A program made the position numbers and the translations under genes. DNA of 64,000 nt. Source: an uncultured Pseudomonadales bacterium. GTDB taxonomy: Bacteria > Pseudomonadota > Gammaproteobacteria > Pseudomonadales > UBA7434. The notes beneath the pieces were generated by a model. That model did not search any database and was not told the origin of the DNA. It saw only the letters and a list, made by a program, of their open reading frames with translations. The stretch is taken from the NCBI GenBank assembly GCA_964504585.1, contig CAZDEW010000001.1, forward strand, positions 95,868 to 159,867, read 5' to 3'. Every line of letters begins with the position of its first letter. Positions within the stretch are counted from its first letter, which is position 1. Of the stretch, positions 1 through 64,000 are shown one piece after another.

Positions 1-420
1 GACGATATGGCCTTGCCCCCTCTGCTATTGCAGCCTCTGCTAGAAAACGCCATTCGCCATGGAATTGCGAAGATGAAAGAGTCGGGCTGGATTAGAGTAT
101 ACGGTGAGCGGCTTGAGGCGCGAGGCCCTTCAGGTGAGGAACACTACAAGGTTTGCGTGGAGAACGGCGTCGATACCGACTTCTTGCCTTATGCGGACGC
201 GGACAGCGATCGCCTGATGGGCGCGGCGGCTCTTGGTGAAGAGCACGGAATCGCGCTGGCGAATGTTAGAGCCAGGGTTGCCGCTTTTTTTCGCGACGAG
301 CGCACTGGTGAGGAGCGGGCCAGTGTTAAGGTAGAGATACTGTCCGGTCTCTGCAGAATAAGCCTGCAAATGCCCTACCTGAAAAACACAGCTGTAGAGG
401 GTCTCAATCGTGATCGCTGA
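1..420 (+). CDS. algZ: LytS/YehU-type sensor histidine kinase, C-terminal part (AlgZ/FimS-like); 5' truncated by window
   Basis: PPLLLQPLLENAIRHG N-box and GIALANVRAR motif; overlaps LytTR regulator upstream of hemC as in Pseudomonas; frame open to window edge. Confidence 0.8.
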   Translation, partial: DDMALPPLLLQPLLENAIRHGIAKMKESGWIRVYGERLEARGPSGEEHYKVCVENGVDTDFLPYADADSDRLMGAAALGEEHGIALANVRARVAAFFRDERTGEERASVKVEILSGLCRISLQMPYLKNTAVEGLNRDR

Positions 421-1168
421 TGCAGCTATTTCTGAACTATCGGTGCTGGTTGTTGACGATGAGCCTCTGGCCAGAGCGCGACTGGTCAAAATGCTGCGTT
501 CGCTCGGTGTCAAATCGGTTGAGCAGTTTGGCGATGGAGATGCTTGCCTTCAGCACTATCAGACCAGCGGCGCGCACGTGGTTCTGCTCGATATAGAAAT
601 GCCGGGAACACCGGGTGTGGCCGTGGCGGAAAAGCTCGCAATGTTGGACCCGGCGCCTGTTGTCATATTCTGTACTGCGTATGACAACTACGCCCTGCAG
701 GCCTTCGATGCTTCAGCGACCGATTACCTGCTCAAGCCTGTCGCGAAGGACAGGTTAGAAAAAGCCCTGCAAAAGGCTGTTGCCGTACGCCCTGACGGTA
801 CGGCCGAGTCTTCACCGGCGATTTCCGAGGGTGTGCCAGATCATATTTGGGTGAGCAAAGCGCTCGGTAGACAGCGAATCGAGCTTGCCGATATCCGCTA
901 TCTCTACGCCGATGCAAAATACGTTACCGCGGTCACCGAGAGTGCAGAGTATTTGCTTGAGGGAAGCCTCAAGTATTGGGAGTCCACCCTGGAGCCGGTC
1001 TTCATCAGGGTGCATCGGTCGACTCTGGTGGCTATCGATGCGATTATCGCATTGGAAAAAACCTCAGACAGTCAGATGACTGTCAGGCTGCGAGGGATAA
1101 GCAAGCCGCTTTCGGTGAGTCGCCGGCACTCAGCTGGGTTGAATAAACGACTGATCTTGAAATCTTGA
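410..1168 (+). CDS. algR: LytTR-family response regulator AlgR
   Basis: REC domain (VVDDEPLAR, LLDIEMP, DYLLKP) plus LytTR (FIRVHRS, VSRRH); synteny with hemC. Confidence 0.88.
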   Translation: MIADAAISELSVLVVDDEPLARARLVKMLRSLGVKSVEQFGDGDACLQHYQTSGAHVVLLDIEMPGTPGVAVAEKLAMLDPAPVVIFCTAYDNYALQAFDASATDYLLKPVAKDRLEKALQKAVAVRPDGTAESSPAISEGVPDHIWVSKALGRQRIELADIRYLYADAKYVTAVTESAEYLLEGSLKYWESTLEPVFIRVHRSTLVAIDAIIALEKTSDSQMTVRLRGISKPLSVSRRHSAGLNKRLILKS

Positions 1169-1247
1169 CTCGCTTGCGCGCATTTTGCGCCGCAGAAATT
1201 CGATAGAATAGAGCAACAAACAACTTGGGTTGCCCCTGCATCAATTT

Positions 1248-2252
1248 ATGGCCAAACAAAAGATAGTCATCGCGACACGCGAAAGCCCTCTGGCAATGTG
1301 GCAGGCGCGTCACGTCGCTCAGGAAATTGAATCTCGATGCCCGGGGTTTTCTACAGAACTTCTGGGTATGACCACAACCGGGGATCAGCAGCTCGCAACA
1401 TCGCTCAGCAAAATCGGCGGTAAGGGGTTGTTTGTCAAAGAGCTGGAGACAGCGCTCATGGATGGCCGCGCTGATCTGGCGGTGCATTCAGGCAAAGATG
1501 TACCCATGCAACTTCCGCTAGGAATGGAGCTCGCGGTTATTGATAGTCGCGAGGATCCGAGAGACGCGCTGATTTTGCCATCGGCAACCAGCCGGACTCA
1601 GGGCGTGCCGTTGATTGACTCGCTCGAAGCACTGGTTTCGATGCTCCCGGATGGCGCGGTTATTGGCACCTCTAGCCTTCGCAGAAAAGCACAGCTGCAG
1701 GCGCTTTGTCAGGGCCGGAGGTTTGTCATCCGCGATCTTCGAGGCAACCTGAACACGCGACTGAAGAAGTTGGACGATGGTGAGTACGATGCAATCATTC
1801 TAGCGGCGGCTGGCATGAAGAGGCTTGGTTGGGAGCATCGAATCAGCGCCTACTTTACCGTTGGCAGCATGCTCCCGGCAGTTGCTCAGGGTGCACTCGC
1901 CGTCGAATATCAGCAAAGCCGGCGAGAGTATTTGCATCCGGTACTGGATGCTCTTGTGCAGCACGAGACCCGGCTTTGTGTCGCGGCTGAGCGCGCATTC
2001 AATTACACATTGCAGGGCAGTTGTCAGGTTCCAATCGCCGCTCACGCGGAGCTTGCTCAGGATCATTTATCAATGCGGGGTCTGGTCGCGGCCGTCGACG
2101 GCAGTGAGCTACTCGAAGAAAATTCTGCCGTCGCGCTTGGGGCTACCGATCCCGATCAACAGATTCAACTCGCCGAGAGTATTGGACAAAATCTTGCCGA
2201 CAAGTTGCTTGCACGTGGAGCGCGAAGAATCCTCGATCAGGCGCTTGGCTAA
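1248..2252 (+). CDS. hemC: Hydroxymethylbilane synthase (porphobilinogen deaminase)
   Basis: IATRESPLAMWQA, GGKGLFVKELE, GTSSLRR, GSCQVP; ATG at 1248 chosen. Confidence 0.97.
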   Translation: MAKQKIVIATRESPLAMWQARHVAQEIESRCPGFSTELLGMTTTGDQQLATSLSKIGGKGLFVKELETALMDGRADLAVHSGKDVPMQLPLGMELAVIDSREDPRDALILPSATSRTQGVPLIDSLEALVSMLPDGAVIGTSSLRRKAQLQALCQGRRFVIRDLRGNLNTRLKKLDDGEYDAIILAAAGMKRLGWEHRISAYFTVGSMLPAVAQGALAVEYQQSRREYLHPVLDALVQHETRLCVAAERAFNYTLQGSCQVPIAAHAELAQDHLSMRGLVAAVDGSELLEENSAVALGATDPDQQIQLAESIGQNLADKLLARGARRILDQALG

Positions 2253-2267
2253 CGGCGGTCTGTTGGC

Positions 2268-3215
2268 GTGGCGCTCTACGATATTAACGTGCAAGAGAAC
2301 TGGAACAAGGACGCATTGGTTCTGATCACGCGGCCAGCCCATCAGGCGCACGCACTGCACGGCCTGTTCGAGTCGGTAGGTCTTAGCGCAAACTGCATGC
2401 CGATGATGGCAATAGAGCGTTTTGCGCAGCGTGAGCTCAGCGAAGACTCTTTTGCTTTGGTCGAGCATATCCAGCGACAATCGAGTTCAAATTGTGCGGC
2501 GGGTGAGGCGCCGGTAGCCAGGGCTCCGGAATACGATAGGGTTATCTTTGTCAGTGCCAATGCGGTAAATGCCGCTGCGGAACTGGTCAAAGGAGAAGGC
2601 TTTTTTAATCGCGTTCCCTGCATCGCCATGGGTAAGGCCAGCGCCGAGGCCATCCAGTATCAGGGCTGGCGGCTCGATCCGGCTTGCGAACTTACCGGTG
2701 CGTCCTGGGCAAGCAGTTCGGAAGCTTTACTTGCGCTTGACTGGGCGCAGCAGGTCGAGGGCCAGCGTTTACTTATCTGTCGTGGACAAGGCGGGCTAAC
2801 CTTGCTCGGAAATACCCTTCAGGACAGGGGTGCTACCGTTGATTTTCTCGAACTTTATCGCCGGGTTCCCTGTCGCTACGACTATGCTGAGCATCTGCGC
2901 CTTTGCCAGTGGCTCGCTGCGCCGACCGCGGAAACTAAGTTTGTTGTTTTAGGCAGCGTTCAGACGGCCGAGTTTTTCCTCGACCAGCTGGATAGCGCTG
3001 TCCGCGGCGTCACAGCCGCCGGCGATGATCCCTTTACGAGCGAGGAAGGTGCTGAAATTCGCGTAGCTCTGGTGGTGCCATCCAGACGAGCGGCGCAAGC
3101 TGTCGAGCGTTTACTGCAGAGCCACGGCGCCGCTACCCTTTTTACAACCAGCGTGCTGGTAGCAGAGAACGCAAGCGATATGGCGATGCTCGGCGCCGTG
3201 CGCAGCGCTCGCTAA
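2268..3215 (+). CDS. hemD: Uroporphyrinogen-III synthase
   Basis: VLITRP, IFVSANAV, SSEALL, RGQGG, ELYRR; follows hemC. Confidence 0.88.
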   Translation: MALYDINVQENWNKDALVLITRPAHQAHALHGLFESVGLSANCMPMMAIERFAQRELSEDSFALVEHIQRQSSSNCAAGEAPVARAPEYDRVIFVSANAVNAAAELVKGEGFFNRVPCIAMGKASAEAIQYQGWRLDPACELTGASWASSSEALLALDWAQQVEGQRLLICRGQGGLTLLGNTLQDRGATVDFLELYRRVPCRYDYAEHLRLCQWLAAPTAETKFVVLGSVQTAEFFLDQLDSAVRGVTAAGDDPFTSEEGAEIRVALVVPSRRAAQAVERLLQSHGAATLFTTSVLVAENASDMAMLGAVRSAR

Positions 3216-3304
3216 TATTTTGCAAAACCAGGCAAGCGCTACCTCGCCGGAGCGCGTCGCACTGATGGCGCAAGCTCGGTTACAATGGGGTTATACAGTA
3301 TCGC

Positions 3305-4894
3305 GTGAGTCCAGATATGTCAGAAGACAAAACCAACGACAAGCAGCCGGATATCGACAAAGGCGTTGATCAAGCGGCAGATAGTGCCCCGACGAAGGCG
3401 GCGGCTGGTCGAGCAGCGGATCGAACCGCCGATAATGTGCCAACGGTTCAGCCTGAAGATGGCGTGACTGGAACACAGGGGGCAGCACCGGATGGGGACA
3501 GCGACGGCGTCTCTGCTGGCAACCCTGAAGAGGTCTTGCTCGAGTCCTATGGCAGCGATGTTGATGACTCTGGTAACGCTGATGACTCTAGTAACGCTGA
3601 AGGCTCTAGCGACGGTGCATCAGGCAAGGCAAATAGCGCTGATGTTGGTGCCGGAACCGATACGTCGGCGGGCGCCGCGCAGCCGGTCGCAGCTACAGCA
3701 ATAAAAACTGGCCGACCGCTGGCACTTCTCGCGCTACTCATGTCTTTGCTCGCGCTGGCAGCCTCCGCCGCCGCTGGATGGTTGTATTTCCAGTATCAGC
3801 AGGGTTCTGACAAGTTCGCGCAGGCGCAAAGTGGTCAGGTCGATGCGATTGCGGATTCAGTAGACGGCCAGTTCGAGAAAATTGACGCTTTACAGCGCAG
3901 GCTTGGAGTTGCCGAGGAATCATTAGCGAGCGAGACGCGTGAGCGCAGCGTTCTGGCCGAAGGAGTCACCGCGCAGCTATCAGCTCTGGAAGCAAAAGCG
4001 CAAAGTCATGCGCGACGCATCCTGGCGATGACCGCGACGACGACGGATGACTGGCGAGTCGCCGAGGTAGACTACTTGCTGAGACTCGCAAACCAGCGAT
4101 TGATGATTTCGTCGGATTCGGAAACGGCTCTAAGTCTTATCGAAACTGCTGACGGCATCTTGCTTGAGCTTGCGGATCCACGCTTGACAGCAGCTCGTGA
4201 GGCGATCGCGGATGATCGTGCTGCACTGTTGCTGGTGGCTGACCTCGACGTCGATGGCGTTTTTCTTGCCTTATCCGCGATCAGTAAGAACATCAATGCG
4301 CTACCGGTTGTCAGTGCGCCAACATTCGAAACCGTCAGGGATAAGTTTGGTGAGTCGGAGAATGCTGATGGCGACGCAGAATCCCAAACAGATGCCTCAA
4401 CAGATGCGGCAGATCAGGACGACGCGATACCGGGCTTTATCAAGGCGATCGGCAGCGTCTTTGTTCGGGGCTGGAAAGAAATTCAAAGCTGGATGATTAT
4501 CAACAGGCCCGATGCAGCGGTAAAACCGCTGTTGCCTCCAGAGCAGCAGTACTACCTTCGCAACAATCTACGCATGCTGATCAACCAGGCTCAGATTTCT
4601 TTGCTGGAGCAGCGGCAGGCGCCCTACCAAGACAGTTTGCAAAATGCCATTGAGTGGCTGGTTGACTACTTCCCGCAGAGCGAGTCTGCGGTGCAAAATC
4701 TCATTGCTGAGCTGGAGCAGTTGGCTGCGCTTGATATTGATCCAGACTATCCGGATTTGTCTAATTCTCTCCTGCAGATCAAGGGGTTTATCAATAGCCA
4801 GCTCGAGCCGCAAGTTCGGGACGATGTTCAGGCCGAGAAGAGTGAAGACCCAAATGAAAGGGGTGTCGAAGAGCAGAGTCAGGAGGACGCTTGA
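3305..4894 (+). CDS. hemX: HemX-family membrane protein with long acidic N-terminal extension
   Basis: TM helix, WRVAEVDYLLRLANQRL, PLLPPEQQYYLRNNLR; between hemD and hemY. Confidence 0.88.
   Translation: MSPDMSEDKTNDKQPDIDKGVDQAADSAPTKAAAGRAADRTADNVPTVQPEDGVTGTQGAAPDGDSDGVSAGNPEEVLLESYGSDVDDSGNADDSSNAEGSSDGASGKANSADVGAGTDTSAGAAQPVAATAIKTGRPLALLALLMSLLALAASAAAGWLYFQYQQGSDKFAQAQSGQVDAIADSVDGQFEKIDALQRRLGVAEESLASETRERSVLAEGVTAQLSALEAKAQSHARRILAMTATTTDDWRVAEVDYLLRLANQRLMISSDSETALSLIETADGILLELADPRLTAAREAIADDRAALLLVADLDVDGVFLALSAISKNINALPVVSAPTFETVRDKFGESENADGDAESQTDASTDAADQDDAIPGFIKAIGSVFVRGWKEIQSWMIINRPDAAVKPLLPPEQQYYLRNNLRMLINQAQISLLEQRQAPYQDSLQNAIEWLVDYFPQSESAVQNLIAELEQLAALDIDPDYPDLSNSLLQIKGFINSQLEPQVRDDVQAEKSEDPNERGVEEQSQEDA
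3563..3616 (+). repeat. 18-bp in-frame tandem repeat x3 in hemX (DDSGNA/DDSSNA/EGSSDG)
   Basis: gatgactctggtaacgct / gatgactctagtaacgct / gaaggctctagcgacggt. Confidence 0.75.
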
Positions 4895-6156
4895 TGAGAA
4901 AGCTTTTTCTGACATTTCTCTTTGTGCTTGCAGCGGCACTGCTGCTCATTTTGTTCGTCGAAAAAGGTGACGGTTACGTACTGATTGCATTGGCAGGACA
5001 GACCATCGAAATGCCGGTACTGCTTGCACTACTTATTTTGCTGCTGGTTTATTTTCTCATTTCCATCTCTCTATTTTTCCTGCGAACGTTTTTTGGGGCG
5101 CCTGGTAGCGTATCTCGATGGATAGGCAATCAGCGCCAGAAACAAAGTCTTAGTCGGACAAGTCAGGGGTTGGTAGCGTTTGTCGAGGGTCGCTGGGACT
5201 ATGCGAGCAAGTCGCTTGAGCGTTCTGCAGCGGGTTCCAGCACGCCATTTGTTAATTACCTTTTTGCGGCACGCGCGAGCTCTGAGCTCGGTGATGTCAA
5301 GGCGGTAGACGGTTATCTAAAGCTGGCTGAGCAAGCCGGCCCGGAAGCGCACATAGCGATTGGCCTCACACAGGCCGAACTGCAGTGCCAAAATGGGCAA
5401 TATGAAAAAGCATTGGCGACTTTGTTGCGAGTGCGACGCGCCTCGCAGAGCCATCCGGTTGGTGGAAAGCTGTTGACCGAGGTCTATGTGCAGCTGGGAG
5501 ACTGGCACAATCTGCTGAAGTTGCTGCCAACTTTGGGTGGTGACATCTTCTCTCAGGATCAGCTAGCCGGTTTAGAAAATCAGGCTTGTGAAGCGCTTAT
5601 ACAGAAGGTTGAACGTGAGGGGGATCTGGGCCAGTTGCAGGCCGAGTGGAAGCGCATTCCAGCGTCTGCAAAGAAGCGTGAGAGCGTTATTGCTATTTAT
5701 GTGCGCGCGCTGTTACGCAATGGTCATGCGAGTGAGGCAGAGCTCGTTGTCAGGCAGCAGCTTCAGCGTCACTTTAGCTCAGAGATGGCCGAGCTTTATG
5801 GCATGACGATTGATGAAAAGCCCGGTAGACAGTACAGCTTCGCGCAAAAGCTGTTAAAGAGCTATGAAACAGACTCGGCACTTCTGCTTACCATGGGTCG
5901 CTTGAGTTTGCGCCTTGATGATACGGAATCAGCCAGATCTTTTTTTGAAAAGAGCCTGGCTCAGAAACATAGCGCGGCGGCATTTGCCGAACTGGCTAGC
6001 CTCTACTCCCTCGCGGGAGAGTTCCAGAAAAGTTCCTTGCTCTACGCCAAAGCCGCGATGCTGCGAGGTAGCAGTCTGTCGGCTCCGCTGTTTGTAAAAG
6101 GGCCGGCTGGTCTAAGCGCATCGTCCCGGCCAGATTCGCAAGATCATGCAGACTAG
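4891..6156 (+). CDS. hemY: HemY N-terminal/TPR protein
   Basis: GYVLIA..GQTIE motif, two N-terminal TM segments, TPR-like helices; follows hemX. Confidence 0.88.
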   Translation: MMRKLFLTFLFVLAAALLLILFVEKGDGYVLIALAGQTIEMPVLLALLILLLVYFLISISLFFLRTFFGAPGSVSRWIGNQRQKQSLSRTSQGLVAFVEGRWDYASKSLERSAAGSSTPFVNYLFAARASSELGDVKAVDGYLKLAEQAGPEAHIAIGLTQAELQCQNGQYEKALATLLRVRRASQSHPVGGKLLTEVYVQLGDWHNLLKLLPTLGGDIFSQDQLAGLENQACEALIQKVEREGDLGQLQAEWKRIPASAKKRESVIAIYVRALLRNGHASEAELVVRQQLQRHFSSEMAELYGMTIDEKPGRQYSFAQKLLKSYETDSALLLTMGRLSLRLDDTESARSFFEKSLAQKHSAAAFAELASLYSLAGEFQKSSLLYAKAAMLRGSSLSAPLFVKGPAGLSASSRPDSQDHAD

Positions 6157-6895
6157 CGCTGAACTTAATAGCGTTGCTAGCCCCGCGGTCAATTGCATAA
6201 TCCATGAAGGTGTCGCAAGAATCGCGATAGATGATGGAAAGGGCAACGCATTGTCGCCCTCACTGATTGCCCAGATCAATAAAGCGCTGGACAAAGCTGA
6301 AAGCGCTGGCGCTATCGTCGTGATCGAGGGCCGAGAGGGTATTTTCAGCGCTGGTTTCGACCTGTCTGTGCTAAAGACAGGGGTCGGGGCGGCGTACACT
6401 ATGTTGATTGAGGGCTTTAAGCTCGCGCGTCGCATGCTCGCTTTCCCGCGCCCCGTCATTTTGGTGAGCACCGGACATGCGATTGCCATGGGCGCCTTTC
6501 TCGTACTCAGCGCTGACTACAGGATCGGTCTGCGCGGCGATTATCGCTACGTTGCGAACGAGGTGGAGATAGGGCTGACGATGCCACATGCAGCGGTTGA
6601 GATTTGCCGTCAGCGCCTTTCTAACAGTTGCTTTCATCGAGCCGTTAATCTCTCTGAAGTGTTTTCTCCGGAGCGCGCGGTTGAGGTGGGTTTTCTTGAT
6701 GCGGTGGCGTCGGCCGATGAGCTCGATGAGCTATTGGCGACAACGCTTGGCAGGTTTTCGTCACTCGATTCAAAGGCGCATAAGCAAACCAAGCTTCGCG
6801 CGCGACAATCATCGCTGCGCGCAATCGATCGGGCGATTACGCGCGACCGGATTGACTTTGTTAAGATGGGCGTTCGCCGGGCCTTATCACTTTAG
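6146..6895 (+). CDS. Crotonase/enoyl-CoA hydratase family protein
   Basis: DDGKGNALS, FSAGFDL, GHAIAMGA, NEVEIGL. Confidence 0.9.
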   Translation: MQTSAELNSVASPAVNCIIHEGVARIAIDDGKGNALSPSLIAQINKALDKAESAGAIVVIEGREGIFSAGFDLSVLKTGVGAAYTMLIEGFKLARRMLAFPRPVILVSTGHAIAMGAFLVLSADYRIGLRGDYRYVANEVEIGLTMPHAAVEICRQRLSNSCFHRAVNLSEVFSPERAVEVGFLDAVASADELDELLATTLGRFSSLDSKAHKQTKLRARQSSLRAIDRAITRDRIDFVKMGVRRALSL

Positions 6896-6981
6896 CCGTA
6901 GTTACTAGAGCCATATATTGAAGCCATAAAACGCAACGCGAAGTTGAGTTTTCTCCGTTATTCCATGCTTGTGTTCTTGCT

Positions 6982-8058
6982 TCAAGATTTTCCTTCAAGT
7001 TCCCTTAAGGCCCAGTCTACGTGTTCAGCGACGAGCTCAGAATAATTGCGTCTGCGCTTGAGCGCCTGAACAACTTCGTCTGACGCCGGGCCGTTCCCCA
7101 ATGCGATTGCGATATTCCTGAGCCATCGCTCAAAGCCAATCCGTCTAATGGGCGACCCTTGTGTGCGAAGGTCAAAGTCTTCCTTTGTCCAGTTGAACAG
7201 ATCCAGTAGCTCGGCTTTATCAAGGGCATGTCGCGGTTCAAAATCTTCTTCTTTAGCCTGTTCGCTAAACTTATTCCAGGGGCACACAATCTGACAGTCG
7301 TCGCAGCCAAAAATCCGGTTGCCAATCGGCCTGCGAAACTCTTCGGGAATGCTTCCCTTTAGCTCGATCGTTAGATAGGAAATACAGCGGCGGGCATCGA
7401 GCTGATAGGCGCCGTTAAAGGCATTGGTTGGACAATCGTCAAGGCAGGCGCGGCAGCTGCCGCAATGCTCTGTTTCTGTCGCTATGTCGCGGGGCAACTT
7501 GAGATCGGTATAGATCTCGCCAAGGAAGAACCAGGAGCCTGCACCCTTGTTAATTAGCATGGTGTTTTTTCCAATCCAGCCCAGCCCAGCCAGCTCCGCG
7601 TAGGCACGCTCAAGAACGGGCGCGCTGTCCACGAAAGGGCGCTGGGAGCTATCGGCGAACTGATCGCTTATTCTGTCGCAAAGGAGCGCAAGTCGTCGGC
7701 GCATCAACTTGTGATAATCGCGCCCAAGCGCATACTGAGAGATGAAAGCTCGAGTTGTTTGATTGGCCAGCTTCTGCGAGTCGTCCCGGTGTCGCTGTCG
7801 GTAATCCATGCGTAGACTGATAACACTATGTGTACCCTGATGCAGCGATTGTGGATCCAGCCGCAGGCTCTCTCTATCACGCATATACTCCATCTCGCCG
7901 TGAAAGCCATTTTCCAGCCACCGCTGGTAGTGCTCTGCGTGATGCTTGGGGTCTGCGCCGGTAATCCTGCAGTCTTGAAACCCCAGCTCTTCGGACCAGC
8001 GCTTGATCGTTGCAGCCAGTGAGATGAGATCCGGCGTATTTGAATTCTGTTCCCGCAT
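6982..8058 (-). CDS. queG: Epoxyqueuosine reductase
   Basis: YALGRDYH, VDSAPVLER, CGSCRACLDDCP, GCDDCQIVCPWN; divergent from nnr. Confidence 0.96.
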   Translation of the reverse strand: MREQNSNTPDLISLAATIKRWSEELGFQDCRITGADPKHHAEHYQRWLENGFHGEMEYMRDRESLRLDPQSLHQGTHSVISLRMDYRQRHRDDSQKLANQTTRAFISQYALGRDYHKLMRRRLALLCDRISDQFADSSQRPFVDSAPVLERAYAELAGLGWIGKNTMLINKGAGSWFFLGEIYTDLKLPRDIATETEHCGSCRACLDDCPTNAFNGAYQLDARRCISYLTIELKGSIPEEFRRPIGNRIFGCDDCQIVCPWNKFSEQAKEEDFEPRHALDKAELLDLFNWTKEDFDLRTQGSPIRRIGFERWLRNIAIALGNGPASDEVVQALKRRRNYSELVAEHVDWALRELEGKS

Positions 8059-8293
8059 TTGGTCTTCTAGAACCCTTCATTCGACGCAAGTGATTAAGCT
8101 TGCAACGTTATCTTAAATTCGCGCTATGCAGCTAGCTATGTTGATCGTGGGTCCTTAGCTACTTGTTCCAATATTGATGCTTCTAAGATCTTTGCTGCGA
8201 TGCGATACTTTTGCCGTAACCAACCCCTTTGTGAATAAAGCGCGACCGATGATTGCCAAGAAAGCAGGCGCCATAGTCAGTGAAGTGCCATCT

Positions 8294-9946
8294 ATGGGAA
8301 GCGATTGGCGCTATTCTCCCACGTTGCCGGAGTTGCTGTACACCGCGGAGCAATGCCGGGCGATAGACGCTGGAATTATAAATAGCGGGACACCAGGTTT
8401 GGTTTTGATGAAGAGGGCCGCTCGCGCCGCTTTTCAAAAAATTCAGCGCATCTATTGTTCGCGTGATACCGAGAAACGGTCGATCTTTGTGTTCTGTGGC
8501 AAAGGCAACAATGCCGGTGATGGTTACCTGTTGGCACAGTTAGCCACCGATGCCGGTTACACGGTGCTTACAATAGAGCTAGCTGAGGCCGCTACACTGA
8601 CCGCCGATGCGCGATCAGCCCGTGAGCATTTGGTACAGGCGGGCGGGCAAGTGGTGGGTTGGCGAAGCTTTGACATAGAGCAAATCTCTCAAGCCTGCAT
8701 CATTGTCGACGCGATCCTTGGCACCGGTATCGTTGGAGTCCCTCGGGCAGATTATGCTCAGGCGATATTGGCAATCAACCAGCAGGCCAGCATGACGCAG
8801 AGCTGTGTTGTTTCTCTGGATATTCCGTCCGGGCTTTGCAGCGACACAGGTGCTTCGAGCGGGAATGAGTATGGGTCCACCACGATCGTTGCAGACCATA
8901 CGATTTGCTTTGTTGCTCTCAAACAGGGCCTTATCTTGGGTGACGCGCGCGCTTATGTCGGAGAAATCACGTTTGACTCGCTAATTGGTGATTGCGACGC
9001 ACCGATTCCAACACCCAGTCATCTTGCGCGTTGCCGTGTAGAAAAGCTCGCCGCTGGCTGGCCCCGGAGTGTTGCCTTGGCAAACAAATATACCAACGAT
9101 GCTGTGACTGTAATCGGCGGTGACTTTGGTATGGGTGGAGCGCCATTAATGTCCGCCTCTGCGGCCCTGCGCCTTGGCGCCGGTCTGGTTAAGCTCATTA
9201 CTAGACCAGAAAACAGTGCCGCGGCCGTGACATATCAGCCGGAGCTGCTGGTACAGGGCGTTGATGAAAATTTGCAAAGTCTGGAAACCATTATTCCACG
9301 CCAGACAGGTATCGTTTGTATTGGTCCGGGGCTGGGTCAGGCGCGATGGGCTCGGCAGCTTCTTGAGCAGGTTCTTGAGTATGCTGCGGAAAATGAAATA
9401 TTGCTCGTGGTTGATGCTGATGCGCTTAATCTCATCGCCAGCAATAGCGATATTAGGCAACGCTTTGTTAACACCGGCAACACGATCATTACTCCACACA
9501 TGGGCGAAGCGAGGCGATTGCTGCAGTCAGTTGACGCTTCCACTCCTGAGGGCGCTAACGCGCTCTTGAGTCGGAGCTCTTCGCTTGAGATGGCGCGCCA
9601 ATTATCCAGCGCGCTCAATACGCGGGTAGTGTTGAAAGGTCCCGCCACAGTCTGCGTCACGTCACCGCAGAGAGCCGAATACGAGTCAGCAGGCGCGCCA
9701 GTACTGGACAGGTGCTGTCTCTATGGCAATTCGGTTTTGGCTACCGCCGGAACAGGCGATGTTCTGGTAGGTATGCTTGCTGCGGCACTGCTTAGATACG
9801 ATGATATCGATCTCGCTATCGAGATGGCGGTGACGCTGCAGACTGTAGCCGCTGATTATCACTGTAGAGTATCGGGAAGAGTCGGTTTTACCGCGATAAG
9901 CACAGTCGATGCGGCGGTGGATTTACTCTGTGAGCTGGATCCATAG
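8294..9946 (+). CDS. nnr: Bifunctional NAD(P)HX epimerase/dehydratase (start uncertain: 8174/8249/8294)
   Basis: GKGNNAGDG, DIPSG, GPGLG, DADALN, TPHMGEA, ATAGTGDVL. Confidence 0.92.
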   Translation: MGSDWRYSPTLPELLYTAEQCRAIDAGIINSGTPGLVLMKRAARAAFQKIQRIYCSRDTEKRSIFVFCGKGNNAGDGYLLAQLATDAGYTVLTIELAEAATLTADARSAREHLVQAGGQVVGWRSFDIEQISQACIIVDAILGTGIVGVPRADYAQAILAINQQASMTQSCVVSLDIPSGLCSDTGASSGNEYGSTTIVADHTICFVALKQGLILGDARAYVGEITFDSLIGDCDAPIPTPSHLARCRVEKLAAGWPRSVALANKYTNDAVTVIGGDFGMGGAPLMSASAALRLGAGLVKLITRPENSAAAVTYQPELLVQGVDENLQSLETIIPRQTGIVCIGPGLGQARWARQLLEQVLEYAAENEILLVVDADALNLIASNSDIRQRFVNTGNTIITPHMGEARRLLQSVDASTPEGANALLSRSSSLEMARQLSSALNTRVVLKGPATVCVTSPQRAEYESAGAPVLDRCCLYGNSVLATAGTGDVLVGMLAAALLRYDDIDLAIEMAVTLQTVAADYHCRVSGRVGFTAISTVDAAVDLLCELDP

Positions 9947-9968
9947 CGGTATAGGGCGAACGAGAGCA

Positions 9969-10493
9969 ATGGCGGCTTGTAGAATTAGCATACCCTGTGA
10001 ACAGGCGACCCAGGATCTCGGGATAGTTTTCGCCGAAGAACTGTCAACAATCAATGACAGGCCATTGATGGTCTACTTGCTCGGCGATCTTGGTAGCGGC
10101 AAAACTACTTTCGTTCGCAGTATCGTGAATGCTTTTGGTCATAGCGGCAACGTTAAAAGCCCGACCTATACCCTTGTAGAACCCTATGAGCTTGCATCGA
10201 GAAGCATCTATCACTTTGATCTCTATCGGCTGGCTGATCCGGAAGAGCTCGATTTTCTTGGTGTGGAGTCGTATTTTTCTGAGGCTGGCAACCTCTGTTT
10301 GGTCGAGTGGCCGCAGAAAGGCATGGGCTATTTGCCGGAGCCATCCATTAAAGTCGAAATTAAACTCTCAGGTGAAAATCAGCTCGACAGCGGTGACTAT
10401 GATCGACGTGAATTTTGTTTTTCAGCTAACCGAGAACCGTTCATCGAGCTGTTGAAGGGGCTTTGCAGCAAGCAAGGCGCGACTCTTGCGTAG
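9969..10493 (+). CDS. tsaE: tRNA threonylcarbamoyladenosine biosynthesis ATPase
   Basis: GDLGSGKTT, VKSPTYTLVEPY, HFDLYRL, VEWP. Confidence 0.96.
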   Translation: MAACRISIPCEQATQDLGIVFAEELSTINDRPLMVYLLGDLGSGKTTFVRSIVNAFGHSGNVKSPTYTLVEPYELASRSIYHFDLYRLADPEELDFLGVESYFSEAGNLCLVEWPQKGMGYLPEPSIKVEIKLSGENQLDSGDYDRREFCFSANREPFIELLKGLCSKQGATLA

Positions 10494-10545
10494 AAGATAT
10501 CAGCCCGGCACCTGAAAAAACTATCGTGCGAATACATATAAAAGG

Positions 10546-11928
10546 ATGAAAAGTGAAAAAATAGTTCATTGGCTGGTATCGCTAGTTGTTGCGATACAGT
10601 TCTCCGCCTTATCTTGCGTGGTTTTTTATACGCCGCATGTCAGGGCTGAGTCTGTAGATTTAGAGAGCGTCAGAATATGGCGCTCTCCTGAGCGGACGCG
10701 AGTTGTGCTCGATCTATCCGCACCCGTCACATACAAATACTTTAGTCTCAAAAGTCCCGAGCGCTTTGTGCTGGACATAGAAAAGATCAATAACAAGGTT
10801 GATCTGTCGTCCGTAGACACGAAGGATACCCCGCTGCTTGGCATTCGCGGTGGGCGCAGAGCAGATGCTACATTCCGCCTTGTCCTCGATCTCTCAACTG
10901 CAACTTCCCCCGAGGTTTTTTTACTGCAGGCCAACGAAATCTATGGAAATAGGTTGGTCATTGATTTTTATGATGATATCGAGCTTGGCGGTGCAGCGGC
11001 GGCTGATCAGGAGAGACCTTCAGTTGTTAAGACGGTACCCAATAAAGACGCTAAACGAGACATTATCATTGCGCTCGATGCCGGACATGGTGGCGAGGAT
11101 CCTGGTGCACTTGGCCCCGGCAGAATTCGCGAGAAGAAGGTGGTACTGCAGATAGCTAAGAAGTTGAAGCGCCGTATTGACGCGCTACCCGGGTACAAGG
11201 CTAGATTGGTTCGAACTGGCGATTACTACATCGCGCTGAAGAAGCGGCGTGATATCGCCAAGGGAATGAAGGCAGACGCATTTGTTTCTATACATGCCGA
11301 TGCATTTGATGACAAACGAGTATGGGGCAGTTCCGTGTACACGCTCTCGGCTGACGGGGCATCAAGCGCTGAGGCGCGGTTTCTCGCTGGGCGTGAGAAT
11401 GAAGCTGATAGTATCGGAGGAGTGCCGGTTCCGGAAGATGAGATGCTAGCGGGAGTGATTTGGGAATTGACGATGGGCGCGACTATGGATGCGAGCACTG
11501 AGCTTGCAAAAAAGATGCTGGAGTACTTAAAGCCCGTTGCCAAGCTGCACAAGTCTACGGTGGAGCACGCCGGTTTCGCTGTATTGAAATCGCCAGATAT
11601 TCCTTCCGTTCTGTTAGAAACTGGTTTTATTTCCAACCCCAGAGAAGCGAAGAAGCTAGCGAGTTCCTCTCATCAGGACAAGCTGGCAAAGGCTGTGGTT
11701 AAAGGTATTCAGGCATATTTCAATGAGTATGCGCTGGAAGGGACATTGATCTATTGGCAGAAAAATAATGCGCAGGTAGAGCGGACTTACAAAATCCGCT
11801 CAGGTGATACCTTATCTGGTGTCGCAGCACGTCACTCGGTTTCACTAGCGGAGCTAAAATCGCACAACGGCTTGCGCAGTGATACTATTCGCGTTGGTCA
11901 GATTCTGAAAATACCAGCAGGCAAATAG
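10546..11928 (+). CDS. amiB: N-acetylmuramoyl-L-alanine amidase with AMIN and LysM domains
   Basis: DAGHGGEDPGA, FVSIHADA, LLETGFISN, C-terminal LysM (GDTLS..A); position in tsaE-mutL operon. Confidence 0.92.
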   Translation: MKSEKIVHWLVSLVVAIQFSALSCVVFYTPHVRAESVDLESVRIWRSPERTRVVLDLSAPVTYKYFSLKSPERFVLDIEKINNKVDLSSVDTKDTPLLGIRGGRRADATFRLVLDLSTATSPEVFLLQANEIYGNRLVIDFYDDIELGGAAAADQERPSVVKTVPNKDAKRDIIIALDAGHGGEDPGALGPGRIREKKVVLQIAKKLKRRIDALPGYKARLVRTGDYYIALKKRRDIAKGMKADAFVSIHADAFDDKRVWGSSVYTLSADGASSAEARFLAGRENEADSIGGVPVPEDEMLAGVIWELTMGATMDASTELAKKMLEYLKPVAKLHKSTVEHAGFAVLKSPDIPSVLLETGFISNPREAKKLASSSHQDKLAKAVVKGIQAYFNEYALEGTLIYWQKNNAQVERTYKIRSGDTLSGVAARHSVSLAELKSHNGLRSDTIRVGQILKIPAGK

Positions 11929-11988
11929 GCCTCAAGCTATTGAGTCCTGGAAAAATAACGCAAGCTGTTGATAAAGCCTAAGAAAGCA

Positions 11989-13863
11989 ATGCCCAAGATT
12001 AGAAAACTCGATACCCGCCTCGCTAATCAGATCGCGGCTGGGGAGGTCGTTGACCGTCCCGCCTCGGTTTTGAAAGAGCTGGTAGAGAACAGCATCGATG
12101 CTGAATCACAGCGTATCGAAGTAGTAATAGAAGCCGGTGGTTTGCGGCGAATTAGTGTGAAAGACGATGGCTGCGGTATCGAGATGCAAGATATGACGCT
12201 GGCTCTCGACTCGCATGCAACGAGTAAAATCACGGAAGTTCAAGATCTCGAAGCTGTCGCCACATTGGGTTTTCGTGGTGAGGCGCTGGCCAGTATTGCA
12301 TCGGTCTCTCGAACCGATGTTATCAGCAATGTGCATGAAGATAGCGCACTTGCTGCTCGTGCGCATACGGCTGGAAGGGAAATGAACGTCAGCGTTGAAC
12401 CAGCGGGGCGCGAAAAAGGCACCACGGTCGATGTCAAGGATCTGTTTTTCAATACGCCGGCGAGAAAGAAATTTCTGCGCACCGAGCGAACTGAATATAA
12501 CCACCTTGAGGAAGTTTTTGTTCGTAATGCGCTGTCGAGCTTCTCTATTGGGTTTCGTCTGAGTCATAACGGTAAGTCAATCCATGCGTTGGATCCCTGC
12601 GAGACAATGCTGGAGAAGGAGATGCGTGTCGCCAAGCTCCTTGGCAAGCCGTTCATGCAAAGTGCGATTGCGATTGAGGTAAACCATGGGGATTACAGTC
12701 TTCATGGCTGGGTGGCACAGCCGGAGTATTCCCGTAGTCAGGCGGACCGCCAGTATTTCTTTGTCAACGGAAGAGTTATTCGCGACAAAGTGATAGCACA
12801 TGCGATCCGACAGGCTTACAAGGATGTCCTGTTTCATGGGCGCCATCCAGCGTTTGTGCTCTACTTTTCCCTGCCCAATCATGAAGTTGACGTCAATGTA
12901 CATCCCACCAAACACGAAGTGCGCTTTCGCGAAAGTCGTCAGGTGCATGATTTTATTTTTAGATCGTTACATAGAGCTTTGGCGAAGGTGCGGCCTCAAG
13001 ACGTGCAGGCAGGGAGGGCGCGCTATGAAGGAGTGGGCGAGCCGCAGGCCTTTTCGGCTCCCGAGAGGCAAAGTGATCTGCAGTTGAAAGACCCGCCATT
13101 AGTGGCGGAGTACGCCGGTACCGAATTTGCCCGCATTGCTGGTGCTCGCCCTCTCGCAAATGATGGCTGGCGCGATCACGGCGCGACAGCTCACTCGTCA
13201 CTGGAAAATTTGTTTAGAAACGCCGGTGAGGCAGCTGGAGAGGGAGCACAGGCTAATGATCATCACGATGCTGCGTCCCAGTTTCCGCTTGGCTATGCGG
13301 TCGCGCAGTTACACGGAATCTACATACTGTCGCAGAATACACAGGGTTTGGTGATCGTAGATATGCACGCTGCTCACGAGCGTATCGTTTACGAACGCAT
13401 GAAGTCTGCTTACGCAGCGAATAAAATGCAGACCCAGCCGCTGCTCGTTCCCGTGTCGGTCGCTTTCAGTACGCAGGAAGTCGAATGCGTGACGCAAAAA
13501 AACGACTTGCTACAAAATCTCGGTCTCATTGCGCAGGTTATTGGCCCTGAGCAGGTGGTGATCCGGGAGGTTCCTGTTATGTTAACTGCCGAGAGCGCAG
13601 AGCAGATGCTTCGGGATGTCATCGCAGACCTCCTTGTTATTGGCAGCAGTTCACGGATTGAAGAGCGCATGGACGAGATTCTGGGAACGATGGCCTGTCA
13701 CGGTGCCGTGCGCGCCAACAAGAAACTGTCTATACCGGAAATGAATGCCTTACTCAGGGATATGGAGCGGACGGAGCGCAGCGGCCAGTGCAACCATGGC
13801 CGCCCCACCTGGACGCAGTTGACGATTGCCGATCTTGACAAGCTTTTTTTAAGGGGGCGCTAA
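11989..13863 (+). CDS. mutL: DNA mismatch repair protein MutL (endonuclease type)
   Basis: NQIAAGEVV, GFRGEAL, DMHAAHER, CNHGRP. Confidence 0.98.
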   Translation: MPKIRKLDTRLANQIAAGEVVDRPASVLKELVENSIDAESQRIEVVIEAGGLRRISVKDDGCGIEMQDMTLALDSHATSKITEVQDLEAVATLGFRGEALASIASVSRTDVISNVHEDSALAARAHTAGREMNVSVEPAGREKGTTVDVKDLFFNTPARKKFLRTERTEYNHLEEVFVRNALSSFSIGFRLSHNGKSIHALDPCETMLEKEMRVAKLLGKPFMQSAIAIEVNHGDYSLHGWVAQPEYSRSQADRQYFFVNGRVIRDKVIAHAIRQAYKDVLFHGRHPAFVLYFSLPNHEVDVNVHPTKHEVRFRESRQVHDFIFRSLHRALAKVRPQDVQAGRARYEGVGEPQAFSAPERQSDLQLKDPPLVAEYAGTEFARIAGARPLANDGWRDHGATAHSSLENLFRNAGEAAGEGAQANDHHDAASQFPLGYAVAQLHGIYILSQNTQGLVIVDMHAAHERIVYERMKSAYAANKMQTQPLLVPVSVAFSTQEVECVTQKNDLLQNLGLIAQVIGPEQVVIREVPVMLTAESAEQMLRDVIADLLVIGSSSRIEERMDEILGTMACHGAVRANKKLSIPEMNALLRDMERTERSGQCNHGRPTWTQLTIADLDKLFLRGR

Positions 13864-13878
13864 GCTGCGATCTTATCG

Positions 13879-14874
13879 TTGTCTCTAGCAAAGCAAAATT
13901 TTCCGCCTGCCCTTTTTTTGATGGGGCCGACTGCTAGCGGGAAAACCGATCTGGCGCTCGCAATTTCCAGGCGCTATCGAGTTGAGGTTATCAGCGTTGA
14001 CTCTGCTCTGATCTACCGCGGCATGGATATCGGCACTGCAAAGCCCGATGAAGATTTTTTGCAGCAGCTTCCTCACTTTCTGATCGACATAAGAAACCCC
14101 GATCAAAGCTACTCTGCAGCAGAGTTCAGGCGAGATGCACTTGACCTGATGCAGCAGATCACCGAGCGCGGCAACACTCCGCTGCTGGTAGGCGGGACCA
14201 TGCTCTATTTTAAAGTCCTGTTGGAGGGTATTGCCGAGATACCGGCGGTGCCGGAGGCCATTAGAGCCGCAATACTCGATGCAGCGGCAAAGGATGGATG
14301 GGCCTCGATGCACGCTCGCTTAGAGCAGGTTGACCCGATTTCTGCAGAGCGCATACACCCGAATCATGCGCAGCGTATACAGCGCGCGCTAGAGGTTTAT
14401 GAGGCGACTGGAGAGCCACTCAGCAGCTTTCATGCGACCCAGCAAAAGACGAGCTTCCCCTACTCGACTTTACAGATTGCTCTGGGTTGTGAGCGTGAGT
14501 TGTTGCATCAAAGAATCGAGCGGCGTTTCCGGCAGATGGTCGCTCAGGGTTTTGTGCAGGAGCTCGAGCAGCTGCGTAGTCGCTGGCCACTAAATTCTGA
14601 TATGCCCTCGATGCGTGCGGTTGGCTATCGTCAGGCCTGGCAGCATATCGACGGGGAACTATCTCATGATGAATTTATCGAGCGCGGTTGCGCGGCCACT
14701 CGGCAACTTGCCAAACGTCAATTGACCTGGTTGCGAAAGTGGCAGGATCTTCATTGGTTATCCGTGTCTGCGGCTCCTGTTATTGAGGAAACGCCTCAGC
14801 ATGGTGCGTGGCAAAACGAATTGTCCAAAATCCAGACACTATGCGATGAAGTGGGCATTTCCATAGCCGAGTAG
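13879..14874 (+). CDS. miaA: tRNA dimethylallyltransferase
   Basis: GPTASGKT, DSALIYRGMDIGTAKP, LAKRQLTW. Confidence 0.97.
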   Translation: MSLAKQNFPPALFLMGPTASGKTDLALAISRRYRVEVISVDSALIYRGMDIGTAKPDEDFLQQLPHFLIDIRNPDQSYSAAEFRRDALDLMQQITERGNTPLLVGGTMLYFKVLLEGIAEIPAVPEAIRAAILDAAAKDGWASMHARLEQVDPISAERIHPNHAQRIQRALEVYEATGEPLSSFHATQQKTSFPYSTLQIALGCERELLHQRIERRFRQMVAQGFVQELEQLRSRWPLNSDMPSMRAVGYRQAWQHIDGELSHDEFIERGCAATRQLAKRQLTWLRKWQDLHWLSVSAAPVIEETPQHGAWQNELSKIQTLCDEVGISIAE

Positions 14875-14878
14875 TGTG

Positions 14879-14884
14879 TATAAT
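14879..14884 (+). promoter_or_regulatory. Putative -10 box for hfq
   Basis: TATAAT just after miaA stop; no convincing -35. Confidence 0.45.
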
Positions 14885-15194
14885 CAAAGAGTTCGCCGCT
14901 CTATTGGTCTTCAGTGGCGAGCGTTTTCTCCAGCAGAGGGATTGTTTGGCTGCACTGGTCTAGATCAGGCAGGCGGGCGTAGATAAAGGCAAAAGCGTTG
15001 TTGTTATTTAGCGTTATTTCGTTAACCGGTAATCGCCATAGCCACACTTTTTGCAAACAGACCGGTGTCGTTCTGAACGAGCCGCCTGTTCTAATGTCAA
15101 AGCCGGAGATTTTATTGGCCTGTACATAGTGAGCGACTAGTCATCCGCCCGCTATATTAGGTAACCTTCAACCCACACTTTTGGGAGTCATATC

Positions 15195-15449
15195 ATGTCT
15201 AAAGGGCAAAGCCTACAAGACCCTTATCTTAACCTTCTGCGAAAGGAACGCGTACCCGTCTCCATCTATTTGGTTAATGGGATTAAATTACAGGGACAGA
15301 TTGAGTCATTTGACCAGTTCGTTATTCTCCTGAAAAACACCGTCAGCCAAATGGTTTACAAGCACGCTGTTTCGACGGTTGTTCCCGGCAGGAATGTTCG
15401 TTTACCGATGGCGCCATCTGAGGATGACGATTCATCTGGCAACGAGTAA
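15195..15449 (+). CDS. hfq: RNA chaperone Hfq
   Basis: [32 protein letters not shown]. Confidence 0.99.
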
Positions 15450-15561
15450 AGCGCCAGTTTTAGCATTCAGTATCAACGGATATGCCCTACTGTGTTAACA
15501 CACGGTAGGGCTTCGTCCGCCTGCATGTTATACGCCTTAGTTTTCCTCAACGGCAACTCCC

Positions 15562-16926
15562 ATGTTTTTCGATCGACCTGACACTGGCGAGCGAGCGCTG
15601 CTGGTGCACTGTGCTTTCGGTGGCGTGGCGTTCAGTGGTGTAACCAATTCCGAGCAGCAGGAAGGCGCTGCCAACAGTAAGCCCGCGACAGCTTTGCCGG
15701 AGGTTGCGGAATTTGTTGACCTGGTAACGTCGGCGGGCGTTACGCCGGTTTATCTCGAGGTGGCTCGGCGTGCGCGACCCACCCCCAATTATTTTATTGG
15801 TTCTGGCAAGGTTGAGACGGTCGCGGATCTGGTTCGCGAGAACGGGATTGAAGTCGTCATTTTTAACCACGAGTTGTCTCCCTCGCAGGAGCGCAATCTC
15901 GAGAAGCGTTTTCAGTGTCAGGTGCTGGACCGAACGGGGCTTATCCTCGATATTTTTGCTCAGCGCGCAAGAAGTCATGTCGGCAAGTTGCAGGTCGAAC
16001 TCGCTCAGCTAGAGCATATCTCTACCCGCCTTGTTAGGGGTTGGACTCACCTTGAAAGGCAAAAAGGTGGCATTGGCTTGCGCGGCCCGGGTGAGTCCCA
16101 GCTTGAGACTGACAGACGACTGCTGCGAGAGCGCATGAAATGGCTGCACAAACGTCTGGCTAAAGTGCGTGCCCAGCAGCAGCAGAGCAAGCGCGGTCGC
16201 ACCCGCGCCGAAGTACCAACCATCGCGCTCGTGGGGTACACCAACGCTGGTAAATCAACGCTCTTCAACGCTTTGACGCAGGCCAATGTCTACGCGCAGG
16301 ATCAACTTTTTGCCACCCTTGACACAACCCTGCGCGCTTTTGAGCTTCCAGGTTTTGGCAACGTCGTGTTTGCCGATACCGTCGGTTTTGTTCGCGAGTT
16401 ACCGCACAAACTCGTAGAAGCCTTTAAAGCAACGCTTGAGGAGGCCGCTGAGGCGGATGTACTGCTACACGTTGTCGATGCATCTTCAGTAGACCGGGAA
16501 GAACAGATTGCTGCGTGCGAGGCGGTACTCGCTGAAATTGGCGCCGATCATATCCCGACTATTGTCGTGATGAATAAAATTGATTCGATCGAAGGTCTTC
16601 ATCCGAGGCTGGACATGCCCTCCATCTCTGAGCCGCGTGGAGCCCATTGCAGGGTGTGGGTATCCGCCGGGGAAGAGCTTGGCATACCACTGCTTGAGGA
16701 GGCCCTGCGAACTAGATTGGGCGCAGATCTCTGGCAGGGCGAGGTCACTCTCGCGCCTGGCGAGGCTCGACTCCGTGCGGAGCTGTTTGCACAGGGAGCG
16801 GTTGCCGCCGAGTCTACCGGGCCTGAGGGGCAGATTGTGCTCAGTCTGTCCTATCGCAGAGAGGCCCTGGAGCGTCTTTTCAGGGAGAATGGCAGTGATT
16901 TTATGGCCTGTGATACGCCGGGCTGA
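15562..16926 (+). CDS. hflX: Ribosome rescue GTPase HflX
   Basis: GPGESQLETDRR, GYTNAGKST, DTVGF, NKID. Confidence 0.97.
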   Translation: MFFDRPDTGERALLVHCAFGGVAFSGVTNSEQQEGAANSKPATALPEVAEFVDLVTSAGVTPVYLEVARRARPTPNYFIGSGKVETVADLVRENGIEVVIFNHELSPSQERNLEKRFQCQVLDRTGLILDIFAQRARSHVGKLQVELAQLEHISTRLVRGWTHLERQKGGIGLRGPGESQLETDRRLLRERMKWLHKRLAKVRAQQQQSKRGRTRAEVPTIALVGYTNAGKSTLFNALTQANVYAQDQLFATLDTTLRAFELPGFGNVVFADTVGFVRELPHKLVEAFKATLEEAAEADVLLHVVDASSVDREEQIAACEAVLAEIGADHIPTIVVMNKIDSIEGLHPRLDMPSISEPRGAHCRVWVSAGEELGIPLLEEALRTRLGADLWQGEVTLAPGEARLRAELFAQGAVAAESTGPEGQIVLSLSYRREALERLFRENGSDFMACDTPG

Positions 16927-17316
16927 ATGTGCTGGTGAGGGTGGGAAGGCCGGCAGCTGAGGGCGATCTTCTTGCAACCTCCAGCCGCATACGATGTCCT
17001 AAGTTTGATACAATCTGGCCGCCTGAGACGGCGGTTTTGGAAACAAATGTGTGTATTTCGGGCGCTATGTTGGACGCTATGGCTGGCGGTTTGCGGGCAA
17101 TACGATTGATGCGATATCACGTTTGCGCTGAGCCCTAGTCCCGCTTCATAGCGTAGTAATCGGTCGGGTATGAATTGAGTTGGAAATTGGCCGGCTTCAT
17201 CCCCTGGGCCGCTGCTCGCGGGTTTATGTAGAGCACGGCATCAGTTGGATAAGGCGCAGGTGTTTTGAATCGCTGCGATGAGCGCACGACATTCAGTTAG
17301 TTTGGAGAGTAAGTAC

Positions 17317-18492
17317 ATGGCTTGGAATGACCAGGGCAACAACGATCGTGACAAGAACGATCGCCCCAGGGATCCTTGGAGCAGTCCGGATCAGGGGCCG
17401 CCGGATCTCGATGAGGCACTGAACAAAATGAAGGACCAGTTTAAAGATGTGTTTGGTCGCCAGGGTAGAGGTGGTGGCTCTGGAGGTGGCGGCAACTCCT
17501 CCGGCCCCGATATATCTCTGGGCTTTGTGGGCATGGTTTTGGCCGCAGTGATTGGCGTGTGGGCTTTCATGGGCTTTTATCAGGTCGATGAAAAGGAGCG
17601 TGGCGTCATTCTCAGGCTCGGCCAGTACCACTCGACGGTTGGCCCCGGGCTGCACTGGAACCCGCCAGTTATTGACCAGCGGTTTCTGGTTATTACCACG
17701 CAGGAGCAGGAGTATAGCGGTCGTGGTTTGATGCTGACCGAAGATGAAAACATCGTCGAAGTTCCGGTGTCGATTCAATATAAGATTCCCGATCCCAAGT
17801 CCTATGTTCTCAACGTGAGGAATCCCGATATTAGCCTGCAGCACGCGACAGACAGCGCGCTCCGCCACGTTGTTGGAAGCACGGTTGCAGACGACGTACT
17901 CTCAGAGGGGCGGCAATTGCTGGCCGAAGAGACCAGAGAGCGGTTGCAGCGATATCTGGACCTTTACGAAACCGGGGTGACGATCACCCGCGTCAACATT
18001 CTCAAGGCAGAGCCACCTTCGGCGGTTAAAGCTGCATTCGACGATGTCATATCTGCCAAAGAGGATCAGGTCCGCTTCGTCAACGAGGCAGAGGCCTACG
18101 CCAACAGCGTTGTGCCGGAAGCTCGCGGCCGCGCAGAGCGGATCAAGCAGGAAGCGATAGGTTATCGCGATCGCGTCATCGCCGAGTCGACAGGTGATGC
18201 CTCTCGATTCGATCAGCTCTATGCCGAATACGTTAAAGCACCCGAGGTGACCAGAGAGCGCCTGTATATTGATGCTGTAGAACAGGTCATGAGCAGCTCG
18301 TCCAAAGTCATGGTCGATGTTGAAGGCGGTGGCAATATGATGGTACTGCCACTCGATAAGCTAGTCAGCCAGCCTGTGCGCGATGTTGCCGGCACCCCCA
18401 GCAACACGGTGGACAGTGCGCAGATTGCCAGAGAAGTTCTTGATCAGCTGCGTCGGGAGCAATCCCGCAACAGACGTACGGAGGGCCGATAA
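17317..18492 (+). CDS. hflK: FtsH modulator HflK
   Basis: MAWN...DQGPPDLDE, SPFH domain; GGAG RBS before ATG 17317. Confidence 0.96.
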   Translation: MAWNDQGNNDRDKNDRPRDPWSSPDQGPPDLDEALNKMKDQFKDVFGRQGRGGGSGGGGNSSGPDISLGFVGMVLAAVIGVWAFMGFYQVDEKERGVILRLGQYHSTVGPGLHWNPPVIDQRFLVITTQEQEYSGRGLMLTEDENIVEVPVSIQYKIPDPKSYVLNVRNPDISLQHATDSALRHVVGSTVADDVLSEGRQLLAEETRERLQRYLDLYETGVTITRVNILKAEPPSAVKAAFDDVISAKEDQVRFVNEAEAYANSVVPEARGRAERIKQEAIGYRDRVIAESTGDASRFDQLYAEYVKAPEVTRERLYIDAVEQVMSSSSKVMVDVEGGGNMMVLPLDKLVSQPVRDVAGTPSNTVDSAQIAREVLDQLRREQSRNRRTEGR

Positions 18493-19364
18493 TGTCCAAT
18501 CGCTTACCTTTAGTGCTAGTAATCATTGCTGGCATCGTGATGTTTATCTCGAGTTTTTTCTACCGCGTGATGGAGACCGAAACGGCGGTCAAGCTACAGT
18601 TCGGGGAACTCGTCGAATCCAATATACAGCCGGGCTTGCGTTTTAAGATTCCTCTGGTGAACCAGATTCGCAAAGTGGATGCTCGCCTTCTTACCCACGA
18701 CGCGCCGCCAGAGAGTTTCTACACCTCTGAAAAGAAACGGCTTGTTGTTGACTCCTATGTTAAGTGGCGTGTCAACGATGTAGGCGCCTATTACAAGGCA
18801 ACCGGTGGTGACGAGAGCAGCGCTCTGGTTCTGCTAGCCAATCGAATCAATAACAACCTGAGGGATGAGATTGGTGAGCGCACTCTACATGAGGTTGTCT
18901 CGGGCGAGCGGGATCAGATGATGGCGAACCTGACCAAAAGCCTTAATCAGGCGGCAAGCGCAGAGCTCGGCATCGAAATCATCGATGTGCGGGTCAAGAA
19001 AATAGATTTTCCGCAGGAGGTAAGGGCATCCGTATTTAACCGTATGCGCTCCGACCGTGAAAAAGAAGCTCGACAGTATCGAGCGCTTGGCTCTGAGCAG
19101 GCGGAGAAAATTCGTGCTGACGCCGAGCGAGAAAAGATCGTAATCGAAGCCGAAGCCTACAAGGAGGCTGAGCAGATTCGCGGTGAGGGCGATGCCCAGT
19201 CAGCTGCGATTTATGCGCAGGCTTACAATAAAGATGCCGATTTTTATGCCTTTTTGCGGCGCCTCAGCGCCTATGAGACATCCTTTGCGAACAAGGGTGA
19301 TGTGCTGTTGGTCAACCCTGACAGCGATTTCTTCCGTTACCTCAATGACATTGATGGCAGTTAA
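18492..19364 (+). CDS. hflC: FtsH modulator HflC
   Basis: SPFH domain, EKKRLVVDSYVKWR, PDSDFFRY; coupled to hflK. Confidence 0.96.
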   Translation: MSNRLPLVLVIIAGIVMFISSFFYRVMETETAVKLQFGELVESNIQPGLRFKIPLVNQIRKVDARLLTHDAPPESFYTSEKKRLVVDSYVKWRVNDVGAYYKATGGDESSALVLLANRINNNLRDEIGERTLHEVVSGERDQMMANLTKSLNQAASAELGIEIIDVRVKKIDFPQEVRASVFNRMRSDREKEARQYRALGSEQAEKIRADAEREKIVIEAEAYKEAEQIRGEGDAQSAAIYAQAYNKDADFYAFLRRLSAYETSFANKGDVLLVNPDSDFFRYLNDIDGS

Positions 19365-19387
19365 CGATCTTTTGCTCAGGAATGCGG

Positions 19388-19416
19388 AAAAAGCCGGAAA
19401 CTTCCCGGCTTTTTTT
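19388..19416 (+). terminator. Rho-independent terminator after hflC
   Basis: aaaaagccgg-aaacttc-ccggc followed by T run. Confidence 0.85.
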
Positions 19417-19527
19417 GTGGGCAGCGTTTGCGATAATCTGCGGTTCTTGTCGAGGGCAGGGCGGGTCATTGTCATGTTGGCAATAGCCGATACAGCTCCC
19501 TCCTGATCACCCTTTTCCGGATAAGTC

Positions 19528-19713
19528 ATGCCTCAGGAAGTGATCATCGCGGTATGTCTGGTGCTGGTACTGGAGGGCATTCTGCCATTTTTGGTGCCCG
19601 ATGCCTGGCGGCGCGCCGTCCTCAAAATGGCAATGATGCCGCCGCGGCAGATCAGAATAATGGGTTTAATGAGCATGCTCACAGGCGTCTGCCTGCTTTA
19701 CTTTTTTAACTGA
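19528..19713 (+). CDS. DUF2065 (YjeT-like) small membrane protein
   Basis: LVLVLEGILPFL.P..WR, RIMGLMSML; canonical position hflC-hisZ. Confidence 0.88.
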   Translation: MPQEVIIAVCLVLVLEGILPFLVPDAWRRAVLKMAMMPPRQIRIMGLMSMLTGVCLLYFFN

Positions 19714-19777
19714 ATGAACAAAACAAAACACAGCGCGCAATCAATTAGGGTTAGCGCATTTAGGTGGGAGATTGGGT

Positions 19778-22323
<2,546 letters not shown>

Positions 22324-22343
22324 ACGAGCTGAAATCTCGTGAA

Positions 22344-22652
22344 TCAGTCTTGATTGCGATGTTGGACGTTGCGCCGGAAGGGGTGCACAGCCCGGTTTCT
22401 GGAATCTCGACGTCGGTCTTGCGTTCCTGAATCGTTTTGGCCTGATTCATTATCTGTTGCCTCGCGTTTAAGCGAGTTGCCGCTCGCCTGTTCCCGTTGG
22501 ATGCGCTCATAAATTTCTTCACGATGCACAGCAACGTCGCGTGGAGCCTGAATCCCCAGCCTGACTTGCCTGTGGTTGGCATCAAGGACGGTTATCTTGA
22601 TGTCATCGCCAATATAGATTGACTCACCAACTTTTCTTTGCAGTAACAACAT
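22344..22652 (-). CDS. csrA: CsrA/RsmA-family RNA-binding regulator with C-terminal extension (probable paralog)
   Basis: [23 protein letters not shown]...[20 protein letters not shown]. Confidence 0.9.
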
Positions 22653-23086
22653 AATTCGGTTATCCCGATCTTGTCAGCAAATATACGACCATTGAGCGCG
22701 AAAAGACCAAGTGCCCATTCATGCGTTGCAGAGCATACCCTGCGTGCAGTCAGGCTCTTCCCGCTACAGTGCGCTTTTGCGTGCCCCCTCTTTTAAGCCG
22801 GCCCGGCGTCAGCCGGATGATGCATCAGACTGTCGACAACGGCATGAGGTTCACTGCTACGGCGGCTAAACCTTTGACTGGGTTTTGACGCGCTTCGATC
22901 ACGAGTCTGAGTATACGCCCGTTTGTTTTTCCTATTGGTGTTTAATTTGCGCTTTCGACTTTCGTCTGGTGACTTTATGGTCAAAAAGTGCAGGAAATCG
23001 CTGGATTGTGTAAAAAATCTGCGTGCAAAAGCAGGGGCATTATTAGTGGCGGGATTTCGATGTGGCGGAGATCAACTGATAAGGAC

Positions 23087-23881
23087 TTAGCTAAACATGG
23101 CCTCTAGCGCGGCGCCAGGGTCACTCTCGCGCATGAAAGCCTCGCCAATCAGAAAGGCATTTACCCCCGCAGTCTGCATGGCCTGCACATCGTCGCGGCT
23201 GTTGATGCCACTTTCGGTTACCACGATGGTATCGCTGCTGATTTGCTCGAGTAGTGAGTATGTGGTCTCTAACGATGTTTCAAAGCTGTGTAGATCTCGA
23301 TTGTTGATGCCGATCAGGCGATTACCGATTGCCTGTGTGCTAAAAAGTTCGTCCGCGTTGTGGACCTCGATCAAAACATCCATACCAAGATCGAAGGCGT
23401 AATCATTCAGCACCCTCAATTCGTCTGCACCAAGTGCAGCTGCAATTAGCAAAATACAATCTGCGCCGATACTGCGTGCTTCCGCTATTTGTGCGCGACT
23501 GATAATAAAATCCTTGCGAATAACTGGTAGCTTGCAGGCTGCTCGAGCCTCCTCAAGATAGTCGTTGTGGCCTTGAAAAAAGTCTTTGTCGGTCAAAATA
23601 GAAAGGCAGCTTGCTCCTCCTTTCTCATATTGTCTGGCGATTTCACCGGGTAGGAAGTTCTCCCGCATGACACCTTTGCTCGGCGAAGCTTTCTTTATCT
23701 CGGCGATTATTGCCGACCTTCCGCAAGCAAGACTGTCTTCCATCGCTCTGACAAATCCGCGAGGAGGGCTGGCTTGCAGAGCCTTGCGTTCCAGCGCAGG
23801 CAGCGACTCCTTTGCAAGCAACTCCTTGATCTCTTGCTCCTTTTTAATCAGGATTTTTTTTAAAATAGTTGGCGTTTGCAT
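23087..23881 (-). CDS. trpC: Indole-3-glycerol phosphate synthase
   Basis: IAEIKKASPSKG, RKDFI, GINNRDL, ESGI. Confidence 0.97.
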   Translation of the reverse strand: MQTPTILKKILIKKEQEIKELLAKESLPALERKALQASPPRGFVRAMEDSLACGRSAIIAEIKKASPSKGVMRENFLPGEIARQYEKGGASCLSILTDKDFFQGHNDYLEEARAACKLPVIRKDFIISRAQIAEARSIGADCILLIAAALGADELRVLNDYAFDLGMDVLIEVHNADELFSTQAIGNRLIGINNRDLHSFETSLETTYSLLEQISSDTIVVTESGINSRDDVQAMQTAGVNAFLIGEAFMRESDPGAALEAMFS

Positions 23882-23927
23882 ATTGATGGTTTGTCAGAGT
23901 GAAAGTGCAAAGGCTGGTAACAAGCTG

Positions 23928-24971
23928 TTATGTATTGCTAGATAGCAGCTTACTAAGCTCCGCCAATTCTGTAACTTTTTGCGCCGCCGCACCGGAGCCT
24001 ATGCAGTCTGCAGCGATTGCAACACCTTCCTGCAGCGAGGAGGCCACACCCGCGACATAGATCGCAGCACCTGCGTTGAGCGCAATCATATTTCGTGCTG
24101 TTGTGCTCCGACTATCCTGCTTGCCTGCGTTAAAGGCGGAGCGGATAAGTTCGAGGCTTTGATCCGAATTGTCGACGACAAGGTCGTCTAGAGTTCCGGT
24201 GGGCATATCAAAGTCCCCCGGATTCAGTATGTATTCGCTGATTTCGCCGCCCTTGAGTTCACTCACTTTGGTGGCCGCTGCAATGCTGATTTCGTCGAGT
24301 CCGTCGTTTGAGTGTACAACCATGACATGTTCGCTTCCAAGCGATGCCATGGCTTCGGCGATTGGCCTGGTTAGCTTGCTGCTGTACACGCCGAGTAGCT
24401 GGCGCGTTACCCCCGCCGGATTGGTCATAGGGCCTAACATATTAAATATGGTTCTTGTGGCTAACTCTTTTCTTGCGGTTATCGCGTGCTTCATGGCGCT
24501 GTGATGATTGACTGCAAACATAAATCCAAGGCCGATTTCTTCGACGCAGCGCGCGACAGCTTCAGGACTCAAGTTGAGTTCAACGCCCGCTTTTTCGAGC
24601 AGGTCGGCTGAACCGCTGGAGCTGCTGACAGAGCGATTTCCATGCTTGGCCACATGACAGCCTGCGGCAGCTGCAACAAAGGAGCTTGCGGTAGAAACAT
24701 TAAATAACTTTGCGCCATCTCCGCCGGTTCCAACGATATCGACAAGATTCTCGGCAGTAATCGAAACCTTAGTTGAGAGCTCTCGCATAACGCTTGCAGC
24801 CGCAGTGATCTCATCTACCGTTTCACCCTTTATACGCAGCGCGACCAGAAAACCTGCGATCTGGGCGTCACTTGCCGCGCCGGTCATAATGGCAGACATC
24901 ACGGTGTGCATATCCTGCCTGCCAAGATCATTTCGCTCGATTAATGCGTCGATTGCCTGCTGTATATTCAT
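23928..24971 (-). CDS. trpD: Anthranilate phosphoribosyltransferase
   Basis: DIVGTGGDG, KHGNRSVSSSSGSAD, DGLDEIS. Confidence 0.97.
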   Translation of the reverse strand: MNIQQAIDALIERNDLGRQDMHTVMSAIMTGAASDAQIAGFLVALRIKGETVDEITAAASVMRELSTKVSITAENLVDIVGTGGDGAKLFNVSTASSFVAAAAGCHVAKHGNRSVSSSSGSADLLEKAGVELNLSPEAVARCVEEIGLGFMFAVNHHSAMKHAITARKELATRTIFNMLGPMTNPAGVTRQLLGVYSSKLTRPIAEAMASLGSEHVMVVHSNDGLDEISIAAATKVSELKGGEISEYILNPGDFDMPTGTLDDLVVDNSDQSLELIRSAFNAGKQDSRSTTARNMIALNAGAAIYVAGVASSLQEGVAIAADCIGSGAAAQKVTELAELSKLLSSNT

Positions 24972-25048
24972 TTTGAAGAGAGACCTTTATTCTTGTTCGC
25001 CCAGCGCGCTAGTTTGAGCGCCGGAATGAAAACGGGTTTAACTGTTAG

Positions 25049-25362
25049 GGAACCTCTGATTTATTCCATGATAGCCGAGACAGAGACTTTTACACCCCAG
25101 GGTGGCCTCTCTTGCTTCGCAATTCACCTTCCGGTTCAGTCCGCAAGACGATTCGTGCAGGGAATGCCCAAAGCACTCGCTGCGCTCGCTTCGTTGCGCC
25201 GCTCGTCCCTATTTTGGAAACGAGAGTGCTACGGCATGCGACCTTCGCGACGCGCCTTGAAGCTTGCCCCGCGAGCGCAGCGAGTGTTGTGGGTACGATC
25301 ATTGCTCCTATTTAGAAGGAAATGACGCAAACTCGGCTATCAGCGAATACATCAGAGGTTCC
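25049..25362. mobile_element. Non-autonomous MITE (314 bp) with IS5-subgroup-like ends
   Basis: Left GGAACCTCTGATTTATTCCATGATAGCCGAG vs right CTCGGCTATCAGCGAATACATCAGAGGTTCC (31-bp TIR, 3 mismatches); YTAR flanks TTAG / TTAA; internal 25-bp inverted repeat; no transposase. Confidence 0.85.
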
Positions 25363-25947
25363 TTAACTATACGCCCGCAGAAAATTCTCTAGCAGCTTGT
25401 GACCGTGTTCAGTCAGTATGGACTCAGGATGAAACTGCACGCCCTCAATCGCAAGTTCCTTGTGGCGCACGCCCATGATCTCATCAAACTCACCGCTTTC
25501 GGTCTCTGTCCAGGCGGTGACTTCGAGCTGGTCGGGCAGAGAGTCTTTTTCAATGACAAGCGAGTGATAGCGGGTTGCATTGTAGGGCGAAGGCAGGCCA
25601 TTAAAAACACCCTGCTGCCGATGATGGATTTTCGAGACTTTACCGTGCATGACGGAACCGGCCCTTCCAATGCTGGCGCCAAAGCACTGCCCGATACTCT
25701 GGTGCCCCAGACAAATACCGAGCAGAGGAATCTTTCCAGCCGCCGCTTTGATAAGCGCCATTGAAATACCGGCTTCATTGGGTGTACATGGCCCCGGCGA
25801 AATCACAATCTTGTCGGGCTTTAGCTGCATGACCGCTTCAACGCTAACCTGATCATTGCGCAGGACTCGAACTTCTTCGCCAAGCTCACCAAGATACTGC
25901 ACGATGTTGTATGTGAACGAGTCATAGTTATCCAGCATGACAATCAT
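25363..25947 (-). CDS. trpG: Anthranilate synthase component II (glutamine amidotransferase)
   Basis: [26 protein letters not shown]. Confidence 0.96.
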
Positions 25948-27491
25948 GATGTCACCCCTTTATCGCAACCATCCTTATCGGAGACCTGTGCCTGTTCCGC
26001 CAGTGATGCAGCGCGCAGCATGGCTCTGGCCTTATTCATGGTTTCTTTCCACTCCAATCTTGGTATCGAGTCTGCAACCACACCACCGCCGGCCTGTACA
26101 TAGAGTGTTTCATTCTTGATAACAGCAGTACGGATAGCGATCGCGGTATCCATATTGTCTGACCAGCCGATGTAGCCGACCGCGCCACCATACACGCCGC
26201 GTTTAACGGGCTCGACTTCATCAATAATTTCCATTGCCCTGACCTTAGGCGCACCACTGAGTGTTCCCGCGGGCAGCGTTGCCTTTAACACATCGATCGA
26301 CGACATGCTGGGATCTATTTGACCAATAACATTGGATACGATGTGCATCACATGTGAGTAGCGCTCGACGATCATTTGATCGGTAACAACTACCGATCCA
26401 GTCTCTGCGACTCGTCCCACATCATTTCTGCCAAGGTCAATCAGCATAAGGTGTTCGGCTATTTCCTTTGGATCATCCAGAAGTTCGCGCTCAAGTGCTA
26501 TGTCCTCTTCCTGGCTGTGCCCTCGGCGCCGTGTGCCGGCTATTGGGCGAACGGTGACTTCGCCATCTTCCTTGCGTGCCAGAATCTCTGGCGAAGAGCC
26601 CACGATCTGGAATTCCTCGAGATCCAGAAAATACATGTATGGCGACGGATTCAGATGCCTGACGGTTCGATAGAGACTAAGCGGGTCGGCCTTGAAGGGC
26701 GTGCGCATACGCTGGGAAGGCACAACTTGCATAATGTCGCCAGCAAGTGCGTAGCCTTTAATTTTCTCGACGACCTCGCCATAAGACTGCTCGTCAAAGT
26801 CTGAAACAAAGTCGCTCTCCTGCAGCTGCAGTGTTTCGCTATCGGCGCTGACGCGAAGATCCGGCAGACTAGCGCCTCCATCAATCAGGGTTTTCTCAAT
26901 CTGGTCGAGTCTCGCATCGGCTTCGTTAAGTACACTCTCAAGCGCATCGCCCTGATGATTGTTATCCTCAATTTGCGCATGCGTGACGATGTGGATAACG
27001 CTTGCGACATTGTCAAAAACGAGAACATCCTCAGCCAGCATCAGCAAGATATCAGGGCAGCCTAATTCGTCCGGTGGTGCTGAATCCTTAAGTCTGGTTT
27101 CCACATAGCGCACACAGTCGTAGCCAAAATAGCCGACGAGACCCCCATGGAAAGCGGGAAGCGTATCAAGTGTGGGTGCTCGATAGCGGTTTTGAAACTC
27201 TTCCACAAAGCTGAGCGGGTCTGTCTTGGTATGCGTCTCACGGACCACACCTTCGATCTCTACGTGAATCTGATCACCGTGGACTCGCAAAAGCGTGCTG
27301 CACGGTAAGCCAATGATTGAATAACGGCCCCATTTTTCGCCGCCTTGCAGGGACTCCAGAAGAAACGTATAAGGCTGGCGAAATTTGGCGTACGCGCTGA
27401 CTGCGGTGAACCTGTCGGCCAGCACTGTTCGCGTGATTGGTATCCGGTTATAGCCCTGGGCAATGAAACTTTTGAGTTGCGAAAATTCCAT
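25944..27491 (-). CDS. trpE: Anthranilate synthase component I
   Basis: [37 protein letters not shown]. Confidence 0.97.
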
Positions 27492-27616
27492 GGTGATTGA
27501 ATATCATTAAATCGATGAATGCTCGTGCGTCTGGTCTAATTTTTGGCCTTGACCCATAGATCGGCGACAATCGAGCGATAGGGCTAACAGCCCGGTGGAG
27601 ACCTGAGAGGTCCGGA

Positions 27617-27712
27617 TTATAGAGAGGACTGGCGTCGCCAACAGCCTGCCACGGTTGCCGCGGAGCTGGCGCAGAGTTTTTGTAAGAGTTTGGAAAGGCA
27701 GCTGCTGTTCAT
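27617..27712 (-). CDS. Putative trpE leader peptide (31 aa, MNSSCLSKLLQKLCASSAATVAGCWRRQSSL)
   Basis: Manual translation; W followed by RR near C-terminus; TAGAAT -10 box (minus strand, 27742-27747) upstream; hairpins downstream. Confidence 0.45.
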   Translation of the reverse strand: MNSSCLSKLLQKLCASSAATVAGCWRRQSSL

Positions 27713-27872
27713 CGATAGAGTTTCTTGCTGGATGGCTGGAGATTCTAACCTAGCCGGCGGACTTGCTCTAGGCGCAGGGCATGGCGTTTACGGTGATTTT
27801 CGCGGTTTCAGCGTGTCTTCTTGGCAAGCGGCGCCGCTCACGACGGGATATCAAAATCATCAGGTCTATAAA

Positions 27873-27885
27873 AATCAAGGACTTA
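27873..27885 (+). promoter_or_regulatory. IHF binding site
   Basis: AATCAAGGACTTA = exact WATCAANNNNTTR, AT-rich context, ~25 bp upstream of a sigma54 box. Confidence 0.7.
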
Positions 27886-27908
27886 CATCTTAATTAATCG
27901 TAATCTGT

Positions 27909-27924
27909 TGGCGCAGGCGTTGCA
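27909..27924 (+). promoter_or_regulatory. Sigma54 (-24/-12) promoter
   Basis: TGGCGC-AGGCG-TTGCA; GG-N10-GC spacing, one mismatch to TGGCAC-N5-TTGCW. Confidence 0.78.
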
Positions 27925-27934
27925 AAAGCACCAG

Positions 27935-28148
27935 TGACGAGATAGGATTCTCCCAGCTCTGACGCCGCATCTTGGTGCAAAACGGTGTCCCCAGGGCTCA
28001 GTTCGGGGCATGTCTTGCGACGTCGCCCATGAAGTGAGTCGGGTAACAGTTGTTTAGCATCCTGGAGCTTGCGATCAGTCGTCCAGAGTCAGGCTTTCCC
28101 CTGAGCCGAATTAAAAACCCGAGGCAGAATCTGCTTCGGGTTTTTTAT
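27935..28148 (+). ncRNA. Candidate sigma54-dependent small RNA (~210 nt), family not recognised
   Basis: Between sigma54 promoter and strong terminator; no credible ORF; several stems incl. GGCTCAG(27995-28001)/CTGAGCC(28101-28107); 5' end inferred. Confidence 0.6.
28113..28148 (+). terminator. Rho-independent terminator (likely bidirectional, also serving rpe)
   Basis: aaaaacccgaggcag-aat-ctgcttcgggtttttt. Confidence 0.88.
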
Positions 28149-28163
28149 TTTTGCCTCTTTAAT

Positions 28164-28213
28164 TTCTTGCTGTGGGCACTTTCTTGCTGTGGGCACCTTC
28201 TTGCTGTGGCACG
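28164..28213. repeat. 17-bp tandem repeat x3 (TTCTTGCTGTGGGCACY), degenerate units continue to ~28254
   Basis: ttcttgctgtgggcact / ttcttgctgtgggcacc / ttcttgctgtggcacg. Confidence 0.85.
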
Positions 28214-28264
28214 TTCTACCTGCGCCACTTGCGGCGCGTTCTAGCTTCGGCACGCTGTGCCTTT

Positions 28265-28942
28265 TTAGGCTGGCTGTATTTTGCTCAGCTCCGCCCTCAT
28301 CTTTTGTATCACTTCGGCGTAATCATCTTGGTTGAAGATGGCTGAGCCTGCTACGAACGTATCGGCTCCGGCAGCGGCGATCTCTCCGATATTACCGACC
28401 CCAACGCCGCCGTCCACCTCAAGCCTGATATCTTGATTGCAGGAATCTATCAGCTCCCGTGCCTCTGCCAGCTTGGACAGGGTCGAGGGGATAAACTTCT
28501 GCCCGCCGAAACCCGGATTGACCGACATCAATAGCATCATATCGATCTTGTCCATCACATAGCTCGCCGCATCGAGCGGGGTTGCAGGATTGAAAACCAG
28601 TCCGGATTTACACCCCGCATCCCGAACGAGTTGCAGCGATCGGTCGATATGCATGGTCGCCTCGGGGTGAAACGTAATGTAGGTCGCTCCTGCTTCTGCA
28701 AAATCACCAATCAGACTATCAACGGGTGACACCATTAAATGCACATCAATCGGTGCTGTGATGCCGTAATTTCGGAGGGCCTTGCAGACCATCGGGCCGA
28801 TGGTCAAATTGGGGACATAGTGATTATCCATCACATCAAAGTGAATAATATCTGCCCCGGCTTCAAGCACTTTGTCTACCTCCTCTCCTAGTCTGGCGAA
28901 ATCGGCCGATAGAATAGAGGGTGCGATCTTGAAATCATTCAT
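28265..28942 (-). CDS. rpe: Ribulose-phosphate 3-epimerase
   Basis: [37 protein letters not shown]. Confidence 0.98.
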
Positions 28943-29072
28943 CGTGGGTTCTCTGAGCTATGTCTCGGATGAGGTGGTTTATGGGAGGGTCACTAAGCGC
29001 TTAGTTGCTTGCGAACTATACTCAATAGTCATAGATGACAGGAAATCGGAATCATCAAATTCAGGGATGCTC

Positions 29073-29906
29073 ATGATACGCAAACTGACCAAACTTTCCA
29101 CGCGCGTTTCAGGCAAACAGTGCCTTCTAGCGATGACTCTGTTTGCGGCGTGTAGCTTGACGCTAGCCGCTGAGCGGCTGACCGCCGGGGCCGACGATGA
29201 GTTCCGCAAGCAGCTCTTTATCGAGCGTGCCAGCTCGCAAGATCTTGCCAGCTTCAGCAGCGACAGCGGCAGCTTTCTGGGTCGTCTCTCCCTGCCTGCG
29301 GACCAGGCTGGTTTTGGCCTACTAATGGTTGTCGATCAGGACCGGGATTTAATTCAGCGAAACCTGGAGACGGTCTTGCTGAACGAGCTTGGCCTGAGTG
29401 GTTGGCCGGTGTTTATTGTTAGTCTGGGGCGCACAGCGCAAGGTTCGTATCAAGATGAGTCCTCGCAGGAGCTTTATGCCAGTATTCTCAACAGCGCCTT
29501 GCGTGAATTTGAGCAGCGATCCATACGCCAGATTGTGCTGTTGGCGTCAGAGGCCTCGCTCGAAACCGGCAGCCAATTGGCCGCGAGGTCGGAAGTGGTC
29601 AGCCATCTTATGTACAAGATCAACACGCGTGATAAATCCGGCAGCGCAGGACTGTCGGTTAACAGTGGGATCAGCCGGCTAAACGCGCTGTCTGACAGTC
29701 GCGTGGGCATAGTGGATTTGGTGCCCGCATCAATGAGTAAAAAAATGCTCGCGTCGAGGAAAAGGGCGCTGGCAAAGGAGCAGCTGGCTGACCTCCACGA
29801 TTTTATTTATGTACCCGGGTTCGAGCAGACTTCCAGTCATCAGGTGATTGCCAAGCGCCTTAGAGCATGGATGAAAGAAAATCGTCGGGGGAGTGATGCG
29901 ACCTGA
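29073..29906 (+). CDS. Exported protein, probable DUF3530 family (degenerate alpha/beta hydrolase fold)
   Basis: Signal-peptide-like N-terminus after ATG 29073 (AGGGA RBS); C-terminal KRLRAWM; position next to murU as in Pseudomonas. Confidence 0.55.
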   Translation: MIRKLTKLSTRVSGKQCLLAMTLFAACSLTLAAERLTAGADDEFRKQLFIERASSQDLASFSSDSGSFLGRLSLPADQAGFGLLMVVDQDRDLIQRNLETVLLNELGLSGWPVFIVSLGRTAQGSYQDESSQELYASILNSALREFEQRSIRQIVLLASEASLETGSQLAARSEVVSHLMYKINTRDKSGSAGLSVNSGISRLNALSDSRVGIVDLVPASMSKKMLASRKRALAKEQLADLHDFIYVPGFEQTSSHQVIAKRLRAWMKENRRGSDAT

Positions 29907-29930
29907 GGGGTCTGAATGGGGCCGCGCGGT

Positions 29931-30659
29931 TTAATTGCCGCTCAGCGCACCTTGGTTCAGCTTTTTGCGCAATTGCTTTAATCGTTCGACGGTGCCAACA
30001 TCGCACCATTCACCTGTGTAAACCTCCGCTGTTACCTGGTCAGCTTCCATGGCACGCCTGAATAGCGGCGCCAGTGGCGATTTGCCCGGCGCTACGCCAT
30101 CGAATAAAGCCCTGTTAAGAATTGACAGCCCCGAGAAAGTGTAACCGCTTAGGCCGTCCTTGCGCTCAGAAGCAATATCACCGTTATCATCGAGAAAAAA
30201 ATCGTCGCCTGGCTTGTAATCAGGTGTTGGTACCAGTACCAGGTGCGCGAGCTTGCTCGCGTCAGTTTTGTTCTGCAGCGACTCAAGGTGATAGTCGATC
30301 CAGATGTCGGCGTTGATAACAATAAAGCGTTCGCGATCGATCAGTGGTAAGGCATTCATAATGCCGCCCGCCGTCTCCAAGCCGCCCTCAGGTTCTGCAG
30401 AGAAAATCAGCTGTGCGGGCATGCCGAGTCGCGTGTTGAGCGCTGTGAGAAATTCGGTGATCTGCTCGCCCAGATGTGCATGATTGACAACGAGTCGGCG
30501 GATACCTGCCTTTAAGAGGTTTTCAAAATGCCGTTGCAGCAGGGTTTTCCCGGCAACGAGAACCAAAGGCTTTGGTATTCGATCAGTTAGCGGCCGCATG
30601 CGCTCGCCGCGCCCGGCGGCGAGAATAAATGCAGTGTCAATTTGCTCGGTGGAATTCAT
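29931..30659 (-). CDS. murU: MurNAc alpha-1-phosphate uridylyltransferase
   Basis: ILAAGRGERMRPLT..PKPL, LETAGGI, W.DVGT.ERL; paired with amgK. Confidence 0.9.
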   Translation of the reverse strand: MNSTEQIDTAFILAAGRGERMRPLTDRIPKPLVLVAGKTLLQRHFENLLKAGIRRLVVNHAHLGEQITEFLTALNTRLGMPAQLIFSAEPEGGLETAGGIMNALPLIDRERFIVINADIWIDYHLESLQNKTDASKLAHLVLVPTPDYKPGDDFFLDDNGDIASERKDGLSGYTFSGLSILNRALFDGVAPGKSPLAPLFRRAMEADQVTAEVYTGEWCDVGTVERLKQLRKKLNQGALSGN

Positions 30660-30713
30660 GAGTTTGTTCTAGAAGCCTAAATGGTGGCTGCAGGTCGACG
30701 CCTAACGCTCGCC

Positions 30714-31775
30714 TCATAGCTGGGAAGTTTGCGCCAGATAGCGTTTTATTCGTTGCGTGACAGGCGAGCTGATGCGTTCTAACTCGGGGTAAAGCTTCAT
30801 AACATCGATAACATAGCCACAGAACTGTGGCAGCAGATCAAGGTAGCTGGATTTCTGGTCGCGATAGTGTAGCCGGCAAAATATGCCGACTATTTTTATG
30901 TTGCGCTGCAGACCCATCCAGTCACAAATCTTTATCCAGTCTTTCTCGGGTATGTTCGGTGCCAGTTCCTCGCGTGCGAGAAGCATCCAGCTCTCTACTG
31001 TTTCTCGCGACCAGCTAATGTAGCGATCCCATACCCAGGATGCGAGATCGTAGCTGATCGGGCCGCAAACTGCGTCTTGAAAGTCGATAATACCCAGCTG
31101 CCCGTCAGAGCATCGCATGACATTACAACAGTGAAAGTCTCGATGCACGAAAGCTTGAGGCTGCTCCACCGCGCTTGTGATCAGTATTCTCTTTAGTGCA
31201 GTCCAGGCTTCTTTTTCATGGGGATCCATGCTTTGGCCGAGGTGCTTTTCGCAGAACCAGTCTTCAAAAAGCTGAAGCTCTTCATCGAGCTTCTCTTCAT
31301 CGTAGCGCTGCAGTTCTCTAGCATCACCCTGCGCCATAAGTCCAATCGCGGGCAAAATGTCTCGGCTAAAAATATCCGAGCCGTTGTGGAATTCGATTTC
31401 TGATTTTAAAAGTTGATCGCCGAAATCCTCGAGCAACATAAATCCGTGCGAATCATCATAAGCATGTATTGTGGGTATCCTCAGCCCTTGTCGTCGCAAC
31501 AACTGGTTGATATCGATGAATGCTCTGAAGCTCGCATCGACGGGGCTCTGCATCGCCATCAGCGTACGGTCATTAATACCTTTGCATCGCGAGTTTGCGC
31601 TACCGAGATCGAGCCGAAAATAGCGGCGTGCACCCGCATCGCCAGCTAATGGTGTCACGCTCACGTTATCGGGATCCGTACAACCCATGCCGCCGAGGGC
31701 GCGCATCAACCAGCGTTCGAGACTGTCGGGTATCGTGCTTGATGGCGGCTGCGTGGATTCGGTTGTTGTTGTCAT
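30714..31775 (-). CDS. amgK: Anomeric MurNAc/GlcNAc kinase (APH-like phosphotransferase)
   Basis: GDAGARRYFR, HRDFH..N, IDFQDA..GP..YDL; divergent from lptD. Confidence 0.9.
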   Translation of the reverse strand: MTTTTESTQPPSSTIPDSLERWLMRALGGMGCTDPDNVSVTPLAGDAGARRYFRLDLGSANSRCKGINDRTLMAMQSPVDASFRAFIDINQLLRRQGLRIPTIHAYDDSHGFMLLEDFGDQLLKSEIEFHNGSDIFSRDILPAIGLMAQGDARELQRYDEEKLDEELQLFEDWFCEKHLGQSMDPHEKEAWTALKRILITSAVEQPQAFVHRDFHCCNVMRCSDGQLGIIDFQDAVCGPISYDLASWVWDRYISWSRETVESWMLLAREELAPNIPEKDWIKICDWMGLQRNIKIVGIFCRLHYRDQKSSYLDLLPQFCGYVIDVMKLYPELERISSPVTQRIKRYLAQTSQL

Positions 31776-31933
31776 TCGGATTGGTTTTTCTTTTGAGGCT
31801 TATCAGCGGGTCATAGTAGGTCTTTCTGCCTGTTGCGCTGCCGTCTCGTTAGAGCTGCGTTAATAATCCCATTTGGCTTTGTACGCCGGTGCATGGGATG
31901 CGTAGGCAGCATCCGCATGGTTTAATTATTATC

Positions 31934-34354
31934 ATGCTTTCGTCTGTCATTGATCAATCTCTTTGTGCCGGTTTTTCCCTTCGCCAGTACCTGCGCGAAT
32001 CTGGGAGAAAATGGATTTTGGTCTGGCTCGCATGCGTATCGGTATCCAGCGTGAACGCGCAGGGAGGCGAAGCTGAGGAACCGTTAGTTGCAACGCCGCA
32101 GGCGCCTGAGCAGTTGCAGTATGTCTGTGTGGCGCCAGCCGACGGTACCGAGGTGAATCGATTTGCCGATGGCCCTGAGCTTCAGCGTTTTATCGACAGC
32201 GATATCGAAGTCGCGGCCAATGAGCTCCTGTTGCAAGCGGATTCCGCGATCTATGATGGAGAAGTTGATCTTCGGCGTGGCGACCTTTACCTGCACGCAG
32301 ATCGCGCCAGTCTGGATTTGCAAAGCCAGAACGTTCAGCTGCTCGGTAGCGTCGAGGTTGCCTTGCCGGGCGCGCGATTGCAGGGCGACAGCGCGTCGAT
32401 AAACCTCAACAATAATGCATCTGTTATAAGCGGTGCAGAGTACTTTATTCAGGACGCGCCGAGCATGACCGGTAGCGCGAGCTCGGTCGAACTCGATGAG
32501 AATAACGTCGTGTCGATCAGCAATGGAACCTACACCCGTTGCGACCCATCTGCCAAGCAGTGGGAGCTCGTCGCGGGCGAGCTTAGACTGGACCCCGATT
32601 CGGGTCAGGGATACGCACGGGCCACTACGGTGAAAGTGTTCGGTGCGCCGATCATTTATATCCCCCGGCTGCGGTTTCCAATTGGTGATCAGAGGCAGTC
32701 GGGTTTCCTTTTTCCTTCCATAACGCGGCGTAGCGAAGGATTGGATATATCAGTACCTTACTACTTCAATCTGGCTAGCAATTATGACTTGCTGCTTTCG
32801 CCGCGTTACCGGGCGGGCCACGGATATCTGACGGAAGCGCAGATGCGCTGGATGAATCGCTTCGACCTCTGGGAATTAAATACGCTATTTATCGATTCGG
32901 ATGAGTCGATGGAGGATAATTCACGTTGGGCGATTTCGCTAGATGAGTCAAGCCACTGGGTCGGCAACATCCAGTCACGGGTGTCGATTAACAGAGTCAG
33001 TGATGCTGATGTTCCCAGAGATTTGCAGTCCAGTAATTTTTCGCTTTCGCGTAGTAGTGCGCTCGCAATGAACGGCCAGCTGCAATGGTTCCTTCGCTAT
33101 GGTGTTATTGGCGCTAGCGTTAACCGTTATCAGTCCATTGATCCGGCTCTAGAGATTCCCAATGAAAAACTCCCAGAGCTATGGTCTGAGTTTGCCTTGC
33201 CGTCGAGGGGGCTATTACCAGGGTTAGACGCTGATCTGCAGTACACGCTGTTTGAGGCCGATAGTCTGATTGAGACTGCAGGGAGTAACAGTGTGCAACG
33301 CACCCGAGGCAGACTGGAATTTCACTACAACCTCAACCGCTCGCTTTCTCGCTGGCGCTTTGGGGTTGGTAGCCAGTTTCGCTATTACGCGCTCGAAGAG
33401 AACGACAGCGGATCTGAGGGTGGTTTGTTGGAGGGGGAAAGGGATAAATGGATTAATGTCCCCGAGGCGTCGATACAATGGAGCTCCGAGTGGATCAGGC
33501 GCTCTGGAAGTATCTCCGAGCTGTTGCAGCCTGAGCTGGCGGTGCGCTACCGGACGCTTGAGGCTGGAGCTTCCAGCCTCAATCAGCTGCCCGCACTGGA
33601 TGCCTATCAGACGGCCGCATCGCCCAGCGAACTCTACGAAATTGGCCAGTTTGGTGGAGATGCGCTGGATCCAAGAAGCCACGCGCGATTTGCCGTAAGG
33701 TATGCTAGAACAGACAGCTCAGAGCACAGCGATTCGCTGGATGCCACAGGACCTGCAGAGCAGAGTCATATTACCCTCGGTGCACTGAACTATTTCGAAC
33801 AGAAGCTTCCTAACTCGACTGACGATGAAAGCTTTGCGAGCCAGCGTCGCTGGTTCGCGCAAGCGGCATCTCGGCTTGGCGCTGCCTGGCTGGCGCGCGC
33901 GGAAATCGTCTGGTCTCAGGATCAGTCGGTGATCGATTATTCGTCGGTTCACTTGCAGTACCGCCAGGTGGCGGCGGTAAAGCGCTCGCCGGTATTCAAT
34001 CTGTCATACCAGCGCAGGGAAGATAGCGGCAGATTCAGCCGGCGAGAGGATATCGAGCATGTCGATTTGAGCGCGGCCTATCCGCTCTTTCAGCGCTGGG
34101 CGCTGTTCGGTCGCGTGCAGTATGATACAGTCAATCGCAGGCATGCCGAGGGTCTGGCGGGTGTAGAGTTTAACGATTGCTGCGTGCGCCTGCGTCTGCT
34201 TTACCGAGACGGTATTGTGTACCGGCCTGCGCAGGGACGTGGAGAGCGTGACCGCGCGTTTCTTCTGCAAATTCAGCTCAAGGGCCTGGGTGGAATCGGC
34301 GATAGTGTCGATGACCTTCTCGAGCGATCGATACGAGGTTTTCGAGCGGAGTAA
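31934..34354 (+). CDS. lptD: LPS assembly protein LptD (start uncertain)
   Basis: YTRCDP, RQSGFLFP, PYYFNLASNYD, DCC, QIQLKGLG; upstream of surA. Confidence 0.92.
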   Translation: MLSSVIDQSLCAGFSLRQYLRESGRKWILVWLACVSVSSVNAQGGEAEEPLVATPQAPEQLQYVCVAPADGTEVNRFADGPELQRFIDSDIEVAANELLLQADSAIYDGEVDLRRGDLYLHADRASLDLQSQNVQLLGSVEVALPGARLQGDSASINLNNNASVISGAEYFIQDAPSMTGSASSVELDENNVVSISNGTYTRCDPSAKQWELVAGELRLDPDSGQGYARATTVKVFGAPIIYIPRLRFPIGDQRQSGFLFPSITRRSEGLDISVPYYFNLASNYDLLLSPRYRAGHGYLTEAQMRWMNRFDLWELNTLFIDSDESMEDNSRWAISLDESSHWVGNIQSRVSINRVSDADVPRDLQSSNFSLSRSSALAMNGQLQWFLRYGVIGASVNRYQSIDPALEIPNEKLPELWSEFALPSRGLLPGLDADLQYTLFEADSLIETAGSNSVQRTRGRLEFHYNLNRSLSRWRFGVGSQFRYYALEENDSGSEGGLLEGERDKWINVPEASIQWSSEWIRRSGSISELLQPELAVRYRTLEAGASSLNQLPALDAYQTAASPSELYEIGQFGGDALDPRSHARFAVRYARTDSSEHSDSLDATGPAEQSHITLGALNYFEQKLPNSTDDESFASQRRWFAQAASRLGAAWLARAEIVWSQDQSVIDYSSVHLQYRQVAAVKRSPVFNLSYQRREDSGRFSRREDIEHVDLSAAYPLFQRWALFGRVQYDTVNRRHAEGLAGVEFNDCCVRLRLLYRDGIVYRPAQGRGERDRAFLLQIQLKGLGGIGDSVDDLLERSIRGFRAE

Positions 34355-34378
34355 CGACAGTAATTTTGGTTTTAATAG

Positions 34379-35677
34379 ATGAAGATAGTAAACAAATTGA
34401 TACGTTCTAATAGCTTAGTTCTGCTGGCCTTAATGATCTCGCTGGGCACTAGCACACCGTCACTATCGAACTACCAGATGGTTGATCAGGTGGTTGCTGT
34501 CGTCGAGGACGATGTCGTTCTGGCGAGTGAGATACGCGAACGGATTATTGCTCTGGTCGATAACCTGAATCGCCGAGGCATCACAGTCCCTCCCCGAGAT
34601 ATTTTGTTCGAGCAGGCGATGGAGCAGTCAATTTTGGAACGACTGCAGCTGCAAAGGGCGGCCAGAATGGGCATGCGTGTTAGCGATCAACGTCTCAACG
34701 ATGCAATGACTGATATTGCTTCGAATAATGGTTTGAGCCTCTCAGATTTTCGTCGCGCCTTGATTGAAAACGGTGAGTCATATGTTGATTTAAGGGAAAA
34801 GATTCGCAGAGATATTTTGATCAGGGAAGTGCAGCAGCGCAACGTCATCCGAACAATCAACGTCAACAAGTCCGAAGTTGATAGTTTCCTCGATTCCGAG
34901 CGCGGTCAGGCGCTGATTCAACCGGAATGGCAGGTTGATCACCTGCTGTTGCCGGTCGACAACATCGCTGACCCGGGAGAGCTTTCGCAGGCACAGACGA
35001 CAATGGACACCTTGCGCTCGCTTGCCAAGGCCGGTGGCAATTTTCAATCGATACTGGCGTCGGTCAGGGAAACCGGAGCGAGCTATCAACCGCTTGGCTG
35101 GCTGGATGTCAGCGCTATTCCAAGCCTGTTTGCCGATTTGGTTCCAGAGCTCGGGCAGGGAGAAATCTCCCCAGTGATACAAAGCGATAGCGGCCTCCAC
35201 CTGATCCAGGTGAGAAATATTAAGGGTGGTGCAGTTGGCAGTGTTAGTGAGACCAAAGTTCGGCACATACTGGTTGGCGAGACGACTATCCGCGATTATG
35301 AGCAAAGTAAGCAGCTTATCGAAGATGTCAGGCAGAGACTCGTCGATGGAGAGGATTTTGCCTTGCTGGCTCGGGAGTTCTCCGATGATCCTGGTTCTGC
35401 CCTTTCCGGCGGAGACCTGGGCTGGGTCGAGTTAGGCACTATGGTTCCCGAGTTCGAAGAGCGCATGCTAAGGACCGAGCTCAATCAGGTGAGCGAAGTT
35501 TTTCGGTCGCAGTTTGGTTGGCACATACTGGAGGTGTTAGAGCGCCGCGAGCGAGATGCCTTCGAAGAGCGTTCCCGGCAGATCGCTCGGCAGAAAATCG
35601 CTGAGAGTAAATACGACGACGCGCTTGGAAACTGGCTTCAGGAATTGCGTGACAATTCCTATGTCGAAATCAAATAG
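34379..35677 (+). CDS. surA: Chaperone/PPIase SurA
   Basis: DQVVAVVEDDVVLASE, parvulin domains (SDDPGSALSGGDLGW, SQFGWHIL). Confidence 0.95.
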   Translation: MKIVNKLIRSNSLVLLALMISLGTSTPSLSNYQMVDQVVAVVEDDVVLASEIRERIIALVDNLNRRGITVPPRDILFEQAMEQSILERLQLQRAARMGMRVSDQRLNDAMTDIASNNGLSLSDFRRALIENGESYVDLREKIRRDILIREVQQRNVIRTINVNKSEVDSFLDSERGQALIQPEWQVDHLLLPVDNIADPGELSQAQTTMDTLRSLAKAGGNFQSILASVRETGASYQPLGWLDVSAIPSLFADLVPELGQGEISPVIQSDSGLHLIQVRNIKGGAVGSVSETKVRHILVGETTIRDYEQSKQLIEDVRQRLVDGEDFALLAREFSDDPGSALSGGDLGWVELGTMVPEFEERMLRTELNQVSEVFRSQFGWHILEVLERRERDAFEERSRQIARQKIAESKYDDALGNWLQELRDNSYVEIK

Positions 35678-35724
35678 TCTATCGTTTGTTCGCAGCAGGG
35701 GCGCCCTCGCACCTTGAAGATCTC

Positions 35725-36771
35725 ATGCCTAGACTCGCGTTAACGCCGGGGGATCCCGCCGGCATAGGCCCCGATATTGCCGTCACTTACGCGCAGCGCA
35801 ATCGTAGCGAGCATGTTGTCGCATTTTGTTGTCCGCAGGTGCTGCGTGATCGCGCGGATACGCTCGGTTTGCCGTTGCGTCTCGAGCCTTATGACTTTGG
35901 TAGTAGCCCGCCACTGTGTGGTCCGGCTGAACTTTCCTATGCCCCGCTCTCTACGCACGCTTCTGTGACAGCTGGGGTGCCCGATCCTGTCAATGCTCGC
36001 TACGTGCTTGATTGTCTGGATCGGGCATTCGAAGCATGCGCGAGCGGCCAGCTGGATGGGATGGTTACCGGCCCCATTAGCAAGCAGCTGATCAATGACG
36101 GGCTTAGTTTACAAGCTGGCACGACTGCCGGCGCCAACACTGTATTTACCGGCCACACTGAGTACTTGCGCGACCTCGCCAAAGTCGACCACGTTGTTAT
36201 GTTGCTGGCTGTTGAACATGCGGAGGCTTTTGGCGTACCGCTGCGCGTCGCTTTGGTGACTACCCACGTGCCGATTGCAGAGCTCAGCGCAACAATTACC
36301 GGTGAGCTGATTGAGCGTACGCTGCGTGTGCTTCAGGCTGATCTGGTTGCCAAGTATGCCATCGAGAAACCCAGGATTCTTGTATGTGGACTTAACCCGC
36401 ATGCCGGAGAGGGCGGGCTGTTGGGCGCGGAAGAGGAACGGGTGATCAACCCCTGCCTGATGAAACTGCAGCAAGCGGGCATGGACGTGAGTTTGGCAAT
36501 GCCAGCCGATACCATTTTTACCGAGCCGCATTTAAGGCGTGCTGATGCGGTGCTGGCTATGTACCACGATCAGGGCCTTGCGCCGTTAAAATCCCATGGC
36601 TTTGGCAAGGCGGTTAATATTACTCTTGGCTTGCCTGTTATCCGAACATCGGTCGATCATGGGACGGCTTTCGATATCGCCGGATCCGGGAGGGCGAGCG
36701 CCCAATCGCTCGTTGAGGCTATCGCGACTGCAGACGCTTTAGCACAGCGATCTGCCGGCCAGCGTAATTAG
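35725..36771 (+). CDS. pdxA: 4-hydroxythreonine-4-phosphate dehydrogenase
   Basis: GDPAGIGPD, FTGHTEYL, NPHAGE, MYHDQG, RTSVDHGTA. Confidence 0.96.
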   Translation: MPRLALTPGDPAGIGPDIAVTYAQRNRSEHVVAFCCPQVLRDRADTLGLPLRLEPYDFGSSPPLCGPAELSYAPLSTHASVTAGVPDPVNARYVLDCLDRAFEACASGQLDGMVTGPISKQLINDGLSLQAGTTAGANTVFTGHTEYLRDLAKVDHVVMLLAVEHAEAFGVPLRVALVTTHVPIAELSATITGELIERTLRVLQADLVAKYAIEKPRILVCGLNPHAGEGGLLGAEEERVINPCLMKLQQAGMDVSLAMPADTIFTEPHLRRADAVLAMYHDQGLAPLKSHGFGKAVNITLGLPVIRTSVDHGTAFDIAGSGRASAQSLVEAIATADALAQRSAGQRN

Positions 36772-36788
36772 TCAGGCTTATTTCAATC

Positions 36789-37631
36789 GTGGGTGAGTCA
36801 CATAAAGCGCGCAAGCGATTTGGCCAGAATTTCCTGCACGATCAGGCGGTCATCGAAAAAATCGTAGCTGCTGTTATCTTGTCGGCAGAACAGACAGTGG
36901 TAGAGATAGGCCCGGGTCAGGGAGCGTTGACATTAAAGCTGCTTTCCCACTTGCCTGCTAGCGCAAGCCTGACCGCCATCGAGCTAGATCGAGACCTGAT
37001 TGCACCGCTCGAGCAGTTGGCGCGGGAGCACTCGATCTTTCGGGTGCTCGAGGGCGATGTCTTGCAGATCGATTTGATGGGTTTGCGTGAGTCGCTAAAC
37101 AAGCCCTTAACGATTTGTGGTAACTTGCCTTACAATATTTCGAGCCCGCTGCTAATAAAACTACTTGAGTCCCAGCTTGCCTGGGAGAAGAATCAGCGAG
37201 TCGACGCTTCCGATTCCTTCTGTAGTGCCATGGTTTTCATGCTGCAAAAGGAAGTGGTCGGTCGCATTTGTGCGACGGCCGGCAGTAAGTCCTATGGTCG
37301 CTTGGGTGTTTTATTGCAGAGCGTCTTTGACTGCCAGTTTCTATTTGATGTGCCTCCAACAGCGTTCAAGCCCGCGCCGAAAGTCACCTCCGCGGTGATG
37401 CGCATGGTGCCAAAAGCAAATCCACAGGTTTCCTCTGTCACCTTCGCGCCATTTCAGCAGCTCGTGGCAGCGGCGTTTGCCCAGCGGCGCAAAACTCTGC
37501 GTAATACCCTTAAAGGGCTCGTGCCCGTGGACGCCTTCGCCGAGCTGGGGATTGATCCCGGTTTGCGCGCGGAAATGCTTTCCATAGAGCAGTTCGTCGC
37601 GCTTAGCGAGCAGCTCGATCGAGACGCATAA
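36789..37631 (+). CDS. rsmA: 16S rRNA m6,6A dimethyltransferase KsgA
   Basis: KRFGQNFL, EIGPG.G, GNLPYNISS, QRRKTLRN. Confidence 0.97.
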   Translation: MGESHKARKRFGQNFLHDQAVIEKIVAAVILSAEQTVVEIGPGQGALTLKLLSHLPASASLTAIELDRDLIAPLEQLAREHSIFRVLEGDVLQIDLMGLRESLNKPLTICGNLPYNISSPLLIKLLESQLAWEKNQRVDASDSFCSAMVFMLQKEVVGRICATAGSKSYGRLGVLLQSVFDCQFLFDVPPTAFKPAPKVTSAVMRMVPKANPQVSSVTFAPFQQLVAAAFAQRRKTLRNTLKGLVPVDAFAELGIDPGLRAEMLSIEQFVALSEQLDRDA

Positions 37632-37702
37632 GCAATCGACTCTAATCTTTCGCTGCATTAAACTGTACCTGTCCACAACCTCCTCATCGAAGACGAAAAG
37701 CG

Positions 37703-38077
37703 GTGCTTGATAAAACGATTGAAATTAGTGTGCGGCCGGTTTATCTGGAGTCGCAGTCTTCTCCCGAAGATGATGAGTATGCTTTCGCCTATACCATCGA
37801 GATCGCCAATGTAGGCGTCGAAAGCGTGCAATTAATTGCTCGGCACTGGATCATTACCGACGGCAACAATAGCGTCAGAGAAGTCAAGGGAGAGGGTGTG
37901 GTCGGCGAGCAACCGACTATTGCGCCGCAGAATTTTTACCGATATAGCAGTGGGGCGATACTCTCTACTCGAGTGGGCACCATGGAAGGCCGATATCAAA
38001 TGAAATCCGAATCGGGCGCCGAATTTGATGTCGACATCCCCATATTTGGGCTGGTAGCACCGGGAGCACTGCAATGA
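37703..38077 (+). CDS. apaG: ApaG protein
   Basis: YAFAYTI.I.N, RHWIITD, GEGVVGEQP. Confidence 0.96.
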   Translation: MLDKTIEISVRPVYLESQSSPEDDEYAFAYTIEIANVGVESVQLIARHWIITDGNNSVREVKGEGVVGEQPTIAPQNFYRYSSGAILSTRVGTMEGRYQMKSESGAEFDVDIPIFGLVAPGALQ

Positions 38078-38123
38078 TGCAAGCCTGGTTGTATGACGCG
38101 GCATGACCCGGGGGCTCTAGGGA

Positions 38124-38939
38124 ATGGCGCATTACGCAGTCGGTGACATTCAGGGTTGTTACGGCGAACTCATGAACCTGCTAGATCAGGTCGCGTTTAA
38201 TCCTAAAACCGATAAGCTCTGGGTTGTTGGCGATATGGTCAGCCGCGGCCCTGATTCACATAAGGTGCTGCGTTTCCTCTATGAACATCGCGCCTGTGTT
38301 AACGCTGTACTTGGAAATCACGACCTTCATCTGATAGCAATCGCTTTTGGTTTAAAGCGTGATAAACCTTCAGATTGTTTAGACCGGACGCTTAGGTCTG
38401 ATGCTTTGCAGGATTGGGTCGATTGGCTACGCACCTTACCGCTTTGCTTTTACGATGAGACTTATGACGTCACCATGGTTCATGCAGGGATTGCTCCGCC
38501 CTGGAGCATTCGAGATGCGCTAAGCTATTCGCAAGAGGTAGAGGACGTTCTGCGTAGCAAGGATGCGACAGAGTTTCTGGGCGAAATGTACGGTAACACC
38601 CCGCTGATCTGGTCGGATGAACTCGAGGGTATGCAGCGCCTGCGCTGCATCACCAATTACTTCACTCGCATGCGCGCGCTCTGCTCTGATGGGTCCCTGG
38701 ATTTCAGATATAAGGGCGATACAAAGAATATGCCCGCGCAGTACTATCCCTGGTTTAAGTATCCTCAACGACGGGCGCGAAAAGCCACGATCATATTTGG
38801 GCATTGGGCGTCTTTGGGGGGCTATGTTGATAATAAATATCTATTCGGTCTCGATACAGGCTGTGTGTGGGGTCGTATGTTGACCCTGATGAATGTAGAG
38901 ACAAAAGAGCTGTTTGTCGCCGAGTCGCTGGCGGCATAG
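38124..38939 (+). CDS. apaH: Symmetrical Ap4A hydrolase
   Basis: GDIQGC, GDMVSRGP, LGNHD, GHWA, LDTGCVWG. Confidence 0.96.
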   Translation: MAHYAVGDIQGCYGELMNLLDQVAFNPKTDKLWVVGDMVSRGPDSHKVLRFLYEHRACVNAVLGNHDLHLIAIAFGLKRDKPSDCLDRTLRSDALQDWVDWLRTLPLCFYDETYDVTMVHAGIAPPWSIRDALSYSQEVEDVLRSKDATEFLGEMYGNTPLIWSDELEGMQRLRCITNYFTRMRALCSDGSLDFRYKGDTKNMPAQYYPWFKYPQRRARKATIIFGHWASLGGYVDNKYLFGLDTGCVWGRMLTLMNVETKELFVAESLAA

Positions 38940-38989
38940 CTGTTGTGTATTGTTCCACTGTGCAACTGTCTGTCGCTCTCAGGTAACTG

Positions 38990-40195
38990 ATGGAAACTTA
39001 TTTAGTTGGCGGAGCCGTCAGAGATCAATTGCTGGGTTTGCCTGTTGTTGATCGAGACTGGGTCGTGGTAGGTGCTTCGCCGCAGCAAATGCTTGATCAG
39101 GGTTTTTTGCCCGTGGGCAAGGATTTCCCGGTATTCCTTCATCCCGAGACGCATGAAGAGTATGCGCTTGCGCGAAAAGAGAGAAAGACCGGCAGTGGCT
39201 ACGGTGGCTTCGATTTTGACGTTTCCCAGTCAGTCAGTTTGCAAGATGATTTGCTCAGGCGTGACCTCACCATAAATGCTATCGCGCAAACGCGAAGTGG
39301 TGTGCTCATTGATCCCCACGGTGGGCAGCAGGATCTGATCAGCAAGACCCTGCGCCATGTTTCCGAATCCTTCACGGAGGATCCGCTGCGTGTGCTTCGT
39401 GTGGCTCGCTTTTATGCCCGTTTAAGTCCATTGGGCTTCACGGTACACAGTGATACAGGTCAACTTATCGAGGCCATGGTTGCCAGGGGTGATCTGGCGG
39501 AGCTTGCAAGCGAGCGCGTCTGGCTAGAGATTAGCAAAGGCCTGTCGGAAAAGTCCCCGCAGCGATTTTTTGCTTATTTGAATCGCTGTGGTGCAGTTAG
39601 AGCGCTTCTGCCGGCGGTTGATGCAAGTTTGAGAAACAACGACCATCTATCGTCTGTCGAGTCCAATGTTGAAAAACGAATTACTGGTGCGCTCGAGGCT
39701 GGTCTGAGTTATTCACTAAGCGCCGAAGAAAACTGGGCTGTCATTTGCCATGCTGTGGGTGATCCTGCAAGGGCAAAAAACTTGCAGCTGGTGCCGCCCT
39801 CTAGGCTTGAAAACAAGGCGCTCGAAGCCTGCGCTGCCTCCGTTAGTGCGTCGCGATCAGCGAGCCGCCTGGCACTAGCGGTTAACGTCCTCCTGCCAAC
39901 GGTTTTACAGGCTAGTACATTGAAACCAGAGTACACCCTGCGCGTGCTTGAGCTATGCGATGCTTTTCGGCAGTCGAGCATACTAGACTCAGTGACGCGA
40001 GTCGCTTCATCGCTCGCCGCTACGGATCCTGCGGCGTCCGTCAATGTGGCGCAAAGCGGCGTTTTTCTGCGTGCCTGCTACGAGGCCTGTGCTGCGATTA
40101 AAGCGGATGAGTTTGTCGCGTCCGGCCTGAAAGGCGAAGCCATTGCAAAAGCCATTCGAACCGCCCGCAAAATCGCCATTGCAAATATACAATAA
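38990..40195 (+). CDS. cca: CCA-adding tRNA nucleotidyltransferase
   Basis: [10 protein letters not shown]...[18 protein letters not shown]. Confidence 0.93.
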
Positions 40196-40230
40196 TCATG
40201 GAGCCTTCCTAGAACCTTGCTAACCCTTGG

Positions 40231-41118
40231 GTGTCCAGAGCTATGTTGGTAAAGACGAAGAATTTTAGCGATGCCATGTTGCGACGCTTTCAGGGCTATC
40301 AGCGCCTATCGTTTGAGATTCTGGAGGAGACCGCCTCGAATCTAACCGAAGGAGTGACGGAACGTCAGGTTGCGCGGGAACTGGTGAAACGCTATCGCGA
40401 GCAGGGCGTAGAGTCGTTTTTCCACTTGCCCGTAGTGTTATTCGGCAAGAGGACTGCCTTACCCGGCGAGTGGAGTATCGGTAAATTCTTTCCCAGAGAT
40501 AACGGATTGCGGCGGGATGACGGTGTGATACTGGACGCCGCGCCGCTCTTCCAGGGTTATCTGGTTGATACGTCCTACAGCTTTTGTTTTGGAAGCAGCG
40601 CGGCGCATCGGAGCATGATGCAGCATCTGTCCACTTACCGGGAGCATGTATGTGAGGCGGTCAATCGCGGGGACTCGTTCAGGCAGATTGCCCTCGACGT
40701 CAATGCATCTTTGTCTCGAGCAGGCTATGAACCTGTTCACGGCAAGCATCCGGGCGCTGTTCTGGGGCATCGCGCAGTGAAGACGCCGCGCGTACCCGGA
40801 GCGATGCGCCTGCAGGGCTTCGACGCAATATCGCTGAGCTGGTTTCGCCTCACGGACGGTCTGGCCAGTATGCGGCTGGCGAATCGTAGCCCGCTCTGGA
40901 ATACATCAAAATCTTCGGATCACAAACCGCATGATGGGCTATGGCTTGTCGAGCCGCATGCAGGTGCAGAGGAGGGTGGCGCGAAATGGGAAGAGATTCT
41001 GGTGATTGAGCGCGGTCAAGCCAGATGGTTAGATGACACGCCGCCGCATGTCAGGCAGTGGCAGCAGATAAAAAGCCGGCAAGCCTATCAACCTCAATCG
41101 GGCGCACAAAGTGCCTAG
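40231..41118 (+). CDS. M24-family metallopeptidase (catalytic domain only)
   Basis: Pita-bread metal ligands in ILDAAP, VDTS, LGH, VEPH, WEE. Confidence 0.75.
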   Translation: MSRAMLVKTKNFSDAMLRRFQGYQRLSFEILEETASNLTEGVTERQVARELVKRYREQGVESFFHLPVVLFGKRTALPGEWSIGKFFPRDNGLRRDDGVILDAAPLFQGYLVDTSYSFCFGSSAAHRSMMQHLSTYREHVCEAVNRGDSFRQIALDVNASLSRAGYEPVHGKHPGAVLGHRAVKTPRVPGAMRLQGFDAISLSWFRLTDGLASMRLANRSPLWNTSKSSDHKPHDGLWLVEPHAGAEEGGAKWEEILVIERGQARWLDDTPPHVRQWQQIKSRQAYQPQSGAQSA

Positions 41119-41474
41119 CGTGATCGACGTTTAACGACTGTGATGCGCGCGCAGTCTGCCTCGGCAATGGCCTGGGGCTTACTCACCGCAAGGCTTAGCT
41201 CCTCGATGGCGGAAAATTCGCGCATGAGTTGCTCTGCAATATCCTCGATCAATGACTCGAGTAGCTTCTTGCCGTTCTCTTCAGCCATTGCCTTGACGCG
41301 ACTGGCAACGCCTGCGTAATCCAGTGCGTGTTCGATGTTGTCGCTGGCTGCTGCCGGGGAAATATCAGAAACCATATCAATATCGAAAATCAGCGGTTGC
41401 GTCTGATGTAACTCGTGAGGATAGATGCCGATGATGGCCTCTACCTTTAATGCTTTAACTGAAATGGTCGCCAT
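41115..41474 (-). CDS. folB: Dihydroneopterin aldolase
   Basis: IGIYPHE...QPL..D, ALDY, LLESL.E.IA, KPQAI. Confidence 0.93.
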   Translation of the reverse strand: MATISVKALKVEAIIGIYPHELHQTQPLIFDIDMVSDISPAAASDNIEHALDYAGVASRVKAMAEENGKKLLESLIEDIAEQLMREFSAIEELSLAVSKPQAIAEADCARITVVKRRSR

Positions 41475-41561
41475 GTCACAGGTCTTTTGCGATTTCACGG
41501 TCTGATTTGAGCTGGAATATTTCGGCTTCAAGCACCGGGAGTTTGAAACGTTAGCGCCGAG

Positions 41562-42611
41562 CTACGCCGGTAGTGCGGCCAATGTGTTCATCGGCCAACG
41601 CGGTTTCACGTCAACCTCCAGCGTTTGTGATTGACCAGCCAACAGGCGCTGCGCCCCTGCGTAAGCGATCATGGCGCCATTATCGGTACACAGCGCAGGC
41701 TTTGCATAGCAAACTTCCCTGTTCAGTTTCCTGCACATCTGTTCGAGTGATTCCCGTAAGGCGAGATTGGCGCTGACGCCACCGGCGATAATAAGCTGCT
41801 TGTGTCCTGTTTTTTGCAGTGCCCGCTTGCATTTAATTGTGAGCGTATCCACTGCGGCGGTTTGAAAAGCCAATGCAATAGTAGCGGTGCTGTTTTCATC
41901 AAGCTGACCATCATCGGATTTCGCGCGCTCGCTGGCGATGACATTTTTGCTGAAGGTCTTCAAGCCACTAAAGCTGAAATCCAGGCCGGGGCGATTAGTC
42001 ATCGGCCTTGGGAACCCGTAGTTAGATGCTGCGGTGGCATCGCCAAGCTCCGCAAGCCTGGCGATAGCCGGCCCGCCGGGATAGCTTAAACCGAGTAGTT
42101 TTGCGGTCTTATCGAAGGCCTCTCCAGCGGCATCATCGACTGACTCGCCGAGTAACTCGTATTGGCCCAAACCTTCGACCGCATAGAGTTGGGTATGCCC
42201 CCCGGACACTAGCAATGCCGTGAGCGGAAAGTCTGGCGCATTGTCCTCGAGCATCGGTGCGAGCAGATGACCTTCCATGTGGTGTACGCCAATCGCGGGA
42301 ATGCCAAGGCCATAGGCCAGACTGCGCCCAACCGATGCGCCAACCAGGAGCGCGCCGATGAGACCCGGCCCGGCTGTATAGCCTATGCCGTCAAGATCGC
42401 TTTTGCTCAGCTGTGCATCAGCAAGCACCGCATCGATCATGGGGAGTACGCGTTTGAGGTGGTCGCGCGAGGCAAGCTCCGGGACAACACCTCCGTAGAC
42501 TCGATGCAGATCAATCTGGCTGTGTAAGGCGTCTGCGAGAAGGCCGCGTTCGGTATCGTAGACAGCCACGCCCGTCTCGTCACAGGAGGTCTCTATACCC
42601 AGTACGATCAC
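41562..42611 (-). CDS. tsaD: tRNA N6-adenosine threonylcarbamoyltransferase
   Basis: [37 protein letters not shown]; GTG start at 42611. Confidence 0.97.
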
Positions 42612-42667
42612 CGGCTTGCCTTTGTTTGTCGCTAGCGCTTGCGGTTTAGGTGCGGCACCCACCCGCA

Positions 42668-43204
42668 CTACAGGTCGACTTTTAGCTTGGTGACTCTGAA
42701 CGTGCCGCCCTGCGCGAGCACTTTGACCGAGTCACCTGCAACGATTTCTTCAGAATCTGCATCGATCGCCTGCACAATGGATTTGACTTCGCCGTCTTCA
42801 AACTTGATGGTGTATTCGCGGCCCTCGCTTTTTGTTGCAGCCTCTTCGATGCGAGAGCCTATGACCGCGCCGGCAACGCCCGCTGCGATAGCGGCGAGAT
42901 CACCCTTGGAGCCACTTCCGGTCGAGGCCCCTGCTACGCCACCCAGCGCACCGCCAACGACCTCGCCGGCCCCGGAGCGCGTACCCTCAATTTGTACCAC
43001 GGTAACGTCGACCACCCGGCCGAGTTTGACGGTTTGCACCTTGCGAGCTTCGTCGCGGGAATAGGTCGTACCAGTCTGCTTGCTGGGCATGCAGCCGGCA
43101 ATCGCAAGAATGCAGATCAAGGTCACCGATAGCGCGAGCCATCGCTTGATTGGGGCAGGCTGCTGACTGCTGACTAAATGTGGGAGCTGAGCTGAGATTT
43201 GCAT
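42668..43204 (-). CDS. SlyB/Pcp-like glycine-zipper outer-membrane lipoprotein
   Basis: Lipobox [25 protein letters not shown]...GSG.G glycine zipper. Confidence 0.85.
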
Positions 43205-43401
43205 GATCGTGATCCTTTTGTCGAAGGGATGGCGGCGCCAGTTTGCCGGATGAATTAGAAAACACCGATTTAGACAAGCCGATTGGCTCGATTATCCCCG
43301 TTTCAAGGGGCTGAAACAGCTATAGAGGATGAAATAGCTGAACTTTTGAACATACTTTTACGCTTTTCGACTATTCTCATCGTGGGTGCTCGGTCGGATC
43401 T

Positions 43402-43430
43402 TTGCAAAATGACTGCTCAGGCATTAGAAT
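43402..43430 (+). promoter_or_regulatory. Sigma70 promoter of rpsU with GC-rich discriminator
   Basis: TTGCAA-17-TAGAAT followed by GCGCGCCC. Confidence 0.75.
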
Positions 43431-43527
43431 GCGCGCCCCTCGTGCCGCGGTGCGTCGTCAGCACTGGCTTAGAGCCTGTCTCGGCCGCGGTGCGCGAAAC
43501 CAAAAAAGCTTATAGAATCATTGAGTT

Positions 43528-43743
43528 ATGCCACAAGTTAAAGTCAAAGAGAATGAGCCCTTCGATCTCGCCCTGAGACGCTTCAAGCGATCTTGCGAGA
43601 AGGCTGGAATTATTGCAGAAGTGCGTCGTCGTGAGTTTTACGAGAAGCCTACTTCGGTGAGAAAGCGCAAGGCAGCTGCGGCCGTCAAACGCCACCAGAA
43701 GAAAGTTAACCGCGAAATGCGCTCCAGGGTTCGCCTCTACTAA
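43528..43743 (+). CDS. rpsU: 30S ribosomal protein S21
   Basis: [27 protein letters not shown]...EFYEKPT. Confidence 0.99.
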
Positions 43744-43946
43744 TTATCTAGCTCGCTACTGTGGTCGTTATTAAGGCCGCAGCAGCCTGCGCTTTAGCCA
43801 GCAACTCCATCAAAGGGCCTAAGCGTAAAAAGTGATAAGGGCGCAGATTGGCCGGTAGTAGCTCTCATGCCACTATCCTTGTCGACTGACCTGCTAGTGA
43901 GCTAGCTCCCGCCGACTTGCCACGATAACAGTGGCTTTTTCGGCCC

Positions 43947-43978
43947 AAAACGCCTGTGCGATGCTCAGGCGTTTTTTT
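43947..43978 (+). terminator. Rho-independent terminator downstream of rpsU
   Basis: aaaacgcctg-tgcgatgct-caggcgttttttt. Confidence 0.8.
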
Positions 43979-44101
43979 GTTTCTATCGTTTTGTTTCTAT
44001 AGCTTTCGATTTTGTTCTCCGCCTGCCGACACGCATCTGCCGGTAGAATACTGAGTATAATCTTGCCCAATGTTCTGCGTTGAGCCTTCCGGGAAAATCC
44101 T

Positions 44102-44557
44102 ATGAGTAAATGCGATCAAAAACTCACGCTTGAAGCGGCACAAAAGGAGGCGATGAAAGCGCGAGATAAAGAGCGGCTTGGCGTAATCAGAATGATCCTG
44201 GCCGAGATCAAGCGTATCGAAGTTGATGAGCGCATCGACGTCGATGACGCGAGAGTGTTGGCGACCCTCGACAAAATGCTCAAGCAGCGCCGTGACTCCA
44301 TTGCAGCGTTCAGCGATGCGGGCAGGGATGAGCTCGTTGCCAAAGAGCAGGCTGAGGTTGATGTGATCCAGTCTTTCCTGCCTACTCAGCTCGACGAAAG
44401 TGAGATTCTGCAAATCATTGAAGATGCGATATCCCAGACTGGTGCCTCAGGTATGCAGGATATGGGTAAGCTGATGGGGCTCATCAAGCCCAAAATGCAG
44501 GGCCGCGCTGACATGGGCAGTGTTAGCGGGCTTATCAAGAAGAAGTTGACCGGCTAA
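44102..44557 (+). CDS. GatB/YqeY domain protein
   Basis: AMKARDK.RL, KQRRDSI, E..E..VI..FLP.QL, DMGKLMG. Confidence 0.93.
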   Translation: MSKCDQKLTLEAAQKEAMKARDKERLGVIRMILAEIKRIEVDERIDVDDARVLATLDKMLKQRRDSIAAFSDAGRDELVAKEQAEVDVIQSFLPTQLDESEILQIIEDAISQTGASGMQDMGKLMGLIKPKMQGRADMGSVSGLIKKKLTG

Positions 44558-44570
44558 GCAAAGAGCTGAT

Positions 44571-46544
44571 GTGGCAGGTCTAATTCCTCGCTCCTTTATC
44601 GATACCCTGCTCGATCGCGTTGATATTGTCGAGATCGTCGGGCAGCGCGTGGCGCTGAAAAAGGCAGGCCACAGTTTCAAGGCCTGCTGCCCCTTCCATG
44701 ACGAAAAAACCCCTTCTTTCAACGTCAACGCTGACAAACAATTTTTCCATTGTTTTGGCTGTGGCGCGGGTGGCAATGTCATCAGTTTTCTCATGGATTA
44801 TGAGAACGTTGACTTTCCAACTGCAGTCGAGATGCTGGCTGCCCACCTCGGTCTTGATGTCCCGCGCGAGGCTAGCAGCGAGGCGGGTGCTGCGCGCAAG
44901 AAAGAGTCCGAGACGCTCTATGAAACACTCACCCGCGCCGCGGTTTTTTACCAGCGCCAGTTGAGGGAACACCCGCAGCGCAAAACAGCCGTTAGCTATT
45001 TACAGCAGCGAGGCTTGAAGGGGGAGATCGCCCGCGACTTTGGGATCGGCTTCGCACCCGCAGGCTGGGATAACCTCTTGCGCGCTAGCATGCAGGGCGT
45101 GCCGGCTGAGCAGCAAGAACAAGGTCTGCTCCAGCTGGAAAAAGCGGGCCTGATCATTCGGCGCGAGGGTGAGGCAGGTGCTCAGGGAGCGGGCAAAAAA
45201 CCCCATGTGACAAAAGCGTTTTACGATCGTTTTCGCGAGCGCGTTATATTCCCGATTCGAGATAACAGGGGGCGAGTTATCGCCTTTGGCGGGCGGGTGC
45301 TGGGCGATGAGAAGCCCAAGTATCTCAACTCGCCAGAGACCGCCGTTTTTCACAAGCAGAGGGAGCTTTACGGCTTATATGAATCGCGCAAGGCCAATCG
45401 CCAGCTCGACTACCTGCTGCTGGTCGAAGGCTATATGGATGTTGTCTCGCTTTTTCAATACGGGATTACCAGTGCTGTCGCAACGCTAGGTACCGCCTCG
45501 GGCATCGCGCATTTGGAGAAGATCTTCCGCTATACCGCCAAGCTGGTCGTTTGTTTTGATGGTGACGAAGCAGGGCAAAAAGCGGCGCAGCGGCTTCTGG
45601 ATGTTGCCCTCCCGGCATTAAAGGATGGGCGCGAGGTTCGTTTCCTTTTTCTTGCAGATGGTGATGATCCGGATACAGCTGTCAGGCGTCAGGGCAAGGC
45701 CGCGTTCGAAAAGCGAATATCCGAGGCCCAGCCGCTCGAAGATTATATGTTTGAGCGTGCCGAAGAAGAACTGGATCTGGATACCCAATCGGGTCGAGCC
45801 AAGCTGGCTACAGTGCTGCTGCCGATGATCAAGCAGATCCCGGCCGGTATTTACCAGCAGAGCCTTTTGGCCCGCCTGGCTGATCTGTTGCACCTGCCGC
45901 TAGAGTTGCTCAGGGAGCAGTTAGACAAAACCACGTTACCCAGGTCCTACTCAGGTCGAGGCGAAGATGGGCGCCAGCAGCCCGGAGATCCGGGGCCAGG
46001 CGCGCAGGCGCGACCTGATGGTGATCAGGAGCAGGTGTCACCCAGGATCAATTCACCTGCCGATTTCTCGGCAGAGCCGGCGGTGCAAGCGCCAGATCCC
46101 GGTGACTTGCATTTGCGTTGGGCGACTTCGACCCTGATTCACTACCCGGCGTTGGCGCTTGAGGTGGCCTTGCCAGAGGGTCTTGCTCAGCCGGCAGCTG
46201 AGTTGAGCCCAGCCGCCACGCTTGTTGTGGAGATATATGAGCTGGTTAGGCGCCGGCACGAGCAATTCGGCAACGTACCGCCCACACCATCACTGATTGG
46301 TCATTGGCACGATCATGAGCTTGAGCCGCAGCTGATGAGCTGCATCGGGGCGGAGCGCCCTGTGGCGGAAACCATCGATGTAGCCCGGCAGGAGCTCGAG
46401 GAGATATTTTCCAATTGGCGCAAGCTTGTCCAGCGGCATCAGCAGGATCAGCGCTTCCTCTCACTCGGCGACAGCAACCAGCGAGCAGACAGCTTAACTG
46501 CCGATCAAATCGAATACCTGAAGTCGCTTGGAAAATCAGGCTGA
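44571..46544 (+). CDS. dnaG: DNA primase
   Basis: CPFHDEKTPSF zinc finger, YDRFR.R..FP, KYLNSPET, EGYMDV, FDGD.AG, DPD. Confidence 0.97.
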   Translation: MAGLIPRSFIDTLLDRVDIVEIVGQRVALKKAGHSFKACCPFHDEKTPSFNVNADKQFFHCFGCGAGGNVISFLMDYENVDFPTAVEMLAAHLGLDVPREASSEAGAARKKESETLYETLTRAAVFYQRQLREHPQRKTAVSYLQQRGLKGEIARDFGIGFAPAGWDNLLRASMQGVPAEQQEQGLLQLEKAGLIIRREGEAGAQGAGKKPHVTKAFYDRFRERVIFPIRDNRGRVIAFGGRVLGDEKPKYLNSPETAVFHKQRELYGLYESRKANRQLDYLLLVEGYMDVVSLFQYGITSAVATLGTASGIAHLEKIFRYTAKLVVCFDGDEAGQKAAQRLLDVALPALKDGREVRFLFLADGDDPDTAVRRQGKAAFEKRISEAQPLEDYMFERAEEELDLDTQSGRAKLATVLLPMIKQIPAGIYQQSLLARLADLLHLPLELLREQLDKTTLPRSYSGRGEDGRQQPGDPGPGAQARPDGDQEQVSPRINSPADFSAEPAVQAPDPGDLHLRWATSTLIHYPALALEVALPEGLAQPAAELSPAATLVVEIYELVRRRHEQFGNVPPTPSLIGHWHDHELEPQLMSCIGAERPVAETIDVARQELEEIFSNWRKLVQRHQQDQRFLSLGDSNQRADSLTADQIEYLKSLGKSG

Positions 46545-46677
46545 ACCCGGCTTATGGCGGGCAGATCGCCGGATTTGCCGACAAGAACCATGCAGATTGG
46601 ATGCCAGAACCATGCTTCTGATCTTAAGAATAATCACACAGAAAGTGGGTGCTTACATTCAGCAAAAGGTCTTTTCC

Positions 46678-46686
46678 TGTTATAAT
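46678..46686 (+). promoter_or_regulatory. Extended -10 promoter upstream of rpoD
   Basis: TGTTATAAT (TGnTATAAT). Confidence 0.65.
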
Positions 46687-47177
46687 TACCGGCTACTTTC
46701 AGGGCTGTCACCCGCGGCCCAATACCTTGCCGAAATCAAATAAAGCATACAGCCTTGAGCTCTAATGCACCTCGCTCGGTCAGGTCTCTAATAAAGTCGA
46801 GGTTCAGAGGTTGGTCGCCTCAGGTGTAGCACGCTGAGAAGCCATTTTGGAGTGACCTGTCAGGGAGTGCAACAAGCGAAAGGATCAGGGCGTCGACGAT
46901 GCGCGTTGCCGAGTTTAGGCCAATGTAGCATCGCCGGGTAAAAAACGAACTCGAGAATCTATTTTTAAATTTGCGCCTTTTAAATTTGCGGCATTGCAGT
47001 GCTGATCGCGAATTTGGTGAGGTTTTGCCGGGCGTCGTCGTATTTATGCCGGTTGCACACTTTGCGGCATCGGCGTTGTCCAAGCTGTTGTCCAGGCTCG
47101 TAGTGCATGCCTTAGTGACACAGAACAGCTTGACGGTTTTAAAGTAGTTTTCTTAGAGCAATTATTTCAGAGTAATT

Positions 47178-49007
47178 ATGTCTGACGAAAAACAATCCAG
47201 AATTAAAGAGTTGATCGCCAAGGGCAAAGAGCAGGGCTACCTCACTTACGCCGAAGTCAACGATCACCTCCCAGAAGATATCTCGGATCCGGATCAGGTC
47301 GAAGATATTATTCAGATGATCAATGATATGGGCATCAAGGTCTTTGAGCAGGCGCCAGATGCTGATGAGCTGCTTTTGGCTGATGATGACTCGACTGATG
47401 ATATCGCCGCGGCTGAAGCTGCGGCTGCTCTTGCGGCGGTAGAGACCGAGGCGGGGAGAACCACTGATCCGGTTCGCATGTACATGCGAGAAATGGGTAC
47501 GGTTGAGCTGCTCACGCGCGAGGGTGAGATTGCGATAGCCAAGCGCATTGAAGAAGGTATTCGCGAAAAGCTAGCCGCGTTAGCCTGCTTTCCGGATGCG
47601 GTGCAAGCCATTCTCGACGAATACAGTTTGGTACAGTCGGGCGAGCGAAAGCTTGGCGATATGCTTTTGGGCTATCTCGACCCGACAGATGCTGTCCCAA
47701 CTGCTCAGGAGATTGCTGAGGCGCAAGCCGCCAAGACTGCAGCTGCTGAAAAAGGTGAGAGCACCGACGACAGCAATGACGCTGCTGACAATGGACCGGA
47801 TCCCGAGCTCGCCGCTGAACGCTTTGAGGCGCTTGGTGCGCAGCTGGTTAAAACCGATCGATCGGTCAAACGCTACGGGCGCGATGCAGACTCTGCGAAA
47901 AAGAATCTGGCCGAGCTCGGCGAATTGTTCAAGTACTTCAAGCTCACTCCCAGAGTGATCGATCCTGTGATGGAGAGACCGCGCGAGGCCTTGTCTCAAA
48001 TTCGCAGTCAGGAACGTGAGATCCTGAGTCTTTGCGTACAAAAAGCCAAGATGCCGCGCAAAGTGTTTTTGAAGTCTTTTGTCGGCAACGAAAAAGATAG
48101 CGCCTGGATGCACGAGATTATCCAGCAAGGTAGCGAGGATTACGCTCGCCGCCTGGGATCGATGATGGAGGCGATTGAACGCGCGCAAAGAAAGATGCTC
48201 GCCGTTGAGGAAGAGACAGGCCTCACAACCAGTGAGATCAAGGACATTAACCGCAAGATATCATTGGGTGAAGCCCGCGCGCGACGCGCGAAGAAAGAAA
48301 TGGTTGAGGCCAACTTGCGTCTGGTAATTTCGATTGCCAAGAAGTACACCAATCGCGGCCTGCAGTTTCTGGATCTTATTCAGGAGGGCAACATCGGTTT
48401 GATGAAAGCCGTCGATAAATTCGAGTATCGTCGCGGCTATAAGTTTTCAACCTATGCCACCTGGTGGATTCGTCAGGCGATTACGCGTTCGATTGCTGAT
48501 CAGGCTCGCACGATTCGTATTCCCGTCCACATGATCGAGACTATCAACAAGCTCAATCGAATCTCTCGTCAGATGCTGCAGGAAATTGGTCGTGAGCCAA
48601 CGCCCGAAGAGCTGGCAGAGCGTATGGAGATGCCGGAAGACAAAGTGCGCAAGGTGCTAAAAATCGCGAAAGAGCCGATTTCGATGGAAACACCTATTGG
48701 TGACGATGAAGATTCGCACCTCGGTGATTTTATCGAAGATGTCACCGTCGACTCACCGGTTGACTCGGCGACCGATCAAAGCCTGCGTGACGCCACGACC
48801 GATGTGTTAGGTAGCTTGACTGCTCGCGAAGCCAAAGTTTTGCGCATGCGTTTTGGTATCGAGATGAATACCGACCATACGCTCGAAGAAGTTGGTAAGC
48901 AATTTGACGTTACAAGAGAGCGTATACGTCAGATCGAAGCCAAGGCTTTACGCAAGCTTCGTCATCCGTCACGGTCTGACCATCTGCGCTCATTCCTTGA
49001 TGAATAG
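47178..49007 (+). CDS. rpoD: RNA polymerase sigma factor RpoD
   Basis: [48 protein letters not shown]. Confidence 0.99.
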
Positions 49008-49015
49008 TTGAGTTA

Positions 49016-49049
49016 ATAAAAAAACGCGCCGATCGGCGCGTTTTTTTAT
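49016..49049 (+). terminator. Rho-independent terminator after rpoD
   Basis: ataaaaaaacgcgccg-at-cggcgcgtttttttat. Confidence 0.9.
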
Positions 49050-49122
49050 GCGCTCGATAAAATAATATCGGCGTATGTGATAGATTTGCTAGCGTAATGT
49101 TGAGATCGAGGGCCGTACCTTC

Positions 49123-50292
49123 ATGAGCGCAATTCTGATTGCGATCTTCATCGTATCCCCAGCGCTGCTTATTCTATTGACTAGATATCAGCGCTGGGCT
49201 AATCGCATAGGCGTGATCCTGCTGTGTTACCTCTCAGGCCTTGCGCTTGGAGGTTCGGGTCTTCTACCGCAATCACTTGCTACGGTGCAGCAGGGGCTGA
49301 TGACGGCTGCTATTGCACTAGCTATCCCGCTGTTGCTCTTTGGGATGGACTTGAAGCAGTGGCGTAGCAAAGCCGGCAGTGCGGCGCTCTCGATGCTGTT
49401 TGCGGTGGCAGCAGCCGTATGTACGGCTACCGCTTTGTATTATATGTTTCGCGCCGAGGATCCCGCGCGAGCTGCCGACATGGCGGCGCTTGTGACCGGC
49501 GTTTACACGGGTGGCACACCCAATCTCGCCGCTGTGAAGGAAGCGTTAGATATCTCGCACAGCCTTTTCATCGTCGTGCATAGCATCGATACGCTGGCGA
49601 CTGGCATTTACCTACTGTTCTTGCTCTCAACGGTACCGTTAATTCGGCGATATCTTGGCAAACGTGAACGGCTAGTGGTTGATGGTTCCGGTGGCGAGGA
49701 AGAGGGTGCGATGGGCGCAGAGTCCGAGGACTATATAAGCCTGCTTAAACCCTCTAGCATTCCGCAGTTGGCGTGTTCAATTCTGCTCTCTCTGCTGGTC
49801 GTTCTGGTCTCTTATGTTTTGGCCTACACGTTTTCAAACTTTCTGGGCATCGGAGACAGCAGTGCGATTTTTATTGTGCTTCTGACTTCTATCTCGATTT
49901 TGCTGTCGATCAACCGGCGCGTAAGAGAGCTGCGCTTTTCCTACCTGGCAGGTATGTACAGTATCTACGTATTCTGCTTAACGGTGGCTGCGATGGTGAG
50001 TTTCTCGGATTTCGTTGGCATTGATTTCGACACGGTCATTTTTGTATTTGCTGCGGTCTTCGGTACCATGTTCCTGCACATGCTCTTCTGCAAGCTGGCG
50101 GGCGTTGATGCCGACACCTTTATGGTAACCTCGGTGGCAGCGATCTGTAGCCCGCCATTCGTGCCGATGATCGCGAGAGCATTGAATAACTCGCAGGCAA
50201 TACTCTCAGGCATGGCAGCAGGGATCTTAGGCTACGTGTTGGGCAGTTATCTGGGCATTGCCGTCGGCCTTGCGCTGCGCAGTGTCCTGTAG
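49123..50292 (+). CDS. Polytopic membrane protein, probable DUF819 family
   Basis: ~10 hydrophobic segments, AIPLLLF..DL, GVYTGGTPN.AAV, GILGY..G.YLG. Confidence 0.75.
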   Translation: MSAILIAIFIVSPALLILLTRYQRWANRIGVILLCYLSGLALGGSGLLPQSLATVQQGLMTAAIALAIPLLLFGMDLKQWRSKAGSAALSMLFAVAAAVCTATALYYMFRAEDPARAADMAALVTGVYTGGTPNLAAVKEALDISHSLFIVVHSIDTLATGIYLLFLLSTVPLIRRYLGKRERLVVDGSGGEEEGAMGAESEDYISLLKPSSIPQLACSILLSLLVVLVSYVLAYTFSNFLGIGDSSAIFIVLLTSISILLSINRRVRELRFSYLAGMYSIYVFCLTVAAMVSFSDFVGIDFDTVIFVFAAVFGTMFLHMLFCKLAGVDADTFMVTSVAAICSPPFVPMIARALNNSQAILSGMAAGILGYVLGSYLGIAVGLALRSVL

Positions 50293-50373
50293 GTGGACGA
50301 TCAGTCCGATAAAGCTTGCTGAGCGGCTTGTGCGGCAAGATAATAATCGCAATCAATCATTCGAGTCGCCGAT

Positions 50374-51816
50374 ATGACAAATCATAAACCTCTACCTGAA
50401 CAGGGCCTTGAAGAGTCCGAGATCTTTGCCCAGCTTGGGGCGTTCAAAAAAGATGATCCCGCCTATAAGAATGGAAAGCTCTGGAGCCTGGTTTATTACC
50501 TCGATGAGCAGCACCAGGACTTTTTGAAAGAGACCTATCACACCTTCCAAAGCGAAAACGGGCTGAATCCTGGTGCGTTCAAAAGCCTGAAGAAGATGGA
50601 GAACGACATCATCAGTGCTATGGCCGATCTTCTGCATGGCACCGAGGAGGTATGCGGCGTTGTCACTAGCGGTGGAACGGAGAGCTGCCTTCTCGCAGTC
50701 AAGACCTACCGCGATCGCGCGCGAGCCAAGCTTGGTATTAAACGGCCCGAAATGATTATCTCGGCGAGCGCGCACGTCGCCTGGTTCAAAGCTGCCGAGT
50801 ACTTCGACGTCAAAATAAGGCTAGTGCCCCTGCTTGAGGATATGACGCCCGACCTCAACAAGTTAAAGAAATTCGTCAATCGCAATACGATCATGATCCT
50901 TGGGGGCGCCCCCGAGTATCCGCATGGAACTATCGATCCGATTGAAGCAATGGGCGAGATAGCTCAGTCCAGGGGGATTGGCTTGCACGTAGATGCCTGT
51001 GTCGGCGGCATGATTATGCCCTTTATCGAGATGAACGGTGAAGACGTCCCGCGCTGGGATTACCGTGTGTCAGGTGTTACTTCAATTTCGGCGGACTTAC
51101 ACAAATACGGATATGCATCCAAAGGTGCATCGACCATCACTTACCGCAGCATGGATTATCTGCGGCACCAGATGTTTGTCTATGAGGATTGGCCTGGCGG
51201 CGTCTTTGCATCAGCGGGCCTTCTGGGTACAAGGCCGGGCGGTGCTTACTCTGCTGCATGGAGCAGCATGCAGAAAATGGGCAAGGCCGGCTATCGCGAA
51301 CTTGCCGCGCAAACTGTCGATGCTGCAACGCGGCTCAAAGAGGGAATCGAAGCCATAGAGGGGCTGGCGGTAATGGGGAGGCCCATTGGCCCCATTTTCT
51401 CTTACCGATCGGTTGATCCGGCTGTCAGTATCTATGCCGTCGGTGATCAGATGGATGCCCGTGGCTGGAGCGTTAATCGAAACCAGTTTCCGGAAGGCTT
51501 GCACGCCATGGTGACGGCGCAGCACGCTCATGTTGTTGACGATTATCTAGCGGACCTCAGGGAATGCGTCGATATTGTGAGGGCTAATCCGGAACTGGCC
51601 GAGCAGGGCAGCGCTGCAACCTATGGAATGATCGCCCATGTGCCGCTGCGTGGTCAGGTCAGAAAGCAGGTGCTCGATATGTTTTCCAGCCAATACCAGG
51701 CGGGTGGCGCAGAGATGAATCTTGCCGGAGCTGGCGCAGAAGCTGCGGGCAGTAAAAGTTTGTTAGATAAGGCAGTTGGCTGGTATGTGCGGCGACAATC
51801 GCAAAAAGGCCGATAG
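50374..51816 (+). CDS. PLP-dependent enzyme, sphingosine-1-phosphate lyase-like
   Basis: N.LNP..F, TSGGTES, SAH.A..KA, AP.YPHG.IDP, HVDAC.GG, SADLHKYGY..KG.S, GTRPG. Confidence 0.82.
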   Translation: MTNHKPLPEQGLEESEIFAQLGAFKKDDPAYKNGKLWSLVYYLDEQHQDFLKETYHTFQSENGLNPGAFKSLKKMENDIISAMADLLHGTEEVCGVVTSGGTESCLLAVKTYRDRARAKLGIKRPEMIISASAHVAWFKAAEYFDVKIRLVPLLEDMTPDLNKLKKFVNRNTIMILGGAPEYPHGTIDPIEAMGEIAQSRGIGLHVDACVGGMIMPFIEMNGEDVPRWDYRVSGVTSISADLHKYGYASKGASTITYRSMDYLRHQMFVYEDWPGGVFASAGLLGTRPGGAYSAAWSSMQKMGKAGYRELAAQTVDAATRLKEGIEAIEGLAVMGRPIGPIFSYRSVDPAVSIYAVGDQMDARGWSVNRNQFPEGLHAMVTAQHAHVVDDYLADLRECVDIVRANPELAEQGSAATYGMIAHVPLRGQVRKQVLDMFSSQYQAGGAEMNLAGAGAEAAGSKSLLDKAVGWYVRRQSQKGR

Positions 51817-51867
51817 CGCGAGTGTGTCGTTTACTCGTTAGTAAAATTAAAGGAAGGGGTAAGAGCA

Positions 51868-52875
51868 ATGAATGTGTTTGATGATAATAGCCTGACCATT
51901 GGTGAAACACCCTTGGTCAAGATCAACCGAATCAGTGGCGCCAATATATATGCCAAGTTGGAAAGTCGTAACCCGGCTAACTGCGTAAAGTGCCGAATTG
52001 GCGCAAGCATGATTTGGGAGGCGGAAAAGTCGGGTGCTCTAAAGCCTGGCATGGAAATCGTTGAGCCGACGAGTGGTAACACCGGCATTGCCCTGGCATT
52101 TGTGGGTGCGTCGCGCGGCTATAAGGTAACGTTAGTCATGCCACATTCCATGAGTCTTGAGCGCCGACAGCTCATGAAAGCCTTTGGTGCAAATCTGGTG
52201 ATCACCGACGCTGCCAAAGGTATGAAGCTCTGTATAGACACCGCCAGGCAAATGGTTGAAGAGTCGCCCGATACCCGTTGGATGCCCAGCCAGTTCGATA
52301 ACCCGGCCAACCCGCAGATCCACTTTAACACCACTGGGCCTGAAATCTGGGAAGATACTCAGGGTGAGATCGATATACTTGTTAGCGGCGTTGGAACCGG
52401 CGGAACGCTGACCGGCATTTCGCGCTATATCAAGCAGCAGGAGGGCAAGGCGATTACCACGGTCGCTGTTGAGCCCGATACGACCACCATGATAACCGCT
52501 GCTTTCAAGGGCGAGGAACCGGAGCACGCACCGCATAAAATTCAGGGCATAGGAGCAGGCTTTCTGCCGCCTAATCTGGATATGGCAATGGTCGATCAGG
52601 TCGAACGCGTAAGCGGCGAAGAAGCGATCGTCTGGGCACACAAGCTGATGACGCAGGAGGGAATTCTGGCAGGTATATCCTCGGGCGCTGCCATGGCAAT
52701 AGCCGATCGCGTTTCCAAACAGCCCGGTAACGAGGGCAAAAATATTGTTGTTATCCTGCCCGATTCTGCCGAGCGCTACCTTAGCACGCCGCTATTTGAG
52801 GGCATGTTTGGCGAAGGCGAAACCGAGCAAACGGCAATGAGTGACCTTGAGGCGCTTACAGCATCACCAGCCTGA
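51868..52875 (+). CDS. cysK: Cysteine synthase A
   Basis: KLESRNP...[40 protein letters not shown]. Confidence 0.95.
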
Positions 52876-52893
52876 TTCACGCAAATTACCGTA

Positions 52894-52922
52894 TTGGAAA
52901 TTGCTTGCCGCGCACTTATAAT
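52894..52922 (+). promoter_or_regulatory. Sigma70 stable-RNA-type promoter for the tRNA
   Basis: TTGGAA-17-TATAAT followed by GC-rich discriminator GCGCGACC. Confidence 0.72.
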
Positions 52923-53095
52923 GCGCGACCCTGCGTACCGAGCTAGCAACAAAAACACCTAAGTCGTTTGGACGCAGAGATTTGTGCCTCTGGCGAGGCG
53001 CGCGATGAGAGAGTAAAGGAGCATACATAAAGTATGTGACTGATCGATTGAAGAGCAGCAACGCGGCCAGGGGTGCAAAGATCAAGTACAAAATG

Positions 53096-53172
53096 GGGCC
53101 CGTAGCTCAGTTGGTCAGAGCATCCGACTCATAATCGGCAGGTCGAAGGTTCAAGTCCTTCCGGGCCCACCA
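53096..53172 (+). tRNA. tRNA with CAT anticodon, most likely Ile2 (lysidine) type
   Basis: Acceptor GGGCCCG/CGGGCCC-A-CCA, D arm AGCTCAGTTGGTCAGAGC, anticodon CCGA-CTCATAA-TCGG, T loop GGTTCAAGTCC; GACTCATAATC and location downstream of rpoD as for ileX. Confidence 0.93.
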
Positions 53173-54361
53173 TCCCCTTCCTTTCATAGACTTATAACAC
53201 CTTGAGCATTCGACTCTATGGGCCGTTCGTCCGACCCATAGTCGGCAGGCCTCTCCTCCGAGGGCTGACAAGACTAGCAAGTTCTGATATCTTCTAATCC
53301 CCCTTGGCTCCTAAATGGAAATTAGGAGTATCATAGTGAACAAGATAATAATTCTCATCGCTGCCATGGCGATGTCTTCTTATTCTGCAGCAGCATTACA
53401 TATCCGAGACCTTGACGGTGATTGGTCTAATGGTCATGAGGGTGTATATGACGATGTGCTGGATATAACTTGGTTAGCCGATGGCAACCTAGCATCAACC
53501 AATACTTTTTCTGTAACTGGCATTGATCTCCAAGGCCCCTTAATAGGTTTTATGAGTTGGTCAACTGCTGAAACGTTTGTTGATGCAGCAAACAGTTATA
53601 ACGGTTCGGGTTACCTCGCAGTAGATAGCTGGCGCCTGCCAACTGCATCAGGTTGCTTAGGTTTCAATTGCGGCAATTCCACTGCAGCTTCTGAGGATGA
53701 ATTTGGGTATCATTTTTACCAGAACTTTGGCGCTAGTGTGGGAAATTCAATTCTAGAGGGAACAAAGACCTACAATATCAACTTGTTTAATAACGTTAAA
53801 ACCTTTGGCTATTGGCTGGGAACTGAGCAGACTGAGGATACAGCGTATACGTTTGATGTTAGTCCAACTAGTGGCGGTGGAAACCAGGATTGGGATTTTA
53901 AATGGAATACACTAAACGTCTGGCTTGTTGCGGACGGAGATCATGGAGCTTCTGTTGTTCCTATTCCTACTACGGTCTGGCTTTTCTTGTCTGCACTGGG
54001 TGGATTGTTAGGAGTTAAACGCTATAGAGCAACCTGAGCAATAATAGACTCAGCAATTGGCCTAAATCGCAGCAGTACGAGCAAACGGGTACTATCTAAA
54101 CCCGAAAATTGACCCCAACCCAGCTACGGTTCGGTTTCAGCTCGGCGGACCACCATCAAACTTACTAGATACCCATAGAAAAAAGTCAACCCGGAAGAAA
54201 AATTATTCGCTGTCGGGTTCGGGTATGTTTCGGTTTCGGTCTAAGGGTGACCATCTTCAGGAATAAATCGTTACCTTTCTTGAGCTTATGGAGTTCGGTT
54301 CTTATTGTTAGCTGGACTCATAATCGGCAGGTCGAAGGTTCAAGTCCTTCCGGGCCCACCA
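53126..54361 (+). mobile_element. Integrase-less genomic islet in the tRNA, bounded by 47-bp direct repeats (53126-53172 and 54315-54361)
   Basis: Identical GACTCATAATCGGCAGGTCGAAGGTTCAAGTCCTTCCGGGCCCACCA at both ends; interior visibly AT-richer. Confidence 0.85.
53336..54037 (+). CDS. Secreted DUF1566/Lcl-like protein with VPLPA/PEP-CTERM-type sorting signal
   Basis: Signal peptide; YDDVLDITWLAD, WRLP, YW.GTE; C-terminus VPIPTTVWLFLSALGGLLGVKRYR; AGGAG RBS before GTG 53336. Confidence 0.78.
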   Translation: MNKIIILIAAMAMSSYSAAALHIRDLDGDWSNGHEGVYDDVLDITWLADGNLASTNTFSVTGIDLQGPLIGFMSWSTAETFVDAANSYNGSGYLAVDSWRLPTASGCLGFNCGNSTAASEDEFGYHFYQNFGASVGNSILEGTKTYNINLFNNVKTFGYWLGTEQTEDTAYTFDVSPTSGGGNQDWDFKWNTLNVWLVADGDHGASVVPIPTTVWLFLSALGGLLGVKRYRAT

Positions 54362-54421
54362 TTTACTACTCACTGATCTCCTTTTTGACAACAAACCTTC
54401 AACTACGGATACCAATCACTA

Positions 54422-55039
54422 ATGGCAGACATCGACTTATCAACCAATGAATTAAAAGCATCCTACGGCGTAGGGCTTCAAATGGGGCAGCAACTCAAGT
54501 CGATGTTTGAGCAAGTCTCTCTCGCAGCGGCGGTGGCAGGTGTCAAAGATGGTTTTAACAACCAGCAGCCGCGCGTTAATCCCGATGCGATCAACGAGGC
54601 GTTTCGCGTTATCCAGCAAGCAGCAGAAGCTGAAGCCGCCGCCAATGCCGAGAAGTATGCGAAGGAGGGGGAAGACTTTCTCGCTGAGAATGCAAAGCGC
54701 GATGAGATTACCGTTACAGATTCCGGCCTACAGTATGAGATTCTGGATGCGGGTAGCGGTGACAAACCTTCGGCTAGCTCGACGGTTAGAACTCACTACC
54801 GAGGCACGCTCATCAATGGCGAAGAGTTCGACAGCTCTTACAGCAGGGGAGAGCCGACAGAGTTCCCGGTTAATGGTGTGATTGCAGGTTGGACCGAGGC
54901 TTTGCAGCTGATGCCAGTGGGTTCTAAATGGAAGCTTTATATTCCCTATCAGCTCGCCTACGGTGAGCGTGGTGCGGGTGGCGCTATCGGCCCTTATCAG
55001 GCGTTAATTTTTGAAATCGAGCTTATCGCCATTCTTTAG
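54422..55039 (+). CDS. fklB: FKBP-type peptidyl-prolyl isomerase (FklB/FKBP22-like)
   Basis: ASYGVG, FLAENAKR, SGLQY, HYRGTL, FDSS..RG.P, VI.GWTEAL. Confidence 0.9.
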   Translation: MADIDLSTNELKASYGVGLQMGQQLKSMFEQVSLAAAVAGVKDGFNNQQPRVNPDAINEAFRVIQQAAEAEAAANAEKYAKEGEDFLAENAKRDEITVTDSGLQYEILDAGSGDKPSASSTVRTHYRGTLINGEEFDSSYSRGEPTEFPVNGVIAGWTEALQLMPVGSKWKLYIPYQLAYGERGAGGAIGPYQALIFEIELIAIL

Positions 55040-55181
55040 ACGCCGCGATCTACGTTCGAGAAATTGGCCTTGAAAAAGCTGCAATTAATGCTGCGCGGGC
55101 CTATACCGCTGGCATCTTCATCAAAAGACTTCCGGATCTCTGGTGACTGATTGCATCGGCCGCCAGAGATTGCTCTCTACC

Positions 55182-58100
55182 TCATAGGGAGTTGAGGAAG
55201 TCTAACAGTGCGTCCTTATCGCTTTGAGACAGCGCATCATACGCTGCCTGTGATGCGGCGGCTTCGCCTCCGTGCCACATGATGGCTTCCTCAATCGTTC
55301 TAGCACGGCCATCATGCAGATAACCGATACGATTAACATCGTTAGGATCGATAGGTTGCGTTACCGAATCGTTAGCCTTAACGTCACCCAGCATCACGCT
55401 TCGTGCATGCCCTAATCCCCATAGCGGCGCAGTACGCCACTCTGCGCCATTGGCGCTACCTTCACCAAGGCTGTCTGCCAGGCCAGGCCCCATATCATGC
55501 AGCAACATATCGGTGTACGGGTGAATGGTCTGGTTACGCAGCTCGTTCAACGGGTGATAGGCACTTGTGGTGTAGGTGTCTCGGTGACAGTTCTCACAGC
55601 CAATGTTATTAAATATTGTCTCTCCAGCGGTCTCTGCGTAGTCGCGACGGGCGCCGACACCGAGCAGGCCAATGTATTTAACAAGGACTTCCAGATCTGC
55701 ATCAGATAGCTCGGCGCCGGAGGAGCCGCAGCTTGTTTGTGCACTACCGCAGTCAGGATTTGGAAGTACGCTTGTCATAACCCCAATGTCGGTATTCAGT
55801 GCTGATGCGACCTGATGTTCCAGGCTTGATGTCGATGCTTTGTAACCGAATCTGCCCAGACGCGACACGCCAGTCACGGGATCAATGACCTGCGATGCGC
55901 GGCCTGAAATACCATCGCTGTTGGAATCAGTCGGGTCTTCTCGTTCCAGAATTTGTGATTCTGGTATCGCTTCCAATAAGCCCATGCCCACCAGTTGAGG
56001 TGCAATCCTCGCCGAGAACCTGGCAGGTGCCCCATTGGTAAAGACATAGTTCGGTGAGCGCAGACCGTTGGGTAGATCCGTCCACGGGCCAAGGGTGACA
56101 TCGCCTTCACTGCCAGCGCCGGTTTGATTCGGTTGCAGCACGCTGCCGATTGCGGGGTCTGGATTGCCACTGCTGTCGCCGACCTTGAATACCCATTTAT
56201 CGAGATCCTGGCCAACATCTGCGACCAGGGCGCGGCCGTTGCGAACGTGGCAGTTGGCGCAGGACGTGTTGATGTAGTGATTGCCAGCCTTGCCAACCTG
56301 CTGCGGCCATATTGGATTTTCGTCGCGCTCGTCGTGGCTGCCATCAATGAAGTTCGTGTGGTGAACACGTCGACCTTCAACAAATGGCTGTGCATTGATA
56401 TGGCTTAAGTTGGTTGCCATTTGCATAAAGCGGCCAGCGGGCTCTTCGCTGTAGTTGTAGCCTAGCGTGGTGGCGCCGCCCAGCAAGCCAGCTGCAGGAA
56501 TGGGTGTGCCGTCGTTGACGCTGAAGGCATTGTTAACCCCGCGTTCCCATTCAAATGGAGCAAGACCTGGCGTGCCGATGACGTAGACATAGGAGGTGCC
56601 GTAGTAATTCAGGCGGGTCCCTGAAGGTGGATTCAGCAGAAACTGGCTGATCTCAAACTCCATATTGACGCCAACCTGAAGCGGTTCATTGAAGGTCGCG
56701 ACATTCTTCCATTGCTCGGTAATGTCGACGGTGTATTTGTATTGGATGCCTGAGTTGCTAATTTTATTGAAGTCGTCGTCGAAGGTTCCGCTATCAACCT
56801 CCACCGCAGTTGGGTTGAAGTGGAATTGTCCGGTTGTGGTCACGCCCGAGAACCACACTCTAAACTCCCTCGCGCCAAGTTGGGCTTCGGTGATATAGGT
56901 TGCTCTGATCAGGCTAGTACCGTTGGGTACGTGATCCTCCAGCTGGATGCGCGCAGTACGGTAATGCCAGTACTCAGCGAGATAGTGATCATAGTGATCC
57001 CAGTTGGTGCCACCGTAGTAGCCAATGTCCTTAGCGTGCCTGTCGCGACCGCGGTCGCCAAAGCGAGTGACGACGACGCCGTCTCCGCGCACAAATGAGG
57101 TCACCGGCTCCAAGACTGTTGTCGCATCAAACAGTGGCGTGTAGAGCTGGGTGTAGGCAACGATATGCCATGACCCATTCAGGTTGTCTCCATTGGTCTC
57201 TCCCGCCGCGTTATCGCCTGCGTAGTAGTAGAGAGGCCGACCATTATGAGTTGCCTGTATCGAGTTGTCGTTGCGAACGATTGTACCCAGGTCGTTGACA
57301 CCGGTTGCAACGCCATCGGTAACTAACACAGGCGGCCATGCGGTCGCGCAGCTACCGTTACACGTGCTGGTTCCTGGCGCGGCGAGGTCATCATCGAAAA
57401 CATACAAGGCGAAGCCTGGCTGACTGCCGCCGGTGCCGCCAACCAAAATGCCATTGACCGACGAGACCTCATTGACGGGTATCACAACGATACATCCTGT
57501 GCTATCGACAACAGAGTTCGCAGGCGTGTTCGGACAGAGGTCTGCGCTGTCGGGCACCCCATCGTTATCGGAGTCAACAACAACACAACCTGTCGCATCT
57601 ACCGTGCTGCCTAGTGGAGTGTTGGGGCATTGATCATTCGCATCGTCAACACCGTCGCTGTCGGAGTCTGGACAGCCGTTGGCGAACACTGCGGTTCCAG
57701 GCGGGGTTCCAGCGCATTGATCTGCTGAGTCATCAATACCGTCCCCATCCTCATCGGCTGCTGCCAAGCCATACACTTCGATTTCCCAGATAGAGTAGCC
57801 GTAAACACTCGTACGGGTAGTGCCGTACATGCGCAGGTACTGGTAGCTGCCTGTGAGAGCGACGGTATCAGTTCGGTTACCAAACTGGCCGCCTGTTTCA
57901 TAACTAATCGTCGTCCAGTTAATGCCATCAACCGACCCCTGCATCTCATAAGTCGCGGCGTTAGCGGCTTCCCAATGAATAATGGTTTCTGTGAGCGCAT
58001 AGGTGGCCCCTAGATCAAGCGCGAGCCATTGGGGGTCGCCCTGAAAACCGTCGGTGCCCCAGCGTGAGCTCATATTGCCGTCGTAAGCTTTGTCGGGGCC

Positions 58101-58895
58101 GAAATTGCCGGTGCCATTGCTGGCGGTCGCGCTTGCAATGGTAAGCAGCTGCGGCATTGGCGGTGGCACAGGAATCTCGGCGACCAATTGGATGCGTGTC
58201 GCTGAGCCACCCATCAACGCAAATGGAGCAAACGCTAATATCCCAACCGCCAACGTTGTGGCGTGTCGACGTTGCATGCTCTTTGAGCCAAAACCGGCGA
58301 ACAGCGCCGCCAGTGCTGCTAAGCCCAGTGCGCCAAGCATCGGTACATTCATTTCAATAACTGGATCGCCCGGCAATGAATCGGCGCTATTGGGGTTGGA
58401 GCCAAAGGCTGTTTCCAGCGAGTCGCTGACGCCGTCGCCATCGCTATCAAGACCACCGGGATCAGGCGATGGTATGCCGACGCCAACAAAACCCTGTGCT
58501 GATGGAGCAGTGGCGACCACTTCGAGTGGCACGCTAATCTCGACGTCAACGGCTTGACCGTTCACCGTTCCCGAGACGGTGATGCCAAGGTCGCCGACTG
58601 CGCCGATCATCGCGGAGGGGGCAACCGCAAAGTCGACTGCTGCGAGGTCGCTGCCTCCCGCCGCCACCGATGCAGGCACAATGCTCGCGCTTGCGCTCGT
58701 TACGATACCAGGCGCCGTGCTGTTCACGCTGATCGCATCGTAGCTGTCGCCCGCGTTTAAATTGCGAAGCAATATGTAGACGGTATTGTTAACGCTATCG
58801 GCTTCGACATCGTAGGCAGTGACTGATGCCGGCGCGACTAAGCTGCAAATGCTCCAGAAAATAAACAGGGCGTTACGGATAAAAGTGGAAGGCAT
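55182..58895 (-). CDS. Multidomain secreted di-heme oxidoreductase (DHOR/DUF1111-like) with discoidin (F5/8C), TSP3-type and Lipoprotein_15-type repeats
   Basis: Signal peptide; AYDGN.SSRW/W..LDLG discoidin; three D.D.DG..D..D.CP.TP repeats; LYVFD.D/C...CA..WPP/PLYYY..D; CANCH (56247-56261) and CENCH (55584-55598); WRTAPLWG, LHDGRART. Confidence 0.85.
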   Translation of the reverse strand: MPSTFIRNALFIFWSICSLVAPASVTAYDVEADSVNNTVYILLRNLNAGDSYDAISVNSTAPGIVTSASASIVPASVAAGGSDLAAVDFAVAPSAMIGAVGDLGITVSGTVNGQAVDVEISVPLEVVATAPSAQGFVGVGIPSPDPGGLDSDGDGVSDSLETAFGSNPNSADSLPGDPVIEMNVPMLGALGLAALAALFAGFGSKSMQRRHATTLAVGILAFAPFALMGGSATRIQLVAEIPVPPPMPQLLTIASATASNGTGNFGPDKAYDGNMSSRWGTDGFQGDPQWLALDLGATYALTETIIHWEAANAATYEMQGSVDGINWTTISYETGGQFGNRTDTVALTGSYQYLRMYGTTRTSVYGYSIWEIEVYGLAAADEDGDGIDDSADQCAGTPPGTAVFANGCPDSDSDGVDDANDQCPNTPLGSTVDATGCVVVDSDNDGVPDSADLCPNTPANSVVDSTGCIVVIPVNEVSSVNGILVGGTGGSQPGFALYVFDDDLAAPGTSTCNGSCATAWPPVLVTDGVATGVNDLGTIVRNDNSIQATHNGRPLYYYAGDNAAGETNGDNLNGSWHIVAYTQLYTPLFDATTVLEPVTSFVRGDGVVVTRFGDRGRDRHAKDIGYYGGTNWDHYDHYLAEYWHYRTARIQLEDHVPNGTSLIRATYITEAQLGAREFRVWFSGVTTTGQFHFNPTAVEVDSGTFDDDFNKISNSGIQYKYTVDITEQWKNVATFNEPLQVGVNMEFEISQFLLNPPSGTRLNYYGTSYVYVIGTPGLAPFEWERGVNNAFSVNDGTPIPAAGLLGGATTLGYNYSEEPAGRFMQMATNLSHINAQPFVEGRRVHHTNFIDGSHDERDENPIWPQQVGKAGNHYINTSCANCHVRNGRALVADVGQDLDKWVFKVGDSSGNPDPAIGSVLQPNQTGAGSEGDVTLGPWTDLPNGLRSPNYVFTNGAPARFSARIAPQLVGMGLLEAIPESQILEREDPTDSNSDGISGRASQVIDPVTGVSRLGRFGYKASTSSLEHQVASALNTDIGVMTSVLPNPDCGSAQTSCGSSGAELSDADLEVLVKYIGLLGVGARRDYAETAGETIFNNIGCENCHRDTYTTSAYHPLNELRNQTIHPYTDMLLHDMGPGLADSLGEGSANGAEWRTAPLWGLGHARSVMLGDVKANDSVTQPIDPNDVNRIGYLHDGRARTIEEAIMWHGGEAAASQAAYDALSQSDKDALLDFLNSL

Positions 58896-59283
58896 GAGCT
58901 TGGTTCCTGCGGTGTAATTCTTATGGTCGGCCTATCTATAACGCCTAAGGGATTTTTGTAACGCCACTAAATTCCATGGAAGCGAGGCAAATAAACACCA
59001 TCTTGTGACCTTTCATTATAGACGCCGCGTTATGCAAGGTTCTATGCAGCACTGATAACTCCTAGATGAAGCGGTCATCCTGTAAGTTAAAGCCCTTAAC
59101 GGCGTTATGCTAGCGCGGAGAATCATCGGGTTTTGCCCGCGAACCCTGCTCAACGGCATTGCATCAGAAAACAGTTGTTCGCTCTCGCCAGAGGGAACGC
59201 AGGCGCTATAGCGCTGTGAGTTTGATTCCGTCACTTAACGGGTTAGACTCGATCTGCGTGGAACAGTAAATTGCAGGTAAATT

Positions 59284-60303
59284 ATGGCGAGTGAAACCAT
59301 CTTAATAACAGGCGCAACCGGCAAACAGGGCGGGGCGGTGATCAATGCGCTGATCGAAAGCGCCCCGGACGACGTTGCGCTGAGAGTATTTGTGCGTGAT
59401 GCCGCAGCGGATTCCGTTAAGGCTTTAGCAGCCAAAGGTGTAGAAGTCGCCGTCGGCGATATGGACGACCTGCCGAGTGTCGAGCAAGCTCTCGAGGGGG
59501 TGAGCCGTGTTTTTCTGTTGACGCGCTTTAATTTAATGGCCGGCGAGAGCCCATCCGATGAGGCTCGGCGTGGCCTGAACTTTGTCGAGGCATTAAAAAA
59601 ACAGGACGGCCTCAGACAGATACTTTATTCGACTCTGCCCTTCGGCGAAAACTATGATGAAGGCGAAGGAAAGCACATCATTCAACAGGCTCTGGTTGAC
59701 GCCGGGTTACCGGTAGCAACCGTACTACCGTCTTTCTATCTGGAAAACTTTATCGATACCTGGCCTGCCGTTCGCAAAGATGACGCCAACGATTCGCAAT
59801 TAGTTTGGGGCTGGCTGCCGTCTGATAACCCTTTGACTATGCCGCACGTTGCCATCCGCGATTTCGGAGTTGCTGTTGCTGCGATGCTATGTGCCGAGCC
59901 TAAAGAAACACTCGGTAAGCATCATACGATGATAAGCAGTGATTTATCGCTCGAAGATTTCATTGCCCAGCTGGCGCAAAAACTGGATGTTCAAATCGAT
60001 TATGAGCCGATGACGAAGAACGCGCTCAAAAATTTGATGTTCCCGCCTGCGATTGTAGAAACGTTTCGCTACTACGGAGAGCTATGGAATCAACGGCAGG
60101 GCGGCACAATGGAGGCATTTCAGTGCCTCTTGCCAGGCGTCGATACCATACCCGAGGCCATGGCTGAGACCCAGCGATGGTGCCAGGGCAACTTACAGTC
60201 TATCGATAGCTGGCTTGAAGAAAACGAAACGGCACTGGCGCAATACGGCGAACAAAAACAGCTTATGGGTATGGCTTTTGCGCATGCGGTTGCAAACGGT
60301 TAA
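59284..60303 (+). CDS. NmrA-like NAD(P)-binding protein
   Basis: ILITGATGKQGGAV, V.GD.DD, P.FY.ENF. Confidence 0.85.
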   Translation: MASETILITGATGKQGGAVINALIESAPDDVALRVFVRDAAADSVKALAAKGVEVAVGDMDDLPSVEQALEGVSRVFLLTRFNLMAGESPSDEARRGLNFVEALKKQDGLRQILYSTLPFGENYDEGEGKHIIQQALVDAGLPVATVLPSFYLENFIDTWPAVRKDDANDSQLVWGWLPSDNPLTMPHVAIRDFGVAVAAMLCAEPKETLGKHHTMISSDLSLEDFIAQLAQKLDVQIDYEPMTKNALKNLMFPPAIVETFRYYGELWNQRQGGTMEAFQCLLPGVDTIPEAMAETQRWCQGNLQSIDSWLEENETALAQYGEQKQLMGMAFAHAVANG

Positions 60304-60341
60304 TGCTGTATTGGCATTCAAACGATACAGGCTAAATTAAG

Positions 60342-60368
60342 GCAGTGAGTGTGAATGCACTGTTTTTT
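60342..60368 (+). terminator. Probable terminator after NmrA-like gene
   Basis: gcagtg...cactgt followed by T run; short stem, large loop. Confidence 0.5.
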
Positions 60369-60469
60369 GAAGGTAGACGATTTAGAAAAAGCATAAGCTC
60401 GCCAATGCTTCGCACGCCGTATCTTGTATCGAGCCATCTAAGATGCGAAACAAGGCAGTTTGAATAGCG

Positions 60470-61219
60470 CTAGCTTGAGAGGCTCTTGGTGCTATCAGCG
60501 ATACTGTCGTTCGATGCTATCGAAGCGCCGCCACTGCGATAACGCTGACGGGTTTCATCGCTCCACTTGTCGACTTCATCGCGGCTAAAATCCCAGGTGA
60601 GTCCGCGCTCTACACCCGGCCGTGCTCGAACGCGCTCTACCCAATCGACAACATTGCTATGGCCAGTGATATCGATCTTGCTCCATTTCCAGCCACGCAC
60701 CCAGGGGTAAGATGCAATATCAGCGATAGTAAAATGCTCTCCGCAGATATAAGACTTACCTTCCAGCTGCTTATTAAGCACGGTTAGAAGCCGCTGCGCC
60801 TCGTTGTTAAAGCGCTGCAGTGGGTGCGCTTTTTGTTCTGCCGGGACGTCATCCATGTAACGTGTATAGCTCAGTTTATTGCCAAAGTTTGGACCCAGAT
60901 TCGCCGCCTGCCAAAACAACCACTGAATCACTTCCCATCTGCTCTCATCTTGTGGAAGCAGTGAAGACGGAAACTTTTCAGCGAGGTACAGCAGAATAGC
61001 GCAACTCTCCATGAGGGTTTTGTCACCGTCTCGGAGCCCCGGTATTTTCTGGTTTGGACTGACGGCTGTGAAAGCGTCTGTGAACTGATCCCTATTAAAT
61101 AGATCAACCACTTTCAGTTCGATCTCTGGCAGTGCGACGCCCGCTTCCCGAAGCTCCTCAATCATGATGGTGATCTTCCAGCCATTGGGAGTAGGGGAAG
61201 TCCAGAGTTCCATGCTCAC
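60470..61219 (-). CDS. Glutathione S-transferase, YfcG/YghU (Nu class)-like
   Basis: TPNGWK, SPNQKIP, ESCAILLYLAEK, FTIADIA.YPW. Confidence 0.88.
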   Translation of the reverse strand: MSMELWTSPTPNGWKITIMIEELREAGVALPEIELKVVDLFNRDQFTDAFTAVSPNQKIPGLRDGDKTLMESCAILLYLAEKFPSSLLPQDESRWEVIQWLFWQAANLGPNFGNKLSYTRYMDDVPAEQKAHPLQRFNNEAQRLLTVLNKQLEGKSYICGEHFTIADIASYPWVRGWKWSKIDITGHSNVVDWVERVRARPGVERGLTWDFSRDEVDKWSDETRQRYRSGGASIASNDSIADSTKSLSS

Positions 61220-61740
61220 GATTGGGCAACCCTCAGCTGAGCCAGAAAATCCATTTTTCCGAGCGGTACGCCATGTTGACGGAGCATGGTATAAGTCGTT
61301 GTCGAATGAAAATAAAAGTTGGGAAGTGCGAATGAGAGTAGAAAACCTTCGCTGGTAAAAGGAATCTCCATGCCGCCCATCTTGAAAATAACGGGCTTTC
61401 CAGTAAGGCTATTAATGTCCTCAGGTTTTAGTGCCTGCAGTTCATCAATGGCTTCGTTTACCAGTGTCTGGCAGGCTGCATAGTCCATATCCCTCATTTT
61501 AGGGGGAGGGGCGAACTCACCCGCCTTGACGCCCTTGATGGCGTTAAGCGATTGATGCCATACCGAAATAACCTGAAAGCTGAACGGAAGCATGTCGTCT
61601 CTCAATCTAAATTTCACTAGCTCGTCTAAATCTAGTGTGCCTGCCGCCGCCTGTTCCGCGCCTTTGTCGAGAACGCCCCTAACGCCGCCTAAAATTTGAA
61701 GGTATGAGGTGACGCTGGTTTCATACAGTGAAAGAGACAT
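61216..61740 (-). CDS. DUF1993 family protein
   Basis: RL..DMLPF.FQ, F.LPNFYFH.TT.Y..LR..GVPLGK.DF. Confidence 0.88.
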   Translation of the reverse strand: MSLSLYETSVTSYLQILGGVRGVLDKGAEQAAAGTLDLDELVKFRLRDDMLPFSFQVISVWHQSLNAIKGVKAGEFAPPPKMRDMDYAACQTLVNEAIDELQALKPEDINSLTGKPVIFKMGGMEIPFTSEGFLLSFALPNFYFHSTTTYTMLRQHGVPLGKMDFLAQLRVAQS

Positions 61741-62006
61741 ATAGAGTTTCCTTTTAATTGAAATGCTATCTGCAGATGGTTATAACGCTAAGCTTAAAGC
61801 GAATTACGGATAAGATCAAAAAGCGGGTTAACTCTCTCGATTAAAAATGAGTTGGCCCCCTGACTTTGAGAGCAATGCATTCTAATCATACCTGCGATGA
61901 TTGCCATCGATCAGCTATCTGTAACTCTTTTCTAGTCTGGCTCCCATATGGCTTATTTCTGTTATAAGCTTCTTGGTTTTAAAGCCCAAATATAAAGGTG
62001 TTTAGC

Positions 62007-62786
62007 ATGCCAAGAGTCAATTTAGAAGGAAGTTCGGCCATCGTTACCGGCGGTGCCTCTGGTATCGGTGAAGCAACAGCGCGACAGCTTGCGGCTGCCG
62101 GTGCCAAAGTGGTTGTCGCAGATCTAAACGAGGAAAAGGGCAGTCAGGTTGCCAGCGAAATTGGCGGCGTTTTCGTCAAGTGTGATGTCACTAAAACTGA
62201 AGACGCCGACGCAGCGGTCGCCGCGGCAGTCGCGCTGGGGCCGCTGCGAAGCTGCGTTAACTCAGCGGGTATTGGTTTGCCGGCGCGGACCATCGATCGC
62301 AACAACGAGCCAATGCCGTTAGACGGTTTTAGCGTCGTCATCAACATTAACCTGATTGGAACTTTCAACGTGCTCAGCCGTGCTGCAGCGGCAATGGCAA
62401 AAACCGAGCCTATGAACGAAGATGGCGCGCGCGGTGCGATCGTAAATATGGCTTCGGTAGCAGCGTTTGACGGGCAGATCGGTCAGGCGGCCTACTCGGC
62501 CTCCAAAGGTGGCGTTGCGGGAATGACGCTACCTATTGCACGCGATTTAAGTTCGGTTGGTATCAGAGTGAATACGGTCGCGCCCGGTTTGATCGACACA
62601 CCAATCTACGGTGAGGGCGAACAATCCGAGGCATTCAAGGCCAAGTTGGGCGCATCGGTTTTATTTCCGCATCGCCTTGGTCATGCTGAAGAGCTGGCGT
62701 TCACGGTGATGGAGTGCATTACCAACCCCTATATGAATGCAGAGGTGATTCGCATGGATGGCGGGATCCGCATGCCTCCGAAGTAA
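62007..62786 (+). CDS. SDR oxidoreductase, HSD10/type II 3-hydroxyacyl-CoA dehydrogenase-like
   Basis: [46 protein letters not shown]. Confidence 0.9.
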
Positions 62787-62802
62787 TTCGACGGCGCTGC
62801 AA

Positions 62803-64000
62803 TCAATCAAGCGATTCGCTCAACTCGAATCGCTTGATTTTACCTAAAGGGTTACGCGGCAGTGCGTCAAACAGGACGATGCGCTCGGGTAGCTTAAACT
62901 TGGCCAGTCCTTTATCAAGTAACCAGGCTTGTAAGGATTCTAAAGTCGGAGCGGCGCTTCCGGGCGCCATCACCATACAAGCACAAATCTTCTCGCTCAG
63001 TCGCTCATCCGGGTAGGCACATACTGCAGCCTCGAGTGCATCGGGGTAACTTTCCAGAAGTAGATCAATTTCTGTGGGTGATATTTTCATGCCACCGCGA
63101 TTGATAATGTCTTTGCAGCGGCCGACGATTCGATAGTATTCATCATGTTCGCCACAGATCTCAACAAGATCACCGGTTCGAAAAAAACCTTGCGGGTCAA
63201 ACACGTCTTTATTGTCATGCTCTAGATAGCCGTCGAAGACAGTGGCGCCCTTAACAAGCAGCTCGCCTCGCTCACCCTTGTTGCGTTTGACCTCACCGGT
63301 TTCAGGATCGGCGACTTTAGTGGTAGAGAATTGACTGTCCTCAGGCTTTTTGAACATGCCGGCACGGGTTTCTGCATCAGGCGCGTTCTCGGGCGTCGCG
63401 TAAAGGGCGATACCTTCATTGGAGCCATACATGTTGACGACTTCTATGCCAAACTCTTCGCGAAAGGTTTTGATCATCCACGGTGCTAAAGGAGCGGAGC
63501 CGGAGGCTAAGGTCCGGATTGAATCAAGCTCTAGCTGGCGCCAGCTTTGCGGGTTCTTCGCGAGCTGATTAAGCATGGCAGGTGGGACCACCGTATAGCT
63601 GACCGATTCCTGTTTGAGCTGCTGCAGAAAGATCGCAGGATCAAACGGGTGATGCAGAAATAGCGGGCAACCGAAGAGCAATGCGGGCACTAACAGGCCG
63701 CCAATGGCCGCCATGTTGACCAGGGGGAATGGGCATAGCAAGCGATCATTGAAATTAACGCTAGCCGCAGTTGCAGAAGTCCTACCGCTCGCTAACCACA
63801 TATTGTGCGAGCGTGGAACGCCTTTGGGACTGCCTGTTGTGCCCGACGTCCAGACAATGGTGAGTATCTGATTGGCGTCTTTAGCGCAGGTAAAACCAGC
63901 CTTGTTCACAGGATCAAGTGATACGCCTTCATCCTGTTTCAAAACGAGACCGGCGCCAAACTCCAGTACGTTTACCTCAGGGAGAGCGGCTCGCGCATTA
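62803..64000 (-). CDS. Class I adenylate-forming enzyme (acyl-CoA ligase), 5' truncated by window
   Basis: WTSGTTGSPKG, YGSNE, FRTGDL, GR.KD.INRGG, P.NP.GK; frame open to window edge. Confidence 0.9.
   Translation of the reverse strand, partial: NARAALPEVNVLEFGAGLVLKQDEGVSLDPVNKAGFTCAKDANQILTIVWTSGTTGSPKGVPRSHNMWLASGRTSATAASVNFNDRLLCPFPLVNMAAIGGLLVPALLFGCPLFLHHPFDPAIFLQQLKQESVSYTVVPPAMLNQLAKNPQSWRQLELDSIRTLASGSAPLAPWMIKTFREEFGIEVVNMYGSNEGIALYATPENAPDAETRAGMFKKPEDSQFSTTKVADPETGEVKRNKGERGELLVKGATVFDGYLEHDNKDVFDPQGFFRTGDLVEICGEHDEYYRIVGRCKDIINRGGMKISPTEIDLLLESYPDALEAAVCAYPDERLSEKICACMVMAPGSAAPTLESLQAWLLDKGLAKFKLPERIVLFDALPRNPLGKIKRFELSESLD

Follow-up and report, generated by a model that had tools for sequence, protein, structure and literature searches.

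A candidate small structured RNA gene between trpE and rpe in one genus of the Pseudomonadales

Introduction

CrcZ/CrcY, NrsZ and Qrr are intergenic small RNA (sRNA) genes that depend on sigma-54, with an additional IHF site in the case of CrcZ. CrcZ and CrcY carry repeated A-rich AAnAAnAA motifs, and the Csr/Rsm sponges are rich in GGA motifs, of which several lie in hairpin loops. In RsaE/RoxS of the Firmicutes, exposed C-rich motifs in hairpin loops pair with G-rich mRNA stretches and serve as seeds. For the mostly uncultured group that holds the genus studied here, we know of almost no described regulatory RNAs. The promoters of the sRNA genes glmY and glmZ are reported to be of three kinds depending on the species, namely sigma-54 with IHF, overlapping sigma-54/sigma-70, or sigma-70 only (PMC3045617).

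Here we analyse a stretch of 64,000 nt from an uncultured Pseudomonadales bacterium (in the following 'the window'), in which the original prediction had placed a sigma-54- and IHF-driven RNA gene of ~210 nt between trpE and rpe. From the sequence comparison we conclude that a small structured RNA of ~195 nt (~27955–28150), not described before, has a genuine predicted gene on the + strand of the trpE–rpe spacer. The full reading, with a sigma-70-type promoter and a trans-acting RNA of the Hfq type, has a probability of roughly 0.6, and the sigma-54/IHF reading of the promoter is only partly supported. Literature on an sRNA at trpE–rpe, or on sigma-54/IHF-dependent sRNAs of such a kind, was searched and nothing relevant was found.

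Results and Discussion

The spacer (27492–28264, 773 nt) holds the predicted sRNA gene on its + strand and is flanked by trpE (25944–27491, - strand; TIGR00564, E 1.1e-165) and rpe (28265–28942, - strand; TIGR01163, E 2.5e-95), the two genes named in the original prediction. The sRNA is predicted to run from a conserved CA start at 27955 to the U tail of a terminator at 28150 on the + strand (~195 nt, both ends being predicted). When folded, the + strand of 27935–28150 reaches -92.5 kcal/mol compared with -66.8 ± 4.3 kcal/mol for 200 shuffled sequences, none of which was as good (z -6.0). The strong terminator of the original prediction is present and consists of an A run, a 15-pair hairpin (28113–28145) and a T run, and since it reads in both directions (28113–28152) it can, judged by its sequence, end the sRNA (+) and rpe (-) alike. 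A similar U-tailed terminator is found in G003, which also shares the A-rich linker in front of it, and the remaining relatives have weaker 3' ends. A comparison of the whole window with Rfam 15 at gathering thresholds gave a tRNA (53096–53169) as the sole match, so that the spacer has no match at gathering scores, in line with the novelty claimed for it. For the spacer, eight weak matches appeared at E up to 10, all of them sub-threshold and terminator-driven, with the best one (NsiR1, 23.2 bits vs 39) spanning the terminator only, and the loci of nine relatives gave no match at E up to 0.1.

Several other features of the surroundings were noted. Between the terminator and rpe lies a 17-nt tandem repeat, TTTCTTGCTGTGGGCAC, with 3.3 copies (28163–28217), of which about one unit (18–19 nt) is missing in contigs of a related strain. 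The start of rpe is overlapped by ~70 nt on the opposite strand by a 344-codon ORF (28872–29906, +) for which NCBIfam and Pfam searches gave no match and which may be no real gene. On the other side of the spacer, the ~250-nt leader of trpE contains a 31-codon ORF, MNSS...CWRRQSSL (27617–27712, - strand), the likely -10 element of trpE being TAGAAT (27742–27747, - strand). The corresponding small ORFs of the relatives contain W-R-W (TGGCGTTGG), and by its sequence the ORF looks like a trp leader-peptide attenuator.

In order to find homologues we compared 27860–28150 with 40 relatives including 20 genomes of the same genus by BLAST, which revealed no homologue in the genus; a 40-nt match in G036 was rejected as terminator-like. 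Homologues surfaced only through collecting the rpe–trpE spacers. The rpe gene is present in 20 of the 21 genus genomes, and trpE lies inside the fetched rpe flank in 16 relatives, with spacers of 264–1321 nt. From the longer spacers a common block could be read, consisting of CCTGGAG, 20–30 variable bases and (Y)YAGGCTCTCCCCNGAGCC, which in the window is located at 28061–28107. A covariance model of this 3' block of the RNA (R1), built from 12 sequences, gave exactly one match directly downstream of rpe in 10 of the 21 genus genomes (E 7.8e-16 to 7.2e-9), the one in the window being 28054–28115; the RNA gene is common to about half of the species of the genus. The conserved block is always found within ~50–160 nt of the rpe stop codon.

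Outside the genus, R1 had no match in any of the 147 genomes that belong to other families of the order, and its three matches in a set of 151 genomes were all within the genus. Among 60 rpe loci from a broad range of Pseudomonadales (60 of 80 loci were taken, the 20 left out being Pseudomonas records) the single match was L014, with the same bit score as G014. When 401 genomes of the order were scanned with a strict pattern, five matched, again all genus members. From metagenome contigs a strict motif scan retrieved 18 loci, five of which (L113 and L115–L118) show the promoter and the 5' part and are near-identical to the forms of G016, G014 and G011; the remaining 13 were rejected as unrelated matches, as by eye they had no promoter or 5' similarity. 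Within the genomes covered by these sequence searches, the RNA family is confined to a single genus. In the rpe tree, which is based on one short gene and has a weak backbone, the genomes lacking the RNA group into two clades, both well supported and composed of smaller genomes, with G012 as a further one. This distribution suggests an old sRNA gene that was lost several times, and it hints at an accessory regulator that was shed in genome reduction.

The position of the RNA had been described as the one taken by gph in Pseudomonas. In four genomes of the genus, rpe and trpE are indeed separated by a gph-like gene of the HAD hydrolase family, namely at the loci L089 (G011), L090 (G019), L103 (G005) and L092 (G012). 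In G012 it fills the spacer and the RNA is absent, and in the three others it adjoins the sRNA gene in divergent orientation, ~86–140 nt from the RNA start, the gene order being trpE, gph, sRNA, rpe. The location therefore holds, but the RNA is not simply a substitute for gph, as the two are neighbours in three relatives. No remnant of gph was found in the window's own trpE–rpe spacer.

To look at the structure, ten RNAs were aligned with MAFFT and analyzed with RNAalifold, which predicted a helix P1 and a 3' hairpin. In P1 the first 20–30 nt pair with the segment that has the CCUGGAG box on one side and the hairpin on the other. In the window its 5' strand is predicted at 27957–27973 from the minimum-free-energy fold and a test of cognate duplexes, and its 3' strand at 28065–28090 from the fold, the alignment and the same duplex test. 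Ten of the 15 predicted pairs of the RNAalifold structure are maintained in the 10 sequences despite changes on both sides. Scored on the alignment from which the structure itself had been derived, 90.5% of the paired cells are compatible compared with 77.1 ± 2.1 in shuffles (0/500 as high), double changes occupy 26 cells vs 9.0 ± 2.4 (0/500), and the pairing drops to 26–45% if the structure is slid by 1–3 columns. An alignment-free test gave the same picture: in eight independent lineages the duplexes between the first 30 nt and their own 3' segment have a mean energy of -15.8 kcal/mol vs -8.7 ± 2.5 kcal/mol for non-cognate duplexes, and the true assignment of the P1 strands is the best among all 40,320 permutations of the eight lineages. 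Conservation and covariation had been named from the beginning as a check, and with the RNA kept in the 10 genomes and P1 covarying strongly this check speaks for an RNA gene. Together with the fold and a conserved promoter of its own (see below) it upholds the original prediction of a stand-alone, unannotated and structured RNA gene on the + strand.

The details of the fold had to be revised. A long-range stem GGCTCAG/CTGAGCC had been proposed, but the comparison puts CTGAGCC into a local hairpin (28092–28107) and not opposite 27996–28002. Similarly, the proposed local hairpin GACGCCG/CGGTGTC lies outside the comparatively supported fold, in which the 5' end (27957–27973) pairs with 28065–28090 instead. 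The ~80 nt between the P1 strands from 27974 to 28057 are a lineage-specific apical extension of the window RNA, represented by gaps in the nine relatives, whose RNAs measure 96–130 nt over the same span compared with 161 nt here.

Two boxes of the RNA are near-invariant. The first is CCUGGAG (28061–28067, +), which is identical in 12 of 12 aligned sequences, and the second is the hairpin GGCUC-UCCCCN-GAGCC with a C-rich loop, which in the window reads GGCUU-UCCCCU-GAGCC (28092–28107, +) and whose stem columns are paired in 83–100% of the 12 sequences. The loop is predicted to be unpaired in eight of the ten RNAs. As the boxes never vary, no covariation can come from them. An alternative pairing of CCUGG with YYAGG is 100% compatible with the alignment, the only changes being C/U opposite G, and it fits as well as an extension of the hairpin, with double changes in neither. 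For the CCUGGAG box, roles as a second seed, as a protein site or as the alternative-pairing partner of YYAGG are conceivable.

Which strand is used can be judged from the pair types. A tally shows ~20 G.U cells in the helices, and because these would turn into A.C mismatches on the opposite strand, the RNA is assigned to the + strand; a U.G pair in the hairpin, here and in G003, also suits the + strand only. These cells weigh against the idea that the conserved block is no + strand RNA gene at all but a DNA site or the 3' untranslated region of rpe on the - strand. Its constant closeness to the rpe stop codon, the bidirectional terminator and a - strand fold that is also better than its shuffles (z -4.2) would fit such an origin, whereas the + strand promoter blocks are conserved, the covarying helix spans 100–130 nt and the + strand has T runs after the hairpins both here and in G003, so that we regard it as very improbable.

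A small protein as the actual product can be given even less credit. Two ORFs do exist in the spacer, one of 15 codons at 28010 and one of 64 codons with a TTG start (28050–28244). The former falls into the apical extension that is missing from the nine relatives, the frame through the conserved block is broken by a TAG in G018 (by eye), and the RNAs do not differ in length by multiples of three. None of the small ORFs is conserved, and we consider a coding function next to negligible.

The regions upstream of the ten genes can be aligned to a common layout of (G)CTTGnn, 17 nt, TAnnnT, 6–8 nt and CA, which looks like a housekeeping promoter of the sigma-70 family. In the window it corresponds to a -35 hexamer TTGCAA (27920–27925), a 17-nt spacer and a -10 hexamer TAGGAT (27943–27948), i.e. 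27920–27948 on the + strand. The alignment of TTGnnn-17-TAnnnT holds in eight of nine relatives, and G003 and G015 fit it after a register shift of 1–4 nt (by eye). The -10 hexamers are weak, with TAnnnT as their only common feature, and an automated sigma-70 scan with a threshold of 9 of 12 did not list 27920–27948 among its matches. In every lineage P1 starts 2–3 nt past the sigma-70-type start, which sets the RNA start at ~27955 and not at ~27935 and shortens the RNA from the ~210 nt claimed before to ~195 nt; a sigma-54 start near 27935 would lengthen it by ~20 nt. From this shared layout the sigma-70-type promoter is probably the ancestral and main promoter of the sRNA gene.

The original prediction had instead assigned the gene to sigma-54. 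A sigma-54-like box, TGGCGC-N5-TTGCA (TGGCGCAGGCGTTGCA; 27909–27924, +), is indeed present, agrees with the consensus at 10 of 11 positions and has the correct GG-N10-GC spacing (context TGGCAC-N5-TTGCW), but it is confined to this genome and does not occur in the promoters of the nine relatives. With the strict pattern only one of 17 spacers matched, which was that of the own genome, and with relaxed GG-N10-GC scoring none of the nine relatives had a box in the 140 nt before the RNA start. Seven of them have no GG-N10-GC candidate at all, and those of the other two, located 86 and 145 nt upstream, are poor, with scores of 5 and 7 of 11. Moreover, TTGCA as the -12 element of the box coincides with the -35 hexamer common to all ten genomes. 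At least one such pattern occurs by chance in 33 of 100 shuffled windows. The box might have arisen by chance, or it might be a second promoter of recent origin, and its chance of being functional is about one in three.

If this promoter makes the RNA, an IHF bend at 27873–27885 and an enhancer-binding ATPase upstream would be involved and a signal-induced transcript of ~215 nt would result, possibly in parallel to transcription from the sigma-70-type promoter, with which such a reading could be compatible. The genome encodes rpoN and eight strong enhancer-binding proteins, the box is identical in a related strain, and switching between sigma-54 and sigma-70 in combination with a need for IHF has a reported precedent in glmY/glmZ (PMC3045617). 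In addition, the box, the centre of the IHF-like site ~55 nt and a palindrome ~103 nt upstream of the predicted start form a textbook sigma-54 layout, which counts against the sigma-70-type promoter as the main one and was treated as secondary by us. On the other hand, P1 abuts the sigma-70-type start and the 20 extra nucleotides have no counterpart in the relatives, the IHF-like site also occurs in relatives without the box, and GlrR-, NifA- or NtrC-type sites were looked for upstream of the sRNA promoter and none was found. We consider transcription from the sigma-54 box less likely than not and prefer the sigma-70-type promoter.

Genome-wide, 15 sigma-54 pattern matches were counted vs six for the reversed control. 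They fall into two types: seven of the nine TGGCGC-type matches, the type found at the sRNA, are inside ORFs, which further weakens the case for the box, whereas five of the six TGGCAC-type matches are intergenic. TGGCAC-N5-TTGCW boxes are found 44–178 nt before ORFs on contigs of the own genome (G000 C8:51129, C24:33890, C35:26705, C45:11806 and C35:11192). Three of the five ORFs have matches, all below the curated cut-offs, to families of the choice-of-anchor C, PEP-CTERM (EDSAP-1) and CsaB-like kinds, the fourth gave a sub-threshold match to isopentenyl-diphosphate isomerase and the fifth none. From their sequence context these boxes represent a probable sigma-54 cell-surface regulon, and their position before PEP-CTERM-type and related genes suggests that such a regulon is in use, a point in favour of the sigma-54 reading.

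The IHF-like site AATCAAGGACTTA (27873–27885, +) is an exact match to WATCAANNNNTTR and lies 47 nt before the -35 hexamer. Five of the ten genomes have a copy, strict or with one mismatch, 40–59 nt upstream of the -35, at exactly 47 nt in three of them including the own genome; the window as a whole contains four such patterns vs 1.7 expected by chance. As the site recurs at a similar distance in half of the genomes, it goes beyond a local coincidence, and an involvement of IHF in the sRNA promoter is plausible. The exact consensus claimed for this site could be confirmed, but not its tie to sigma-54.

Further upstream, a perfect 12-nt palindrome AGCGGCGCCGCT (27827–27838) had been proposed as an activator site. 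It is present but not conserved, and by number it is unremarkable, the window containing 26 perfect 12-nt palindromes. Viewed one at a time, the sigma-54, IHF and palindrome motifs do not exceed chance level. No counterpart of the palindrome could be seen by eye in the upstream regions of the relatives, and no conserved activator site was found upstream of the IHF-like site, where by eye each genome has different palindromes. In L086 (G003; spacer ~347–363) an NtrC-like palindrome, TGCACCGGAATGGTGCG, which resembles the NtrC consensus, lies ~100 nt upstream of the sRNA -35, and no sigma-54 box accompanies it (by eye).

Strain variation could be followed in contig X4 from another study, a comparison of low depth that represents effectively one strain and has no cover at 27945–28023. 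Compared with the window, X4 shows 10 differences in 27718–27846 and none in 27847–27944 (Fisher p 0.006), the invariant part comprising the IHF site as well as the -10 and the promoter in both readings. There are also no differences in 28024–28156, which takes in the 3' portion of the RNA together with the terminator, and X6 from the same study agrees. The palindrome is unchanged in X4 although its flanks differ. We take this pattern as an indication of purifying selection on the promoter and the 3' RNA and counted it for the main reading.

With respect to function, the RNA is most likely a trans-acting base-pairing RNA of the Hfq type. It shows what the genome of such a case would be expected to contain, namely a promoter of its own, a conserved structure, a U-tailed intrinsic terminator and an encoded Hfq, hfq (15195–15449, +) heading an hfq-hflX cluster within the window. 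In the proposed mechanism the exposed C-rich loop (UCCCC), and perhaps also CCUGGAG, would base-pair with target mRNAs at their G-rich, GGGGAG-like ribosome-binding regions, to which the loop is complementary, and would thereby alter their translation or stability. The IHF-like site ~47 nt upstream of the -35 could allow control through a bent upstream region. A crude target scan in the own genome (GGGGAR before start codons combined with RNAduplex) gave inflated, non-specific energies and nothing usable.

The invariance of both boxes in 12 of 12 sequences would also suit recognition by a protein. As CCUGGAG contains a GGA, and as csrA is encoded in the same window 5 kb from the sRNA gene (22344–22652, - strand; at 102 codons a long member of its family, with the CsrA domain at residues 1–52), the RNA might chiefly bind or titrate CsrA or another RNA-binding protein via CCUGGAG and the hairpin instead of pairing with mRNAs. 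The ten aligned genus RNAs have only one to three GGA each (two in the longest reading of the window RNA), in line with the lack of multiple GGA loops noted before, and A-N-GGA is missing in the own RNA. The number of GGA makes a CsrA sponge unlikely. Moreover, no Rsm/Csr family matched in Rfam and the RNA is present in a single copy per genome, and altogether we judge protein titration as improbable. A CrcZ-type Hfq/Crc sponge is unlikely as well, since the A-rich motifs already reported missing from the window RNA were found in none of the ten RNAs. Base pairing through the C-rich loop is the function that we prefer.

A more speculative scenario concerns the promoter. One lineage might have gained a working sigma-54 promoter over the ancestral sigma-70 one, reusing the IHF bend and recruiting an enhancer-binding protein, and the RNA would then respond to a new signal and carry a 20-nt 5' extension. 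Although we consider this rather doubtful, it would offer a snapshot from nature of the kind of promoter-class switch that has been inferred for glmY/glmZ, caught here in a marine or biofilm gammaproteobacterium that is uncultured.

Conclusion

In summary, the sequence comparison argues that the sRNA family between trpE and rpe is real and undescribed and of a familiar kind. It adds a new and well-supported RNA family with a conserved promoter, a covarying helix and two invariant boxes to a poorly studied, mostly uncultured group, and its C-rich loop and the CCUGGAG box offer handles for target finding. A working sigma-54 box would make the locus an example of how an sRNA comes under the control of a new sigma factor; failing that, it is another lineage-specific bacterial sRNA of modest general interest.

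Among the known systems, CrcZ/CrcY, NrsZ and Qrr share with this locus an intergenic sRNA gene with a sigma-54 box and, in the case of CrcZ, an IHF site. They differ in that the spacer has no Rfam match to any of them at E up to 10 and is bordered by trpE, rpe or gph and not by a neighbour of the cbrB, ntrC or luxO kind, and CrcZ/CrcY additionally by their AAnAAnAA motifs, of which all ten RNAs have none. GlmY/GlmZ of the Enterobacteriaceae are likewise stand-alone sRNA genes, and the arrangement found here, one lineage with a sigma-54 box over a sigma-70-type promoter, relatives with the sigma-70-type alone and an IHF-like site upstream, recalls theirs. In contrast, there is no match in sequence or structure (no Rfam match), TGTC-N10-GACA sites were not found upstream, and the glmY promoters share one start, whereas the putative starts here would be 20 nt apart because the sigma-54 -12 lies on the sigma-70 -35. 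RsaE/RoxS come from another phylum and show no homology, and the RNA described here has a single C-rich loop in a genome that encodes Hfq, but the conserved and exposed C-rich loop is common to both and may serve as a working model for the UCCCC loop.
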